This document shows positions 1 through 64,000 of a stretch of 64,000 nucleotides of DNA, piece by piece; the first letter of the stretch is position 1, and the number at the start of each line of letters is the position of its first letter. Source of the stretch: Phyllosticta citribraziliensis (Eukaryota); assembly GCF_038025025.1 (NCBI RefSeq), contig NW_027117344.1, positions 1,302,001 to 1,366,000 on the forward strand, in the 5' to 3' direction. The position numbers and the translations under genes were made by a program. The notes below the pieces were generated by a model, which was given only the letters and a program-made list of their open reading frames with translations, did no database searches and was not told where the DNA came from.

Positions 1-154
1 TGCTCGACTTGACTTTGCTTTCTCGCTGGCGTCCTTCTGATTCTTGAGCGGAGAGGAACATGGGTTTGCATGGCTGGGTATTCCAGGATCTGAGGAACTG
101 GTCGTCTTTGTAATCTCATTTATTGATGTAGTCTGTTGAGGAGACGAGTGCCAT
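1..154 (-). CDS. possible 5' end of a gene running off the window (unknown product)
   Basis: ATG at 154 in AAAGCCATGG context; frame stays open (MALVSSTDYINNEITKTT...) to the window edge; no recognisable domain. Confidence 0.3.
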
Positions 155-475
155 GGCTTTAGCAAGCTGCCGATTGGTCTTGGATAAGTAGTAGAACTTC
201 CCGATGTATCGTGAAGAGCCGCCACGGATTTCGTCCTCTCACTGCGAGCACCATCGGGCCGGGTGTACAAGAGGATGGAGGCGTGACGCAGCCCTGGGAT
301 TGATCCCATAACCGCGGACTATCTTTGCGACTTGTGGCGCAGACAAGCGCCAAGCGCAGGAATGAATCCGAGTGAGGCGCCCCGCCCCAGTCCATCAGTG
401 ACATAATACAACCCCAGCCAAATTGACGGGGGTAGAGTGAATGCAAAGAGGGTGCAATAAAATTTGGAGTGTCGT

Positions 476-1508
476 CTACTTTTCGAGACCCCTAGCCTTG
501 ATGAATCGGTTGATTTGATCTTTGCAGAGCTTCTCGTTGTACGTCTCCCACACCTCGTACAAGGATATAAACTCCTGCACGCAATCCGCCACAGCATCAA
601 TGTCGATGGTCGTCTCGGCAAGCCAGTTCATGATGTGCTGGACACGGGCCGGCGAGCCACCGCCGCTACCACCGCCGCCAACAGCCGTTCCTCCGGCCGC
701 TGCCCCGCCCGCGTTGGCTAGATTGGCCATGGCTGACTGCATGTTTGCGGCCGAGAGCATGGTGAGGCCGGCCTGAGCCTGGGGCGGGCCGATGGTGACG
801 GCAAGCACCATGGCGGTCACGGCAATGACGGGAGGCGGATGCAGCAGCGGCATGTCTGTTAGATAGTGGTCGTTGATGAGGTACTCGGCGACAGAGTGCT
901 CTTCGTGCGTCAGCTTCCAGCCATTTTCCAAGTCGATGAGGCTGCGGTATGGATGGTGGATGATGAGTTGCGAATTAAGCTCTGAAATGATGTGGAATTC
1001 GCATTCACCAAGCTTCGACGTGTCTGGGAGATTGATGTCTGGAGAGCGATGGTTAGCACTGGAATTGTCGTAGCTTGAAGGGGAGAAACGTGCCTTGCCA
1101 GGCTTGTTTGGCTTCGCCTAGGATCATCCGGATGTGCTGTGGGCTTTCCTCCATTTTGCACGCCAGATACAGTGCCGTCACAAGGACGAGATTTGGATTG
1201 GTCCTTCGTATCTCAACCTTGGTGTACACACGGCGGATGTACACTTGAGCAGTTGCCACTGCCTGTTGGCTTAGTTTTAATCGTCGCACGAGTTTATTCA
1301 ATTCTGGGCCTGTCAGCAAACACACGGTGAGGCCACGGGGCCACGCACGGGAAGAAAAATAGACGCTCAGTAGACGCCGATCCGGCAAGGCAAACTTTTG
1401 CACAAGCTCCTTGTTTTCATCTTCCAAGCTGCGTCGTATGAGAGCGAGCTTGGGTTTTGAAAAGGTCCAAAACCGACACTGAGTCGAGTTCCAATAGTTG
1501 GCCGCCAT
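476..1508 (-). CDS. SSN8: cyclin C, Mediator kinase-module subunit (3 exons)
   Basis: MAANYWNSTQ start, ATAQVYIRR and ALYLACKMEESPQHIR cyclin-C motifs. Introns 1304-1348 and 1039-1093 (GC-AG) restore ...SKLGECEFHIISELNSQLIIHHPYRSL. Confidence 0.95.
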
Positions 1509-2059
1509 AGTGTATGGAACGTCCGCTTGCGAGAAGCCGACAGTGTCACGTAGAGGCTCTCGGCATTACGACGAGTAGAAATGGGTCAAGACGAGCAGGT
1601 GCAAAGGGACGGGCTCGGTGATGGATGGCATCAAAAAGGAAGGGGGAGCATGAAGCCAGACGTTGTCGAGCGGTCAAACCCAACAGGCTTCACCAGGCAC
1701 GGAAACGAAGACGTGAAACAAAAAAGCGAAACGGCCGGTTTCCTGGATCGTGAAGACGGCGAGATGCAGTGGTGTTGATGTTGTCGAGGCTGACCGCCCT
1801 CGGCTGTTCTGTTTGCGCGAGCATGGATGACAAAGGACGGCGCATCAGTGGCCTCCGGTTCCCAGGTAACTTCACTCGTCCAGCACAGAGCCCCGCCAGC
1901 CCTCTGCGTGTTTCCCTATGCCCTCCCTTTGCGCCGACCGCCACTCGTTCGACCTCGACCTCATCCTGTAGGCCGGCCTCTCTTCGCTCCGCCGAGTGAC
2001 ATGGACCTGGAAAAGCTCAGATAGAGCGGCGCCCAGTTTTTCGCGGTCTCGGTGACAAC

Positions 2060-4214
2060 ATGGATCCCGGGTCCGCAGCTGCGCAACAAGCCCAAGATGC
2101 GCGAGTTCAGGCACTGTGGGAGCAGCTGGACACCAAGCGACAAGGCCAACTCGACCTGAGCGCTCTAAAGAGAGGGCTGAGGAAGATCGATCACCGTACG
2201 TGGGGCTGCCCGCTCCCCTCCTCCGACAGCCCATGTGCGAGTCCGCGCTGACCCTCCCTGCAGCCCTAAAGAACGCCGACGACCTCCTCAAGGATGTCCT
2301 CAAGAGCGTGGACACGGATGGCAACGGCAAGATATCCTACGATGGTTAGCCAGCTTCTCGACTCGAACACGCCTCTCATCGCGGTACCCAGGCTGACTTC
2401 CAAGCGAAGAATTCCGCGTCTTTGTCAAGCAGACCGAGCAAGAGCTGTGGCTGCTGTTCAAGAGCATTGATCACAATCGCGATGGAAAGCTGGACAAGGA
2501 CGAACTACAAAGCGCGTTCCTACGCGCTGGCTTGATTGTGCCCAACTCGAAGCTGAACCGCTTCTTTACCGAAGTTGACGCGAACAATGACGGGGCAATT
2601 AGTTTTGACGAATGGCGGTAGGTCAAGTGCCAAATTACGGTCCAAAGTGAAATCGACTCTGAACTGTGCCCGTAGAAACTTTTTGCTCTTCATGCCCGCG
2701 GAGCACCCTAGCCTCAAGGCAGTCCTGTCGTACTACTCCTCAACGATTCTCATGACACCGGAAGGCGACGTCGCCGTTACCGAAGAAAAGATTTCCAATG
2801 GCCTAGGTACTCTTGCACACCTCTTGTTTGGTTCGCTTATGAGAATCGTTGAACCTCCCAAACCTCCCCGTCGACTCCCCCACCCTTCAGCACAGCTCGA
2901 CAGCGAGACGTCTCCAGCTCCGATGCTGCCTCTTCATCAGGCAAATGCTCAGCAAGGCCTCCAGCCTGAAGTAGAAGTCGTCGAATTGGCGACCGACGTC
3001 TGCGCCGACGCAACTTTTTGGCGAAAGCATGTGGAGCCGGTGCTGATTGCTTGTGTCCCAAATCCAGGATACTTCGTGGCGGGAGGCCTTGCTGGCATCA
3101 TCTCGCGCACAACGACCGCTCCGCTCGATCGACTAAAGGTCTACCTCATCGCACAAATCCGAAACACGGACACGGCCGTCAAGGCAGCAAAATCTGGTGC
3201 TGCCCTAACCGCTCTGAAGCAAGGCACTGAATCTCTGGTCTCTGCGACAAAAGAGCTGTGGGCCGCGGGTGGAATCCGCAGTCTTTATGCAGGTGAGCTC
3301 AGAATCTGGTTCAGACTGGGAGAACGGTCCTCTTACGCAGACAGGAAACGGCTTGAATGTTGTCAAGGTCATGCCAGAATCAGCCGTTAAATTTGGCGCA
3401 TTCGAGGTAAGCCGAAACTGAATGACATCTTCTGGACCACGGCTAAAGTTCCAAGGCCTCAAAACGGCTGTTTGCCAAGATTGAGGGTCACAATAACCCG
3501 AGAGAAATTCACACCTGGTCAAAATTCATGTCCGGTGGGTTTGGAGGAATGGTTTCACAGTCAGCATGTCCCTGTCCCACAACACGAAAGTCTTACTAAT
3601 GTCGGCCAGGTTTTGCGTATATCCACTTGACACACTAAAGTTGTAAGTAGTAGATACGATCTTCTGGCTGCGTGTGGTACTAACAAGCCCCTAGTCGCAT
3701 GCAGTGCGAAACAGTGTCGGGCGGTCTTCATGGAAACGCCCTCATCATCGACACGGCCAAGAAGATGTGGGCAAAAGACGGCATGAGAGCATTCTACCGT
3801 GGGCTGCCAATGGGCCTTCTGGGCATCTTCCCTTACGCGGCCATCGACCTTGGCACGTTTGAGTATCTCAAGCGCTTTGTGACGGCACGCAAAGCAAGGA
3901 GACTTCACTGCCACGAGGAACAAGCCGAGCCGGGGAGCTTCATGACGGCATTCATTGGAGGTTTCAGCGGCGCCTTTGGAGCAAGCCTGGTTTACCCCCT
4001 CAACCTCCTTCGCACCAGACTTCAGAGCCAGGGCACCGTCCTCCACCCCCGAACCTACACTGGCATCGCAGATGTCACGCGCCAGACGATCAAGGGCGAG
4101 GGAGTCCGCGGCCTGTTCAAGGGCTTGACACCCAACTTGCTCAAAGTGGTCCCTGCCGTGTCCATCACCTATGTGGTGTATGAGCAGTCCAAGAAGGCCC
4201 TCCACTTGCACTGA
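2060..4214 (+). CDS. SAL1: EF-hand Ca2+-binding mitochondrial ATP-Mg/Pi carrier (multi-exon)
   Basis: N-terminal EF-hands (DTDGNGKISYDE, DHNRDGKLDKDE, DANNDGAISFDE) and three carrier signatures (APLDRLK, YPLDTLK, YPLNLLR). GT-AG introns 2196-2263, 2345-2409, 2618-2675, 3293-3344, 3407-3455, 3560-3609, 3643-3694; possibly also 2807-3067. Confidence 0.93.
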
Positions 4215-5480
4215 GCATGGCTGCTCCCCGCGCTCTCACGCGAACATGTGGTCGACTTCTCCCTTTACGCCTCAGTATATTGTGTCGCATGCTCCCTGCG
4301 CTTAGGCGCTAGCACAGCTGAACGCTCCCCACGCTCGCGCGTCGATGCCATGGGGTGCTTCTAGCGCGCATCTCTCTACAGGGACATACTCCCTGAGTCT
4401 ACTATATACCATGGGGCCGAATGCTCCTCGCGCCACCTCTTACATACGGCTGACAGCTCCCTGTGGGCCGCCTTTCACGAGATACCCTACGCTTTTACTG
4501 TATTATATATACACGCAGCTGCTGCTCCTATCCTTGGACCCACAGCGTTGTTGTGCGGGAGCATGATTATCCTTTTTGAATCCAGTAGCCATGGCGTATC
4601 GGACCACCAATGGTGAATGTCAAATTCTATGATCAGAGACAGGAATGGATGAGATGGAGTGGTGGATGTGCGGATGGATGGAGGTGTAGGAAAGACAGAC
4701 GTCTGGCTCGCCCAGACAGCCTGCATGCCTGCCTGCCAAAGCAGGGAACGGCGCGGGATTTCCTTCGGATTCTTCTTGGTTCTTTTGTCTCCTCTGCGTC
4801 GTCGTCGTTACACTAGAGATCTGCCACGGCTGACCCGACATATCCAAGGTACTTAATCCTCCTTTTGTATGGGTCTGCTTTGCCACTGCCTTTCACCTCT
4901 GAATTAGGCGCCACCGCTTGTTGCGCACTGCCATTGGGTTCGCGGGAGGACGGACGGACGGACAGACGGGTAGTCAGGGGTGCCAAAGAGCAAGCGCACA
5001 GGCTTGATGAATTGGGCGAGACATGCATAGAGCGAGACGCGTGAGGAGGCGGATGAGGCGCTAGGAAGGGCCCGCCAGCGTAACACACAACCAAGGGGAA
5101 AACCAAGACTTGGATTCAATCAAGACCCCTCTTGCCCAGTTGGAGGACCAGCAGCGTCAACGGTCGCCCCGACCGGCCCAACCGTTTGTTTTGCGTGTGT
5201 GTGGGTGTTGTGTGGCCGGGGAAATAAAAGAGTCAAACATGCTAGAGCCGTTTGTCCAACTACTAGCCAAACCAACCAAAAAAGATTTCCGTCCACATTG
5301 TCTCAAATCAGTCGAGCACAGGAACCGCCGGAAAAACGCCCGTTCCAACGCCCTGCCCATGCCTAAACGCCTGCGTGTCTATCGTCTGTACCGCCAAGTT
5401 TAGGAAACAGCTTCTACAGCGTACACTTATAGTCAAATCTGTTTTTTCTTCTTTTTTTTTTTTTTGCCCCTGTACCCTCG

Positions 5481-6426
5481 TCACTTGGTGATGGCGATCA
5501 ACAAGACCAGAATCACTATCAACACGATGATGATGGTCATGCTCCAGTTCTCGCGGGCTCGGCGGCCCACCCGCGCCAGCCGCCTGCCCGCGCGATCGAG
5601 CTGCGACTGGTGCCTGTCAACGCCCTCCTCGACGTCGTCGAGCATCATGACGTGGCTGTCAAGCTCGTCGCCAATTTGCATACTCAACTCCCGTTGCCGG
5701 CCGATGCTTTCGCCCAGCCGGTCCAGCTGCTCATCTTGTTCTCGCAGCACATTCTTGTGGTAGGCGTGTATCTGTTGGTTTGAATATTGCGATTGGTCCT
5801 CGGCTTCTTCTTCGGATGGGTCGTCGCGGTAGGGAAAGAGAATGGCGCGATTGGGGTCGATCTCTTGAGCGTCGGGGTCCGTGTCGTCATCGGTAAAGCG
5901 AACGGCCTTGTTCTTGCTGGGGCGCGAGGCGGACATGGAGGAGCGGCTTTGAGCGGCGGCAAAATCAGACGCGAGCGAAGGGTTGTTGGGAGATGAGACT
6001 GTGTTGGAGGGAGGGGAGGCATTGGAGGCGGGCGCGTCGAATTGCGCGGATAGGTCCGAGTATTGCGAGCGCAGGCGAGAGACTTGGTCCTGGAGGGATC
6101 TGTCGTGGCGAGGAGGTTGGTGGTCAGCAGAGCAGGGCGGATGATGGAGCGGGATTGATTGGAACGTAGGGGCAGAGGTCGCGGGTTGCGATCCAAGGTA
6201 GTGGGTTGTGGATGGGTGTGGAGGGTGGGGTGACGGACTCGTCCGGGTTCTGGGAGAGCTGGGCTTCGAGGGCTCGGATGCCCGAGTCGAGCGACTCGAG
6301 CGAGCGGGAAATCTGGCCGTCGTGCGAGTTTGGGGCGAGGTTCAGAGACACGGCGCGTTGACGCTCCAGTAGCGACAGCTTGACGTGGTCTGCAAGGAGA
6401 AACAGCTGGGCCGGGTTGGCGGCCAT
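5481..6426 (-). CDS. SYN8: Qc-SNARE, syntaxin-8/Syn8-like (2 exons)
   Basis: N-terminal LFLLADHVKLSLLERQRA; SNARE motif EQDEQLDRLGESIGRQRELSMQIGDELD; C-terminal TM helix. Intron 6100-6238 joins the exons in frame. Confidence 0.88.
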
Positions 6427-6888
6427 GATGGTGGCTGAGGAGGTGACGAGCGAGGCGGTGGGTGGGCGAAGCAACGGGACGGGACAGGGAGGAGAAGAGG
6501 CCCAGGTGAAGAGAGCGCAGGGGCGGCAATCGGCGGTCAGCGGCGGTCGAGGGAGAATTTGCGATGATGGAGCGCTGGCGGTAGCAGAGACCTGAGGAAT
6601 GTAAGGTGCGGAGCCGTGGTGTCGCACGTCAAGTCGGCAGTTCGGCGTCTGCCCGTCCCCGGATCATCCCGGACGGGCGCTAGCCCGCATGCGGCATGGG
6701 CACGGTCCCTTGGCAGCCTCCCGCCGACTCAACCGCAGCGGAACCTCACCTGCAGTCCCAAACTTCAGTCTGAGCAGCATTCCCTTTTGCTCTCTGTGCA
6801 ACGCTCCCGACACGGCGCTTTATAATGCCTGTCCGTCCAGCTCCCGCCGTCTTGCCATCTTGACTTCCATCCACCCTTCATCATCGCC

Positions 6889-8457
6889 ATGGCCGACGAC
6901 CGCAGCTCTCGCAGCTCCAGCGCCTCAAGCCGCGCAGACACTCCGCTGCTGCAGGCCAGCACCGCCGTTTCCATCGAAAACACCGACGACCTGCGTGAGC
7001 TGATCGGTGACGAGCCCCCGGAGCTTATCGTCGGCGCTCCACCCAGTGCCCCGTCTCCTCTCGAACTCCGCGCCTTGACGTCACAGGCTGGCAGGGCCCA
7101 GTCCTTGACGCCTGCAGACTACCGCCAGCTCGACCTGGTCCACCCACCAAACGAGAACCTCATTTGCCGCATTTGTCTGTCACCCTATGTCAAGCCAAGG
7201 ATCCTGACCTGCGAGCACACCTTTTGCGAGGACTGCCTCGACCAGCACATTCAAACCTCCATCCGCCAAAATGACTACGGCAACCGTGCAAAGTGCCCTA
7301 CCTGTCGCCGCACCCTCGACCTCACTACCGAGCCGTACGATGTCTCCAGAATTATCACAAACATGCTGGATGAGATGGTGGTCAACTGCCCCAGCGGCTC
7401 TCTGGGCTGCCAGTGGTCTGGCCAAAGGGGTGACGTGCAAGATCACCTTCACTACTCTTGCCACTACCGAATGGTCGACTGCTCTGCCCGCCACTGCCAG
7501 CACCCAGTCATGGCCAAAGATGTCGAAAAGGGATGTATGCACACCGATGTCTCTTGTGAGCATTGCGGTGAGCGTATGATGGAGATTGAACTCGAGGTAA
7601 GCGCCCTAGTCTTCCTTGTACGACTCGTAGCTGACCCCATTACTTCAAAGAATCACCAGCTGAGGCTCTGCACCAACCTTGTTGACAAGTGCCACTTGTG
7701 CGACGCTGACGTTGTCCGCCGCCTTATCCAATCCCATGTTCAGAACGACTGCCTCAAGGCCACTGTTGCTTGTCCCGGCCAGGAGCTAGGCTGCGATGTC
7801 AAGGCCCCCAGGGAGCACATGGCTGGTCATGAAAAGACTTGCACCATGGTAAAGATGCGTCCCGTTTTCCAGAACATGAAGAGCAGGCAAGAGACTCTTG
7901 AATCGGAAAATTCGAGACTTCGTCGCACCGTGGAGCATCTTCGCAGCAGCCAAAACGCTTTCGAGAACACAATCAACGACATGCAGACCATGGTTGCTTT
8001 GCCTCTTGGGGGTGCAGGCCATGACAATGCTGATGAGCTGGGTAATCCCGACTCCGAAACAGTCCATCAAATGATTGAACAGCACGAAGCGTTGCGCAAC
8101 GAAGTCTCTCGTCTACACGTCGCCATTGCTGAGGCTGAAGCGCGCACCAACATGCAGCTACAAAATGAGATACTTCGACTCAACACGGAAATGGCTCGCT
8201 CCGAGGCTGCCATTGTCGCCATGCGAACACAGCAGCAATGGCTCATCAATACACGTCGCCAAGCAATTGCAAGCCAGATCCGCAGCAACTCGACAACATC
8301 AAGTTCGACCTCGGGTACTTCTCGTGGCTCGGACACTGCAAGCGGCTCCCGTGCCGGCAACGTCAGTGCCGTTGGCAGCTCTTCCGCCTCGAGTTCCAGC
8401 GCTCCTTCTACGGCTCGCCGACTGAGCGACACACTTCGCCAGGAGACCAAGCTTTAG
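6889..8457 (+). CDS. RING finger / TRAF-type zinc finger protein (putative E3 ligase) with coiled coil
   Basis: C3HC4 RING (CRIC...CEHTFCEDC...CPTC), repeated TRAF-type Zn fingers, coiled coil and Ser-rich tail. Likely in-frame intron 7597-7650. Confidence 0.85.
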   Translation: MADDRSSRSSSASSRADTPLLQASTAVSIENTDDLRELIGDEPPELIVGAPPSAPSPLELRALTSQAGRAQSLTPADYRQLDLVHPPNENLICRICLSPYVKPRILTCEHTFCEDCLDQHIQTSIRQNDYGNRAKCPTCRRTLDLTTEPYDVSRIITNMLDEMVVNCPSGSLGCQWSGQRGDVQDHLHYSCHYRMVDCSARHCQHPVMAKDVEKGCMHTDVSCEHCGERMMEIELEVSALVFLVRLVADPITSKNHQLRLCTNLVDKCHLCDADVVRRLIQSHVQNDCLKATVACPGQELGCDVKAPREHMAGHEKTCTMVKMRPVFQNMKSRQETLESENSRLRRTVEHLRSSQNAFENTINDMQTMVALPLGGAGHDNADELGNPDSETVHQMIEQHEALRNEVSRLHVAIAEAEARTNMQLQNEILRLNTEMARSEAAIVAMRTQQQWLINTRRQAIASQIRSNSTTSSSTSGTSRGSDTASGSRAGNVSAVGSSSASSSSAPSTARRLSDTLRQETKL

Positions 8458-9827
8458 TGCTACCTTCCAGCGTCTCTCAACACGAAGAACTCTGTCATAA
8501 TTCGCGAGCAGAGCCTCTCATTCACTCATCTTTCCATCCATCACGTTGGGCTTCCTTCAGATACCCCTACGGTTTTCCCACGCTCGGAGCATAGCTACTC
8601 GGGGACTTTTTCTCCTCCTTTTTCATTTGACTTTCAGTATGGATTTCGGGCGCATAAAATGGAATCATGAGACATGAAGGTCAGAAACGCCGCTGGACGG
8701 GAATTGGACCTCGCTACCGTATGAGCAGCATACCTTATGGGACAGACTGGACTATCTGGCGAATCTTTGGTGGCTTTTTCCTGATTACTTTTCTTTCTCA
8801 TATGGCTACCACACGCCGCTTAGACTTGATAGGCCCTCGCGGGCTACATTTTCTTTTTTGCTTTCTCTTTGCTCTGTAGGGAACGGGCAGGGACTACGGG
8901 TTTTCAACCTTTTTGCCCATGAATGAATGAGACATCTTAACAATCCCTTTTCTCAAACCGTGAGACTTGAGCCGTCTACTGGCTCTCGTGGCCATGGTAG
9001 AGAGAGATAGAACGAGAGAAATTGGAGCGAGGGGTAGAAAGAGACGGACAGGATGGACGTCGTTGGTCTCGGTCGGCTACTTCCGGCCATCCATCTCTTT
9101 ACCTACATGTACCTGGATTGAACCCGCTCACTCATCCCTTGAGTGTCCAATGGACCGGTCGCGTCCATTCCACACTACTCGCCCTACTCCCGACGTTTTC
9201 TTCCCAAAGTCAAGTCGAGATTAGATGTTTCATTTCCACCCCCCTTTACATCTTTGGCGCCCCTCGTGTCGGAGCGTGCGTGCGGCACATGTGGTGTGGT
9301 TAGGTATGCGAGATGCTGACCCCCCGCGCGTGGCATGCGTCGTTTCTTTGTTCTTCACTTTGGTACGTGGATGCCCCCCATGTCCCCGCAATGCTTCTGT
9401 GTAGCTCCATTATTGTCATTCGAGTCCGGAGAGAGTGCCTCAAGGCAGGGTACGTTTGATGTTTAGGAACTTAGGGGTATGTTTGTCTGTTTGTTCATTG
9501 ATGCTGTTGATGCTGCTGCTGCTGCCGCCGCCACCGCGGCCAGTCTGTCTATCTAGGATGACGTGAAGATACCGTGGTATCAGAGGAAACGAAATGAGAA
9601 AAATTGAGAAATGCAGCCTCCAGAGTCTCTTCTAACTTTTAGTTTTGCGCGTGGCCCGGCCCTCAGTCGGACCGCCGCGTCGTCGTCAACGTACTCCAGT
9701 AGGTCGTCATAAATCCAACCAACCGCCCCCCTTTTTGCCATGATCCGTCGTCATCACAGTCATCGCCATCGCGTCATCATTCCCGAGTGCCGAATGAAGA
9801 AGAGAAAAGAAAAGTCATGTTGTGCAT

Positions 9828-11386
9828 CTACTGCGTCGGCTCTTTTCTTTTCCGCGACTCCTCCTTCTCCTTCTCGCCCTCCTGCATCTCCACGTCGTTC
9901 TCGTACCCCTCGACCTTGATGTCCCTGAGGCCAAGGTCCTCCTCTTCTTCCTCGGTGCGCTGGTAGTCCTCGACCGTCATTTGGGCGTCGGGCTCGGGCG
10001 CCGCGAAGCTCTGCACGTAACTGCTGGCGAGCGGGTCCTCGAGGACAATTGTGAATGTGGCGCTGCCGCTAATGGCGTTGTCCAATTCCGCAAAGAAGGC
10101 GTCCCAGCGCGCCTTGGTCGTTGTGTCGATCGAGTCGTGGTTCGCTTCGCTGTCGCCGTAGATGTTGCTGTGCAGGTCGTCGCGGATGTTGCTCAGCAGA
10201 CCCTCGACCGTGGTGAAGCGGCCTCCCAACGTTCCCGGCTCGACTTGGAGATTCAGTTCTGGGCAGCTCATGGCGCAAGACTCGGCCTTGAGAATGTCGC
10301 GCGAGAGGTCCTCCTTGCTGGAAACCTTGAGGGTGATGCGCCGACCCTTGTCCGGCACTTCGCCGCCCGTCTTGACTTCGTTGCTTCGGTAGCCGCAGTG
10401 GTCGCAGACGGTGCTCATGAGCACGACTTGCTTGAAGTAGGGGATATTGACCATCTTCATGTTGGTCGCGCAGGACTTGGTGCAGCCGGGGCAGCTGGCC
10501 GGGAACGAGTAGACCTGGTTCTCGACAATGTCGTCTTCATCGACGTTGTTGACCATGGGCCGTTCAGGTGCCTTGGGGTACATCTGGTTGGCTTGGTACT
10601 CGGGGCGGATGGTGGGCTCTGGTGCAGCAGTGGGCTCAGCAGCACCTTCGGCATTGGCGGTGAGGCCAAGTGCTTCGTTTTGTTCGGGCGATCTCGCATA
10701 GTCATTCTTGACGAGCTTTCCAGCGCTGTCGTTGACAGACGGTTGGATCCACGAGTTGCCCGCAGCGTCATCCAAGGAAACAAGCAGCGGGAACCTCTGG
10801 CCCTCGAACATTTTTTGCAGCGTGTCCAGAATCTCTTGAATTTTGGCAGCCACCTCTGGCACAAGTTGTCTCCGCTCCTCCTGCTTCTGCTCCAAATCGC
10901 CGTGAATCATGCGCAAGATACCCTCGACGTTGGTCAACTGGCCACGACCCGGTGGAATCTCGAGGTCAATGTCCTCTACTCTGAACACGGAAGTATCGCT
11001 CTTGATGACTTGGCGGTTGAGGTCCTCTGTCGTCTCAAGCTTGAAAGTGTACTTTGCGCCGCGCGGTTGGATTTCGCCAGCAGGTTGGATTTCGGCGTTT
11101 TTGAAGCCGCAGTTGGGGCAATCGAAGGACATGATGACGATTTCGCGAAAGTAAGGAATCCTGGTGAGCAGGAGCTTTGTAGTGCCCTAACGGAAAGTCA
11201 GTGAACTTTTTGTTGCGAATTCGCAGCGTGACGTACGTCCTCGTGGCAGTTCATGCACAGACTGTCAATTTCCTCGACGAGTTTTGAGGGTTCACCGTCA
11301 GTCGTCATGTCTGCGCTGGCTTCCTGGACTTTTCGGCCCATGTCCTCGAAGAGGTCCTGCGCGAGGCTCTTTCCTGGGACCGACAT
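9828..11386 (-). CDS. ZPR1: ZPR1 zinc finger protein (2 exons)
   Basis: Two ZPR1 repeats (SLCMNC...IPYFREIVIMSFDCPNCGFKN; CPGC...IPYFKQVVLMSTVCDHCGYRSNEVK; GRFTTVEGLL). Intron 11187-11236. Confidence 0.96.
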
Positions 11387-11687
11387 GGTGAATTTGGCTT
11401 GCGCGGACTGGTTTGTTGGTGTTTGTTTTGCGCGAAAAGAAAGGTTCCAGTGAAATTGTCGAGTGCCAATAATATGCGCAAGGGTATGTGGCAAGAAAAG
11501 GGCGGTGGTGGAGGTCGAGCGCAGGGTTTGAACGATGAGTCTTGGGCTTAGCAAGCCGTCCGGAGTCGAGAGAAGATTCCAGTGCGAAAAGTTATGACGC
11601 GCAGCCGAGCCCCGCCTTGGGCCGTGCGTTGGGTTGAGGCTGGGACCCTTCGTTCGAGGTCATGTCGACGCGCAAAAATATCGCATT

Positions 11688-12302
11688 TCACGCGCTGCGC
11701 ATGAGGTCCATCAGGTCGAGCCCGAAGCCTTGCGATGCTGGTTTGTTTTCCTTCCTGCTGCTTGCCAACATGGCTTGAAGCCCTCCCTTCCGCGCCTTGG
11801 CCCGCTTCTTGCTGCCGACATTGGCCACGCTGGACACCGGTCTTTCCGCAACGGGTTCCACGCCGCTCTCAGACGTCTCTGCTGCTGCGTCGTGGGTTCC
11901 CTTTTTCATCTTGTTCATCCTCGCCTTTGGCGTGGGCAGTGGGATGCGGGTTTCGCTGTGGCATTTGGAGCAGACGTAGACCTTTTCCTTGCCATCGCCA
12001 CCCTTGACAGCTTTCCGGGTGCCTTTTTGCTTTGAAATACGCCCATTCGCTCCATTATCCTGCACTGCAGCAGGCTGCTTCCGCTCTTGCAAAATTCTGC
12101 AAGAGTGACCCGGAATCAGAATGGTCCCACAAGCGCCGCATACTTCCCGTCTTCGCAATTCTGGGACAGCCATGCCATTCTCCACCAGGAGCCGGTCATG
12201 CTGAGCCTCGAGGAACGAAGAGGTTTCTGGCGCCCCAAAAGACAGCAGGCGGGCCGAGTCGTCGAGAAATCTGAGTCGCGCTGAAAAGTCTTTCGTCTCC
12301 AT
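11688..12302 (-). CDS. RPR2: RNase P protein subunit Rpr2/Rpp21 family
   Basis: ARLRFLDDSARLL N-terminus; RRREVCGACGTILIPG ... CSKC zinc ribbon typical of the Rpr2/Rpp21/Snm1 family; basic tail. Confidence 0.82.
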   Translation of the reverse strand: METKDFSARLRFLDDSARLLSFGAPETSSFLEAQHDRLLVENGMAVPELRRREVCGACGTILIPGHSCRILQERKQPAAVQDNGANGRISKQKGTRKAVKGGDGKEKVYVCSKCHSETRIPLPTPKARMNKMKKGTHDAAAETSESGVEPVAERPVSSVANVGSKKRAKARKGGLQAMLASSRKENKPASQGFGLDLMDLMRSA

Positions 12303-12559
12303 TGCAGGTGTTTTCAGTGCCTTTCGCGATCATGCACTGGTGGTCGACGGTAGAGATGTGCGAATTAGCCAGATGAGGGTCGTGGTGTCGAAGAAAGCCC
12401 AGCGGAAGCGTGCAAGGTGGGAGATAATTATTTGGCCAGGTCCCTGCCCTGGCGGCGATCTCCCGAGATGAAAACCTCCGCGGGCGCGACCCGCACGTCC
12501 CCTCGTCGCGTCAACCTTGACAGTCATCGTAACGGAACCCTCTTAGGTTCTGCTTTGCC

Positions 12560-14456
12560 ATGGACGCCAACGACCGAGACAGCATCGACTACCATGAGAT
12601 GAACGCCTTGCGCGTTGCCGTAGAAGGCTGTGTAAGTTTTGCTCAGATGCTATTCGTGTGGGACAAGGCTAACGCTTCTCGCCAGGGCCATGGCACCCTT
12701 CATTCCATTTACGCTTCAATCGCGCAGACTTGCAAGAAGAAAGGATGGCACGACGGTGTCGACCTTCTCATCATAGGCGGCGACTTTCAAGTATACATCT
12801 CGTCAAATTCTTCCAAACCCGTATCTCTGACCTCTTCAGGCAGTCCGCAACAGTCAAGACCTGAAATGCATGGCCGTCCCGCCCAAATACCGACATCTCG
12901 GAGACTTTCACGAATATTACTCGGGCAAACGCACAGCGCCCTACCTTACCATTTTCGTTGGCGGCAACCATGAAGCAAGCAACCACTGCTCGGAGCTTTT
13001 CTACGGCGGCTGGGCAGCACCAAACATATACTACATGGGAGCAGCCAACCTAGTTCGGCTAGGCCCCTTGCGGATAGCTGGTCTTTCTGGTATTTTCAAG
13101 CCATATGAGTACAGGAAGCCTCACTATGAGCGGCTGCCCTACCATGAGGACGAGGTCAAGAGCGTCTACCACGTCCGCGAATGGGACACCCGGAAGCTAT
13201 TGCAAATAAGAACACAGGTTGACATTGGGATAAGCCACGATTGGCCCAGGGGTGTTGAGTGGCTGGGAAACTACCAGTCACTTTTCGGTCAGAAGCCATA
13301 CTTCCGCGCCGACGCTGAATCTGGTCGGCTTGGAAGCGTTCCCGCAAAGCTCGTGATGGAGCGATTGCGGCCTTCGCATTGGTTCAGTGCTCATCTGCAC
13401 TGTAAATATGCAGCCACTGTCAATCATGACAAAGCTTCGCAGGTTGGCGAACAGGTCACTCAGCCAGCTGCGATCGAAGCACCACAGAAGAATGCCGACG
13501 AGATTGATCTAGATATGGACTTGGACGCAGAAGCTCCGACAGCACAGGACAACCCGAATTCAAAAGCTCAAGTGAATAGCACGGACGAAATTGAACTAGA
13601 AGTGGACGAAGACGACAACATTGCACAAGTCGAGTCCAAACCAGTAGCTCGGGGCAACAATGAGGAAGAAATTGAGCTGGACGTGGACGAAGATGCAGCT
13701 GGACACGGGAACACTCAGACAAGCACCACCAAGGACCCCAACGATGCAACAGGCATAGGTGCAGGTGCTGACGAAGTACCGGAGGAACTCAGAGCGCAAC
13801 TACCAGCATCATTTGCACGTCCCGAAGAACCAAGCAAACCAGTGCCTCTGCCCTTCCCCAACGCCATCCAAAACAAACAAACCAAATTCCTCGCACTTGA
13901 CAAGTGCCTCCCACGCCGCGACTTCCTTCAACTCGTCGAGATCCCACCCATTTCCACGACGGAATGCACCTTTGCGAGGCCGCTGCGCCTCTGCTACGAC
14001 AAGGAATGGCTGGCCATTACGCGCGCCTTCGCGCCTGATCTCGTCGTAGGCGACCGCAACCACCGCGTCCCCGCCGACAAGGGTGAAGCGCACTACCGCC
14101 CACTCATTGAGGAGCACGAGGCCTGGGTCGAGGAGCATATCGTACAGAAGGGCAAGATGGAGATTCCGACGCACTTTGAGTTGACAGCGGAGCCTGAGGC
14201 GCCGGGACTAGACACATCGGGTCTCCCGCTCGAGTACACGAATCCGCACACCAAGGAGTTTTGCGATATGCTCCAGATCCCGGTCCCGTTCGACTCGACG
14301 CTGGAAGAGAGGTTGGCAAGAAAGGAGAAGGGTGATGCGGAGCAGGGGCAATTTGACGGTGGTGGACGCGGAGGAGGACGCGGAGGCCATCACAGAGGTG
14401 GTCGTGGTAGGGGTAGGGGAAGAGGCAGAGGTAGAGGTAGAGGTGGCCGATGGTAG
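12560..14456 (+). CDS. DBR1: RNA lariat debranching enzyme (3 exons)
   Basis: RVAVEGC|GHGTL, GDFQ|AVR, GGNHEAS, SHDWP, HWFSAHLH and TKFLALDKCLPRRDFLQ motifs. Introns ~12632-12685 and 12791-12839. Confidence 0.96.
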
Positions 14457-14582
14457 CCAATGTGAAAATCAAGGGTCGTAAGTCATTGGCCTGCTAATCT
14501 TTCGTGCCAAGTGGTATCAAGATGAATCAGGCAAGTAGTTCACTATCAAGTCTCGTTTTACCACACGCCTCACTCTTGGATT

Positions 14583-14588
14583 TATATA
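14583..14588 (+). promoter_or_regulatory. TATA element upstream of the tRNA-like Pol III unit
   Basis: TATATA 31-36 nt upstream of the tRNA-like 5' end, followed by a CAACAAAA leader. Confidence 0.5.
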
Positions 14589-14618
14589 GCAGCAACCCCC
14601 ACAGCTTCTCCAACAAAA

Positions 14619-14833
14619 TCCATCGTGGTGCAGCGGTAGCCCGCCAGTCCAAACACCACGGCAGTCAGTGCCATCCTTGACCTGATGGACTAGGTCCTTG
14701 ATTGGCCCGCAATGTCCGGATCTGGGATGGGGGACCCCCTGGCTGTCTCCTGGTTCGGCAAGCCTGGACGGCTGTGATGGCTGTACAGTGTTACGAAAGA
14801 CTGGAGACCCGAGTTCGACTCTCGACGATGGAA
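14619..14833 (+). ncRNA. tRNA-like Pol III RNA with ~150-nt structured insert in place of the anticodon loop (atypical tRNA, tRNA-mimic or pseudo-tRNA)
   Basis: Acceptor stem TCCATCG/CGATGGA; A box TGGTGCAGCGG; anticodon stem CCAGT/ACTGG; B box/T-arm CGAG-TTCGACT-CTCG; discriminator A; T5 terminator. Confidence 0.75.
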
Positions 14834-14836
14834 CCC

Positions 14837-14841
14837 TTTTT
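14837..14841 (+). terminator. Pol III oligo-T terminator
   Basis: TTTTT starting 4 nt after the predicted discriminator base. Confidence 0.6.
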
Positions 14842-15003
14842 AAACAAGTGAGCATTGGCTCGGCCATCTCCTTTCTTTCCTCTTTTTGCTGATGTTGACC
14901 GTGAATTCTTGGCCGAGGTTCTGGATAAATACGAGCACAACCGACGCAGACGACACTAGTGTTTTCGAACGCGCTGTCAAATTATACTATCTATCTTCAA
15001 ATT

Positions 15004-16825
15004 CTAAGCACTAGCCTGCACCTCCCTGACCCTCTCCCTCTCCTCACCGCCCCCTTTGCCCTCCCTGGTCGTCGTCTGTTCAACTTCGACCTCACCCCTT
15101 GCCTTCGCCGCGCCCACCAGATCCGCGCCCCTCTCAACGTGATTGCTGCCGCCAAAGAGGACGTCAATCTCCTCGAGGGCGACCTTCTTGGTCTCGGGGA
15201 TGCAGAACCACGTAAAGACGGCCAGTAGCGCGTCGATGCCGGCAAACATGTAGAAGGCGTAGAAGCCGCAGTTGTCGAGGAACGTCGGGAAGAATTGCTG
15301 TACGATGGCGTTGGCCACGTTTTGCGTCTGCGATGCCATGCCCACGGCTTGCGCGCGCACGTTCATGCTGAAGACTTCGCTCGTCCAGATCCACACTGTG
15401 GCGCCCCATGAGGGCTTGTCTGTGGTGCGTGTTAGCTTGGAAAGTGAAGGGCACAGTGGGTGTCGAATGACGTGGCAGATTTTGGCACCGTGACTGGCTG
15501 CCTGGGTAAGGGGTTCGGACAGGACTTACAGAAAAAGGCAAAAAGGAACATGAGAAAGACGATGGCGACGCCGACACCATGGGTCTTGGTGCCGTCCGCA
15601 CCGGTTGGAGTCTGCGTTTCAACGCTGGCGACGATGATCATGCACAAAGACATGCCCAGCGCGCCGACAATGAGCAAAAACTTGCGGCCGAAGCGGTCGA
15701 CGGTCCAAGCAGCATTGAGAGTGAACAGAATACCAAAGGTGGCGTTGAGTGCGTTGATGAGGGCAATCTGCGAACTTCCCTTGCCAAACACCTTTTGGTA
15801 GACGAGGGTCGAGTACGAGTTGAGCGAGCCCTGACCTGTGATTTGCTGCCCGGCGTTGAGCACCAGTGCAAGAAGCAGCCGCTTGCGCACGCTGCGGTCG
15901 CGCCACAGCGCCGAGTAGCCGCTCGAAATGGCTTCACGCTCGAACTCGATGGCCTCGCGGATGGCGAGGATCTCGGTCTCAACGGCCTCGTCCGTGTCGC
16001 GGACTTTGCTCAGACTGGCACGGGCCTGCTCTACCTTGTCGCCATGTTGGATGTACCAGCGCGGAGTCTCGGGGATGAAGTACAGCTGCGCGATGATGAG
16101 CACCGGCATCAGCAACTGGAAGATGACGACCATGCGCCAGTCCCAGTCACCCAGCCGCTCGGAGTGCTCCTGGCACCCGTAGTTGACCCAGTAGGCGATG
16201 AAGGAGCCGACGCTGTAGAACATTTGCCAGAATGCCATGATGGTACCGCGGATCTCGGACGGGCAGAGCTCGCCAATGTAAATGGGGCCAGCCGCTGAGT
16301 GGGAGCTGCGTCAGAGAGGGTCTTGTTTGGAAACAGTCGCGCCATGGACTTACTCAATGCGAGACCTTGACCGAGACCAATGAGCACTCGGCCTCCAATA
16401 AAGGCTCCAATGTTTCCTTTGGGCGCAAACGCCTGGATGAAGGTCGCAACGACAACGAGGAAAGATCCGGCAGCCATGCCTACTCGGCGGCCGAAGTAAT
16501 CCGCCACAGGTCCGCCAAAGAAGAAGCCTCCCACGATGGCACCGACGGTGTAGGCCGTGTTGACAGCTCCTTGAGTTTGCGAGTTCTTGAAATCCGTTAG
16601 GGAGCGTTCATGAGCCGAGAGAGTCTGTACACACGGGGTGATCGAACCACTCCAACCAATTGTCAGAGCCGAGGACGGCGTTGAAGACGGAAGCGTCGTA
16701 GCCATAGAGCACCATGCATGATGCTGCGACGAGAGATATGTACCTTTCTCAGGGGTTAGTCATTTCCAGAGATTATTGTTAGAAACGCACCAGTTGTACG
16801 CTCTCTTTGCTGTCATAAGCCCCAT
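15004..16825 (-). CDS. MFS sugar porter (hexose/lactose/cellodextrin transporter-like), multi-exon
   Basis: YGYDASVFN, DYFGRR, PETPRW, QQITGQ, VDRFGRK and PETK motifs. Introns near 16744-16790, 16584-16634, 16294-16354 and 15420-15528. Confidence 0.92.
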
Positions 16826-18425
16826 CTTGGAAATCGGATTCTGTCTTCCTCACGACGAGACAAAGTGACAAAGTGCTGGCAATCTGGAAGAGAGGCTTGG
16901 ATGTCCAGGATGAGACCAGAAAGATGAGCGTCTCGAAAGCCGTCCCGTTGGAGAAGAAAGGGCCAAGCTCGAGCAGACCAAGGGCATCTATATAGCCGCA
17001 TGGTAGCATCCCAAACATGGGGTCATCTAGTGGGTGCGCCACTTGGGTCAGCATCCCATTCCGCACAAGAATGCAGACTGCAGGGCATCCGTCCGGCCGC
17101 AATCTTTCCGTGCAACGGCAGGCTGGGAAAGTGTCGGCTGCCAATGAGGGGCAGGAGACTCGTTGGGTGGAGCGACAGACGACCTGTGCGGGTGGGTCTG
17201 CTACGTCCAGATGCAAAATCCGGGGCCCCAGGAGGCGCGGAACGGGCGTGGTGGAACCTGGTCTATCATCTTACTCCGCATTCTGGCTTTTCGTTCCTCC
17301 ACACGAAGGTGGTCATGGTCGATGGTCCACGCGCAGGATGGCGGGATGGCTTCGAAGCGACAGAGGATGAATACCGTTCTGCAGGCACAAAACATGACTG
17401 GCGTGGCAAAGCTGACAACTGCAATCAATAGAAGCGACGCTTAGCGCAGGTGGCATAAACCAATCTATTCGTGTGGATACCGGAGATGTTGCTGTCACCG
17501 GCTAGGGCCTGATGCATGTAGACTAGTTTGTAGTACGCTTGTCGTTTCTTTTCTTACCCAACTCGTTTCTTGATTTTCCCTCTGATACACCTAAGCAATC
17601 ATCAGTCAATATTGCTTAGAACCCCAGATTGGCGTCGTGAAAGGCGCGTGGCCAGCAGCAAGCGAAGCGGACAAACATCCTGGCAGCGCAAGAGAAAATC
17701 CACCAATGGTCCGTCTCGAGATTTGCCAGGTTGGAAAAGCTCGGGCGGGTCTCGACTTTGTTGCACGGCAGCCGGCTCGACTTTGGTGTGGGCATGCAGT
17801 GCGATTGCTGATTGAAGGCAGCTAAATGTTAGAATCCACAACGCCACCCGCGGCCAAGTATGGCGGGCGAAGGGCTGAAAAGCTTGGTGTTTGGCAGGCG
17901 TTCGGCTGAAAGAAGCAATGAAGTAGCCGCGGATCCTGCGGACGTTCTGGATGAGATTGTTGCGATTATAGAGCATCCATCAGCAACTCGTGGTTCTCTC
18001 CCTCCCTTGTGGTCGAGCGACAATGGTCAAAGAAATGGATCAACGGAAGCCGAAAATCTGAAGGCTTGGGTGTCGTTGAAGCAACAAGACGTCAACCCCT
18101 CGCAAAACGTAGGGAGGCTTTCCCTTCTCGGCCTAGCGTTTTTCCCCGCCACGACGACAAGATCTTTGGTCACCGACAGATCAAGGCCTACCTGGTCTTT
18201 GTTTGTAACGCCATGACCGTTGATGTTTTTCAACTCACAGGAGTTGTTCGACTGCGCTCATGCTTCCGGCCCCCATGAAACAATGGCCAATTCGGACTGG
18301 TACCAATTTTGGCGCTTACCAGTGACTCAGACCCGTTGACCGCAACACAAGACAAAAACCATCACCAAACTCGAACTGCCAACTCTAGAGGCTTTGGTGA
18401 TCCACCAAGCATTCATTGACACGCC

Positions 18426-20138
18426 ATGGCGCACACGACAGGAGACGAAGAAATGGCCGACTTCATACCGTTCGAGGCCGACGATTCTGCCCAAACCCAT
18501 CAGGATCAGACGAACAGTCGAGCCCAGGGAATTTCAGCCAAATCCCAGTTTCATGAGATGCATCCGGATATCACCCTGTACACTGATAAATGTGTCTGCG
18601 GGCGTTACTTCAATTCGAAAAAAGCTCAGAGAGCGCACCAAAATGCCACCGGCCACGGAGCATGCGTTTGCGGAGAGGCTTTCCCGACGTACCAGGACCT
18701 TCACCGACATCGATACGAGGCCGTCCATTTTCTTCGGTGCACCTGCAGCAGACTCTGGGGCTCTACTCAGCATCTGCTGTCGCATCAACGACTAGAACAC
18801 CACTCGGGATACTGGGATACTAAAAAGGGCAGCCTCAAGACCACGGCACTCGAAAGCAACACCCTCGACGAAGTCCTGTGCGTTTGTGGCGGCCAAATGA
18901 AAGATGATGGCTCGAATGCTCCTCTTCAGTGCACATGTGGCCGCGTCTTTGTCGACAGTTACACGCCGGCGAGGGCAGAGTGGCCTCCAGATACCACGGT
19001 CTTCACATGTTCAAACTGCAGCCGGCACTTTGACACATGGGAAGAAATGTGGAGCCACCAATTGTTTATACACCATCCTTGCATCTCCTGCTACACCATT
19101 TTCATCTGCGAAACCCGGCTGATTGAACACCAACGGGCGACGGGGCATTGCCACTGCGGAGCTTGCAACGAGCAATTCATGACGCCAGACCGCCTGCGCC
19201 AGCACCTCCTCGACACGCACGGCGTCAGCCGCAGCGAGATATTTCAAGACGCTGCCACTGAAGAGCGTCCGCTGAGCTACCACGTTCGTACTCCTCCCGC
19301 ACCCCACGGCAACGACGCCACGGGAGCCTCCACGCCCGTCTATAAAGGCGGTTTCAAGTCAGGCGCCAACTTTATGCACATCAACCTGCGCTGCCGAGTC
19401 TGTGCCCAGGAATTTACATCGCCAAAGACACTGCACGACCACCGCACCCGCGGCTGGCACGACCCGTTCGCCAGCGTCAGCTGCCCCTTCAATGGCAGCG
19501 CCGGTAGTGCCCACTTTTGCTCTGACGACCGTACGTACCCTTCAGTCTCGGGTCTCTTGCACCATCTTGAGTCGGGAGGGTGCGGTTCGGGCATCACGCT
19601 GGCGGGCCTGAACACCGCGTTGCGGGGCGGCACGCTCGAGCAATACATACTGCCATCCTACCAGCATTCCACGCCCGTGAGCACCACGGCCGCGCTCTCG
19701 GAGCGCCAAATCACAGAACTATGCAACCAAGCCGAAGCGACCGCGCTGCTCACGGCCAACGGTGGGATCAAACTAGCCTGCCCAATCTGCCAGACTGCCG
19801 CAGCAGACGCGGCCGCCGCCCTAACCATAGCCGAGCAACAATACATCAAGAAACCGAGGCCAAAAACGTTCCCCACCAAGGCACAGCTTAAGGCGCATAT
19901 CTCCCTGTTCAACCACACGCCGCGCTTCCTGACGTACCCGCCGTTTGTGGCGCTGCCGCCGACCAAGTCGACGCGCAAGGCCGACTTTGGCGCGTGGAGT
20001 GGGCTGGCGCACTCGCTTGAGACGCTGCTGTGTGCGGGTGAGGTGGGCGGCGTGCAAGAGGCGCTGGATTGCATTGAGCAGAGGTTGAGGGTCCTGGCGG
20101 TGAACCGCGATGAGGAGGCTGATAGGATGGTTGATTGA
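18426..20138 (+). CDS. multi-C2H2 zinc finger protein
   Basis: 570-aa single ORF with many Cx1-2C...Hx3-5H units and the SGLLHHLESGGC motif seen in fungal C2H2 proteins. Confidence 0.8.
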   Translation: MAHTTGDEEMADFIPFEADDSAQTHQDQTNSRAQGISAKSQFHEMHPDITLYTDKCVCGRYFNSKKAQRAHQNATGHGACVCGEAFPTYQDLHRHRYEAVHFLRCTCSRLWGSTQHLLSHQRLEHHSGYWDTKKGSLKTTALESNTLDEVLCVCGGQMKDDGSNAPLQCTCGRVFVDSYTPARAEWPPDTTVFTCSNCSRHFDTWEEMWSHQLFIHHPCISCYTIFICETRLIEHQRATGHCHCGACNEQFMTPDRLRQHLLDTHGVSRSEIFQDAATEERPLSYHVRTPPAPHGNDATGASTPVYKGGFKSGANFMHINLRCRVCAQEFTSPKTLHDHRTRGWHDPFASVSCPFNGSAGSAHFCSDDRTYPSVSGLLHHLESGGCGSGITLAGLNTALRGGTLEQYILPSYQHSTPVSTTAALSERQITELCNQAEATALLTANGGIKLACPICQTAAADAAAALTIAEQQYIKKPRPKTFPTKAQLKAHISLFNHTPRFLTYPPFVALPPTKSTRKADFGAWSGLAHSLETLLCAGEVGGVQEALDCIEQRLRVLAVNRDEEADRMVD

Positions 20139-20576
20139 GCTGTCAGGGTTGAAGACAGTACTTGGTGAGGGGATGTGGTGTCAGTGGAAAAAGTTGGGAG
20201 ACGAACCTGGATTTCTGAGAGCGAGAGACGTCGACGTGGGTACTGTGAAGATCAAAATATTTGGGTTGGTAGAGGTAAAAATAGAGTCGCTTTCTCCTTT
20301 TCTTTTCTTTTTCTGGGAAAATCAATGGAGAATTCGTGCTTCCCAAGCTGCGCGAACGGGAAGCACTGCTGCTTCGAAAGGAGGTCGACAAGGCAGAGAG
20401 CTCCGCCCATCTACAGATGGGCATAGGGAGCAGTCTTGCCCGTGAGGTGGTAGTGGTGGTATACGTGCCCCCTTTTTTATTCCCACTTGCCAGCACAAGA
20501 ATTCGCTCCCACACCAAAACTCCAACAGGGTATCAAATTATCGACGCGTCTCCAACACACCAGTCCAAGTTCCCAG

Positions 20577-21982
20577 CTACACCTTGAACTCAGCTGCCCT
20601 GCCCTTCCCCTTGTCTCTCACCATATCCTCTTTCTCAATCGCCTCGACTCGCTTCATTATCTCAGCCTTCCACGCCTTGAAGTCCCTCCGTCTCTCCTCG
20701 CTCAGGTAGTCGACGCTATCCTGCATCATGGTCCCCAAGCCACCGCGGAGTGACGACGAATCCGCCCTGCTCTGCTTCAACGGCGTCGACGCGCTCTTGT
20801 CGCCAGCGCCTCCAGCCGCCGAGCTGCGCCGCCGGCGGCGATTGCGCTCATCAGACAGCACCGCGCCCGGCGCGTCCGTCATCTCGACGTCGCTGTCTTC
20901 GTCCCTAGCATTTGTGTCGTCTTCTGACTCCTCGCCATCGTCGCCACCAACGCCCACGCCAACGCCCTCGCCCACGTTCCTCCACCACTCCTGCGCCTCG
21001 TCGACCCACTTCTCCTCGGCCGCCCGGGTTACCATGACGTCGATTTGATTAATCAGGGCCTTCTTGTCGTTGCCGTTGGCATATCCACCGTCCATGAGCA
21101 CCGCGACTGCCTTGTCGCGGCGCGCGTCGTGCTCAGCCTTCTCTGTTGCGCGGCCTACCATGCGCACTGAGACGAAGAACATCAGCGCCACAACGAGCGC
21201 AGAAATGTCGCTGTCAGCGATGCCGTCGCCCACCCTCTTCGCACGCGCCGCTTCTCGCGTCGGCCGGCCGCGTGTCCCCGAAGGCGGCATCGAGGACGGG
21301 GAGCCTACTAGACGGAGGACGGAGCGCAGCCCGGAGTAGACGTGCGGCACCGCGGCGGGCGCGTCGAGCTTCTTGCACAGCGTTCGTATCAACGGCATGC
21401 TCCACTCCGGGGGCTCGCTGTAGTCCACCGCGTCTGTTGCCGCTGCTCTGGAGCGCGGCGTCCGTCGCTTGCTCGGCGTCGTCGCCTCGACTCCTTGCAC
21501 GTCATCCTCTGCGTCGCCTGCTGCCATGGCGGCCCGGCTTCGCCTCCCTGTGCTCGTCGGCGTGTTCGCAACGCTGCCTCCTGCGCGGCTGTATCCCATT
21601 TGTTGTTGCTGTTGTTTGCGCGGTGTGCCGACGCCATTGAGCGCATTCTCAAAGTAGCTGTACACTTTCTTGTACGTGCGCGGTGCGACGGGCGGTCGGG
21701 GTTGTATTGCGGGCAGGTTGAGTCGTTGCTTGAGCCTGTCGCGTTTTCCCTCTGATTAGCTTGGTTCGTATGCGTTGATGGATCAAACTGCTTTGTGTAC
21801 CTCTCGCACGCCAGATGTGCACATGCATACGTCCGCGCAATTTCCTCCTCAGACTTCAGACTCGACGCTTTGCTGCGCGACTGAGCGAGCAACGACGAAG
21901 CTAGTGTGGTAAGTTCCGGTGGAAGTGGGCCATTGTGTGAAGGAATTAGGCCAGCGAGGGCCTGTTCGAGGGGTCTGCTCAT
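20577..21982 (-). CDS. ORC6: origin recognition complex subunit 6 (2 exons)
   Basis: LASSLLAQSRSKASSLKSEEEIARTYACAHLACER|LKQRLNLPAIQPRPPVAPRTYKK; C-terminal GLGTMMQDSVDYLSEERRRDF. Intron 21736-21800. Confidence 0.92.
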
Positions 21983-22599
21983 CGTTGCGACTCGGGTTGG
22001 GGGTTGCAGGTGGATAGACGTTGGTGTCGCGGTTGTTGTCCGGGTTGGACGTGGGGAAAGCTTAGGCGCGGGAGCAACCCAAGGAAGGCGCGCTGGCGCG
22101 CAGTCAGGTGTGAGCTTCTCAACTGGCCGATCCCTGTCTACGACAGCATTTCTGATCAGATTTCTTTGGCAACATGTATCTTGTGGTATTATATAGATCA
22201 TCTTTCTTCTGGTACTATTAGTGAGTGCATTGAAGCAAGCAACCAAGGCCAGGCATCAACTGCGGGTATCTCTTCGCCCGAAAGAGAGACGGAGCAAACG
22301 AGCAAAAAGCAAACCAACAACACATGAATAATACATAGAGAGCGACAGCCTAACATGACAGCCTTGTCCAGCAAGTGGTTTCTAAATTTTGCAGGTGATG
22401 GGTTGGGGCGCGTCAAGCAAAGACTGACGTAAATCAACAAGGGGATACTCGCGCCGGCAAATGCTTTCTTTCCAACCGCAGCCTGTAAGCCAAATCCACC
22501 TGGGCAGAGCCCTTAGCAGCCCCCGAAGCACCAAGATACCTATGCGCGGGCATGCAGTAACACAAGGAAATATTCATAAAGAATGTCGTCAATCTCCCC

Positions 22600-25500
22600 C
22601 TATGCACGCCACAAGACTTCTTCGTCTAGGGGCATTGGAGTGAGACTCCTGGTCTCGTCATCGTCGTAATCTTCGTCTTCTGTATCCTTTGAGGAGGTAA
22701 AGGACCTGGATGATGCCATGGTCTCTGGCGTGGTCGGAGTTGGTGGCGTGATGTTGACACCTTGAGGTACGACCATGTCGGTGAGCTGTGCTTCTTGAGG
22801 TAGCTGGTCAAAATCTGGTTGCTCCTGCTCTTGCTCTCGCGACGTTGTTTCAGTGATCTCGGCGTCATTCCCGACTTCGTCGACTTTCTTCAGTCTACCG
22901 GCTCTCAACTCCTCTCGCTGCTTCATGATATCTCGTTCTCTGTCCATGGCTTTTGCCCTGCGCTCCTCGACATCCTTTCTCTTGACCACCTTCTTCAGCG
23001 CCTCGCTGGCTTGAATCAGACCGTCGATGCTAATGGCGTGATTGGTCATCTGCTGGTTGATGTAGTGGTAAACGGCGCCGGGATTGTCGCATTCGACTAG
23101 TGACTTTTCGTTGAGCTTGAGAAGAGCCAGAGCAACCTGGAACAAAAAGGTGCTGCCATCATGCATACACAAGACCACGTCCCATACGCGGAACAAGGCT
23201 TCTGCTGAAAGGCAGTCGGTAAAGACAGAGAGGAACCATTGGAACGTCAAAGCCTCGAGCTCGATGCCTAGCGCGTCAAAGTGCTGTGAGAGCTTCGGAA
23301 GCAATTCCGCGACATACTGCCTCAGCACGACCTGATCGGCACGAGAGGCCAGTAAGGAATGGTCGTAGTAGGACTCGGGAAGAATATTTTCAATCATGGT
23401 GGCGAGCACCCAGAAAGCATCCTCGGCAGTCGGCATGATGAGTAGTAGACAGGCGGTGATCAGATTCATACCCTGGCAGTAGCCGACAGAGAGGTTGCGA
23501 CGCGAATAGGCGACAAGGACCTCGTTAAGCTTGTGGACACCAGCGCCTTTGCGGAAAAAGATGTTGTCGGTGAGCGTGCGGTTGATGTCCATCTGGATTT
23601 GAGAAACCACTGTTGGGTCATCGACTCCGTTGGCGACTAGATCCTCGTAATAACCGGGCACCCTCATTGCAGCAGCGCCGCTGCATTCCGCCCAGATCTT
23701 TGCGCGATACGCGACGGGGATGCCACTTAGAACAAGATTCCTAAACTCCTTCCATTTGGCTCGTCCGACTTTTCCTTTGTTGCCAGCCCCTGCGATGCCG
23801 ACAATCTCACCATCAGTAAGCAATGTCTCCGGCATGGCAAGCTTGGCACGTCCCTCATTTGCTGCCACAGCATCTCCATCACGCTTACGCTCTGCACGGA
23901 CTTTGCGGAGAAAGTCATTCCATTTGACTGTCTTTTCTCGCTGGAGTGAGTCATGCAGCTCTGTAAGCTGTTCAAGGAGAACTTTGACGGGATCAGGCTG
24001 AGGGCTTCCGAGAATTCTCGATGGACTTGCTGGTCCGCTGATAGAAGGCCGAGCGAGTTCAGCATGAGCAGACGTCTCGTGAGACGGTGATGGCTCTGGA
24101 TTGCTGCTCAGAGCTGGATAAGACCCAGACTTGGAGACCACTAATTGGGATGCCGCCTTGGGAGTATCATCCGCGTCAATCACGGTGATTGGTGCGGCCG
24201 ACGGAGTGTGAGACAGCAACTCGGTCGGAAATGTTGCGGTCTTCAGATAGTCTTGCCAACCCTTGGCTTTGAGAGTCTCCTCATCTAAAGAGCGTATGCT
24301 TGGCGGACGTGCCTCTGTCGCTTCTTGGGCGGCCTGTTCACCTTCGAGGTGCGTCTTCAGGCTCTCTCGAGCTTTGCCAACCACTTCAGATTTGGCATGA
24401 GGGCGGGTCCCTCGGATAGCAGCACCCGCAGCTTCGGCTTGTCTCCTTTTTCGCTTTTGATCGTAGATGAAACCGAACCTGTCCGTCAAGAACTCGGCAC
24501 TTTCGCTCATGTTATGCAAAGGCATCAAGGTCGGCGGCCTGGACTCCTCGGGCAAAATCATGTCCATCTCGACCGGCCCAATGTTACTCGGCGTCCTCTG
24601 CATCGGAGCCGGACTGCCCAGACTTGAAGCCTTGCTACGCGCAGAATCTGGAGGCAGGCTCTTGATTGTGCCATTTGGTCCAAGCGAAGCTCTCGAAGGT
24701 CGAGCACGTGGACCGCTAGGCTTTGGCGTGGGTCCAGTGGCCTTGGTCGACTCCATCGAAGTGGTACGCGTAAACCGGTTGGAATTCTGCCCGTTTGCAG
24801 TAGGCCGTCCTCTCAAACTGGCCAGTTTGTCGCCTTCGCGAGTTTGGTTGTTGCCAGCCACCAACCGCAAAGCCCAGGAGGCGACCGAGCCCGAGGATCT
24901 ACGAGAGGACGCCGAAGCCTCTTCTTCGCTGTCAACCCGCTTGACTCCACCTTTGCCTTTGGTCTGCGGTGGCGGCATAAAGGTCTCGCCACTGAGCGCC
25001 TTTCTGGATCCACTTGAGGCTCTTGAGCGCGGTTGAGATGTTGATTCTTCATCGTGATTGCTTGCAACGCTCGGAGTCGTGCTAGGCAGCTTGCTCGTGG
25101 ATCCGCTGAACACATAGCTCTTCCAGCTTTTGGAGTCCTTTTGTTTGGTCGTCCCAAAGTCGCCCGAGGTGACTGAAAGATTGTCCCCTAAGGTCGGAAA
25201 AGCAGTCACAGAAGAGTCGTCCTCGACTTGCGGCATCGACTCCCTCTCCCCATCGTGTTGCTCTGCTAGTGCCTGGGCGACATGAGCGTCGATGGGATCT
25301 TCCGGGTGCACCCCGTCCGCTTCACCTATGCTTTGCCTTTTCCGGCCAGCATCGCCGGATTCGCCTGCCACGTTGTGCGGACCACGTTCAAGGCCCCGCA
25401 GCCGTTTTTCAATGTCCAAATTCGAAACCTCGCACTCCTGCAACATTTTCCTCAGCAGTCTCTCCCGCTCTTCTGCCTTTCGCCGCAGCGCCGTCATCTG

Positions 25501-26022
25501 AGCGTCGCGTTGGGCCAGGTCAGTGGCCAGTTGCTTGATCAGGTCGACGGCGCCGTGCCGAGCAACCATGCGCTCAATGGAGTCATGGCTCGCATGATGC
25601 AGATTGCCCGGCACACTTGCAGAATCGCGCGGGGTATCATCGAAAAGGGCGGAGCGACCGTTTGACGTCGGGGTCGCTGCCAACAAGCTCCCAACTATCG
25701 ACTTTGGCGGCTTGGATGCTTTGCGCAAGGTGGGAGGGTCTGGAAGGCCCGGTGTATGTAGCGAGGCGGGCGAGGGCGTCTGCGGGTGTTCTTGGTCGTT
25801 TGCGAGCGTGGCGATGGGGGAGACTTCGGGGGACGGGGAAAGCGAAGGAAACGAGGTCAGGCTCTTGTCGTCCGAGGGCGTGCCCGCTGCTTTGGCCAAC
25901 GAGGCATTGGAGGCAGCTTTTCGAGGTCGCGTGCGTCTAGCGGTGGAGGATTTGCGGCTGCTCGAAGAAGCAGAGTTGGTCGAGGAGGTGCGGTAGAGGC
26001 GTTCGTCGCTCAAAGTATCCAT
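22600..26022 (-). CDS. TBC-domain Rab GTPase-activating protein
   Basis: 1140-aa ORF with GIPVAYRAKIWAECSGA, IQMDINRT (Arg finger) and YCQGMN (Gln finger); TDRFGF motif and coiled coils. Confidence 0.94.
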   Translation of the reverse strand: MDTLSDERLYRTSSTNSASSSSRKSSTARRTRPRKAASNASLAKAAGTPSDDKSLTSFPSLSPSPEVSPIATLANDQEHPQTPSPASLHTPGLPDPPTLRKASKPPKSIVGSLLAATPTSNGRSALFDDTPRDSASVPGNLHHASHDSIERMVARHGAVDLIKQLATDLAQRDAQMTALRRKAEERERLLRKMLQECEVSNLDIEKRLRGLERGPHNVAGESGDAGRKRQSIGEADGVHPEDPIDAHVAQALAEQHDGERESMPQVEDDSSVTAFPTLGDNLSVTSGDFGTTKQKDSKSWKSYVFSGSTSKLPSTTPSVASNHDEESTSQPRSRASSGSRKALSGETFMPPPQTKGKGGVKRVDSEEEASASSRRSSGSVASWALRLVAGNNQTREGDKLASLRGRPTANGQNSNRFTRTTSMESTKATGPTPKPSGPRARPSRASLGPNGTIKSLPPDSARSKASSLGSPAPMQRTPSNIGPVEMDMILPEESRPPTLMPLHNMSESAEFLTDRFGFIYDQKRKRRQAEAAGAAIRGTRPHAKSEVVGKARESLKTHLEGEQAAQEATEARPPSIRSLDEETLKAKGWQDYLKTATFPTELLSHTPSAAPITVIDADDTPKAASQLVVSKSGSYPALSSNPEPSPSHETSAHAELARPSISGPASPSRILGSPQPDPVKVLLEQLTELHDSLQREKTVKWNDFLRKVRAERKRDGDAVAANEGRAKLAMPETLLTDGEIVGIAGAGNKGKVGRAKWKEFRNLVLSGIPVAYRAKIWAECSGAAAMRVPGYYEDLVANGVDDPTVVSQIQMDINRTLTDNIFFRKGAGVHKLNEVLVAYSRRNLSVGYCQGMNLITACLLLIMPTAEDAFWVLATMIENILPESYYDHSLLASRADQVVLRQYVAELLPKLSQHFDALGIELEALTFQWFLSVFTDCLSAEALFRVWDVVLCMHDGSTFLFQVALALLKLNEKSLVECDNPGAVYHYINQQMTNHAISIDGLIQASEALKKVVKRKDVEERRAKAMDRERDIMKQREELRAGRLKKVDEVGNDAEITETTSREQEQEQPDFDQLPQEAQLTDMVVPQGVNITPPTPTTPETMASSRSFTSSKDTEDEDYDDDETRSLTPMPLDEEVLWRA

Positions 26023-26144
26023 CGGCGACCATGGACGGGTGTGTTGAGGGGAGTTGGCGTCGAATAGTTGCTGGCGTCGGCGTACAGGACATGCAGGGTG
26101 AGTTCAGCGCCGCAGTCTCTGCGTCATTTGTGCTGGGATGGGTT

Positions 26145-26170
26145 GCGGAGGCGGAGGCGGAGGCGGAGGC
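26145..26170. repeat. (GCGGAG)n microsatellite
   Basis: About 4 tandem GCGGAG units in the TBC/SprT divergent intergenic region. Confidence 0.8.
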
Positions 26171-26533
26171 CGAGGACGGGTAGAGGTGAGAGACGAGGCG
26201 CGAGAACGAAGAGGGAGAAAAAAAAATCGGCAAGGGAGCATTCGAGGGAGCGACGGGCAAATATGGGCGGGAATGTCGCGAGACGATAAACAAGCAACAG
26301 CCGACGGCTCGTTGGGTCGATGTTGGTTTTGGTTTATGCGTCAGGTCCGCCGGCGGTCGATGGAGTGGCCATGGTCCAGTCCAGTCCGGCGCCAACCAGA
26401 GCCAGCAGTTGCCCCCCCGCCGTCCCCACCGGCGTCTCGACACAACTCAATCTGAGCCCTACCAAATCGACATCGCCTTCGCTACGCTTGAAACTTTTTG
26501 TTTTCTTCTTCCTCCCCTCCTCTTTGCTCTTCC

Positions 26534-28159
26534 ATGTCTCTCAGCGACGAGGATGCCGCCGCCTTGGCCATCGCCCAGCTTGAGCGCCTCAGCAAGCCCC
26601 AGCTTTCGGCTGCCGACTCAATCGCGCGCCTCTTGGGCAACCAGGCCGATCCCTTTGCCGACATCCACCAGCTCTTCGCCCTTTTCGACTCGCTCTACTT
26701 TCGTGACCTCCTCCTTCCGCGCGTCGAGGTCTCCTGGTCACCGCGTTTGACACTGTAGGTTCGCCCTCTGGCCTGTTCTGTTGCTCTGCCTTCCCTATTC
26801 TTAGCCCCGACCCTTGGACCCTCTCCGCCTGTCTGCCCGGTGATCATTGCGCGCGCAATCCGTCCTCCAGGCAATCCTCAAGGCAGCCTTGGGTCCATCG
26901 TGTGTTGGCTTTGACGTGCGCCTGACCTGCTCCCGTCTCATCACCACCCACGCGTCCCGCCGCCCCGGCAGTGTTTCGAATGTCAACTTTGCAAAACACA
27001 CGACGCAGCAAGCCGCATGCTGCCAAGGCCTCATCCAAACTCTAGCAGGGCACGCATAGAGACATTGACCTGGACGTGAGGCTTGCTGCCAAAAGTCCCG
27101 CCACACAATTGAAGTTTACGCGAGCGGGCCACGGATATCCTATGTCTTTCCTTGCAGGCACCCGAATGCTCCTCGTTACACCAAGCCGAGGAGGCATGAA
27201 TGCTTATTGTTTCTACCCAAACAAGGAGAAACTTTTTTTTCTTTTTTCTTTTTCCTTCTGTCGTGTGCCATGGCTGTTGGCAGCCATCCGGGATACGGCC
27301 ACATGTCAACATCCACATGGGGAGCTCTTGGCATCTCACTATTTTAGCGAATCACGCCTTGACCAATAACAAACCAATTCGCGCGGGCTCCAGCTAACCC
27401 ATGTGCCTATTCAATAGTTGCGCCGGCATTTGTGAACTCTTCAAAGATTCAAACGGTCACTTCACACGCATACGGCTCAAGCTGTCGGAGCCCTTGTTGA
27501 AGTTTCGGCGTCGTTCCGACACGATCAACACGCTGCTACATGAATCGATACATGCCTACTTCTTCGTCACTTCCTCCTGGCGTCATTCTAGGAATGACGA
27601 CCCTTCAGGCCACGGCACAGGCTTTCAGATGCTGGCCTCAGCCATCAACGTCCATGGCGGCTATGAAATTTCAATTTACCACACTTTCCATGACGAGGTC
27701 GACAGCTATCGAACCCACGTCTGGAAATGTAATGGTCCATGCCGCGACAAGCCGCCTTATTTCGGCCTCGTCAAACGAAGCATGAACCGGGCTCCTGGCA
27801 AAAGCGACTACTGGTGGGCAAGGCATGAGTCTCAGTGTGGCGGAACCTATACCAAGATTGCCGAACCAGAATTGAATGCTAAGCAGCTCAAAGCTCTCAG
27901 CGCCAAAGCTAGGGCTGGAAAGCAAAACAACAAGATTGACAGCTGGGTCAAACAAGACTCGGAATCTGCCGACTCGAAACCAAAAGAGGCATCTCCTGAA
28001 GCTGGACCTGCAAAGGTCAGCAAGCCGAAAAGAAGGCTCAGCGAGGGCGAAGATGCTCCTCAGAAACCTAAGAAGATAATGTTGCAATGCCCAATCTGCA
28101 ATGCTCTCGTTACGGAAAAAGACGTCAACGAACACCTCGATTCTGTGCACGGGACTTGA
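26534..28159 (+). CDS. SPRTN: SprT-like (Spartan) DNA-protein crosslink metalloprotease with C-terminal UBZ
   Basis: Exon 1 ends VSWSPRLTL and exon 2 continues CAGICE...LLHESIH (HExxH); HVWKCNGPC, HESQCGGTY and CPIC...NEHLD UBZ motif. Intron 26755-27417. Confidence 0.9.
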
Positions 28160-29906
28160 CGATCTGCATGATCCGCCGACAGATCACGAGAGCTCCCTAC
28201 GCGCAATTGTGGCAGCATACGAAAGCTCCTTCGTCATGAACGATAGAGAAGCAATGCTCCATGGGTGCAGCGGTAGCCCAGGAGCCATTATTTTTCATTT
28301 CATCTTCTCAACGCCCACTGAACTTCGAGGACCGACTCTTGACCGTCAAATAAAGTGCTCCGTGATCGTCATCGGAGACCAAACTTTGAGTGGCAGGAGG
28401 ATGTGCGCAATCTGCACTATTATTGAGTAAGGCAGCTTTTCGGCATGGAAAATACCGCCTGCTCTTTTTTCGCTTTCTTCTTCGGACACGACCCTCCTGT
28501 ACAGTGGCCAGGATCCATGGGTGGTATCTTCGGAAAGCTTGTCAACGGTGCAGGTTTGACGACATGAGTCTGTCGATGGCAGATGGTGTTTCCCTCTGCT
28601 GTTGGGGCCTAAGCGAGGTCATCTCATACATCTCGGTCGGCACCGAAGACGGCTCCACACTCGACCGACCAACCGACAACCGAACGACGGCGGCCAACAT
28701 GAGAAGAGATCACGGAAGTCACAATGACTGCTGTCAAGTCAATACCCAGCAGTTGTGCTATCATAGCTAGACCGTCTCCAAGTATCCATTTTCGCGTTGA
28801 ATATAAGCTTATCTTGACGGTTCCTGGCGGCAGCTGGGTATCCGCTGCGCAAGATTTCGACAAGGGTTTGTAGGAGAATGCGAGTACGGCCGCCGGTGTG
28901 CAGACCCCGCTGATAGCAACGCAGGACTGCTATACACGCCAGCACGTTATGGACTCGCCGAACTACCTGCCGCATAAGGTGAAGCGCGGCGCTCTCGTGT
29001 GGCTTCTGTCGAGGATGGTTAAGCTTCCCCAAGCTTTGCTGAGCGTCGCCTTGTCCCTCGCGTGACTGAACCCTGTGATTGCGGCGGTCCAATGCCAGAG
29101 CTTTGAGCGACGGGCATGCGACCATGAATGAGTCCATGACTGCCGCCCGCATCGGTCCGCCGCAGCTACCGACCTGCTCGTCCTGGGATATTTCGCCGTT
29201 ATCACCCTCCCAACGACATCTATCCGCATTTGATCTTGGCAGCGCTACGGCCCGCTCGTACCGTAGTTGATTATGGGCACTGACCTTGTAGAATGCTACC
29301 TCGCAAGAGTCGACTTGAATGGTATGCTCGAGCCCACATCCTGGTCGACATTCCACCAGCGGCCTGTCTTTCTCCATTCAGAAGCTGCCAACGGGCCTCT
29401 AGAAGCGACGCCTATGTCGATCTATCACAAAGGCGCCTGTCCGCATGTCTACCACAAAACCACTGGCTGTGTGTCAAATCTGGAGCGTGCTGATAGTGCA
29501 GGTACCGCGGGATATCACCCCAAAAGAGCAGCTTCTAAATTATGCGCCTGTCTTCGGTGCTGGCGCCGCCGTGACTTTTTGTCTAATCGGAAAAAAGATG
29601 GCTCACAATGGAAGCTACTCTACCCCTCAAGCCTCCCACTTACCACGCCGTAGGTGAATTTCACTTCGCTTGGCGCGATGGCGAAAGTAGCCGATGTGTG
29701 GATACCACATGGGTTACCGCCACCGACATGGAGGGCTTGGGGGACTGTCGACTCTCGATCACAGGACTATAAATCTAGAGACTCAACCACAGTGTCAAAT
29801 CCATCGCAGCATCCAGTCTCATTCTCAGCAACTCCTCGGTCAGAAATCCCGCCAGCGCCTCAGCCAGTTCAATCTCAGGTCAAACGACTTCAAACAAATC
29901 TTCAAG

Positions 29907-30881
29907 ATGCAATTCACCGCCGCCTTTGCTGCCGCCGTCCTCTCGGCCACCACGGTCCTTGCTGCTCCCCAGCCCATGGGCCATGGCCTCGAGGCTCGCA
30001 TGGCTGCCCGCCGCGGCGCGAACTTGAACCACCTCTCGCAGCCCATCAAGAAGAATGGCAAGACTGCCCAGATTGCTGGCGTCAACGCGACGGCCAACGC
30101 ACCCACCAAGACCGAGGTCGAGTACAGCTCGAACTGGGCTGGCGCCGTCATCGAGGAGCCTCCCTCTGGCACCTTCACGGCCGTCTCGGGCAAGTTCACT
30201 GTTCCGACTCCCGGCGTCCCCAGCGGCAGCAGCGGCGCTGGAGAGTACGCGTAAGTCTCTCACTTCCAACCCATCGATACTTGAACTCTCTCCTAACACG
30301 AACAGCGCCTCGGCCTGGGTTGGCATCGACGGTGATACCTATGGCAACGCCATTCTCCAGACCGGCGTCGACTTTTACGCCACCAGCAGTGGCTCGTACA
30401 GCTTCGACGCCTGGTACGAGGTGAGCAGTGAGCCCAATCCTTCAACAGCGAGCAAAAACACTGACAATCACAACCAAAGTGGTACCCTGACTACGCCTAC
30501 AACTTCGACGGCATCGACATCAGCGTCGGCGACGTCATCACCGTGACGGTCGAGTCGTCGAGCAGCAGCGCGGGCACGGCCGTCGTCGAGAACGAGACCA
30601 CCGGCCAGCGCGTCAGCAAGTCTCTGACTGCCCCCGAGAGCTCGGCCACGCTGGGCGGCCAGAACGCCGAGTGGATCGTCGAGGACTTTGAGTCCAACGG
30701 CTCCCTCGTCTCCTTCGCCGACTTTGGCTCCGTCACCTTCACCGACGCCACGGCCGAGACGAGCTCTGGCGGTTCTTACGGCCCTTCGGACGGCTCCGTC
30801 ATCGAAATTGAGCAGGGCAGCACTGTCCTCACTTCTGTCTCTGTCGGATCCGGCGAGGTCACCGTCAGCTACACTGGTTAA
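29907..30881 (+). CDS. secreted glutamic protease, peptidase family G1 (eqolisin/aspergillopepsin-2-like)
   Basis: Signal peptide; YSSNWAGAV, SAWVGIDG, ILQTGVD, WYEWYP and NAEWIVEDF motifs. Introns 30251-30305 and 30421-30479; TATAAA at ~29768. Confidence 0.95.
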
Positions 30882-31630
30882 CTGGCTGCCGTCAAAAGCA
30901 AAGCTCACCGCCCAGTGCCTTCCTGGCTCTTGCGCGGGTAGCAACATCGACCGCCTTGCGTGGCGCTGACAAGCTGAACTGAGCTGGTACATTGGGACAA
31001 TGCTGCACATAGAAAGCAAGAAGGAGCACGAGGGGGAGAAAAAGAGATGAGACTAGATTTCCAAGAAAAAGACGGGAAAGAGAAGCGCGTAGAACGGATG
31101 GGCGGAAGACTGGTCTCCTAGCTGAACTCTTTTACTTTCTCATTTTTCCTTCCACCACTCCTTTTCTCTCGTTCATGTACATACATGATCTTCGTTGAAC
31201 ATATACATCTGCTTTTGGGGCCCCTCACACATCTGCTCGAAGCCTGATGCTGCTGCGTGTTGTGCTTTTAGCTAACCAGCAGATCCTTCTCCTGCGAGAG
31301 TGACTGCAGAAACAGGATGCAGCAGCGGTGTCGTCAGACAGCGACCAAAGGCTTGGAAGCGGTGACAATAACAGCCGACTCGCCCGCCTCTCCAACAGTG
31401 TCAAGAAAAAAGAACATCGGGTGTGCAAAGACACAAGGAACTTTCATTCGAAGATACTCCGGGCACAGGCACTTCGCACGAAGCCAACACCACATGCCAT
31501 TGTCTTCCTTGCGCTACCGGGCGGACCGCCCCCTGGCCACCTCAGCGCTCCCCTCACCTGTGGACCCACCCAAACAAAAAACGCACCGCCCACCCGCCCA
31601 ATCAACGAGCCAAACAAAAAAAGGGCAAAA

Positions 31631-31748
31631 CGTACAACAGCCGGGATTCGCTGCTGGTCACCCACGCAACTACTAATCGGCCGCAAGGTAGCTTATCTAT
31701 GGAAGAGCGGACGGGGTTCCGAGTTTTCTACCTGCTATGATCGTACGT
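31631..31748 (-). rRNA. dispersed 5S rRNA gene
   Basis: Reverse complement ACGTACGATCATAG...CCCGTCCGCTC...TTAGTAGTTGCGTGGGTGACCAGCAGCGAATCCCGGCTGTTGTACG (118 nt) matches the Pezizomycotina 5S layout. TTTT follows the 3' end and TATAAA lies at -24 to -29. Confidence 0.95.
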
Positions 31749-32646
31749 GGAAAATTTAGTGCAAGTTTGCGTTTATAATCTGTGTCACTGCTTGGTGCGG
31801 GAACTTCGAGATTCTGGCGACTTGTGTCAAGTGGCCAATGCTTTGGTTTTGCGAGGAAGGAGAGCATTGGGTGTGTGAGATGTAGGTATACGACTTGGTG
31901 ATTCGCGACTGGGAATGCCTTGGTGACAACTGTTGCTGAAGTGCTTCAAGCCTTCGCGAATGGACCTGGACGTCAACCACTGCGTCGAGTTAACAGACAA
32001 GCTCATGTACCTCGGGCATGGATAGATTCCACCACCTTCATGTGTGCCAATGGACTTCAAGCTGCATGGCCGAAGCGACGAGAATGGGGGCGGTGTGAAT
32101 GACGAAGGTGACAAAGAAGATGAGGGTGGTGGTCAAGGCGAACCGGGACCAAGGCTGGGCCTTCATATTTGTTGGATGTCGAGGCCTTCGAGTCGCCGAG
32201 GTGGACGATGGATAAGCAAACAACTAAACACCGCTCGAGGAAGAAAGTATGTACAGAGGAAGAGAAAAGTACGTCATTCGTGTTGAATTACCCACACCAC
32301 ACCCATAAAACCTCCCTCATTCATCAGATCCACCCATCCAGCACTCCACCCGTCTGTACGGGTCTTGCAGATCCGCCATCGCTTCAACAAAGCAAAAGGC
32401 TTCAGTCTTAAGCCATTGCTTGCTCAGCCTTCCGTTTTGCATTGTCAGCTTTTCCAAGTCTCGCTCCCCACCGTGGCGACTCGAGTCGAGCGACAAGGAG
32501 ATCTTTTAACTCGATCATGGATAGCCAGGTTGGCAGTTGAAGCCCACAGCATCTCGGTTTTCAGCAAAGCCCGTCCGCTGATTAGTTCGTACATCAATCC
32601 TCTTGGTCTCGACAAACTGAAGTGAAAAGAGGTCAACAAGGAGGCC

Positions 32647-35593
32647 TCAAGGCACAAGTCTCCCTGTGCCTTCGACTATGCCGTTGTGCACCAGCACCTT
32701 GCTCACGAACAAGCCCTCCCATTCACGTGGGTCCTCGCCGCCCCAGACACCGCTGGCATTACGCCTCTCCGCCAACCACATGGGCGTGATGCGCACAGCC
32801 GCAAACCACTCCTTGGCCAGTTCCTCCGACCGTGGATTGATGGTCGCGTTGGATGTGACGTTGTTGGTCATGTTGTCGATGGGAACGACGACGTTTGTGA
32901 TTGGCTCTGTTGTCGTCTTAGGCGGCACACCACGCATCTTAAGCAGCATATGGAGAATGTCGCTGAAGCGCTCGCCCTGCTGCGAGTAACTGGCCGGCGG
33001 CTTGTCAAGTGGCCATCGGTTAGGCCGTGGTGAGGTGAGCACGATGTCTTCCGATCGATCACCATTGACGTCCAGACCATGATGCTGGTGCTGCAGCGAT
33101 GGGTCCTGGTTTGGCTGCGAATCTTGCGCTTGCGGCGGGGCTTGTGGTTCAGGACCGGCAGCTTCAGGATTGGCGGCAGCAGCCGCATTGTGCATGGCAA
33201 TGCTGCGCTCGAGTTCCGTCTTGAGATCTGATCCCGGAGGTGGTGGCACGCTGTACTGGCGTATTGCTGGGCTCGGGTTTTCCCATCTCTTAAAAAGCCA
33301 GCACATTCGCTCCACGCATGCGAGGAGAATCATCGATACAAGAAAGGTTTCGAACGGATTCGCTTGTTGCCGCTGGAGCAAGCGTCGCTCAAGGTCGTTC
33401 ATGACGTGCTTGCTGAGCTGTGCAGCACGCTTCTCCAAAGCTCCAAGTATCTGAGCGTCGACCAGCTTGTAGGATTCGGGATGAGTACTGGGTTCGATTG
33501 GGAACCGAGACGAAGGCGGAATCGACTCGAGTTCCTGAGGACTCATTATTACTGGATCCTGGAATGGCGGCTGCATGTGGTTGAAAAAAAGTTGAAATTT
33601 CAGGGACGGCTCCGAGAGAATGCGAGTCGCGACCCATAGCTCGAGGACTTTGGTGAGCAGCCCTTCCTTATGCTCGAAGCCCTCCTTGTTTTCGACGCTT
33701 TGACGATGGGCCATGACCAGGGTGGGCTTCATAAAAGGTGACACTTCTGACTCGTATACGGCCGGTCCCATTCTTTTCAAGAAAAGTTCGAGCTTTCCTC
33801 CAACGTCCTCGACATCGGGGTCAATGATTTCCATGTACTGCATGCGCTCTGCCTGTAAGCCGGATCCGTATATTGCTGGGTCGATCGGAGCGCCGGCCGG
33901 CCTCATGCCCTTGAGAGTTGTAAATGTCGCGTACATTGAAGGATCGAGGTCGAGTCTGGCTTCAATCCTTCCGTGAACATGCTCAAAATGGAACTGGGCC
34001 TTGGTCGAGCTGATTGAGTGGAATGCCAGCACCGCGTGCAAGCCAGCCGCGTAAAGGCCGAATTCCTCAGCAATTCGAGTTCTGATGCAGGGGTGCTTCC
34101 ACAAACGCGCGCTCTCCACATTTTGACAAGTGCTGCAGGGACTCTCTCCAGAACACTAGGCCTTTGTGAGCAAAGTTGCCCCCCCAAAAAACGCGGCAAC
34201 TTACAGGCTTCTTCAGCATGCGGCACCTGATGCAAGCGCCACGCTTTCTGACCTCTTGAACCTCCTTCCGCCTGACGTCGGAGAATCGACCTCGGACTTT
34301 GGGCTTGTTCGGCTTTGGACTCATGCTAAAGTCCGTGGTGAAATGTGCCTGTTGCGCTGGGTTGATAGCCAGCGGCCTGTAATTGGCAGAACCATTGTTT
34401 CCGGCTGCAGAATTATCGTTCTCAGTGTGTCCCGGGTCATGCAAATGCTGCAGTAATGGATCAATCGCTTGCGGCCAATTGGTTCCGGGCTGGCCTTGGT
34501 GGTATCCGGCCTCATTTGGCTGATTGGGCATGCTCGCGCGGAGCTCCTCCGCAGCTGAGGCCGTCATCACCAGGGGGGAAGGGTGCGGGTGTGCCGATGA
34601 AGCTGAGGGCGTAGAAGTTGTGGGGGCCGAAACGGTTGGCGGCGTTGTAGATGGTGGCGGTGCAGAAATTGCAGGCGGATGCGGGGACCCTGGTGCTGGC
34701 CCATCGACCTGCATTGCCTGCTGCTGTTGGCTGGCATTGTTTTCTGTTGACTGTGCTAAATTGCGAGCGCCGTTAGCAGCTGTCACAGGCGACTGAGGTG
34801 GTTTTGATTTGCCAAGCTCTTGGAGCAGATGGTCACGGAGTGTTCCGGTAGATGTTTGTTGTAGATGCTCATGAGGAGACACACTTCCAGGCTCTGCTGC
34901 ACCGTTGGCGTTGGCGTCTGTGGCGGGCTTGTGCTCGTGGTCTTGGACCAAAAAGTCCTCGTAGACGGGCTGACCAACATTCTGCCCGTCATCACGTATG
35001 GATCCTCGTCTCTCCGAGTGGTCTCCATCTGGGGTGGGAATGCGCTGGCCAGAGAGGTCCAGACGCTGGCGCGACACTTCGGCGAGGGCTTCGAGACGCG
35101 ACATGCCCGCCTTTGGGGCGGCGTACGGGAGGGTCATGGGTTGTTTGGCGTTCTGCGCGCCATTATTTTGGCCGCCAGATTGAGCAGAAGCGGACGGAGA
35201 GGCGGACGCAGGAACAGAGGACGGCTGGGCGGGGGAGGACGAGGGCGGGAGATCAGGGACGGGGAGGTCGTGGAACTGCAGAATGGCGCGCTGGCGATCC
35301 TGGGACGTGAGGGCTGGACACTTCTTGACAAGGTGCGCGGTCAGAGTGTCTATGCGGCCTTTGGGAAACTGCGGTGAAGGTCAGCGAGCGGCCTTGGTGT
35401 GTGGAGAGAACGAGAGCAAGAGCGGGTCGGAGCGGTGTGGGAGGGCAGAGCAGAGCAGAGCAGAGCAGAGCAGAGCAGGACTGACCCTTTCTCCGCAGGA
35501 GCGGCAGGTGTGCTGATATCGGTTGCTTGCATCCTCGAGCTTGGGGCCGCGTTCGAAGAACTCGAGGATGAGCTGGTTTGGCTTGCGGCCCAT
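32647..35593 (-). CDS. Zn(II)2Cys6-type transcription factor with N-terminal BED-like C2HC finger (3 exons)
   Basis: HTCRSCGER|FPKGRIDTLTAHLVKKC; ACIRCRMLKKP|CSGESPCSTC...HPC. Introns 35369-35485 and 34156-34204. Confidence 0.85.
35446..35478. repeat. (CAGAG)6 pentanucleotide microsatellite inside intron 1 of the TF gene
   Basis: Direct tandem CAGAG units. Confidence 0.9.
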
Positions 35594-36508
35594 GGGAATG
35601 GGATGGAAGTGAGAGCTGGTCGAGAAATGGACGTGACGGTATCCTGGGGACTCGGTAATTGATCAGGCAAAAGCGAGCGGTGAAAGGGCGGTGTTGTGGC
35701 GGTCAAGGCGGCCGAGCTGTAGCCTCGAAATGGCCTCCGCAGCTGACTAAGCCTCGCACTCGCTGATTTGATTCCGGTTTTGGCTTGGCTCCCGCTCCGC
35801 GTGGGGTCTGGACTGCCTCAACACCACGTACCGTCTGTGTGCCTTTCTACCTCTTCACCGGCCCCACTAACTGTGTGTTGGCGCCGCCCACCCCTCGTTT
35901 CTCACTCAGACGCTTGTTGTACGGAGACTACGTCCACGGAGCATCCAATCCCACAGCGAAGAGGAGACAATTTGTGTCACATGCAATGTCGAGCCAAGTA
36001 TCAACTGTATAAATCTATTATGCATGCTCTTGCATCAGCTGTATTGCACTCATCTGTGCTCTCAAACTTCTCATCTTCGCGTAGCTGAACCAGACCGCAA
36101 ATCGTTGAACGCCATCCCCGCTGACCGACCGCCGCTCAGCCAAAGAAAAAAGGCAACGCCTTCAGGTATCGACATGACAAATCCACAGCGCAATCAGATG
36201 CCCACGCGCAGTGAATAAAACAGGAAAAAGAGATTGGCGCAAAGGCAGATCCCATCACGCCTTTTCCAAACCATCCGAGGCGCCAGTAATGTATATGTAG
36301 CAGAAACACCCAGGTGCAAAAATGAAGGGAAAAAGAAAATGGGATGGAAAACCACGGCTACAGCTAGTGGACCGGCTGTTGCAGGCCGTGTCGAGCAGAG
36401 GAAAAGAAGCCGTTGTAATGCATGGGGTGACGCTGTGACGTCTTTGTTTCCAACCCCTGAGCGATTTCCAGTGGCCGTGAGGGCTCAGGCAAAAGAGCTG
36501 GAGCCAGT

Positions 36509-38256
36509 CTAAGCAAAATCGACGACAGCTGTGCCGCCAGGTGCAGAAGAATTGCCGGTGGTCGGGGCACAAGAAACCCTCCAAGTGTGCTGCGCCGCTT
36601 CTTCCGGGTAGACGGCCTCGACGTTGATCTTCTGGCCCTCCGGGAGCATCTTGTGTTTCAAGTCCCAGCCCGCAAGCCGGCAAAGTTCGGCGACGACGAC
36701 GTCACAATCGCCGAGAAGATTGATGTCAAATTCGATATGTCCTATGGGCTGTACAGGTTAGCGTCAGTTGACCACAGGACAGACACGTCACTCACATCGC
36801 GGGAGATGTAGATTTGCGGGACTCTTCTCTTGATGATGTGTGGAATTTCTGAGACTGGAGCGACCTTCATCGAGGTCCCGATTATGATGACAAGGTCGAC
36901 TCGGTGTTTGTCGTGGTCCCTCAGACGATCGAAAAAAATGTTCGGAAGGGGTTCGCCAAAGAAGGTGATATCCGGCTTCATGACTCCAGGCTGAGGAATG
37001 TCGTACTGCCCGTCGTCGTCGTCATCGTCGCTGTCGCTTTGGCGTCGCTTCTTGCCCTTGGCGCCGGCCGTTTCATTGGAGCTTCTCTTTCTCTTCATAC
37101 CGGGCCGAGGAACAGCAAGTTGCCGGACGCACTCGGGACATTCAGCCACCTGCTGCTGCTTGATCTTGTCGAAAATGTCCTCGCCAGGAATCTTATAACC
37201 ACATTTGCGGCAAGTCGCTGTCGCCCACGACCCATGACACTGTACCAGCTTCGCGCGACTGATTCCAGCGTGGCTCTCCAGGTTGTCAATGTTTTGCGTG
37301 TAATTTGTGAGAAGCTTGCCCTTGTCCTGCAGCAGGCGAATGAACTGATGGGTGGGCGTCCAGTTGTGCAAGTCTGGGATGATGTCGCCGGCCAAGCTGT
37401 AAAATATCCTATCCATCATGTTAGCCGGGGCCCAAATGGCCAAGTGCTTGCACCCACGTTGGATCCTCGTCAAAGTTGGCAATGTCAAAAACTTGTTCTG
37501 GGTCGTCGTATCCCATTTCCCGGAGACGAGAATAGAATCCAGTGTTTTTGGAACGAAAGTCGGGAATCCCCAGACTTGTGGAAATCTGCAACCCCAAGTT
37601 AGGCAAAAATGGCCCCGTCGTGACGCGCTTCGTGGACAAGAATGTGCCAACTTACACCTGCGCCGGTAATGACCATAATGTTCTTGGAATTTTTTATTAG
37701 ACGGGCAGCATCTTCTATGGTCCTGTACGCAGGCAGGCGGCTCCTTCTGGCCAACGCGCGACCTATGGCCAGGCCCAGCACTTGGTAGTACGCTTTATCC
37801 GGCTGGTCTTCCAGCCAGAACGGTGGCTTTACTCCGAAGGCAGTGCATAGCTTCTTTGCCGTTATCGTGCATGTGGTGATGGTCTCATACACGAAAACGC
37901 TGCCGCCGACTTCGTTGAGGCGAGCACGATAAGCCCTGGCCTCTTGAGGGGAACAGGTGTCGGGGCCTGCGACGATCAGCCGACGTCCGTTGGGAACAAA
38001 CAACTTTGAGACTTGGGAATAGCATACCAGGGACCAGATCTTCTGGATCTACTTCGTCCATGAGAGCCTCGTCGACAAGAGAACGGTCCACCTCAAACAA
38101 CTCATCGTCGCTCTCGTCGCTGTCGGCAGGCATACCGGCAGACTGGTCGTCGGACGCGTCCGTGGCGTGCACCTCAGAGGATAGCGCGTTGTCGGGGGCG
38201 GAGCGGTCGATGGCGGGCGGTTGGGTAGGCTGAGAGAGCACCTCCCCGGTCGCCAT
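36509..38256 (-). CDS. SIR2: NAD-dependent histone deacetylase, Sir2/Hst1 class (5 exons)
   Basis: [49 protein letters not shown] and [12 protein letters not shown] motifs. Last exon [16 protein letters not shown]; stop at 36509-36511. Confidence 0.93.
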
Positions 38257-39723
38257 GGGTGGTTGGGATGTGTTGGTCGTGGCGGATGTGAATGAGGGAT
38301 GAGAAGTCAGTTGTAGGTGGAGTCTGTGTAAGGAAAGTAGGCGTAAAGTTGTAGGTAGGAGTGGTTTAAAGATAGACGTCCGCTCGGGGTCCCACGTTGG
38401 TTCCACGCTGCACGCTGTGCCGAATTTCGCCCGACCCTAAATGGTTGTAGGGAGGGCCAGGCAGGGGTCTCGGCCTCTCACCCTCTGCAGTATTCAACCA
38501 AAACATCGTCTTCGACATTTGACTGCTCACCCACAACCAAAGCCCCTTTCTAACTCTTGCGCCGCATGACAAATGTCTTCTCTCCCACGGTGCGCTTCCA
38601 CATGCTAACACGCTTCCGGCCAAGTGTTGATGCACTTCAAACTTTGCTTCTTGCGCATCCCAAAACTCAGTCGGGTTGCGCCTTTTCTCCTCCAACTGGC
38701 GCTCAACGCTTTCTAGTCGACATCGTCGGGTGTAAAAACTATGGTAGTCGCTCTCGTCGCATGCACTCGACCAGGCGCGTCAACACCTTCACATTGAGCG
38801 GGAAGAAAGAGCTACAGTTATGGTGTGGCGTCAAATAAGGCGTACGAGACCAGCCTGACATGGCTTCGGGAGCACTTTGGCACCCAACCGTCTCTGGAAA
38901 ATCCATTAGGCGTGCGATAGGCTGCTCGCGATGCAGTATAATTAACAGCCAGGAAAACCACGGAAGACTCTAGCCGATAAGCAAAATGCCGACAGGGCCG
39001 ATGTCACCGGAGTATCAACGACTGCTCAGGTCCAGCCCAGAACGAGCATCCTCTGTTCGACTCAATCCATTGCTTTTTCCACCTTGTAACCGTGCCGCTT
39101 CGCATACATCATGTATGACAAACGAAGCCGTTCAAAAGGGAAGAGGTCGGCGATACGGAGGAATGAGTACATTCTTGGCAGCGAGTGGTACAAGTGCTAC
39201 AGGGATTGTTGCGAGCCTTGGCAATTACTGGACAGAGTTTAAAAAGGTAGCCGTCTCTTATTCGTCCGAGCGAGTACTGGCCGGCCGTCAAGCAAGGTGT
39301 TGTCAGGTCGGGGCACCGATCATGAGCAGAGCTTGTGAAGTCCTATTTCGATACCAAGCGATGGGGACTCGCTGCGTCTTGCGGATGAAGCTCTCAGTCA
39401 TGACTGCTCTACTCCCAAAGCATGTTGACCACATGCATTGATTGACGCGCCAAAGGTGGAGGGTATTGAGGTGAACCCCGTCCAAGAAGTCCCAGATGGG
39501 CAGTCGTGTGCTCAAATTGACTTTGTCCATCCGCGCTTAGCTTCTCCCGTCAAGCTTTGCCCCTTGACCTTGACTGCGGAGCCGACTCGACTTGCCCCTC
39601 CGCAAGAGATAAATATTCGGTTTGCGAAACTCCATGTCTTCCCAGCCAGTGACCACTGTTCTCTTGTTTTCCGCACCGACTGCAGGAAACCTTACGCTCA
39701 TTGACCCAAAATCGCCAAAAACC

Positions 39724-40416
39724 ATGCACTTCAAGCTGGTTGCTCTGCTTGCCTTTGCCGTCGAGGCAATGGCGGCAGCCATGGAAAATATGCCCGGCAT
39801 GGAGCCAGGTCCTCCACCACCACCAGGTCCACCTGCCACCACCCCTCCACCTGGTGTGAACCAGTCAGTATCCCAATTTTCCTAGCATCAGCCTAACCTC
39901 CGTCGTCGCTAACCTCGATACAGAGGAGACCTTCTTCGAGTCTTGCTCACTGCCCTCCCACCTTCGCTCCTCAACATTGCTTTGACCAACCAGCCCGCCG
40001 TGTCATCCATCATCGCGTCCGAGTTCAACGCGGGCATCACCGAGCCTTGGTTCAAGTCACTCCCACCACCCGTACAAACATACTTGGCAAACCAAGGCAA
40101 GCAGGGCGCTTCTGCCGTACCGACAGGAACCGGACCGTCGCCAACCACCCCCGGGGCGCCTTTTACCAACGTCACCACTCCGGGTGCAACCACTCCGAGA
40201 ATGACTGAAAGCCCGACGATGAACACGACCATGCCCATGACGAGCACCTTGACTACCTCCGAATTCGGGACTAGTTCTCTGGAGAACAGGCCCGAGACGA
40301 CGCCGGCTGCCAACCAAACCACGACCGCTGGGGCCATGCCTCTGCCTTTGCCGACGGCCGCCATTGGAGCGGGTGTCGCTGGTGCGCTTGGGATCATGGG
40401 CATTTTGGGTCTCTAA
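39724..40416 (+). CDS. small secreted Pro/Thr-rich, probably GPI-anchored protein (2 exons)
   Basis: Signal peptide MHFKLVALLAFAVEAMA; intron 39864-39923; T/P-rich stalk; hydrophobic C-terminal GPI-like signal. Confidence 0.8.
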
Positions 40417-42311
40417 AAAGGTCGAGCAATTTCTTCGGATTTCAAAACAAACCAAAACCAAAACATAGGCGTGCGTCGCCGGGAGTGTTGAAGACCGTAA
40501 AGTGTGAATATGAGTGTGGAGTTTTTCTCAACATACGACTCGAGGACGGGACAACCAGGTGCGTAACGAGGTCTATGAGGAATGGGAACTCAATATCGTG
40601 GTTAAGCCATGGGAGATTTAGTTCTCCGCCTCGGCCAGGTATGGAGAGCCTTTGTCGTCCACCTTGGCTACACTTTTAGGGGGCCGTCGTTCATTACCAC
40701 GGCTCTTCCAGAAGCCATCATTTCTTTTGGCTCACTTTGATTTGGGTAATGGTGGGTGTTCACAGTCAATTGAGCGTGCGGAAAGACAGCGCAGAAGTGA
40801 TGGGGCTGAAGTCATCTGATGCGAGGTCTCGCGCTTGAGAGCGTGTCAGCCGCCAGACGGAATGTAATAAGAACATGGCTGGAGAAGCCATGCTGGCACC
40901 CGGCAAGGCGGATTTTATGAGATACCAATGGATACTAACGGCCACGGCTCGCAAATCGATCATTCACTCTGAGCCCACCGAGAGCAGTGAAATGTTATGG
41001 CGATTGGGTTTATAGACCAAGGGGGTGGTCGAGGTTCTGGAGCGCGCATGAAACAAAATCCACCTCGGGACGCCTTGCCCCACAGCGATCCCCGCAACCC
41101 CAGGTTCCCCGTGGAGCTATGGCAGGCCCTCATGCGGAGGATTTGCACTGCTGTCTGCTGCCTTCGTCGACAGAGATGTGGAAAATATGCCGTGGAAAAC
41201 ACGGCCAAGATTGGAGGACGTTCGTATCACGAGGACGACGGCAGGGTTGCCATTCAAGAAACGGGAATGTTCATGTCGAATACGAACGACTGCCGTGTTT
41301 ATCTAGAGAAACAAACTAAGCATTGCCATGGAGAATTACGTACTGCACCAAGCCGCGGGTGTACCCCCACAGCGCGTGTCGCCAGCATGGATATGTATGT
41401 TTAGGAGAGGTTCACGCGTGACATTATTTTTTCTTTTTGGCATGTTCGACCATGGAAAAGTTTTGCGGACAGCAATCCGATGTCGTCAATTCAGGCAACG
41501 CGGGTGGACCATGTGCAAGATATAGTTCCTCATCGCTCGATCCACCTCCTTTGGGAACGGAGGTGGTCAAACGGTGGTGCCGGCGAGTCGGTCTGGCCCA
41601 AACCGAGGACGTCAGCACAGCTTTCCTTGCCCACACGTGCTGCCTCGTGGTCAGCGGCGGCGCCTGGCAACGATTAGCCTAGTGGTGTCGAAGGATTATC
41701 GAGATCCGGCAGGCTGGCGCAACTGCCGACGACAGCTAGCAAAGTGTATGGTGGTTATGCTTTTGGCCTGGCGTTGCATCCGGTTCGTGGGCGGAAGACA
41801 CGGTACAAGTAAGGTGGCAGCGGTCGGGCTTTGATGGAGACGCCGGCGGCGGTGTGCACCGCGAACGGAGGAGAGGCAGCAACGAGAGGGCGACGAGTTG
41901 CGATGGAGGATGAATGGTACCGTACAGGTCGAGTCAGGCACGGGGTGGGCTACCGGCAGCCCCGGCCATACCAGGTCAGACGCATGGAAGCATGTCAGAA
42001 GCGCGAGGGAAACAATTGACAGCCTCTCTTGGTGCGTCGGTGGCGCGCGGGCTGCACGCTGTAGCTAGGTAGGTACATGTTATTTGCGTAAGCGACGAGT
42101 CTCTGATGACGGCCAACCTGAAGCGAAGCCGTGCTGTGGGTGCTCTTCCTGGTTGCTGATCCGACGGGACCTGCCAGACCTGAGCCAGACCTGACTTCTG
42201 TTCCTCCTCGACATCCCCACACCGCGCGCGCTCTCCTCCTCGCATGGCCGCCAGACTCGACCCCATCCGCCCTTACTTCTGCCCCCTCTCCCTCTCTACT
42301 AATGCGCGCCA

Positions 42312-45300
42312 ATGATATGGTACTTGTTGTACGCGTTTCGCGGGTCAGTCCACCCTTTCCTCTCCGCCCACGCAAATCTCTCTCTGCACCGCGTCCCGCT
42401 GACCAGCAGCCTACAGTACAACCGAGCCTCCCAAGTTATCGCAGAACCATCCCATACGTAAAGCCTTTGCCAGCTATGGAACCGCCACCGCCCGCCATTG
42501 GCTCTTCTCGCTCCTACTCTCCGTCGCCGTCGCCGTCTTCCTCTGCTATCCCGTCGTCTTCCTGTACGAAAGCCCCGCCGCAAGCACTTTGCCCCACCAT
42601 GCCTGGACCTCAGTCAGGACCTACGGCGGCAGCCCCGAAACCCCGCCAGACGTCGAGATGAGGCAGCTATGGGTTCACGGGAGCTACATGAAGGCGCTGG
42701 ACCCCGTCGTTTTGCGCAAGGCCTTGGACATCCAGAACAGACTCATTGGCCCTGGGTTTGGCGCCGACCACAAGCGTCTGCGTGCGGCGCAAAACTCGGC
42801 TGGATGCTGCTCGTCATTCGTGGCAAACGACACTTCTTGGGGCTGCCATTCCCCCCTGATGTACTGGAATTGTTCCCTGGAAGCCATGAAGACCGACACG
42901 GATATTCTGCACACGATCAACACACAGCGCGGCCGCCGCTCCTCCTACAACTTCACCCTACAGCCCGTGTCCGTCTTCGCTGGAAAAGCCTTCAACGGCA
43001 CAAGCTTGCTTGCTGCCGATGCGCTCGTCATCACCATCTTCGACAGGTCTGGAGGAGATATTGCCGAGGAGTTTGACCGCCGGTCTAGATCTTTGGCGCG
43101 CGAGGCCTCCGACGATTGGTTGTTCTATCCCCAAGCAGGGTCGACGTACAGGAATCGGCTCTACGAGTTCCGTTACCAGCCGCTGAGCGTCAACGACACG
43201 TGGACCCTTATCTCCGCTTATTCCCTAATGTTCTTCTACGTACTGTATAGCCTCAGGAAGCTCAAGGCTGTCAAAAGCGTCTTTGGCTTGTTTTGCACCG
43301 TCTTGGCTCAGGTGAGATTTCAACCCCATGACTAAGGGGATAGTTTGGAGGCTGACTCGCCGCAGATGTTCATATCCATTTGCTCGAGTTTTACGATCTG
43401 TGGGATTCTGAAAATCAATCTGGCGCAGGTTCCTGGAGAGGCGTATCCGTTTGTGGTTCTGGTGATTGGACTAGAAAACATGTGAGTAACGTGTTGCCGA
43501 GCGACAAGGTTGCGAGGTACCTTTCGCCTGCATTCTCAAGATGAAAGCTCACGGTCAATAGGTTTCGACTGATCAATGCCGTTCTGGAAAGTCCAGCGCA
43601 CATGCCGACTGTTTCGAGAGTGGCTAATGCGCTGGGCGACGTCGGCCACTTGTCACTCGCAGCAGCAGCTCAAAACTTGTTCATCTTGTATCTTCTTTCA
43701 AACGTCGTCTCGCCGAGCGTCGCCTCGGCTTGTACATTTGCTGCCGTCGCGCTCGTTTTCGACTTTGTCTTCCATCTTACCTTTTTCGTTGCGGTCCTCA
43801 GCGTCGATGTCCGGAGAATGGAGCTGCAAGACTCGCTTGATAGGATCAATTTGGCCGCCCATCGCAAATCCGTTTCGATGAACAGACCGGAGCGACGAAC
43901 GTGGGGCGGCGCATTCATGCACGGCACTCTTCCCCCGAGCACTCGCGTCGCCGGGACCGTTGCCATGGTATCTTTCATCCTCGCCCTCAACTGGCATTTC
44001 TTCGACCACGACCGGCGGAACGTCTCACTCTTCACTTGGCTCCAGAATTTGCGCAGCCCCAGTCATCCGTCCATCGACCCAGTGCCACCGCCGCCAATCA
44101 ACCAAGCACGTACTCCAGAGGCGTGGTTGAAGATGCAGGATCACACTGCGTCCAGAGAACTCATCGAGTTTGTCAAGCCCGGTCATCCAAGCTTCATAGC
44201 ACGCGTTTACGAGCCTCTCACGGTAGTCATGAAGGGCGCGGACCGGAGAGGAGCATCAAACCAGGCACCATCGGTTCTACGAGCATTCAGGGAAATGGCC
44301 GAGACACATTTCTTCCCTTTTGCCCTTGCGATTGTATTCGCAATCGCCGCCGTCACCCTCCTCATGAACTACTTGTTGTGGAACGAGTTGCCTGACGACG
44401 AAATGGATTCTGGAACCGCAGAAGAGCTCCCTTTGGCTGTACAAAGCTTGCCAAGGTCCCACAAGCTCGACATTGTCAAGATTACACCCTGCGGCGAAGG
44501 CCACTTTATTTCAGTCAGCTTGGATCGATTGACCTCCATTTGGTTCCTCGACCAGCGGACACACACGTACTCAAATGTGGTTCTCCATACCGCCAATCTG
44601 CAACCTCCCCTGTGGCCCATCGTTGCCACGACGATTGATGACACTGGCCACTGGGTAGCCCTCTTGACTGACTTGGGCAGGGTAGCCTTGTGGAGCTTAT
44701 CAGAAAGGCGCTTTGTCAAGTCACGAGTCCTAGACCTGAGGGGCCAATCTCCTAGCATCTTCACTTTTTCATTCCACCATATCGAAGATGTCGAAAGACT
44801 CAGCCTTGTCGTCGTGACGCCCGATGGCCGGCTCACGAATCTCGACTTCAGGACTGGTCAGCTTTGGGGCCATCAACTGTCCGAGGCGCCACTAACAAAC
44901 GCTTGTCTCTCCTTTTGCATCAAAGGGCAGCCGAGTGTTGTGAGTGTGGCCAAGACGGGCGCAATAACCCTCACCTTTCGTCTGTCGGGTGAGTGGGTGT
45001 CAGAAAGCCTTGACGTCAAAAATATCAAGTCAAAGACACGCCTGCCAAACGCCCCCGGTTCACCTTCAAAAGTGAGGTATGCTCTACCGATACCTTCACT
45101 CTGCATGGTGGCCGCCGTGAAGTCATGCGAAGTTGACCTGATTGACATACCCACGCGCTCCGTTGTCTTCACATTTCAAACTGGACAGATTAAGGGACAG
45201 TCGCTCAGAATTTTCCACGCTCATCGGAGGATATGTGGATGCCACTCCCCATCGGTGCAACACTTTTCTGTGGCTTACACAGATGCGGACACGCTAAGTT

Positions 45301-46109
45301 GCCTGGTGCAGACGTACCTTGCAGCACCAGACGCTACAAATGGCCTGATTTGCCTGAGACCGCCGGCCTCGCCACAAGAACGAGTCCCATGCTCCGGCCT
45401 CGAAGGGGCAGTCGAGACGTTGCATGAGATTTCCAATCCAGGCACATGGGAGGTCACCTGTATGCCGGCCATTGTTGGGATCCGGAAACGCCAGTTGACA
45501 GACGCACCCGATGTCAAGACGTCATCATGCGATGCGAGCTACTTCAACATGTCAGTCGGTTCCTCTTCCCGTCCGTACCAAAATGGAGTGTTAAAGCGAC
45601 GCCATCACAATAGCTTCAGCCGACTGAACCAGTCGATCTCAGTCAACGGCTGCCACCGCCGGCCTCCGCATCTCGAGCGTCAGACCAGTGGCACCGAGAC
45701 GGATGAGTGGGAGGCTTGGACCCTTTCTGCGATGGGGGAGCTACATACGACGCCACTGTTCCCGCGGCCGATAAGTGATTCAACGGGCGATGAGGAAGAC
45801 GGTGAGGAGTCGCAAGAAGACCAGCTATTTGTTGCGAATCCGGGCCCCATAGTGCGCGTGGGCAAGCGCAGGATGGCCGTCGGCTTTGGCAATTCGCTCA
45901 AGATCATCACCCTGGGCCAGGAGAAGTTTGACGAGGACCCGATCGACGATCCGGCCACGGCAAGCCTGAGCTGGAGGAAGAAGGCTATCCAGCGGAGAGG
46001 GGAGAAGCTGCATGCAGAGAAGCAGTTGCAACAACAACAACAGCAGCAGCAACAGCAGCAACAACAACAACAACAGCTACAACATCAACAGCACCTGGCC
46101 ACGGACTGA
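42312..46109 (+). CDS. SCAP: SREBP cleavage-activating protein (sterol-sensing domain + WD-like C-terminus)
   Basis: MIWYLLYAFRG|TTEPPKL start; sterol-sensing domain (EAYPFVVLVIGLENM|FRLINAV, FHLTFFVAVLSVDVRRMELQD); beta-propeller-like C-terminal region. Introns 42344-42416, ~43312-43365 and ~43482-43561. Confidence 0.9.
46022..46093 (+). repeat. CAA/CAG polyglutamine tract at the SCAP C-terminus
   Basis: QLQQQQQQQQQQQQQQQQLQHQQ in the ORF track. Confidence 0.9.
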
Positions 46110-46515
46110 CCCCTTGCCCGGGTTGCTGATTTGCTTGTCCGCGAATCCAAAGCCACCGGACATATGGGTTTGGATTTGATGGCTTCTCGATGATGATGAC
46201 AACGATGATGTACCACTTGGGTTGGTTGGAGACTGGATCACTGGATCACTGGATCGGGATACTTGGATCACAAATACCAACACGTGCGGATCTTTTTCTT
46301 TCTCGAATTAGAGCAGCGGCGGTGGCGAATCGGCGTCTTTTGTTTTTGGGTACTGACTGGGGAATTTCTGTGGATGTACAGAGCACGTCCAAGTCGGCCA
46401 TGGGAACGGCCGAGCAGGACTACGATGACCTTGACGACAGGTTACAAAAAGTGCCAGTTATTGTTATTACGTCCTTCTGTCGCTCGGTTCCCGGTGTTTT
46501 TACTCAAAGATTCCT

Positions 46516-48059
46516 TTACAGCTCGTCTCTTCCTACCTCTGCTTCGGCCTCAGCCTTGCCCTCATCAACCAGGCCCCTCTTGACCATGCTGGTCACAATC
46601 TCATATGCCACCTGCGCCGCGGCCAGGGCCGTCGTCTCGCCCGCACCATCGTAGCTGGGGCTGACCTCGACAATGTCAGCGCCCACGACGTTGAGCCCCT
46701 CGACGCCCCTTAGGACGCGAATCAATTCGCGCGTCGTCCAGCCACCGGGCTCAGCCGTGCCAGTCCCCGGCGCCAGACCGGGATCGATGACGTCGATGTC
46801 GACCGAGAGGTACACGGGAACCTCGGTGCCAATCTTGGTCATGATGCGCTCAATGACGCCGGCGGTGCCTATGTCGTCAATGTCGTCGGCCTGGATGCGC
46901 GTCCAACCCTGCGCCGAGTCGTCGTCCCAGTCGGCCTCGTCGTCGCCGGCGAGCCGCGTGCGCAGGCCGGCGTGCACGCTGCTGCCGTTGGCCACGAGGC
47001 CCTCGACGCACGCGAGCCAGAACATGGAGCCGTGCGTAAAGTACGACTGCGGGAAACCCTCTGTCTCCTTCACCGAGGCAAAGTCTTCGGCCGGCGGTAT
47101 CCACGCCGAGGGGTACTTGGCTGGGTGCCAGGTGTCGAGGTGCGCGTCAAAGTGCAGGACGGCGATGGGCTGGCCGTACGTCGCCTTGAGCGCGCGCAGC
47201 GCCGGCAGCGCGATGCTGTGGTCGCCGCCCAGCGTGACCAGCTTGGACTTTTGTCGGTACGGGTGCGAGGACGTGGCGCCCCCCGCGACGCTGCTGTAGG
47301 TTCCCAGCATCGTGAAGGCTTCGCTCATTTGCCGCAGCGCGAGCGCGTTGTCGAATGGGGTCACGGGTATATCGCCGCAGTCCAGAATCTTGGCCCAGGA
47401 CGAGTACGGGTTGATGCGTCCTCGCGGGTTGTAGCCGCGGAATGTCGTCTGCCGCGCACTGCCTGCGCGTATGGCTCGTGGACCGAAGCGTGCGCCTGGC
47501 GAGCAGTCAGTATGTTGAAATTTGAGGTGGTAAAAATGGAAACGAGGCAAGTCTCGAAAGTGCCTGCCTGAAAAATGTTGTGGTGCAATCCACTGATGCT
47601 TTAGAAAGTGGTATATTTCTCTTCGCAGCTGGAAAGTGGGATTTTCCAGATGAGATATCCTGGAAAATGGGAAATGATGCTAGGAAGAGGAGATTGGACA
47701 AACAAGTCTGAAGATTGAGATGCTGAACAAAAGTTGGTCCGTCTTACCAGGCCGATAGCTAACAGACGTGTCAAACGGAGCGCCCAGAATGGCAATATCA
47801 AACTCGGTCTGTGGCTCCGTCAGACATCTGACGTGAGGCAGATGTGCAAACGTCGAAATGCCCGTAAAGCCATACTGCAGCGCGTCAATTCACCTAGTGA
47901 CATACTTTGGAGGTTTGGGGGAAAACCTACATCCGTACCCCACTTCTCCTTCAAAGTCTCTGGATCATAGGAAATATCAGAGTGAGCATGGGTGCCATGA
48001 GCAAAAGTCGAAAGCGGCAATGACGCTGCGACGCTCAGAGCAAGCAGCGCGGTGTGCAT
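46516..48059 (-). CDS. agmatinase / ureohydrolase (arginase family) with signal peptide (3 exons)
   Basis: [39 protein letters not shown] and SVDIDVIDP motifs. Introns 47875-47930 and 47496-47747. Confidence 0.94.
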
Positions 48060-50512
48060 GACTGCTTCTGCGCTCAATCGACGAATGAAGAGGTGGTGGT
48101 GGTGGTGGAGGCAACTCGAAAGGATTTCTCCAGAGAAAGAGCAGAGATCCTTTTTGAAAAAGTACTTAGGACGTCAGTACGAGGACCCCGCCAGGCGACG
48201 CGATGCGGTGATGCACGCGATCGATTAGTCAATGGCCTTATCAACTAGGGACAATCGGTCTGCTGCAAAGCCCCGCCGAAGCCGTCGGCGACCAATGGAT
48301 GGCAAACAGGACTCTTGTTCTACCGCACTCGAATGTCTGCCAATATCGTGCCATGTTGTCAGTTTTTGAGTGCAAAGAAGATAGGGTTCTGGAAAGTGAC
48401 GCCCTACGACTGACAGACAGCGCGGGGCAGACCCGACGGGCCCGCATCCCGATTCGGCATTGCTCGCCGTCCCACACCATCCTTCTTAACCAACTCATGT
48501 TCCTCGTCGCAGCATTTTGACATCTGTTGAACAAGAGATCAACACTAGTCCGTAGATGGAAATACTATTACTAAAGGGGTAAATCTAGTAAGGTCCTTAC
48601 TATGTATTTAGTAAGTCTATCCAGCCCCTTTAGGGGAAGTAATCCATTACATTCAACAACATCGCCATCTCTTATGATGCTGAAGCCATGATCGTCTGCT
48701 TCAGAAAATTTGACGTATTGTTCCCTTGCTTTGCCCAGACTGGATACCCCTGCCGTATGCGCTTCCATCGCGGCACGCATATCCGCCGTCTGAGCACTTT
48801 TGGTTTTGATACCAAGCCCTCCGTCGGGGCGGTTTGAGTGCCCTTGTCGATTGTACCGTTGAAGACTGCATAGATGAGTGTAGATACAGCTCGATCTTCG
48901 CTCTTGTATTGAACGTTGTCAACCCACAGTCAGCTTGGGCTGAAGCCTAATTTCTAAGCTCTTGGAGGTGATGTTGCCAGTCGTCTTAGCGATGACGATG
49001 GAGTCGCTACCAGTGTCTGAAATGTTGACTGCGCGACCTGTGCAATGGGTGTCCTTGTGCGCTCTCACGGCATGGCCTGAAAATTTGCCTATCTTGGAGA
49101 GCTTCAGGCGATCCAGGATATAGTCTCGAGCCTCGGGCATTGGGTCCTCTGCGATCTGCCTGCTCCACGCATTGTAGAGCTGCGAAGCATAAACAACGGT
49201 CATGGGTAGCGAGCGAGGAGGGTTGTTCTGTGCGAACTTCATGGTCGAACCACCTCCAGCTCTGTAGGAAGATTGAAAATCTTCTGTCTCGTTTTGCTTG
49301 TTGTGAACACAGCCTACCACAGGGGATGAAATCTCTCTGTTGAGGTGGTCTTCAGACTTCATTCTTGTTGACCACGTGGGAGGATGGGCAGAGAGTCCGA
49401 GAATTGAAGATGGGCATCTTGTTCTGACCGAATTGGCACCATTGCCTAACAAAAGTCAGTCACGCAAGCTCCCTTATGATACGTTAGGTTCTTATAATTC
49501 GCAGTTGAATGATTACCGTCTCTTTTCCTTCCCTGGCCACATTGATCATCGAAACTCTGTGCGAGAAGCGGACGCTACATTGGTGTGTTCAAAGCGGTGT
49601 TTTTGCGACACAAATGACGGCGTCTGGTCTGTCAGCATCTAAAAGGATGAAAAAACGCCAGCTTGGAGAATCGACGACAAGAATCAGTGACTCGGAAGTT
49701 TTCATGTTTGCATATGACTGAAGTCAACAAATTCGGGAGGGCTGCCTGCGCACTGAAGCCTTGCGCAGGACATACAAGAATAATCCGCGGCTGACTTTTG
49801 TCAGAGCGAGGGGCCGATTTCGACCTGTAATCAACGCTTCCTGTTGCGCAACGCGGAGGCAAAAAGCCAGCGGCCTTTCCGAGCCAAACATCTGCCGCTC
49901 CTTGGGAATTTCCCTTTTGGAGTACATGTAAGCAGCGTTTCGCCTTATTGTAGGCCGCCCAGCGTGATGCATAGCGGAGATGAACGCCTGCGGCTTGCGA
50001 CTTCATTGTAGCGTTGGAAATAGTCCTTTCTCCAGGGCTTGTGGGGCAGTTTGTGTCGCGCTGTTGAAGGTTAAAGATGAGAGCTTGTTTGGGGCAAAGG
50101 AATGGAGCCCACAGCCCGACCGACCGCACAACCTGACCTCAGACCTGGGAGACATGGTCCGTGCTTTACTCGGCTCGTGACTCCGTGGTGTCGCGATTCT
50201 GTTGCCTCGCGCGTCATCGACCCGACCTACACCCACACCACGACAAAGTTCATCGAGTCTTTTCTCAATCGTTGTCGGTTGAAACTCCTCCCTCCGTCAT
50301 TGAATCACCTATCGCGGCATTATTCGCATCTGCTGAGCACATCCTGATCGTCGTGAGTAAGCCAGCGCGCTCTCCGTTTCAATTCTCCGATCGCGCTTAC
50401 GATCCACCTATGATCCACCATTAATTGACGAGCGAGCCAGTTTTGAACCTCAAATTCCAGAATCTGGGCCTCCTTTCTTACTCAAGACTCGCAATACCAA
50501 CCAGCGCTCACA

Positions 50513-52011
50513 ATGCCCGAGATTGGCGAAGTTGCTCGCATTGTACATTTTCTCCGCCGGCACCTCGTCGGCCGCAGCATCCGCAACGTCCTGACACAGG
50601 AAGATGACATTGTATACGGAAAAGTTGGAACAAGCGCCTCTGCCTTCAAGTCCGCCTTGACCGGGAAAAAGGTCATTGGTGCCGGCCAGCAAGGAAAATA
50701 TTTTTGGCTGGTCATGTCATCTCCGCCACATCCGTTGATGCATTTCGGCATGAGCGGTTGGATGAAGTTTTCCAATGACGACACTGCATACTACAAGCCT
50801 GTTTCAAAAGAAGATGAGCCGGAGTGGCCGCCACGTTATTGGAAGTTTGAGCTCGAAATGGACGGAGATCCGGAATGCAAGGCGTCATTTGTGGACGCGA
50901 GACGATTGGGCAGAATCCGCCTGATCGATGGACCTGGGAAAGACTTGAGGAAGATGAGTCCCTTGAAAGAAAATGGGCCAGATCCCGTCATCGACAAGGA
51001 CATCGTCACGGTGGACTGGTTGACACAGAAGTTGAGAAGCAAGAGAGTGCCTGTCAAAGCGCTACTTCTCGACCAAGCCAATCTCTCTGGGGTCGGAAAC
51101 TGGGTGGCGTAAGTTCCCTTCGTTCTCCGTACGGTGGCTGTCGAAAGAGATCGCCATGGGTCTAGCTGTGGTGGAGGACCTTCACCTGGATAGAGTCGCG
51201 CTGCCACCAGGCATCATTTCTTTTGGCACCCACTGTGTTCGCGTACCATGATGAAGCTAATCTTGGACACAGTGACGAAGTTCTTTATCAAGCCCACCTT
51301 CATCCTGAGCAATATTCCAATACGTTCTCCGATTCCCAGGTTTCCGATCTCCACGCTGCTCTTATGCACGTCTGTGGAATTGCTTGCTCGACACTCGCCG
51401 ATTCGTCGAAATTCCCACAGAACTTTTTGATGAAACACCGTTGGGGAAAGGGCAAGAAGAATGGTAGCAAGTTACCAAATGGCGACAAAATCATTTTTCT
51501 CAAGGTTGGCGGCCGCACAAGCGCAGTGGTTCCAAGCGTCCAAAAGAAGACAGGCAAGGTCGCGGGCGATGTAGCGACCCCTGACCAGGAAGACGAGTCT
51601 AATGGAGACCTTGAAGAGGAGGACACAAAGCCGGCCAGGAGCAAGCGTGGAGCCACGAAGAAGGAACAAACTCAAGTCAAGGATGAGGCACCAGAAGATG
51701 ATGGCATCAAGAGGACAAGACGCTCGCGCACCTCAAGGACGAAAAAAGAGGATGCGAAGGGTGTCGAAGGTATGGACGAAGCGGATGAGGTAGAAGCCCC
51801 AAAACCAGCCAAGAAGACCGCGAAGCGAAAAGCACCTATGCCCAAGGAAGAACCTGCGGATGGCGACATGGAAGTTGCGAACACAACATCCAAGAAGCCC
51901 AAAAAAGGGACAGACGACAACTCAAATAAGAAGACAGGAAAGAAAGCGGCCGCACCAAAGCAAGTCAAAGAGACGGAAGGAGGCAGACGACGCTCTACGA
52001 GAAACAAATAA
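50513..52011 (+). CDS. fpg: formamidopyrimidine-DNA glycosylase (Fpg/Nei family, fungal zincless type)
   Basis: N-terminal MPE catalytic motif; GKYFW, HFGMSG, DARRLGRI and H2TH KALLLDQANLSGVGNWVA|DEVLY; Lys-rich tail. Intron 51109-51272. Confidence 0.94.
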
Positions 52012-54120
52012 GTCGAGCGAGACGCTTGACCAGGGAGGAGGTGTAGCTCTAGCCAGACTCAACGCGTCCCTTGGTGATCCGCATGGTGCACAACCGTATT
52101 CCAAGAAGATCTTACCCTCTTGCCAACGAGCTCCTTCTTTTCCGTCATATCGAGACTTACATTCTCCGGTTCTCCATATCCAGATTTCTTCAGACAGATT
52201 CAGGACTTCCGTGTTTCATCGAGCATGGATGCTGCTACGATCGCGCTTGATCCATGCGGCAAACAGTGTGGAGAGGTGGGGTTGCGAATCATGATCGTTC
52301 GCCAATTCTGCCTGGCGCAAGTTTCGAGAAGAATCGACATCTGCGGGGAGTAGTACACTGCAAGAATCTCCAACACGAATCGTTTTTGCCTACTTGCAAC
52401 CGTGCTAACAAGCCATTCCCTGCACGCGATAGCCTTGGTGACCCCGATGGATGATGTCAACGCAATGTAAGCTGCCCGTCATATTTCCTCGCAAAGCGTT
52501 GTCCTGCTCCGTGTTTTTTGGATTTCTATTCATCTCCCGGAGTCTGGAAAAAAAAAAAAAAATCCTTTTTCTTTCCAATGATATGCTCGACAGCTCCGAC
52601 ATGTGGCTACGAAAGATGGTTGCGTCCGTAAAATGGAGCAGAATGTTTTTAAGCCGACGTCTTACCAATCGGTCAGCACAGACGATGGACGGAAGCGGAG
52701 GGCTCTGCCCGTAGACCGAAACCCTGGGCTGAGGTCATGATCAACACATGGAGGTTGGACTTTGGAGTTGAAGGCCGGACGCGTGCCTGTGGATCACGCC
52801 CACAATTCTCAACTGAAACAGCGTCTTGCTAATCGATGAAAGAATGCCAACATCATCGAGACGAAAACATGCGGACCGAGGTCAGATTCCGCTCCGACGT
52901 TCCTGTGGCGACGCATGCGCTCGCGAGCACCGCTGGTGCACTGTTCAATATAACACGTGCCTCTACTAGGTCACCATGTCCGGCCTTGATCTCTGAGAGC
53001 AGGAAAGGAGCTTTTCCGTGAGCCCTGCATCATGACACCTGACGGCCTGACAGCTGTTGTCTGTCAAAAGGCCAAGCCGGGAACCGTGCCGAGCAGTTCG
53101 CCCGGGCGGGAGGGACCGTGGGACGAGACCGAGCTGACGACACTCTTGGCTGCTTACCAAGGCTTGGAGAGGCGCTCAACGACAAGTGTGACTGGGAAGC
53201 CTGAAGGGCACCTCCCTGCATTGCGGGCGGGCGTCAGCACTACTTCGCCTCGGGTGACGGGACTTGTGCACCGAAACCCCGTCGTGGTGTTAGTCCGAGG
53301 ATCTAGAGGAATGGACAGACAGGTGCGCCGCTTTATTGTCGAAGCCGTTGTGCCGTAGAGGGCGGGAGAGGGAGGGTATAAAGGAAAGGTGGACGAAGGT
53401 CTCGCCGCGTTTGCGACCAGCGCAAAGATATTCCCTGTCAGTGGCCAAAGAAAGCGACAGAAAACCAGATTTCGCCAAAGCTTGGTTCCACACCAGCCAC
53501 TAGCAGCCACAGTTCCACGCCTCGGCAGCCGCCATTGTCGTCGTCGGCTGTCCACTTCGGGAAAGTCGCATCGACTTGGCGAACTTTGAAGGTGAAGCTT
53601 GTTTGCCCCCTCGGCCTTGTTGTGGCGCGAATCCGCGAGAGGGATCCATCACGCCTTTTTTTTTTTTTTTTTTTTCGCCATCGTCATTGCTGAGCAAACA
53701 AGCTCTCGCTGTTGCATCTGTCAGGCGGCGCGGTCGCAAATAAAACACATTTTTGCCCAACGGAATTAGGGGTCTTGGGGTCTATATCCGCTTCCACCGC
53801 TTCGCACCTCTCCGCCCATCTCGCCCTCGGCCCGCCATTTCAAGACCCACAGAGCGGACGACAATCCAGGAGCCAGCTCCATCTGCCGACATAGCCGCTG
53901 CAAGCCGTTTTCTATAAGGAGCACCGACCATCCAACAGACTAGAATAATAAGCAAAGCCCAGCTTTTTGAAACTTCTCTCTTCTCCTCCCTTCCACAATT
54001 GGATTGCCTGCTCCCAGCTTTCCAATATCTTTACTTTGGTCGACCACTGCACTGTTTCTCGGCATTGGACCAATTGATCGCCTCTCTCTCCCGCTACCCC
54101 TGGAGAACACACCGCACACC

Positions 54121-56181
54121 ATGGACAACGTCGACAGCTATGTGGGAAGGGCAGAACAGGATGCCAGCCCTGACCGATTCCCTCCATCTCCCCAAGAGAA
54201 GTCGCACACGAAAAAACACGACCTCCCAGAGACGTTGGAGAGGACAGCAACCGCCTCCACTACGACGAGCAATTCCTCCACCGCTTCCTCCGTCCAACAT
54301 CAAGAAATTGGCATGTCCCGGATAGCAACAGCCCGAGAGACTGGCAACGAGCTCGAACGCAACCAAACGGCCCTCTCCCGCATCCAAACAGCCCGCTCCC
54401 AGCACAGCGCCACCGTTGGTGCTTCCATCAGGTCCCGCAAGTCCAACAAACCGCTTCCTGCATTTGGAGCCGGAAAGTCATATCCACCACCACTTCCAGA
54501 ACGGGAAGAATATGTTGTCGAATTCGAAGGCCCAGACGATCCCCTTCATGCCCAAAACTGGCCCCTCCGCAAGAAACTCCTGACAGGCACCATGTTGGGT
54601 TTCTTCACAATGATTGCCGCCTTTGGTAGCAGTATCTTCTCGGCCGCTACTTCGTCTGTCGCCCAAATCTACGGAGTCAGCAGCGAGGTTGGAATCTTGG
54701 GCGTGTCTTTGTATGTTCTGGGATTCGCCACGGGGCCTTTGATATGGGCGCCTTTGAGTGAACTGCGTAAGTTGAAGATTCACATTGTTCAAAGTCAATG
54801 CTGACGTGTTTGTAGGTGGAAGACGTCTTCCACTGGTGATTGCGAGCTTCGGTTTCTCCGTCTTCTTCATTGCTTGTGCCACGGCAAAGGACTTGCAAAC
54901 CATCATGATTACGAGATTCTTCTCCGGATTCTTTGGAGCTTGTCCGCTGACCGTCGTCGCGGCCGTCTTTTCCGACATGTTCGACAACCGTACGCGTGGT
55001 ATCGCCATTACCGTCTTCTCCATGACCGTGTTCTCGGGTCCTTTGCTCGCGCCCTTCATCGGTGGCTTCATCGTCATCTCATATCTTGGCTGGAGATGGA
55101 CTCAGTACATTGTCGCGTTCATGGGATTCCTGTCCTTCGGTCTCAACCTGCTTTTCCTCGAAGAAACGTACCCTCCCACCATTCTGGTCGCAAAGGCTTC
55201 AGAGCTGCGCAGACGGACGAAGAACTGGGGCATCCACGCCAAGCAGGAGGAAATTGAGGTCGACGTGCGGGAGCTGGTAGAAAAGAACTTCACCAGGCCT
55301 CTGCGCATGCTGGTCACGGAGCCCATTGTTCTGCTCATCACCATCTACATGGTTCGTTCTACTGGAAGCTCCACATGATGTTTCTCTGGCTAATCTTGCG
55401 TATTATAGGCCTTCGTCTACGGTATCCTCTACCTTTTCCTCGCCGCTTACCCCCTGGTCTTCCAGAAAGTCCACGGAATGAACCCTGGTGTTGGTGGCCT
55501 TCCCTACTTTGGCATGATCATCGGCGAAATGCTTGCAGGCCTCTTCATCGTCATCAGACAACCAGGATACCAGAGGAAGCTGGCAGCCAATGGTGGCTGG
55601 CCGATCCCTGAGTGGCGTCTCCCAGAAGTTATCATTGGAGGTGTCAGCTTTTCTGTAAGCGACTCTGATACCTTTATCATTCAAGGCATAAAGCTAATCA
55701 ATCACCAGATTGGACTTTTCTGGTTCGGATGGACCGGATACACTCGTGACATCCACTGGATCGTGCCGACGCTGAGTGGTCTCTGCTCCGGATTCGGCAT
55801 CATGAGCATTTTCTTGCAGAGTCTGAACTATCTTGTTGACGCATATCTTATGGTAAGCACACTGTCCAGGAGATTCAATCCTGTCCTGCCTGTACATGAG
55901 CTCGCCTAACACTCGCATAGTTTGCCGCCTCCGCTATTGCCGCCAACACGTTCCTCCGCTCCCTTGCCGGCGCCGGCTTCCCCCTTTTCGCGACATACAT
56001 GTTCAACGGTATGGGTATCCAATACGCCGGCACGCTGCTCGGCTGCGTCGCTGCCGTCCTCATCCCCGTGCCCGTACTCTTCTACCTCAAGGGCGCAAAG
56101 ATTCGCGAACGCAGCGCGTTTGCGCCTGTGGCGCCCGTTACTGAGAAGAGGGGTGGCAGCAGTGACGAGGAGGCCCAATAA
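54121..56181 (+). CDS. MFS drug:H+ antiporter, DHA1 family (TPO/FLR1-like)
   Basis: [34 protein letters not shown] and PEWRL motifs. Introns 54767-54815, 55351-55408, 55655-55708 and 55852-55920. Confidence 0.93.
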
Positions 56182-57011
56182 AGACCCGGGCGCTCAAAGA
56201 AAGATGAAGGATTAAGATTTTGTTTTTGCTTCTTGCGTACCGGAAATGAGCAATGCTCATGCATGCATCATCGAGCCATCGACACAAAAAGACACAGGCG
56301 TTTCACATCATTACTTTCAAGGAGTCCACCAGACGGGCGGTATTGGGCATGAGCCTCTACCACATCAAGAGACGGAGTACATTTGGACCACGGTCGGGTC
56401 ACCGCAATTGCAGCAAGGTGTCTGGCGTTGCGTCGTTTTCTACTTTTCCCTCGACTTCATCACCGGAACCCCTTTGTTTACTCATTTCCTTGTAATACCT
56501 TTTTGCTTCCTTTCCTTGCTGTAGATAGCCGCTCAGTGGCACGAGATACGGATGCGCGCCATGCATTGTTGCACGCATGCACGACCAACGCTGTCATGAA
56601 TACTACTATTAATGTTTTCTGAATTTGCATCGGCTTTGGAAGTTTGAGTATCTCTTGACTTCACTTAGATCAATTGCGATCCACTTTTATGTCCGCTGCT
56701 CTTCTATCTTTCGATGGCCAAAACAAACGGACGGGTCCACCATTTGCTACTACCACGAGTATCCTCCGATCAAAAGGGGAGAGAGCCGGTTGGCGTAACA
56801 CGTATTAAGCCCAGTAATCAAGCATGCTCTTTCGGAGCCATTGTATGCTCATCGCGCCCATCAACGCCATCCCACCATGCATCGGACCAGTTGCGTGGCC
56901 CTCTCGTCGCCAAACGCCTTCTTTTCGGGCTCAGCGCCCCGCGATGAACGCCTCGCCCACCTTGCAAAAGCACGCCAAGCTACCTGCGACTCCAGAACTT
57001 CACCACTGTGC

Positions 57012-58136
57012 TCAATTCTTCTTTGTTCCCTCGACGCGGCCCGCCCTGCCGGTCTGAATGATTTCACCCGTGTGCGGGTCGTCTGCGCGCAATACAGCCC
57101 AGCTCGTGCCATCCGCCTTTTCCAGCGTCAGCTCCAGCTTGGTGCCCATGACCTTGTAGGTGCTCTTCTCCGTGTCGATGGGGGCGAAGAGGGGCATGTC
57201 GGTCTTGTAGCGCTTGTTGTCCTGGGTGCGCAGGTCGAGCGAGACGGTCGTGGCAGAGCTGAAGGCAATGGTTGAGACGTCCTTGTTGATTTTCTTGAGG
57301 AATAGGGCAGCAATGACTTGAGAGGGGGTTTGGTAGAAGTCGGTCCTGCGAGATCGTACTTGTTAGTCTCTTGGGTTGTGTCTACGCCTTGTGGATGCGA
57401 GGGGGCCTACCTGACGCTCTCAACAATGTCCTCTTTACTTTCGTCCTTCTTTTGACCCACGAACAGGTGCTGATCCTTGGTCTTGCAGCCCTCAATCTTC
57501 ATGAATTCGTCGAATTCCAGCACGCGTCTCTTGCAGCAGCTCCAACCCTTGCTGCCCTCGTGGAAGATGGCGGCGCCCGGGTGGTGGACGCATTGCTCGC
57601 CTTCTCGGCCTTTGCTTGGGTCATATGTCGCATTGCAGCCCCGCCTCTTGCACTCCTGTCCCGCTTGTATCGGCAGCTCTGGGTCATCACTCTCGTCCTC
57701 TTCTGGCTTGGGCGACTGGGCTGGCGGAGGCGGCTGGGCTTGTCTGGTAGGGAGACGAATGGGTTCAGCGGCGGCTGTGGAAGCTGGGACTGGCTGGGGC
57801 GGTGCTTCGGCGGAGGGTGCAGGCTCAGGAGCTGGCGTGTCGTCGACGTCGGAGTGCTTCCCGGTGGTGCAAGGAGGAATGGTGAGGAACTCGTCAAAGG
57901 TCAGGACGCGGGGCTTGCAGCACTTCCAGCCTAGAGGGGTCGAGAGGTGTCAATGACGTTGGGACAGACATCAAGGTGGCGCGGGAGCATGTGTAAGGCT
58001 GAGCTGATCAAGACTGGGGCCGTTGCGCACCTTTGTGTCCCTCGTGGAATTCAGGCGGGCCGGGATGGTAGACGCATGGCTCGTTCTCGTCTTCGTAGAG
58101 CTTGCCGCAGCCTTTGTGAGCACACTTCTTAGCCAT
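57012..58136 (-). CDS. CHORD + CS domain Hsp90 co-chaperone (3 exons)
   Basis: Two CHORD domains (CAHKGCGK...YHPGPPEFHEGHKG|WKCC; CKRRGC...HHPGAAIFHEGSKGWSCC) and CS domain R|TDFYQT. Introns 57931-58030 and 57346-57410. Confidence 0.93.
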
Positions 58137-58402
58137 TTTCGAGTCTCTTTGGAGGCGAACGAGCGGAGGAGCAGTACTTGGCGGGGAAGAAGCTCACACG
58201 AGAAAGGTAAGCAGACGACGTGCCAGCTGGGAACGAGGACCCTGCACGCAGCTGAAGCTTCGAGAAAAGTCGCCCCAAGACCCAAGAGACCGCAACTCAT
58301 GGCGACGGCCGGGACAACCTCCTCACCGCCTTGCTCTCCGCCGCAGCCCCATCCTGCACCTCTCCACAGCCAACCCCAAACTCTTGCATCCATCACGTCG
58401 CC

Positions 58403-58787
58403 ATGAGACCAACGCCATTGCTGTTGCAGCGCATCTGTCGCCTCACCTTCTTCACTCGCCAGGGCTGCGCTCTGTGCGACAATGCGAGGCAGGTTCTCTC
58501 CAATGTCTGGGACAAGAGGCCTTTTCACTACACCGAGATCGACGTCATGAGCTCTGGGCAGCAAAAGTGGAAAGACGTGTACGAATTTGATACGCCCGTT
58601 GTATGACGCACGCAATCAAGAGCTTGGGGACACAAGCTCACGATGCGCCCTGCAGGTTCATGTTGAGAAGAATCCGGCAAAAGAGGGGCAAGAGACAACC
58701 ACAGCCGCCCGGAAATTGATGCATCGGTTCAAAGAAGAACAGGTCGAGGCTCTCATGGACGAGGCGGAAAAGGACCTCGGACAATGA
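58403..58787 (+). CDS. glutaredoxin-like protein (DUF836 type)
   Basis: LTFFTRQGCALCD (CxxC); WKDVYEFDTPV|VHV; KLMHRF. Intron 58601-58655. Confidence 0.88.
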
Positions 58788-59049
58788 GTGCCGTGCCGAC
58801 CAGTAGCGCCCTTTGACATGTTCTACCAAGCAGGAATGATAGCGGAACGGCTCGTTCGGCGGGAAGCTGGGGCGAACAACGACAAGCGTGGGGTACTGCC
58901 GCCGATCGCTTGCGGGGGCAAGCTGATGGATCCTAGAACTTGCCCGGCTGTGTTCAGGCTTGAAAACCTCTCAATTCCCTTCAAATTCCCTTCCTCGACT
59001 TTTGGCTGAGGCAGTTCATTCTCCGGATCTCTCGCGCAATTCAATCAAG

Positions 59050-60100
59050 ATGCAGGCAGCAAATCGTTTTCAAAAAGTCCTAACCAAGGGCGGTCCCTCG
59101 TTTGGAGGTTGGCAGGTAAACTCCAGCCAAGCTCCCGTTGATTGACGGCAATTCAAGTGACATGCTCTGACAGATGCTTCCTGGCACCAATCACTCGCGC
59201 GCCATTGCACGTTCCAACCTTGACTGGATTTGCGTCGACACTGAGCATGGTAACATTGATGGTACGAACTTGCTTCTGTCAAGTGACGTCCCTTTATTCA
59301 CACCGTTTCAGACAGCCAAATGCACGAATGTGTAGCTGCCATAGCGAGCTGTGGTGTCAGCCCGCTGGTCCGAATCGCTGCCAATGAGTCTTGGATGGTC
59401 AAAAGTCAGCTTGCTCCTTGCCCCTTTCAAGTCCACCCATCAACAAAAGTACAGGAGCTCTCGACGCTGGCGCCCACGGCGTCGTTGTACCCCTGCTATA
59501 TACCGCCGACGATGCCCGCAAACTGGTCTCATCTGCGAAATTCCCGCCTGTGGGGACTCGCGGCTTTGGATCCCCTTTCCCAATGCAGAACTTCGGCAAT
59601 CAGACAACAACCGAGTACCTCCAGCAGGCCAATGACGCCCTCGTGACCATTGCGCAGATCGAGACCAAGGAGGCCCTTGAAAATGTCAACGAGATTGCTG
59701 CGGTTCCGGGCATCGACGTGCTCCTGATTGGGCCCTTTGACTTGGGCAACAACATCGGACACCCCATTATTGACGGCCATATCGCTGAGGAGTTGACTTC
59801 AGCCATCGAACGGATTCACAAGGCTGCCGTTGAAAATGGCAAGAGGACTGGCATCTACTGCACTAGCGGAGAGGAAGCCAGAAAGTATGCGGACAAGGGC
59901 TTCCACATGGTGAGTCGACAACAATTGCTCAGCAAGTCACGCAAGCTAAGGGGTACTAGATGTCGATTTCTGCGGACATGATGGCCATTCCTGCTTTCTT
60001 CTCTGATGCTCTGAGTGCAGCCAAAGGTGGTTTGGCCCACCAAGCTTTGAATGTTGCAAAGGGTGCTGCGTCAAAAATCACCGGGCCATATGGACGATGA
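59050..60100 (+). CDS. HpcH/HpaI aldolase family protein (5 exons)
   Basis: WICVDTEHG, ALDAGAHGVVVP, GTRGFG, QIET and IGPFDL motifs. Introns near 59116-59173, 59262-59311, 59405-59454 and 59910-59959. Confidence 0.92.
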
Positions 60101-60699
60101 ACAGGTGAAGGACTTTCGACTATCAAAGTGAAGTCACTCAAGGAGCAAATGCCTGTGGCGTTGGAAGTAAGCAGCCGCCTGATCTTGTAGATAAGGTTCC
60201 ATTTGGAAATATCTCTTCTACGCGCACAACGACGACAATACGACCGTCTTGCCCTTTTGAACCCTTCAGCGTTTGCCATCAGTCTGCGAATTGAACTGAT
60301 AATCATCCTCCGGACCGACCCCGCTCGAACCAAAGAGTGGTCAAGCTGCAGCAACGTTTTCGTCCTCTCCTGAAATGGCTAGTGTAACACACGCAGGTTC
60401 GGAAGGTGCTGACTTGGGGGTACATGTAGCAGTCGCGCCCGCCGTCGTGTCGCTTTGTTTCCATCCTTCGAGCTCAACAGAGGGAAACAACCTGAGAGAA
60501 GCCGGCCCTGGAGACCAAGACAAAACTTCAATTCGAATCGCACTTGATTTGCGTCCCATCCTTTTCAGTCCGTTCCTAAGTTACGCAATTGCACTCGGTC
60601 TCGCCAGGTCTCAAGGACAATTCCAGCAGTCGCAGCTGCAGTTCTGGCCCAGCCGAGCGAAAACGAAAGAGCCGCGGGGGCAGTGACATACAGAGCTGT

Positions 60700-61442
60700 C
60701 GTCCTCGTAGGCCTCCCAAACCACACCACGACCCTTCTTCGACCCCCAGGATAATTTCTGCCACTCGGGTCTCAAGTCCTCCCAAAAAGTACCATTTGAC
60801 AAATTCGCAATGGTTCGCTGTCTCTCTACCAATGAGAAAATCTGCATCAACGTTGTTGCTATCACTGCTCTTCTTGTCGGAAAGGCCTTCGACTGCGGGG
60901 CACTCGTCAACATTTCCCACCTCATCAGCACGTCCTTCATCATCGCAATCTTGACCAACTGGCGTGCTTACTGGAAAAAGGCGCGCAAGTCTGTGGAACT
61001 GGACAAAGCCCGGACCAGGGGCATCGAAACCGCGAGCGAATTGTATGCGGCAGCGACCTAAGCAAAGCTGTGGCACTCAGACCCAAATTTCACTCGGGCT
61101 TTTGACTGCATGATTCGGATTGGAACCGTGGGAATGATGGCTGTCAATCGCAAAGAGGCTGTTTATACGGAACAGGCCGACCGTCACCGGACTATGATTA
61201 AACTCGAAGAGTTGCTCTTGACTAGATGCATTTTCAAGAGACATATCAGATCGTTGGTGTACCAAAATGATCGACCAAGTTCGGATGAGACAGATACAAA
61301 TTCGGATGGGACAGATGCGAGTTCGGATGAGACAGATGACTCCGAGGAATTGGATCTTTTTGAAGATGTCTTACACTGCGACCAATTACTCGAAGAGCAT
61401 ATCAAAGCACTCGAACTTGAAGTTTACATACTACTCGAGTGA
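60700..61442 (+). pseudogene. possible decayed protein-coding remnant
   Basis: ORFs 60810-61061 and 61110-61442 share one frame, separated by a single TAA; contains an in-frame codon-length repeat. Confidence 0.35.
61278..61340 (+). repeat. 21-bp tandem repeat x3
   Basis: AGTTCGGATGAGACAGATACA / AATTCGGATGGGACAGATGCG / AGTTCGGATGAGACAGATGAC. Confidence 0.85.
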
Positions 61443-62539
61443 GCCAGTATCGTTGACATGAATACTACTGTTGCCGTGCTAGTAAGCTGACATCTAGAAT
61501 CCAGTCTCAAGGGCCCAACTCTTCCGAAGATGTAGTTGGACACCGAAGCTTGAGTATCAGCTACATTCGCAGTTTAATATACTCCAATGCGGAAAGGAGG
61601 CACTCGGATCACCATGGATGTTCCTCCAGGAAGATCCCTACTTCTACAATAGATCCTACTGCATAATGCGTTTACCATCCGCGCCAGGGGGAAGATGGGG
61701 AAGCGCAAAGTCTGTCTTTCAAACACAACTTCCAGTCCGACCACTGACAGATAGCAGAGAAAATGCAAACAAAAGCTTCATGATCGTTGGAGAACGCTCC
61801 GCTGGGGTTTTTTGCTTTGTCCTTACATTCCCGAGGATTGGCGTTGTGCAGCTTTTGCCACAGATTACCAAATATATCATGTTCTCCGCAACACTTTCTT
61901 GCTCCCGCTAAAGACGTGCTCCGACCAAGGCTTTGGTCTAGTATAATCGAGCCCCTCGACTTGAATTTTTCCTCGGGGTTGCGGGGCTTCTGGTACCCAA
62001 TTCTAATCCCTGGGCATTGACTACAACAAGGTGATTATATATTTCGACCATTTCGACCAACTGGCATCAATGTTCAACGTCGCAGACGGGAATAAGCCAA
62101 TCCGAAATGCAAGACCGTAGCATTATACGCTCAACGTGCGTCCTACGGGCCTTGCACCAAGCCTGTTCCTGTTTTCATGAAGTTCCGACACCCTGAGCCG
62201 GCAGATGGCTTACTTCTCGATTCTGGAACTCATCGACCCGCCTGGAAGTTGGATCTTTGCGCTCGCTTATGCAGCGCCATGTCAGTAGTCGCCCCCTTGG
62301 TTCCAGAATGTCGTCGTGGTTTCGTGGTTCTGGACAGGACGCCAAAGACCCTTGATTCCACTGCTTGGGTCTGACGTCTCCAGTCATGTGAAATTTGCAA
62401 GTGCCCGCTCTAAAGTCATGATCAAAGAATATCATTAGTCCTACATATGTCATCAGTTGACTTTCATTTACAACAATCTTCAGAATACCCCGTGCTCCTT
62501 TTTCCTTCTGTGCAAAAAAAGCCATGTGACTACAGCAAT

Positions 62540-63968
62540 TTAACAGCCTTTGTAACCCTTTTCCTGCCAAACTTTGACGCTCTTGACCAACATCTCGCCA
62601 CTCTTCTCCCATGTCGGATACCATTTGTTCCGCGCGTTCCAAAAATCCCTGGGAGCGGTCAATGATGAGTCGACCCAAGGCTTGCTGTTGCGGCCGTCCT
62701 TGAACCATCCGTTGGTTGCACCGACGGCGACGTTGATGATGAGATAAAAGTCTTGGTCGAAGGGCGCCGCATTGTTTCCCGCGGCCTGCCATGGATTGAC
62801 AATGCGGGTGCCGTTGGAGTCGGCGACGGGGAAGTGGCCACGGGTGAAGAATGGTTCGTTGAACTTGACGTACATGACCTGGATAATGCGCGAATCGACG
62901 TAGGTGAAGAGGTACTTTTCACTCCATTCGAGGCCAAAGGTGTGGAAGTCGGTGGCATAGGTGGTGAGCTTGGCTTTGCGCTTGACATTGGTCTTGTACC
63001 AGCCATCTTCGCTGGTAGAGGGGCCGTAGTGCAGCGTCGAAGAGACGATTTCGTTGCCGCCTTGACCGTACGTGTAGTTGTTGCCGCGCGATTCCATTAT
63101 GTCAATCTCACCGCTGCGCGGCCAGTCTCCGTACGTGCTGTTGACGGGCATCATCCAGATGGCGGGCCAGAGCCAATCGCCCGCGGGGAGCTTTGCCGTC
63201 ACTTCCACCCTGCCGTACTTGATGCTCAGACCTTTCATGGTGTTGATGCGACCGGACTTGACTGGGTTCACAATCGTACCATTGGTGGTGTTTGTGGCCA
63301 TGTGACAGTTCTTGTACACATCCGAAACGCATCCGCCACTGCCGGTGAGATCAATCAATTGGTTCGTCTCGATCAGGCTTTGATCTTGGAGAGTGGGTTT
63401 GATGTGAAGAAGGCCGTCCTTTACAAACACATTTTCGTCTGTGTTTGTCGTCACGTCGAACTGACCATTTCTGTGACACGTTAGTCTTCTCTGTTGGTTT
63501 CGCAGAATTGACGACCTACCCGTAGCCACCCGCATTCACCTCCTTTGTCCATATTTTTTCATCCAGACCATTTGCAAAGTTATCATCCAGCACCTGGCAA
63601 TACTCGTGATCAATGACAGAGTTCAAGCCATCCCATACCAGGACCGCTGTCACGGCAATGCCGGCGAAAAGGCCGATCAAGGGGAAAATGGTAATCCATT
63701 TTGCCTTGGGATCTTTCTTCTCCTTCCAAGGCTGTTCCACGGTTCCCTTTTTGATTCTCCTCGATCGGAAGAAGGGCTGACGCGCGACAGCGTGGAAGTC
63801 GTACAATGAAGTAGTCGCGGAAGCCGGCATGGATCCATACGGCGTGGCAAAAGGATTCGAAGCCGCACGTTGGATAGTGGGCACCGGGGAGATGACATCG
63901 CTTTCTGGGGTGCCCGGCCGATTTGAAGCAGTCGCGGTAGAAGTGCCCGAACTGGCTTTTTCGGCCAT
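62540..63968 (-). CDS. membrane-anchored GH16 beta-1,3-glucanase/glucan-binding protein (2 exons)
   Basis: N-terminal TM helix; GGYG|NGQF, KYGRVEVTAKLPAGDWLWPAIWMMP, catalytic GEIDIME and APFDQDFY motifs. Intron 63471-63519. Confidence 0.93.
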
Positions 63969-64000
63969 ATTGGAAAATTTTACGGAAAGATGAAATGAAC

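Follow-up and report, generated by a model that had tools for sequence, protein, structure and literature searches.

The locus described here raises the question of what a tRNA-shaped gene makes when about 150 nt stand where its anticodon loop should be. An earlier note on this DNA had proposed a stand-alone gene for a tRNA-shaped carrier that presents a separate structured RNA domain and does not decode. We characterized the element within a window of 64,000 nt, i.e. the whole stretch of DNA that was analysed, and compared it with related loci in public sequencing runs, with known tRNA gene types and with the literature. The element sits between two convergent genes, in an intergenic gap of ~550 nt. 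A lariat-debranching-enzyme gene precedes it on the same strand and ends at 14456 (DBR1 domain, E 1.2e-46); the opposite strand carries a sugar/MFS transporter gene, the last ORF of which ends near 15004. The tail of the debranching-enzyme ORF consists of Gly-Arg repeats, GGGRGGGRGG...RGRGRGRGRGRGGRW (14370-14453, + strand).

The cloverleaf can be read directly from the letters (Table 1). All seven acceptor pairs form between TCCATCG (14619-14625) and CGATGGA (14826-14832), and T8 and G9 follow directly on the 5' strand. The D arm is composed of GTGC, AGCGGTA and GCCC; it contains A14, G15, G18 and G19 and has a T:C mismatch at 11:24. The anticodon stem pairs CCAGT (14644-14648) with ACTGG (14800-14804), with C14649:G14799 as a possible sixth pair and 151 nt between the two stem strands. 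A variable loop of 4 nt, AGAC, leads to the T arm CCGAG / TTCGACT / CTCGA, which carries a C:A mismatch at 49:65, and A14833 is the discriminator. Apart from the single mismatch in each of the D and T stems, the conserved tRNA nucleotides U8, A14, G18-G19, G53-T54-T55-C56 and C61 are present.

Table 1. Features of the tRNA-like element, in positions of the window.
Feature	Position	Strand	Details
tRNA-like element	14619-14833	+	cloverleaf read from sequence
TATATA, candidate upstream Pol III promoter element	14583-14588	+	36 to 31 nt 5' of mature end
CAACAAAA leader, likely containing the transcription start	14611-14618	+	sequence reading
Cloverleaf 5' half	14619-14648	+	acceptor strand, U8, D arm, A box 14626-14636, anticodon-stem 5' strand
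5' junction CCAAACA	14649-14655	+	kept in other long-insert copies
Variable insert, intron-like spacer	14656-14794	+	fold z-scores, no alignment to other copies
3' junction GAAAG	14795-14799	+	kept in other copies; complement reads CUUUC
Cloverleaf 3' half	14800-14833	+	anticodon-stem 3' strand, AGAC, T arm, B box 14812-14822, acceptor strand, discriminator A
TTTTT, candidate Pol III terminator	14837-14841	+	starts 3 nt after discriminator

Signals of the Pol III type lie on both sides of the cloverleaf, in agreement with the earlier note. Besides the element, the window contains a single Pol III gene. This dispersed 5S rRNA gene at 31629-31748 (- strand, Rfam 84.5 bits) has TATAAA at -29 to -24 (31772-31777) and T runs just past its end (31600-31628). 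The TATATA found ~30 nt upstream of the element is placed as the Pol III genes of this organism seem to place their TATA, a likeness of position only. The motif CAACA(A/T) also occurs upstream of the 5'-half matches in other contigs, namely in three of the four loose ends listed before 14616 or 14618. The 3' junction together with its stem strand (14795-14807, GAAAGACTGGAGA) shows 85% complementarity with a pyrimidine-rich stretch that lies 60 nt downstream of it (14867-14879, TCTCCTTTCTTTC), which may be due to chance in purine- and pyrimidine-rich DNA.

When introns were allowed, ARAGORN scored the locus at 109.5, and nothing else in the 64 kb passed the default threshold. This score was not reached in any of 30 dinucleotide-shuffled copies of the window; the shuffled set gave four matches over threshold with a top score of 106.2. 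With its default settings, ARAGORN reported no tRNA anywhere in the 64-kb window. Searching Rfam gave no match to a known family at the locus at gathering scores, and relaxing the limit to E values of up to 10 returned chance-level matches only. The Rfam tRNA model (RF00005) gave no match at either limit, and an insert of 150 nt is expected to defeat this model. A scan of the window for B boxes gave chance-level matches only, and a scan for promoters and terminators of the bacterial type was uninformative. The cloverleaf is real, and neither it nor its signals are explained by chance: each element of the tRNA fold that the earlier note had described around the ~150 nt is found in the sequence.

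We then considered the insert itself, which had been described as a structured domain. Compared with shuffled sequences the RNAfold z-score was -0.80 for the whole element (14619-14833) and -0.52 for the anticodon arm with the insert (14644-14804), so that the stability of the insert is no better than that of shuffled sequence and the description as structured does not hold. The unconstrained minimum-energy fold of the element is not the cloverleaf (-82.4 versus -76.3 kcal/mol). Inside the insert a tandem duplication of 9 nt (14767-14784) suggests that it may have grown by slippage. A second copy of the insert is absent from the 64-kb window. Several candidates for the nature of the insert were tried and rejected. 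A nested tRNA or snoRNA would have to rely on loose C-box-like TGATGG and ACA motifs, with no Rfam match. For a spliceosomal-type intron we saw by eye no GT..AG pair with a branch site that would leave a 7-nt loop. A transposon with inverted ends and a duplicated AAA would have ends that pair imperfectly, and the loop rebuilt after its removal has 6 nt.

To compare the element with its relatives, contigs of four public runs were aligned to 14200-15200 at 80% likeness. These contigs show neither strand, ends nor splicing, and the RNA or DNA nature of the runs was guessed. One run (X5) did not cover the element. Run X3, from the same fungus (organism A, 8 records), reproduced 14588-15200 with 0 differences, and the insert is thus not an artefact of one assembly. 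In this run one contig starts at 14588 and another ends at 14530, and their depths differ. Six further records of X3 match the tRNA parts only. Record 3 matches 14618-14655 with 4 differences and then continues from 14804 onward, with a gap between the halves that we estimate arithmetically at ~130 letters at most. The 3' half is matched by five records with 1 to 3 differences, starting at 14794, 14798, 14801, 14801 and 14804. For the two earliest starts (records 4 and 5) no CCAGT occurs in the 30 letters shown upstream, indicating long inserts there too. Run X6, from organism C (5 records), contains two records with both halves (3-4 and 2-3 differences), between which 120 (record 13) and 110 letters (record 14) are found that are unalignable to the present insert at 80% likeness. 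One further 3' half in X6 starts at 14795. The gene is therefore not stand-alone, as had been claimed, since several related copies exist in contigs of the same fungus and of a relative.

The alignments of these copies break off at nearly the same positions. Matches to the 5' half in other contigs (records 3, 13 and 14) extend from 14618 or 14619 to 14655 or 14656 with 3 or 4 differences, the individual ends being 14655, 14655 and 14656. Matches to the 3' half have 1 to 4 differences, and those of records 4, 12 and 15 start at 14794 or 14795. The junction CCAAACA recurs in three other records from two species, and GAAAG recurs in three. Judged from these alignments, copies that keep the halves and the short junctions and do not keep the insert display what looks like the pattern of exons against an intron or spacer. 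Halves and junctions that are kept around inserts that are unlike each other argue against a carrier of one conserved RNA domain. Together with the lack of excess stability this takes away the main support for a new class of scaffold RNA as proposed in the earlier note.

At the syntenic locus the evidence is divided. In organism C the syntenic contig (X6 record 12) matches the 3' region of the Dbr1 gene up to 14473; the next 22 letters resemble the window to ~14523 by eye, and the contig then passes straight into 14795-14829. About 271 nt (~14524 to 14794), comprising promoter, 5' half and insert, are missing there. The gap has GAA at both edges and looks like a microhomology deletion, and the 5' half and the insert appear to be dispensable at this locus, as far as one contig can tell. 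Run X7 (organism D or a mixture, 60 records) does contain the syntenic locus with insert among the records listed, one record having 12 differences and 1 gap over 14610-14791 among the matches listed. Conservation at this position, which the earlier note had made a test of its proposal, is thus present in organism D and absent for the 5' half and insert in organism C. The contig of organism D has a longer T run (a T inserted after 14835, C14836>T and A14842>T). Six substitutions are among those listed for its insert: three fall at unpaired positions, two disrupt a predicted pair and one preserves such a pair, and no compensatory change is among the six. In some of the related 3' halves, the 30 letters shown beyond 14833 include no T run.

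Whether the element can decode depends on the loop that is left after removal of the insert. Enumeration from the sequence shows that all eight 7-nt loops obtainable by a single excision have C33, and readings in the register shifted by one base have A33. The only anticodons possible on the + strand of the 5' junction are AAA and AAC, both without U33. Across settings ARAGORN read AAA, AAC, GTG, CAA and AGA on the + strand, again none with U33: His(gtg) and Val(aac) were called each with a long extra arm, and Leu(caa) and Ser(aga) were called as well. Forms spliced in silico scored 109.3 as Phe(aaa) and 110.7 as Val(aac), the latter with exon 1 extending to 14655 and exon 2 starting at 14798. 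The conclusion of the earlier note that this is not a decoding tRNA is borne out to the extent that the present copy is no ordinary decoder, position 33 being C or A in every single-excision loop.

Two splice registers can be distinguished. According to established rules the intron of eukaryotic nuclear tRNA genes lies at 37/38, the cuts are set by a ruler mechanism, and an anticodon-intron pair is critical, as given in PMC10485636 and PMC10275265. The standard register, set by homology to tRNAs that share CCAGT/ACTGG-AGAC, has C37 and C32 facing G38 and no anticodon-intron pair. With the register shifted by one base, A14655 becomes the last base of exon 1, C14650 can pair with G14795 leaving the bulge A14796-A14798, and AACAC (14652-14656) pairs with GUGUU (14788-14792); no register other than this one places a purine at 37. 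A pre-tRNA-like fold with this pair, the 3-nt bulge and the helix costs +1.4 kcal/mol over the cloverleaf-constrained optimum. The boundaries of the shifted register coincide with the conservation boundaries of the other copies. Compared with the standard register, the anticodon-intron pair is displaced by one pair away from the body, and a ruler mechanism may not select it. The tRNA splicing endonuclease takes its measure from the body of the tRNA, and its cuts move when the anticodon arm contains insertions (PMC10485636), which makes the shifted register uncertain.

A further property of the element is its likeness to tRNA-Glu. In a comparison set that is small, biased and chosen by our own search pattern (31 ARAGORN-called tRNAs and the halves of the metagenome contig L033), the body was closest to the tRNA-Glu(CUC) of L033 with a score of 40 versus 31 for the next. 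The complement of the 3' junction reads C-U-U-U-C-G and so includes, opposite GAAAG, the CUUUC that is found in the anticodon loop of tRNA-Glu(UUC). When 14649-14799 was reverse-complemented in silico, ARAGORN called a tRNA-Glu(ttc) of 73 nt with a 144-nt intron at 37/38 and a score of 108.4, whose loop has C32, U33, UUC and G37. Allowing for the number of readings tried, we estimate the chance of obtaining U33, purine 37 and a Glu anticodon at roughly 0.002 to 0.02. A tRNA on the minus strand was considered and rejected: GG and TTC are absent from its loops, and what remains is a mirror image only. The mirror-image tRNA-Glu(UUC) loop is the main unexplained point of this locus, and it would need an explanation even if the copy is decaying.

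Relatives were also looked for more widely. A metagenome scan with the 3'-half pattern returned 38 loci, none of which is a fungal relative of the element, and scans of prokaryote and viral contigs gave 0 matches, as expected from collections without fungi. Some metagenome contigs carry unusual tRNA genes in their own right. L033, a GC-rich, alga-like contig, contains a circularly permuted tRNA-Glu(CUC) gene at 451-545, in which the tRNA 3' half (position 38 to discriminator A) is followed by 13 nt and then by the matching 5' half, which ends in the loop letters TTCTCA with TTTTT soon after. A leader-trailer helix closes the permuted cloverleaf into which the region 428-556 folds (z = -2.29). 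A permutation of this type may explain a joint in run X7 that 'goes back 218'. Contigs L010, L030 and L031 contain tandem tRNA-Asp(GTC) arrays with a period of 185-205 nt, some members of which have altered anticodons (atc, atg) or a 4-base call; these are arrays of working genes and decaying copies side by side.

The reading that we prefer, at a probability of roughly 0.45 and thus somewhat short of even odds, is that the element belongs to a small, diverged and lineage-specific family of long-insert tRNA-derived genes, as a member that is decaying or crippled. The family would belong to this ascomycete lineage and consist of Pol III genes with a Glu-type tRNA body. At the position of the anticodon loop its members would hold a fast-evolving, intron-like spacer of 110 to ~145 nt, bounded by C-CAAACA on the 5' side and GAAAG on the 3' side. 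TATA, A box and B box would recruit Pol III to make a transcript of ~225 nt that ends in the T run, and RNase P and RNase Z would probably trim its ends. With the C14650:G14795 pair and the bulge A14796-A14798 as its guide, the tRNA splicing endonuclease may cut on the 3' side of A14655 and on the 5' side of A14798, which would free an intron of ~142 nt and leave the loop CAAACAA. The insert would then be a spacer and not a functional domain. Since no excision gives U33 and the D and T stems each have a mismatch, the present copy is most likely crippled or decaying and not a working decoder. An exon end at a purine 37 and an anticodon-intron pair would fall just where the alignments of the other copies stop and start. 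Several observations count against this reading. The register with the anticodon-intron pair needs a sixth stem pair or two linker bases after the D stem, and on paper it yields AAC, a valine anticodon, on a body that seems nearest to tRNA-Glu among the few compared. That the halves are more conserved than the inserts speaks for selection acting on the copies, which is more in line with a functional family than with pseudogenes. Organism D has kept the T run, in a longer form, and the unconstrained minimum-energy fold is not the cloverleaf.

Some of these objections would be answered if the copies formed a functional family of tRNA-shaped Pol III RNAs in which the aberrant anticodon region, with or without the long arm, has a non-decoding role. 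Such an ascomycete multi-copy family with a Glu-like body, whose anticodon loop would be replaced for good by a junction without U33 that bears a hypervariable arm of 110-145 nt, we regard as unlikely. The recurrence of the U33-less CCAAACA and of GAAAG in the records named above, the stronger conservation of the halves, the intact Pol III signals with the T run kept in organism D and the complementarity between GAAAG and the tRNA-Glu(UUC) loop all fit with it, and the last of these hints at a role of GAAAG in binding or titrating tRNA-Glu(UUC) or its partners. A function is harder to reconcile with inserts that have neither a domain common to the copies nor excess structure, with the truncated syntenic copy of organism C, with the two stem mismatches of this copy and with related 3' halves that have no T run in the letters shown. 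The mirror-image loop would follow directly if a tRNA-Glu(UUC) gene with a long canonical intron had undergone inversion of its stem-bounded module, by which the stem stayed as it was, the loop became reverse-complemented and decoding was killed. The clean tRNA-Glu(ttc) call of the re-inverted module, the Glu-like body in the small set compared and the low estimate for a chance coincidence speak for this event, which we consider quite unlikely nonetheless: the junction has the same orientation in the other copies, such that a single recent accident does not fit and the inversion would have to be old or recurrent. Moreover, the re-inverted form has a G38 able to pair with C32, it has C opposite U in place of an anticodon-intron pair and no intron stretch complementary to the anticodon, and no opposite-strand match to the insert is found among the organism A matches listed. 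The family as a whole may nevertheless have originated via inversion of an anticodon-intron module.

The element could alternatively be a working decoding tRNA with an intron of record length, either of a Val type (AAC) that tolerates A33, or with paralogues that have U33 and a recent variant in this copy. The spliced form with its score of 110.7 as tRNA-Val(aac), A37, the discriminator A, the anticodon-intron pair and the bulge are what such a gene should have; one substitution at 14651 would be enough for a canonical loop, and the alignments of the paralogues probably allow about one mismatch at most in 14650-14655. We hold it to be very unlikely in view of the absent U33, a geometry that needs an extra base pair or linker base, a body that is Glu-like and not valine-like in the small set compared, the two stem mismatches and an intron that would exceed the eukaryotic maximum of 133 nt quoted in PMC10275265. 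Neither was a match to an ordinary intron-containing tRNA found. Dispersed copies, of which there are several, could also point to a tRNA-derived SINE or other mobile element, or to a single event in which foreign DNA entered a tRNA gene. From fungi, tRNA-related SINEs and tRNA-bearing TRIMs are described (PMC5063351 and PMC10886601). However, behind the insert the present element has a tRNA 3' half that completes a perfect acceptor stem, which is not how a SINE is built; the window shows no flanking direct repeat of at least 8 nt, no A-rich tail and no further insert copy, and inserts that are unlike between copies sharing one junction stand against independent insertions. With none of the SINE hallmarks found, a mobile or inserted origin appears highly improbable.

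tRNA genes that are circularly permuted or non-canonically interrupted are known from algae, namely from Cyanidioschyzon and prasinophytes. As the present element, they consist of rearranged nuclear halves that need unusual processing, and it is the halves of L033 that are nearest to the present body. Unlike permuted or split genes, the element has its halves in normal 5'-to-3' order on one strand, and on inspection of the junction no bulge-helix-bulge (two 3-nt bulges, 4 bp apart) was seen. tRNA-like domains are also known as scaffolds, in tmRNA, in the bacterial Y RNA YrlA and in mascRNA. The element shares with them a non-decoding tRNA-shaped fold that may be handled by tRNA-processing enzymes. 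Such RNAs either contain a non-tRNA domain that is conserved or are part of a defined host transcript, whereas the non-tRNA part of the present element differs between copies, has no excess structure and matches no Rfam family. Another example of a tRNA-like domain is the MEN-beta tRNA-like RNA (PMC10275265).

Nuclear tRNA genes with long introns are closer relatives. Eukaryotic tRNA introns lie between 37 and 38; those of yeast measure 14-60 nt, and elsewhere lengths of up to 133 nt are reached (PMC10275265). The 113-nt intron of a Drosophila tRNA-Tyr defeated older software (PMC8450103). The element resembles such genes in its cloverleaf exons around a variable insert in the anticodon loop, in its A and B boxes and its T-run terminator, and further in the possible anticodon-intron pair with a 3-nt bulge and in copies that keep the exons and not the insert. 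It differs from them in having no U33, in an anticodon that does not seem to match the Glu-like body, in the extra stem pair needed by the register with the anticodon-intron pair and in an insert of 142-151 nt that is larger than the quoted maximum. Fungal tRNA-derived repeats are known to give non-canonical cloverleaf predictions (PMC8450103). With tRNA pseudogenes and repeats of fungi such as AfuSINE2 of Aspergillus fumigatus and the Helenus TRIMs the element shares A and B boxes, diverged copies, a non-canonical cloverleaf or loop and an apparent mismatch between isotype and anticodon (PMC10886601 and PMC5063351). Helenus elements have tRNA-like LTRs, with fungal reports from Pucciniales and a few Agaricomycetes (PMC10886601). 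In contrast to these repeats, both halves of the present element pair perfectly across the insert, and target-site duplications, LTRs and a tail are missing. In open-access full text we found no description of a fungal tRNA-shaped gene with such a long anticodon-loop insert, and three short exon strings had no match there. A preprint on a zymocin-like toxin, consulted for its link to tRNA-Glu, makes no mention of tRNA-like genes.

For annotation the locus is an instructive case: default tRNA finders and Rfam miss it, and the intron-tolerant search gives five isotype calls depending on the setting. If the element is merely a decaying copy it is ordinary, yet the recurring conserved junction still needs explaining. 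If the family is real and expressed, it would extend the size range and the rules of eukaryotic tRNA introns, for which reviews quote 133 nt as the upper end, and the arms, if spliced out, would be the longest nuclear tRNA introns described. Alternatively, a real and expressed family would provide a fungal example of tRNA genes turned into non-decoding RNAs.
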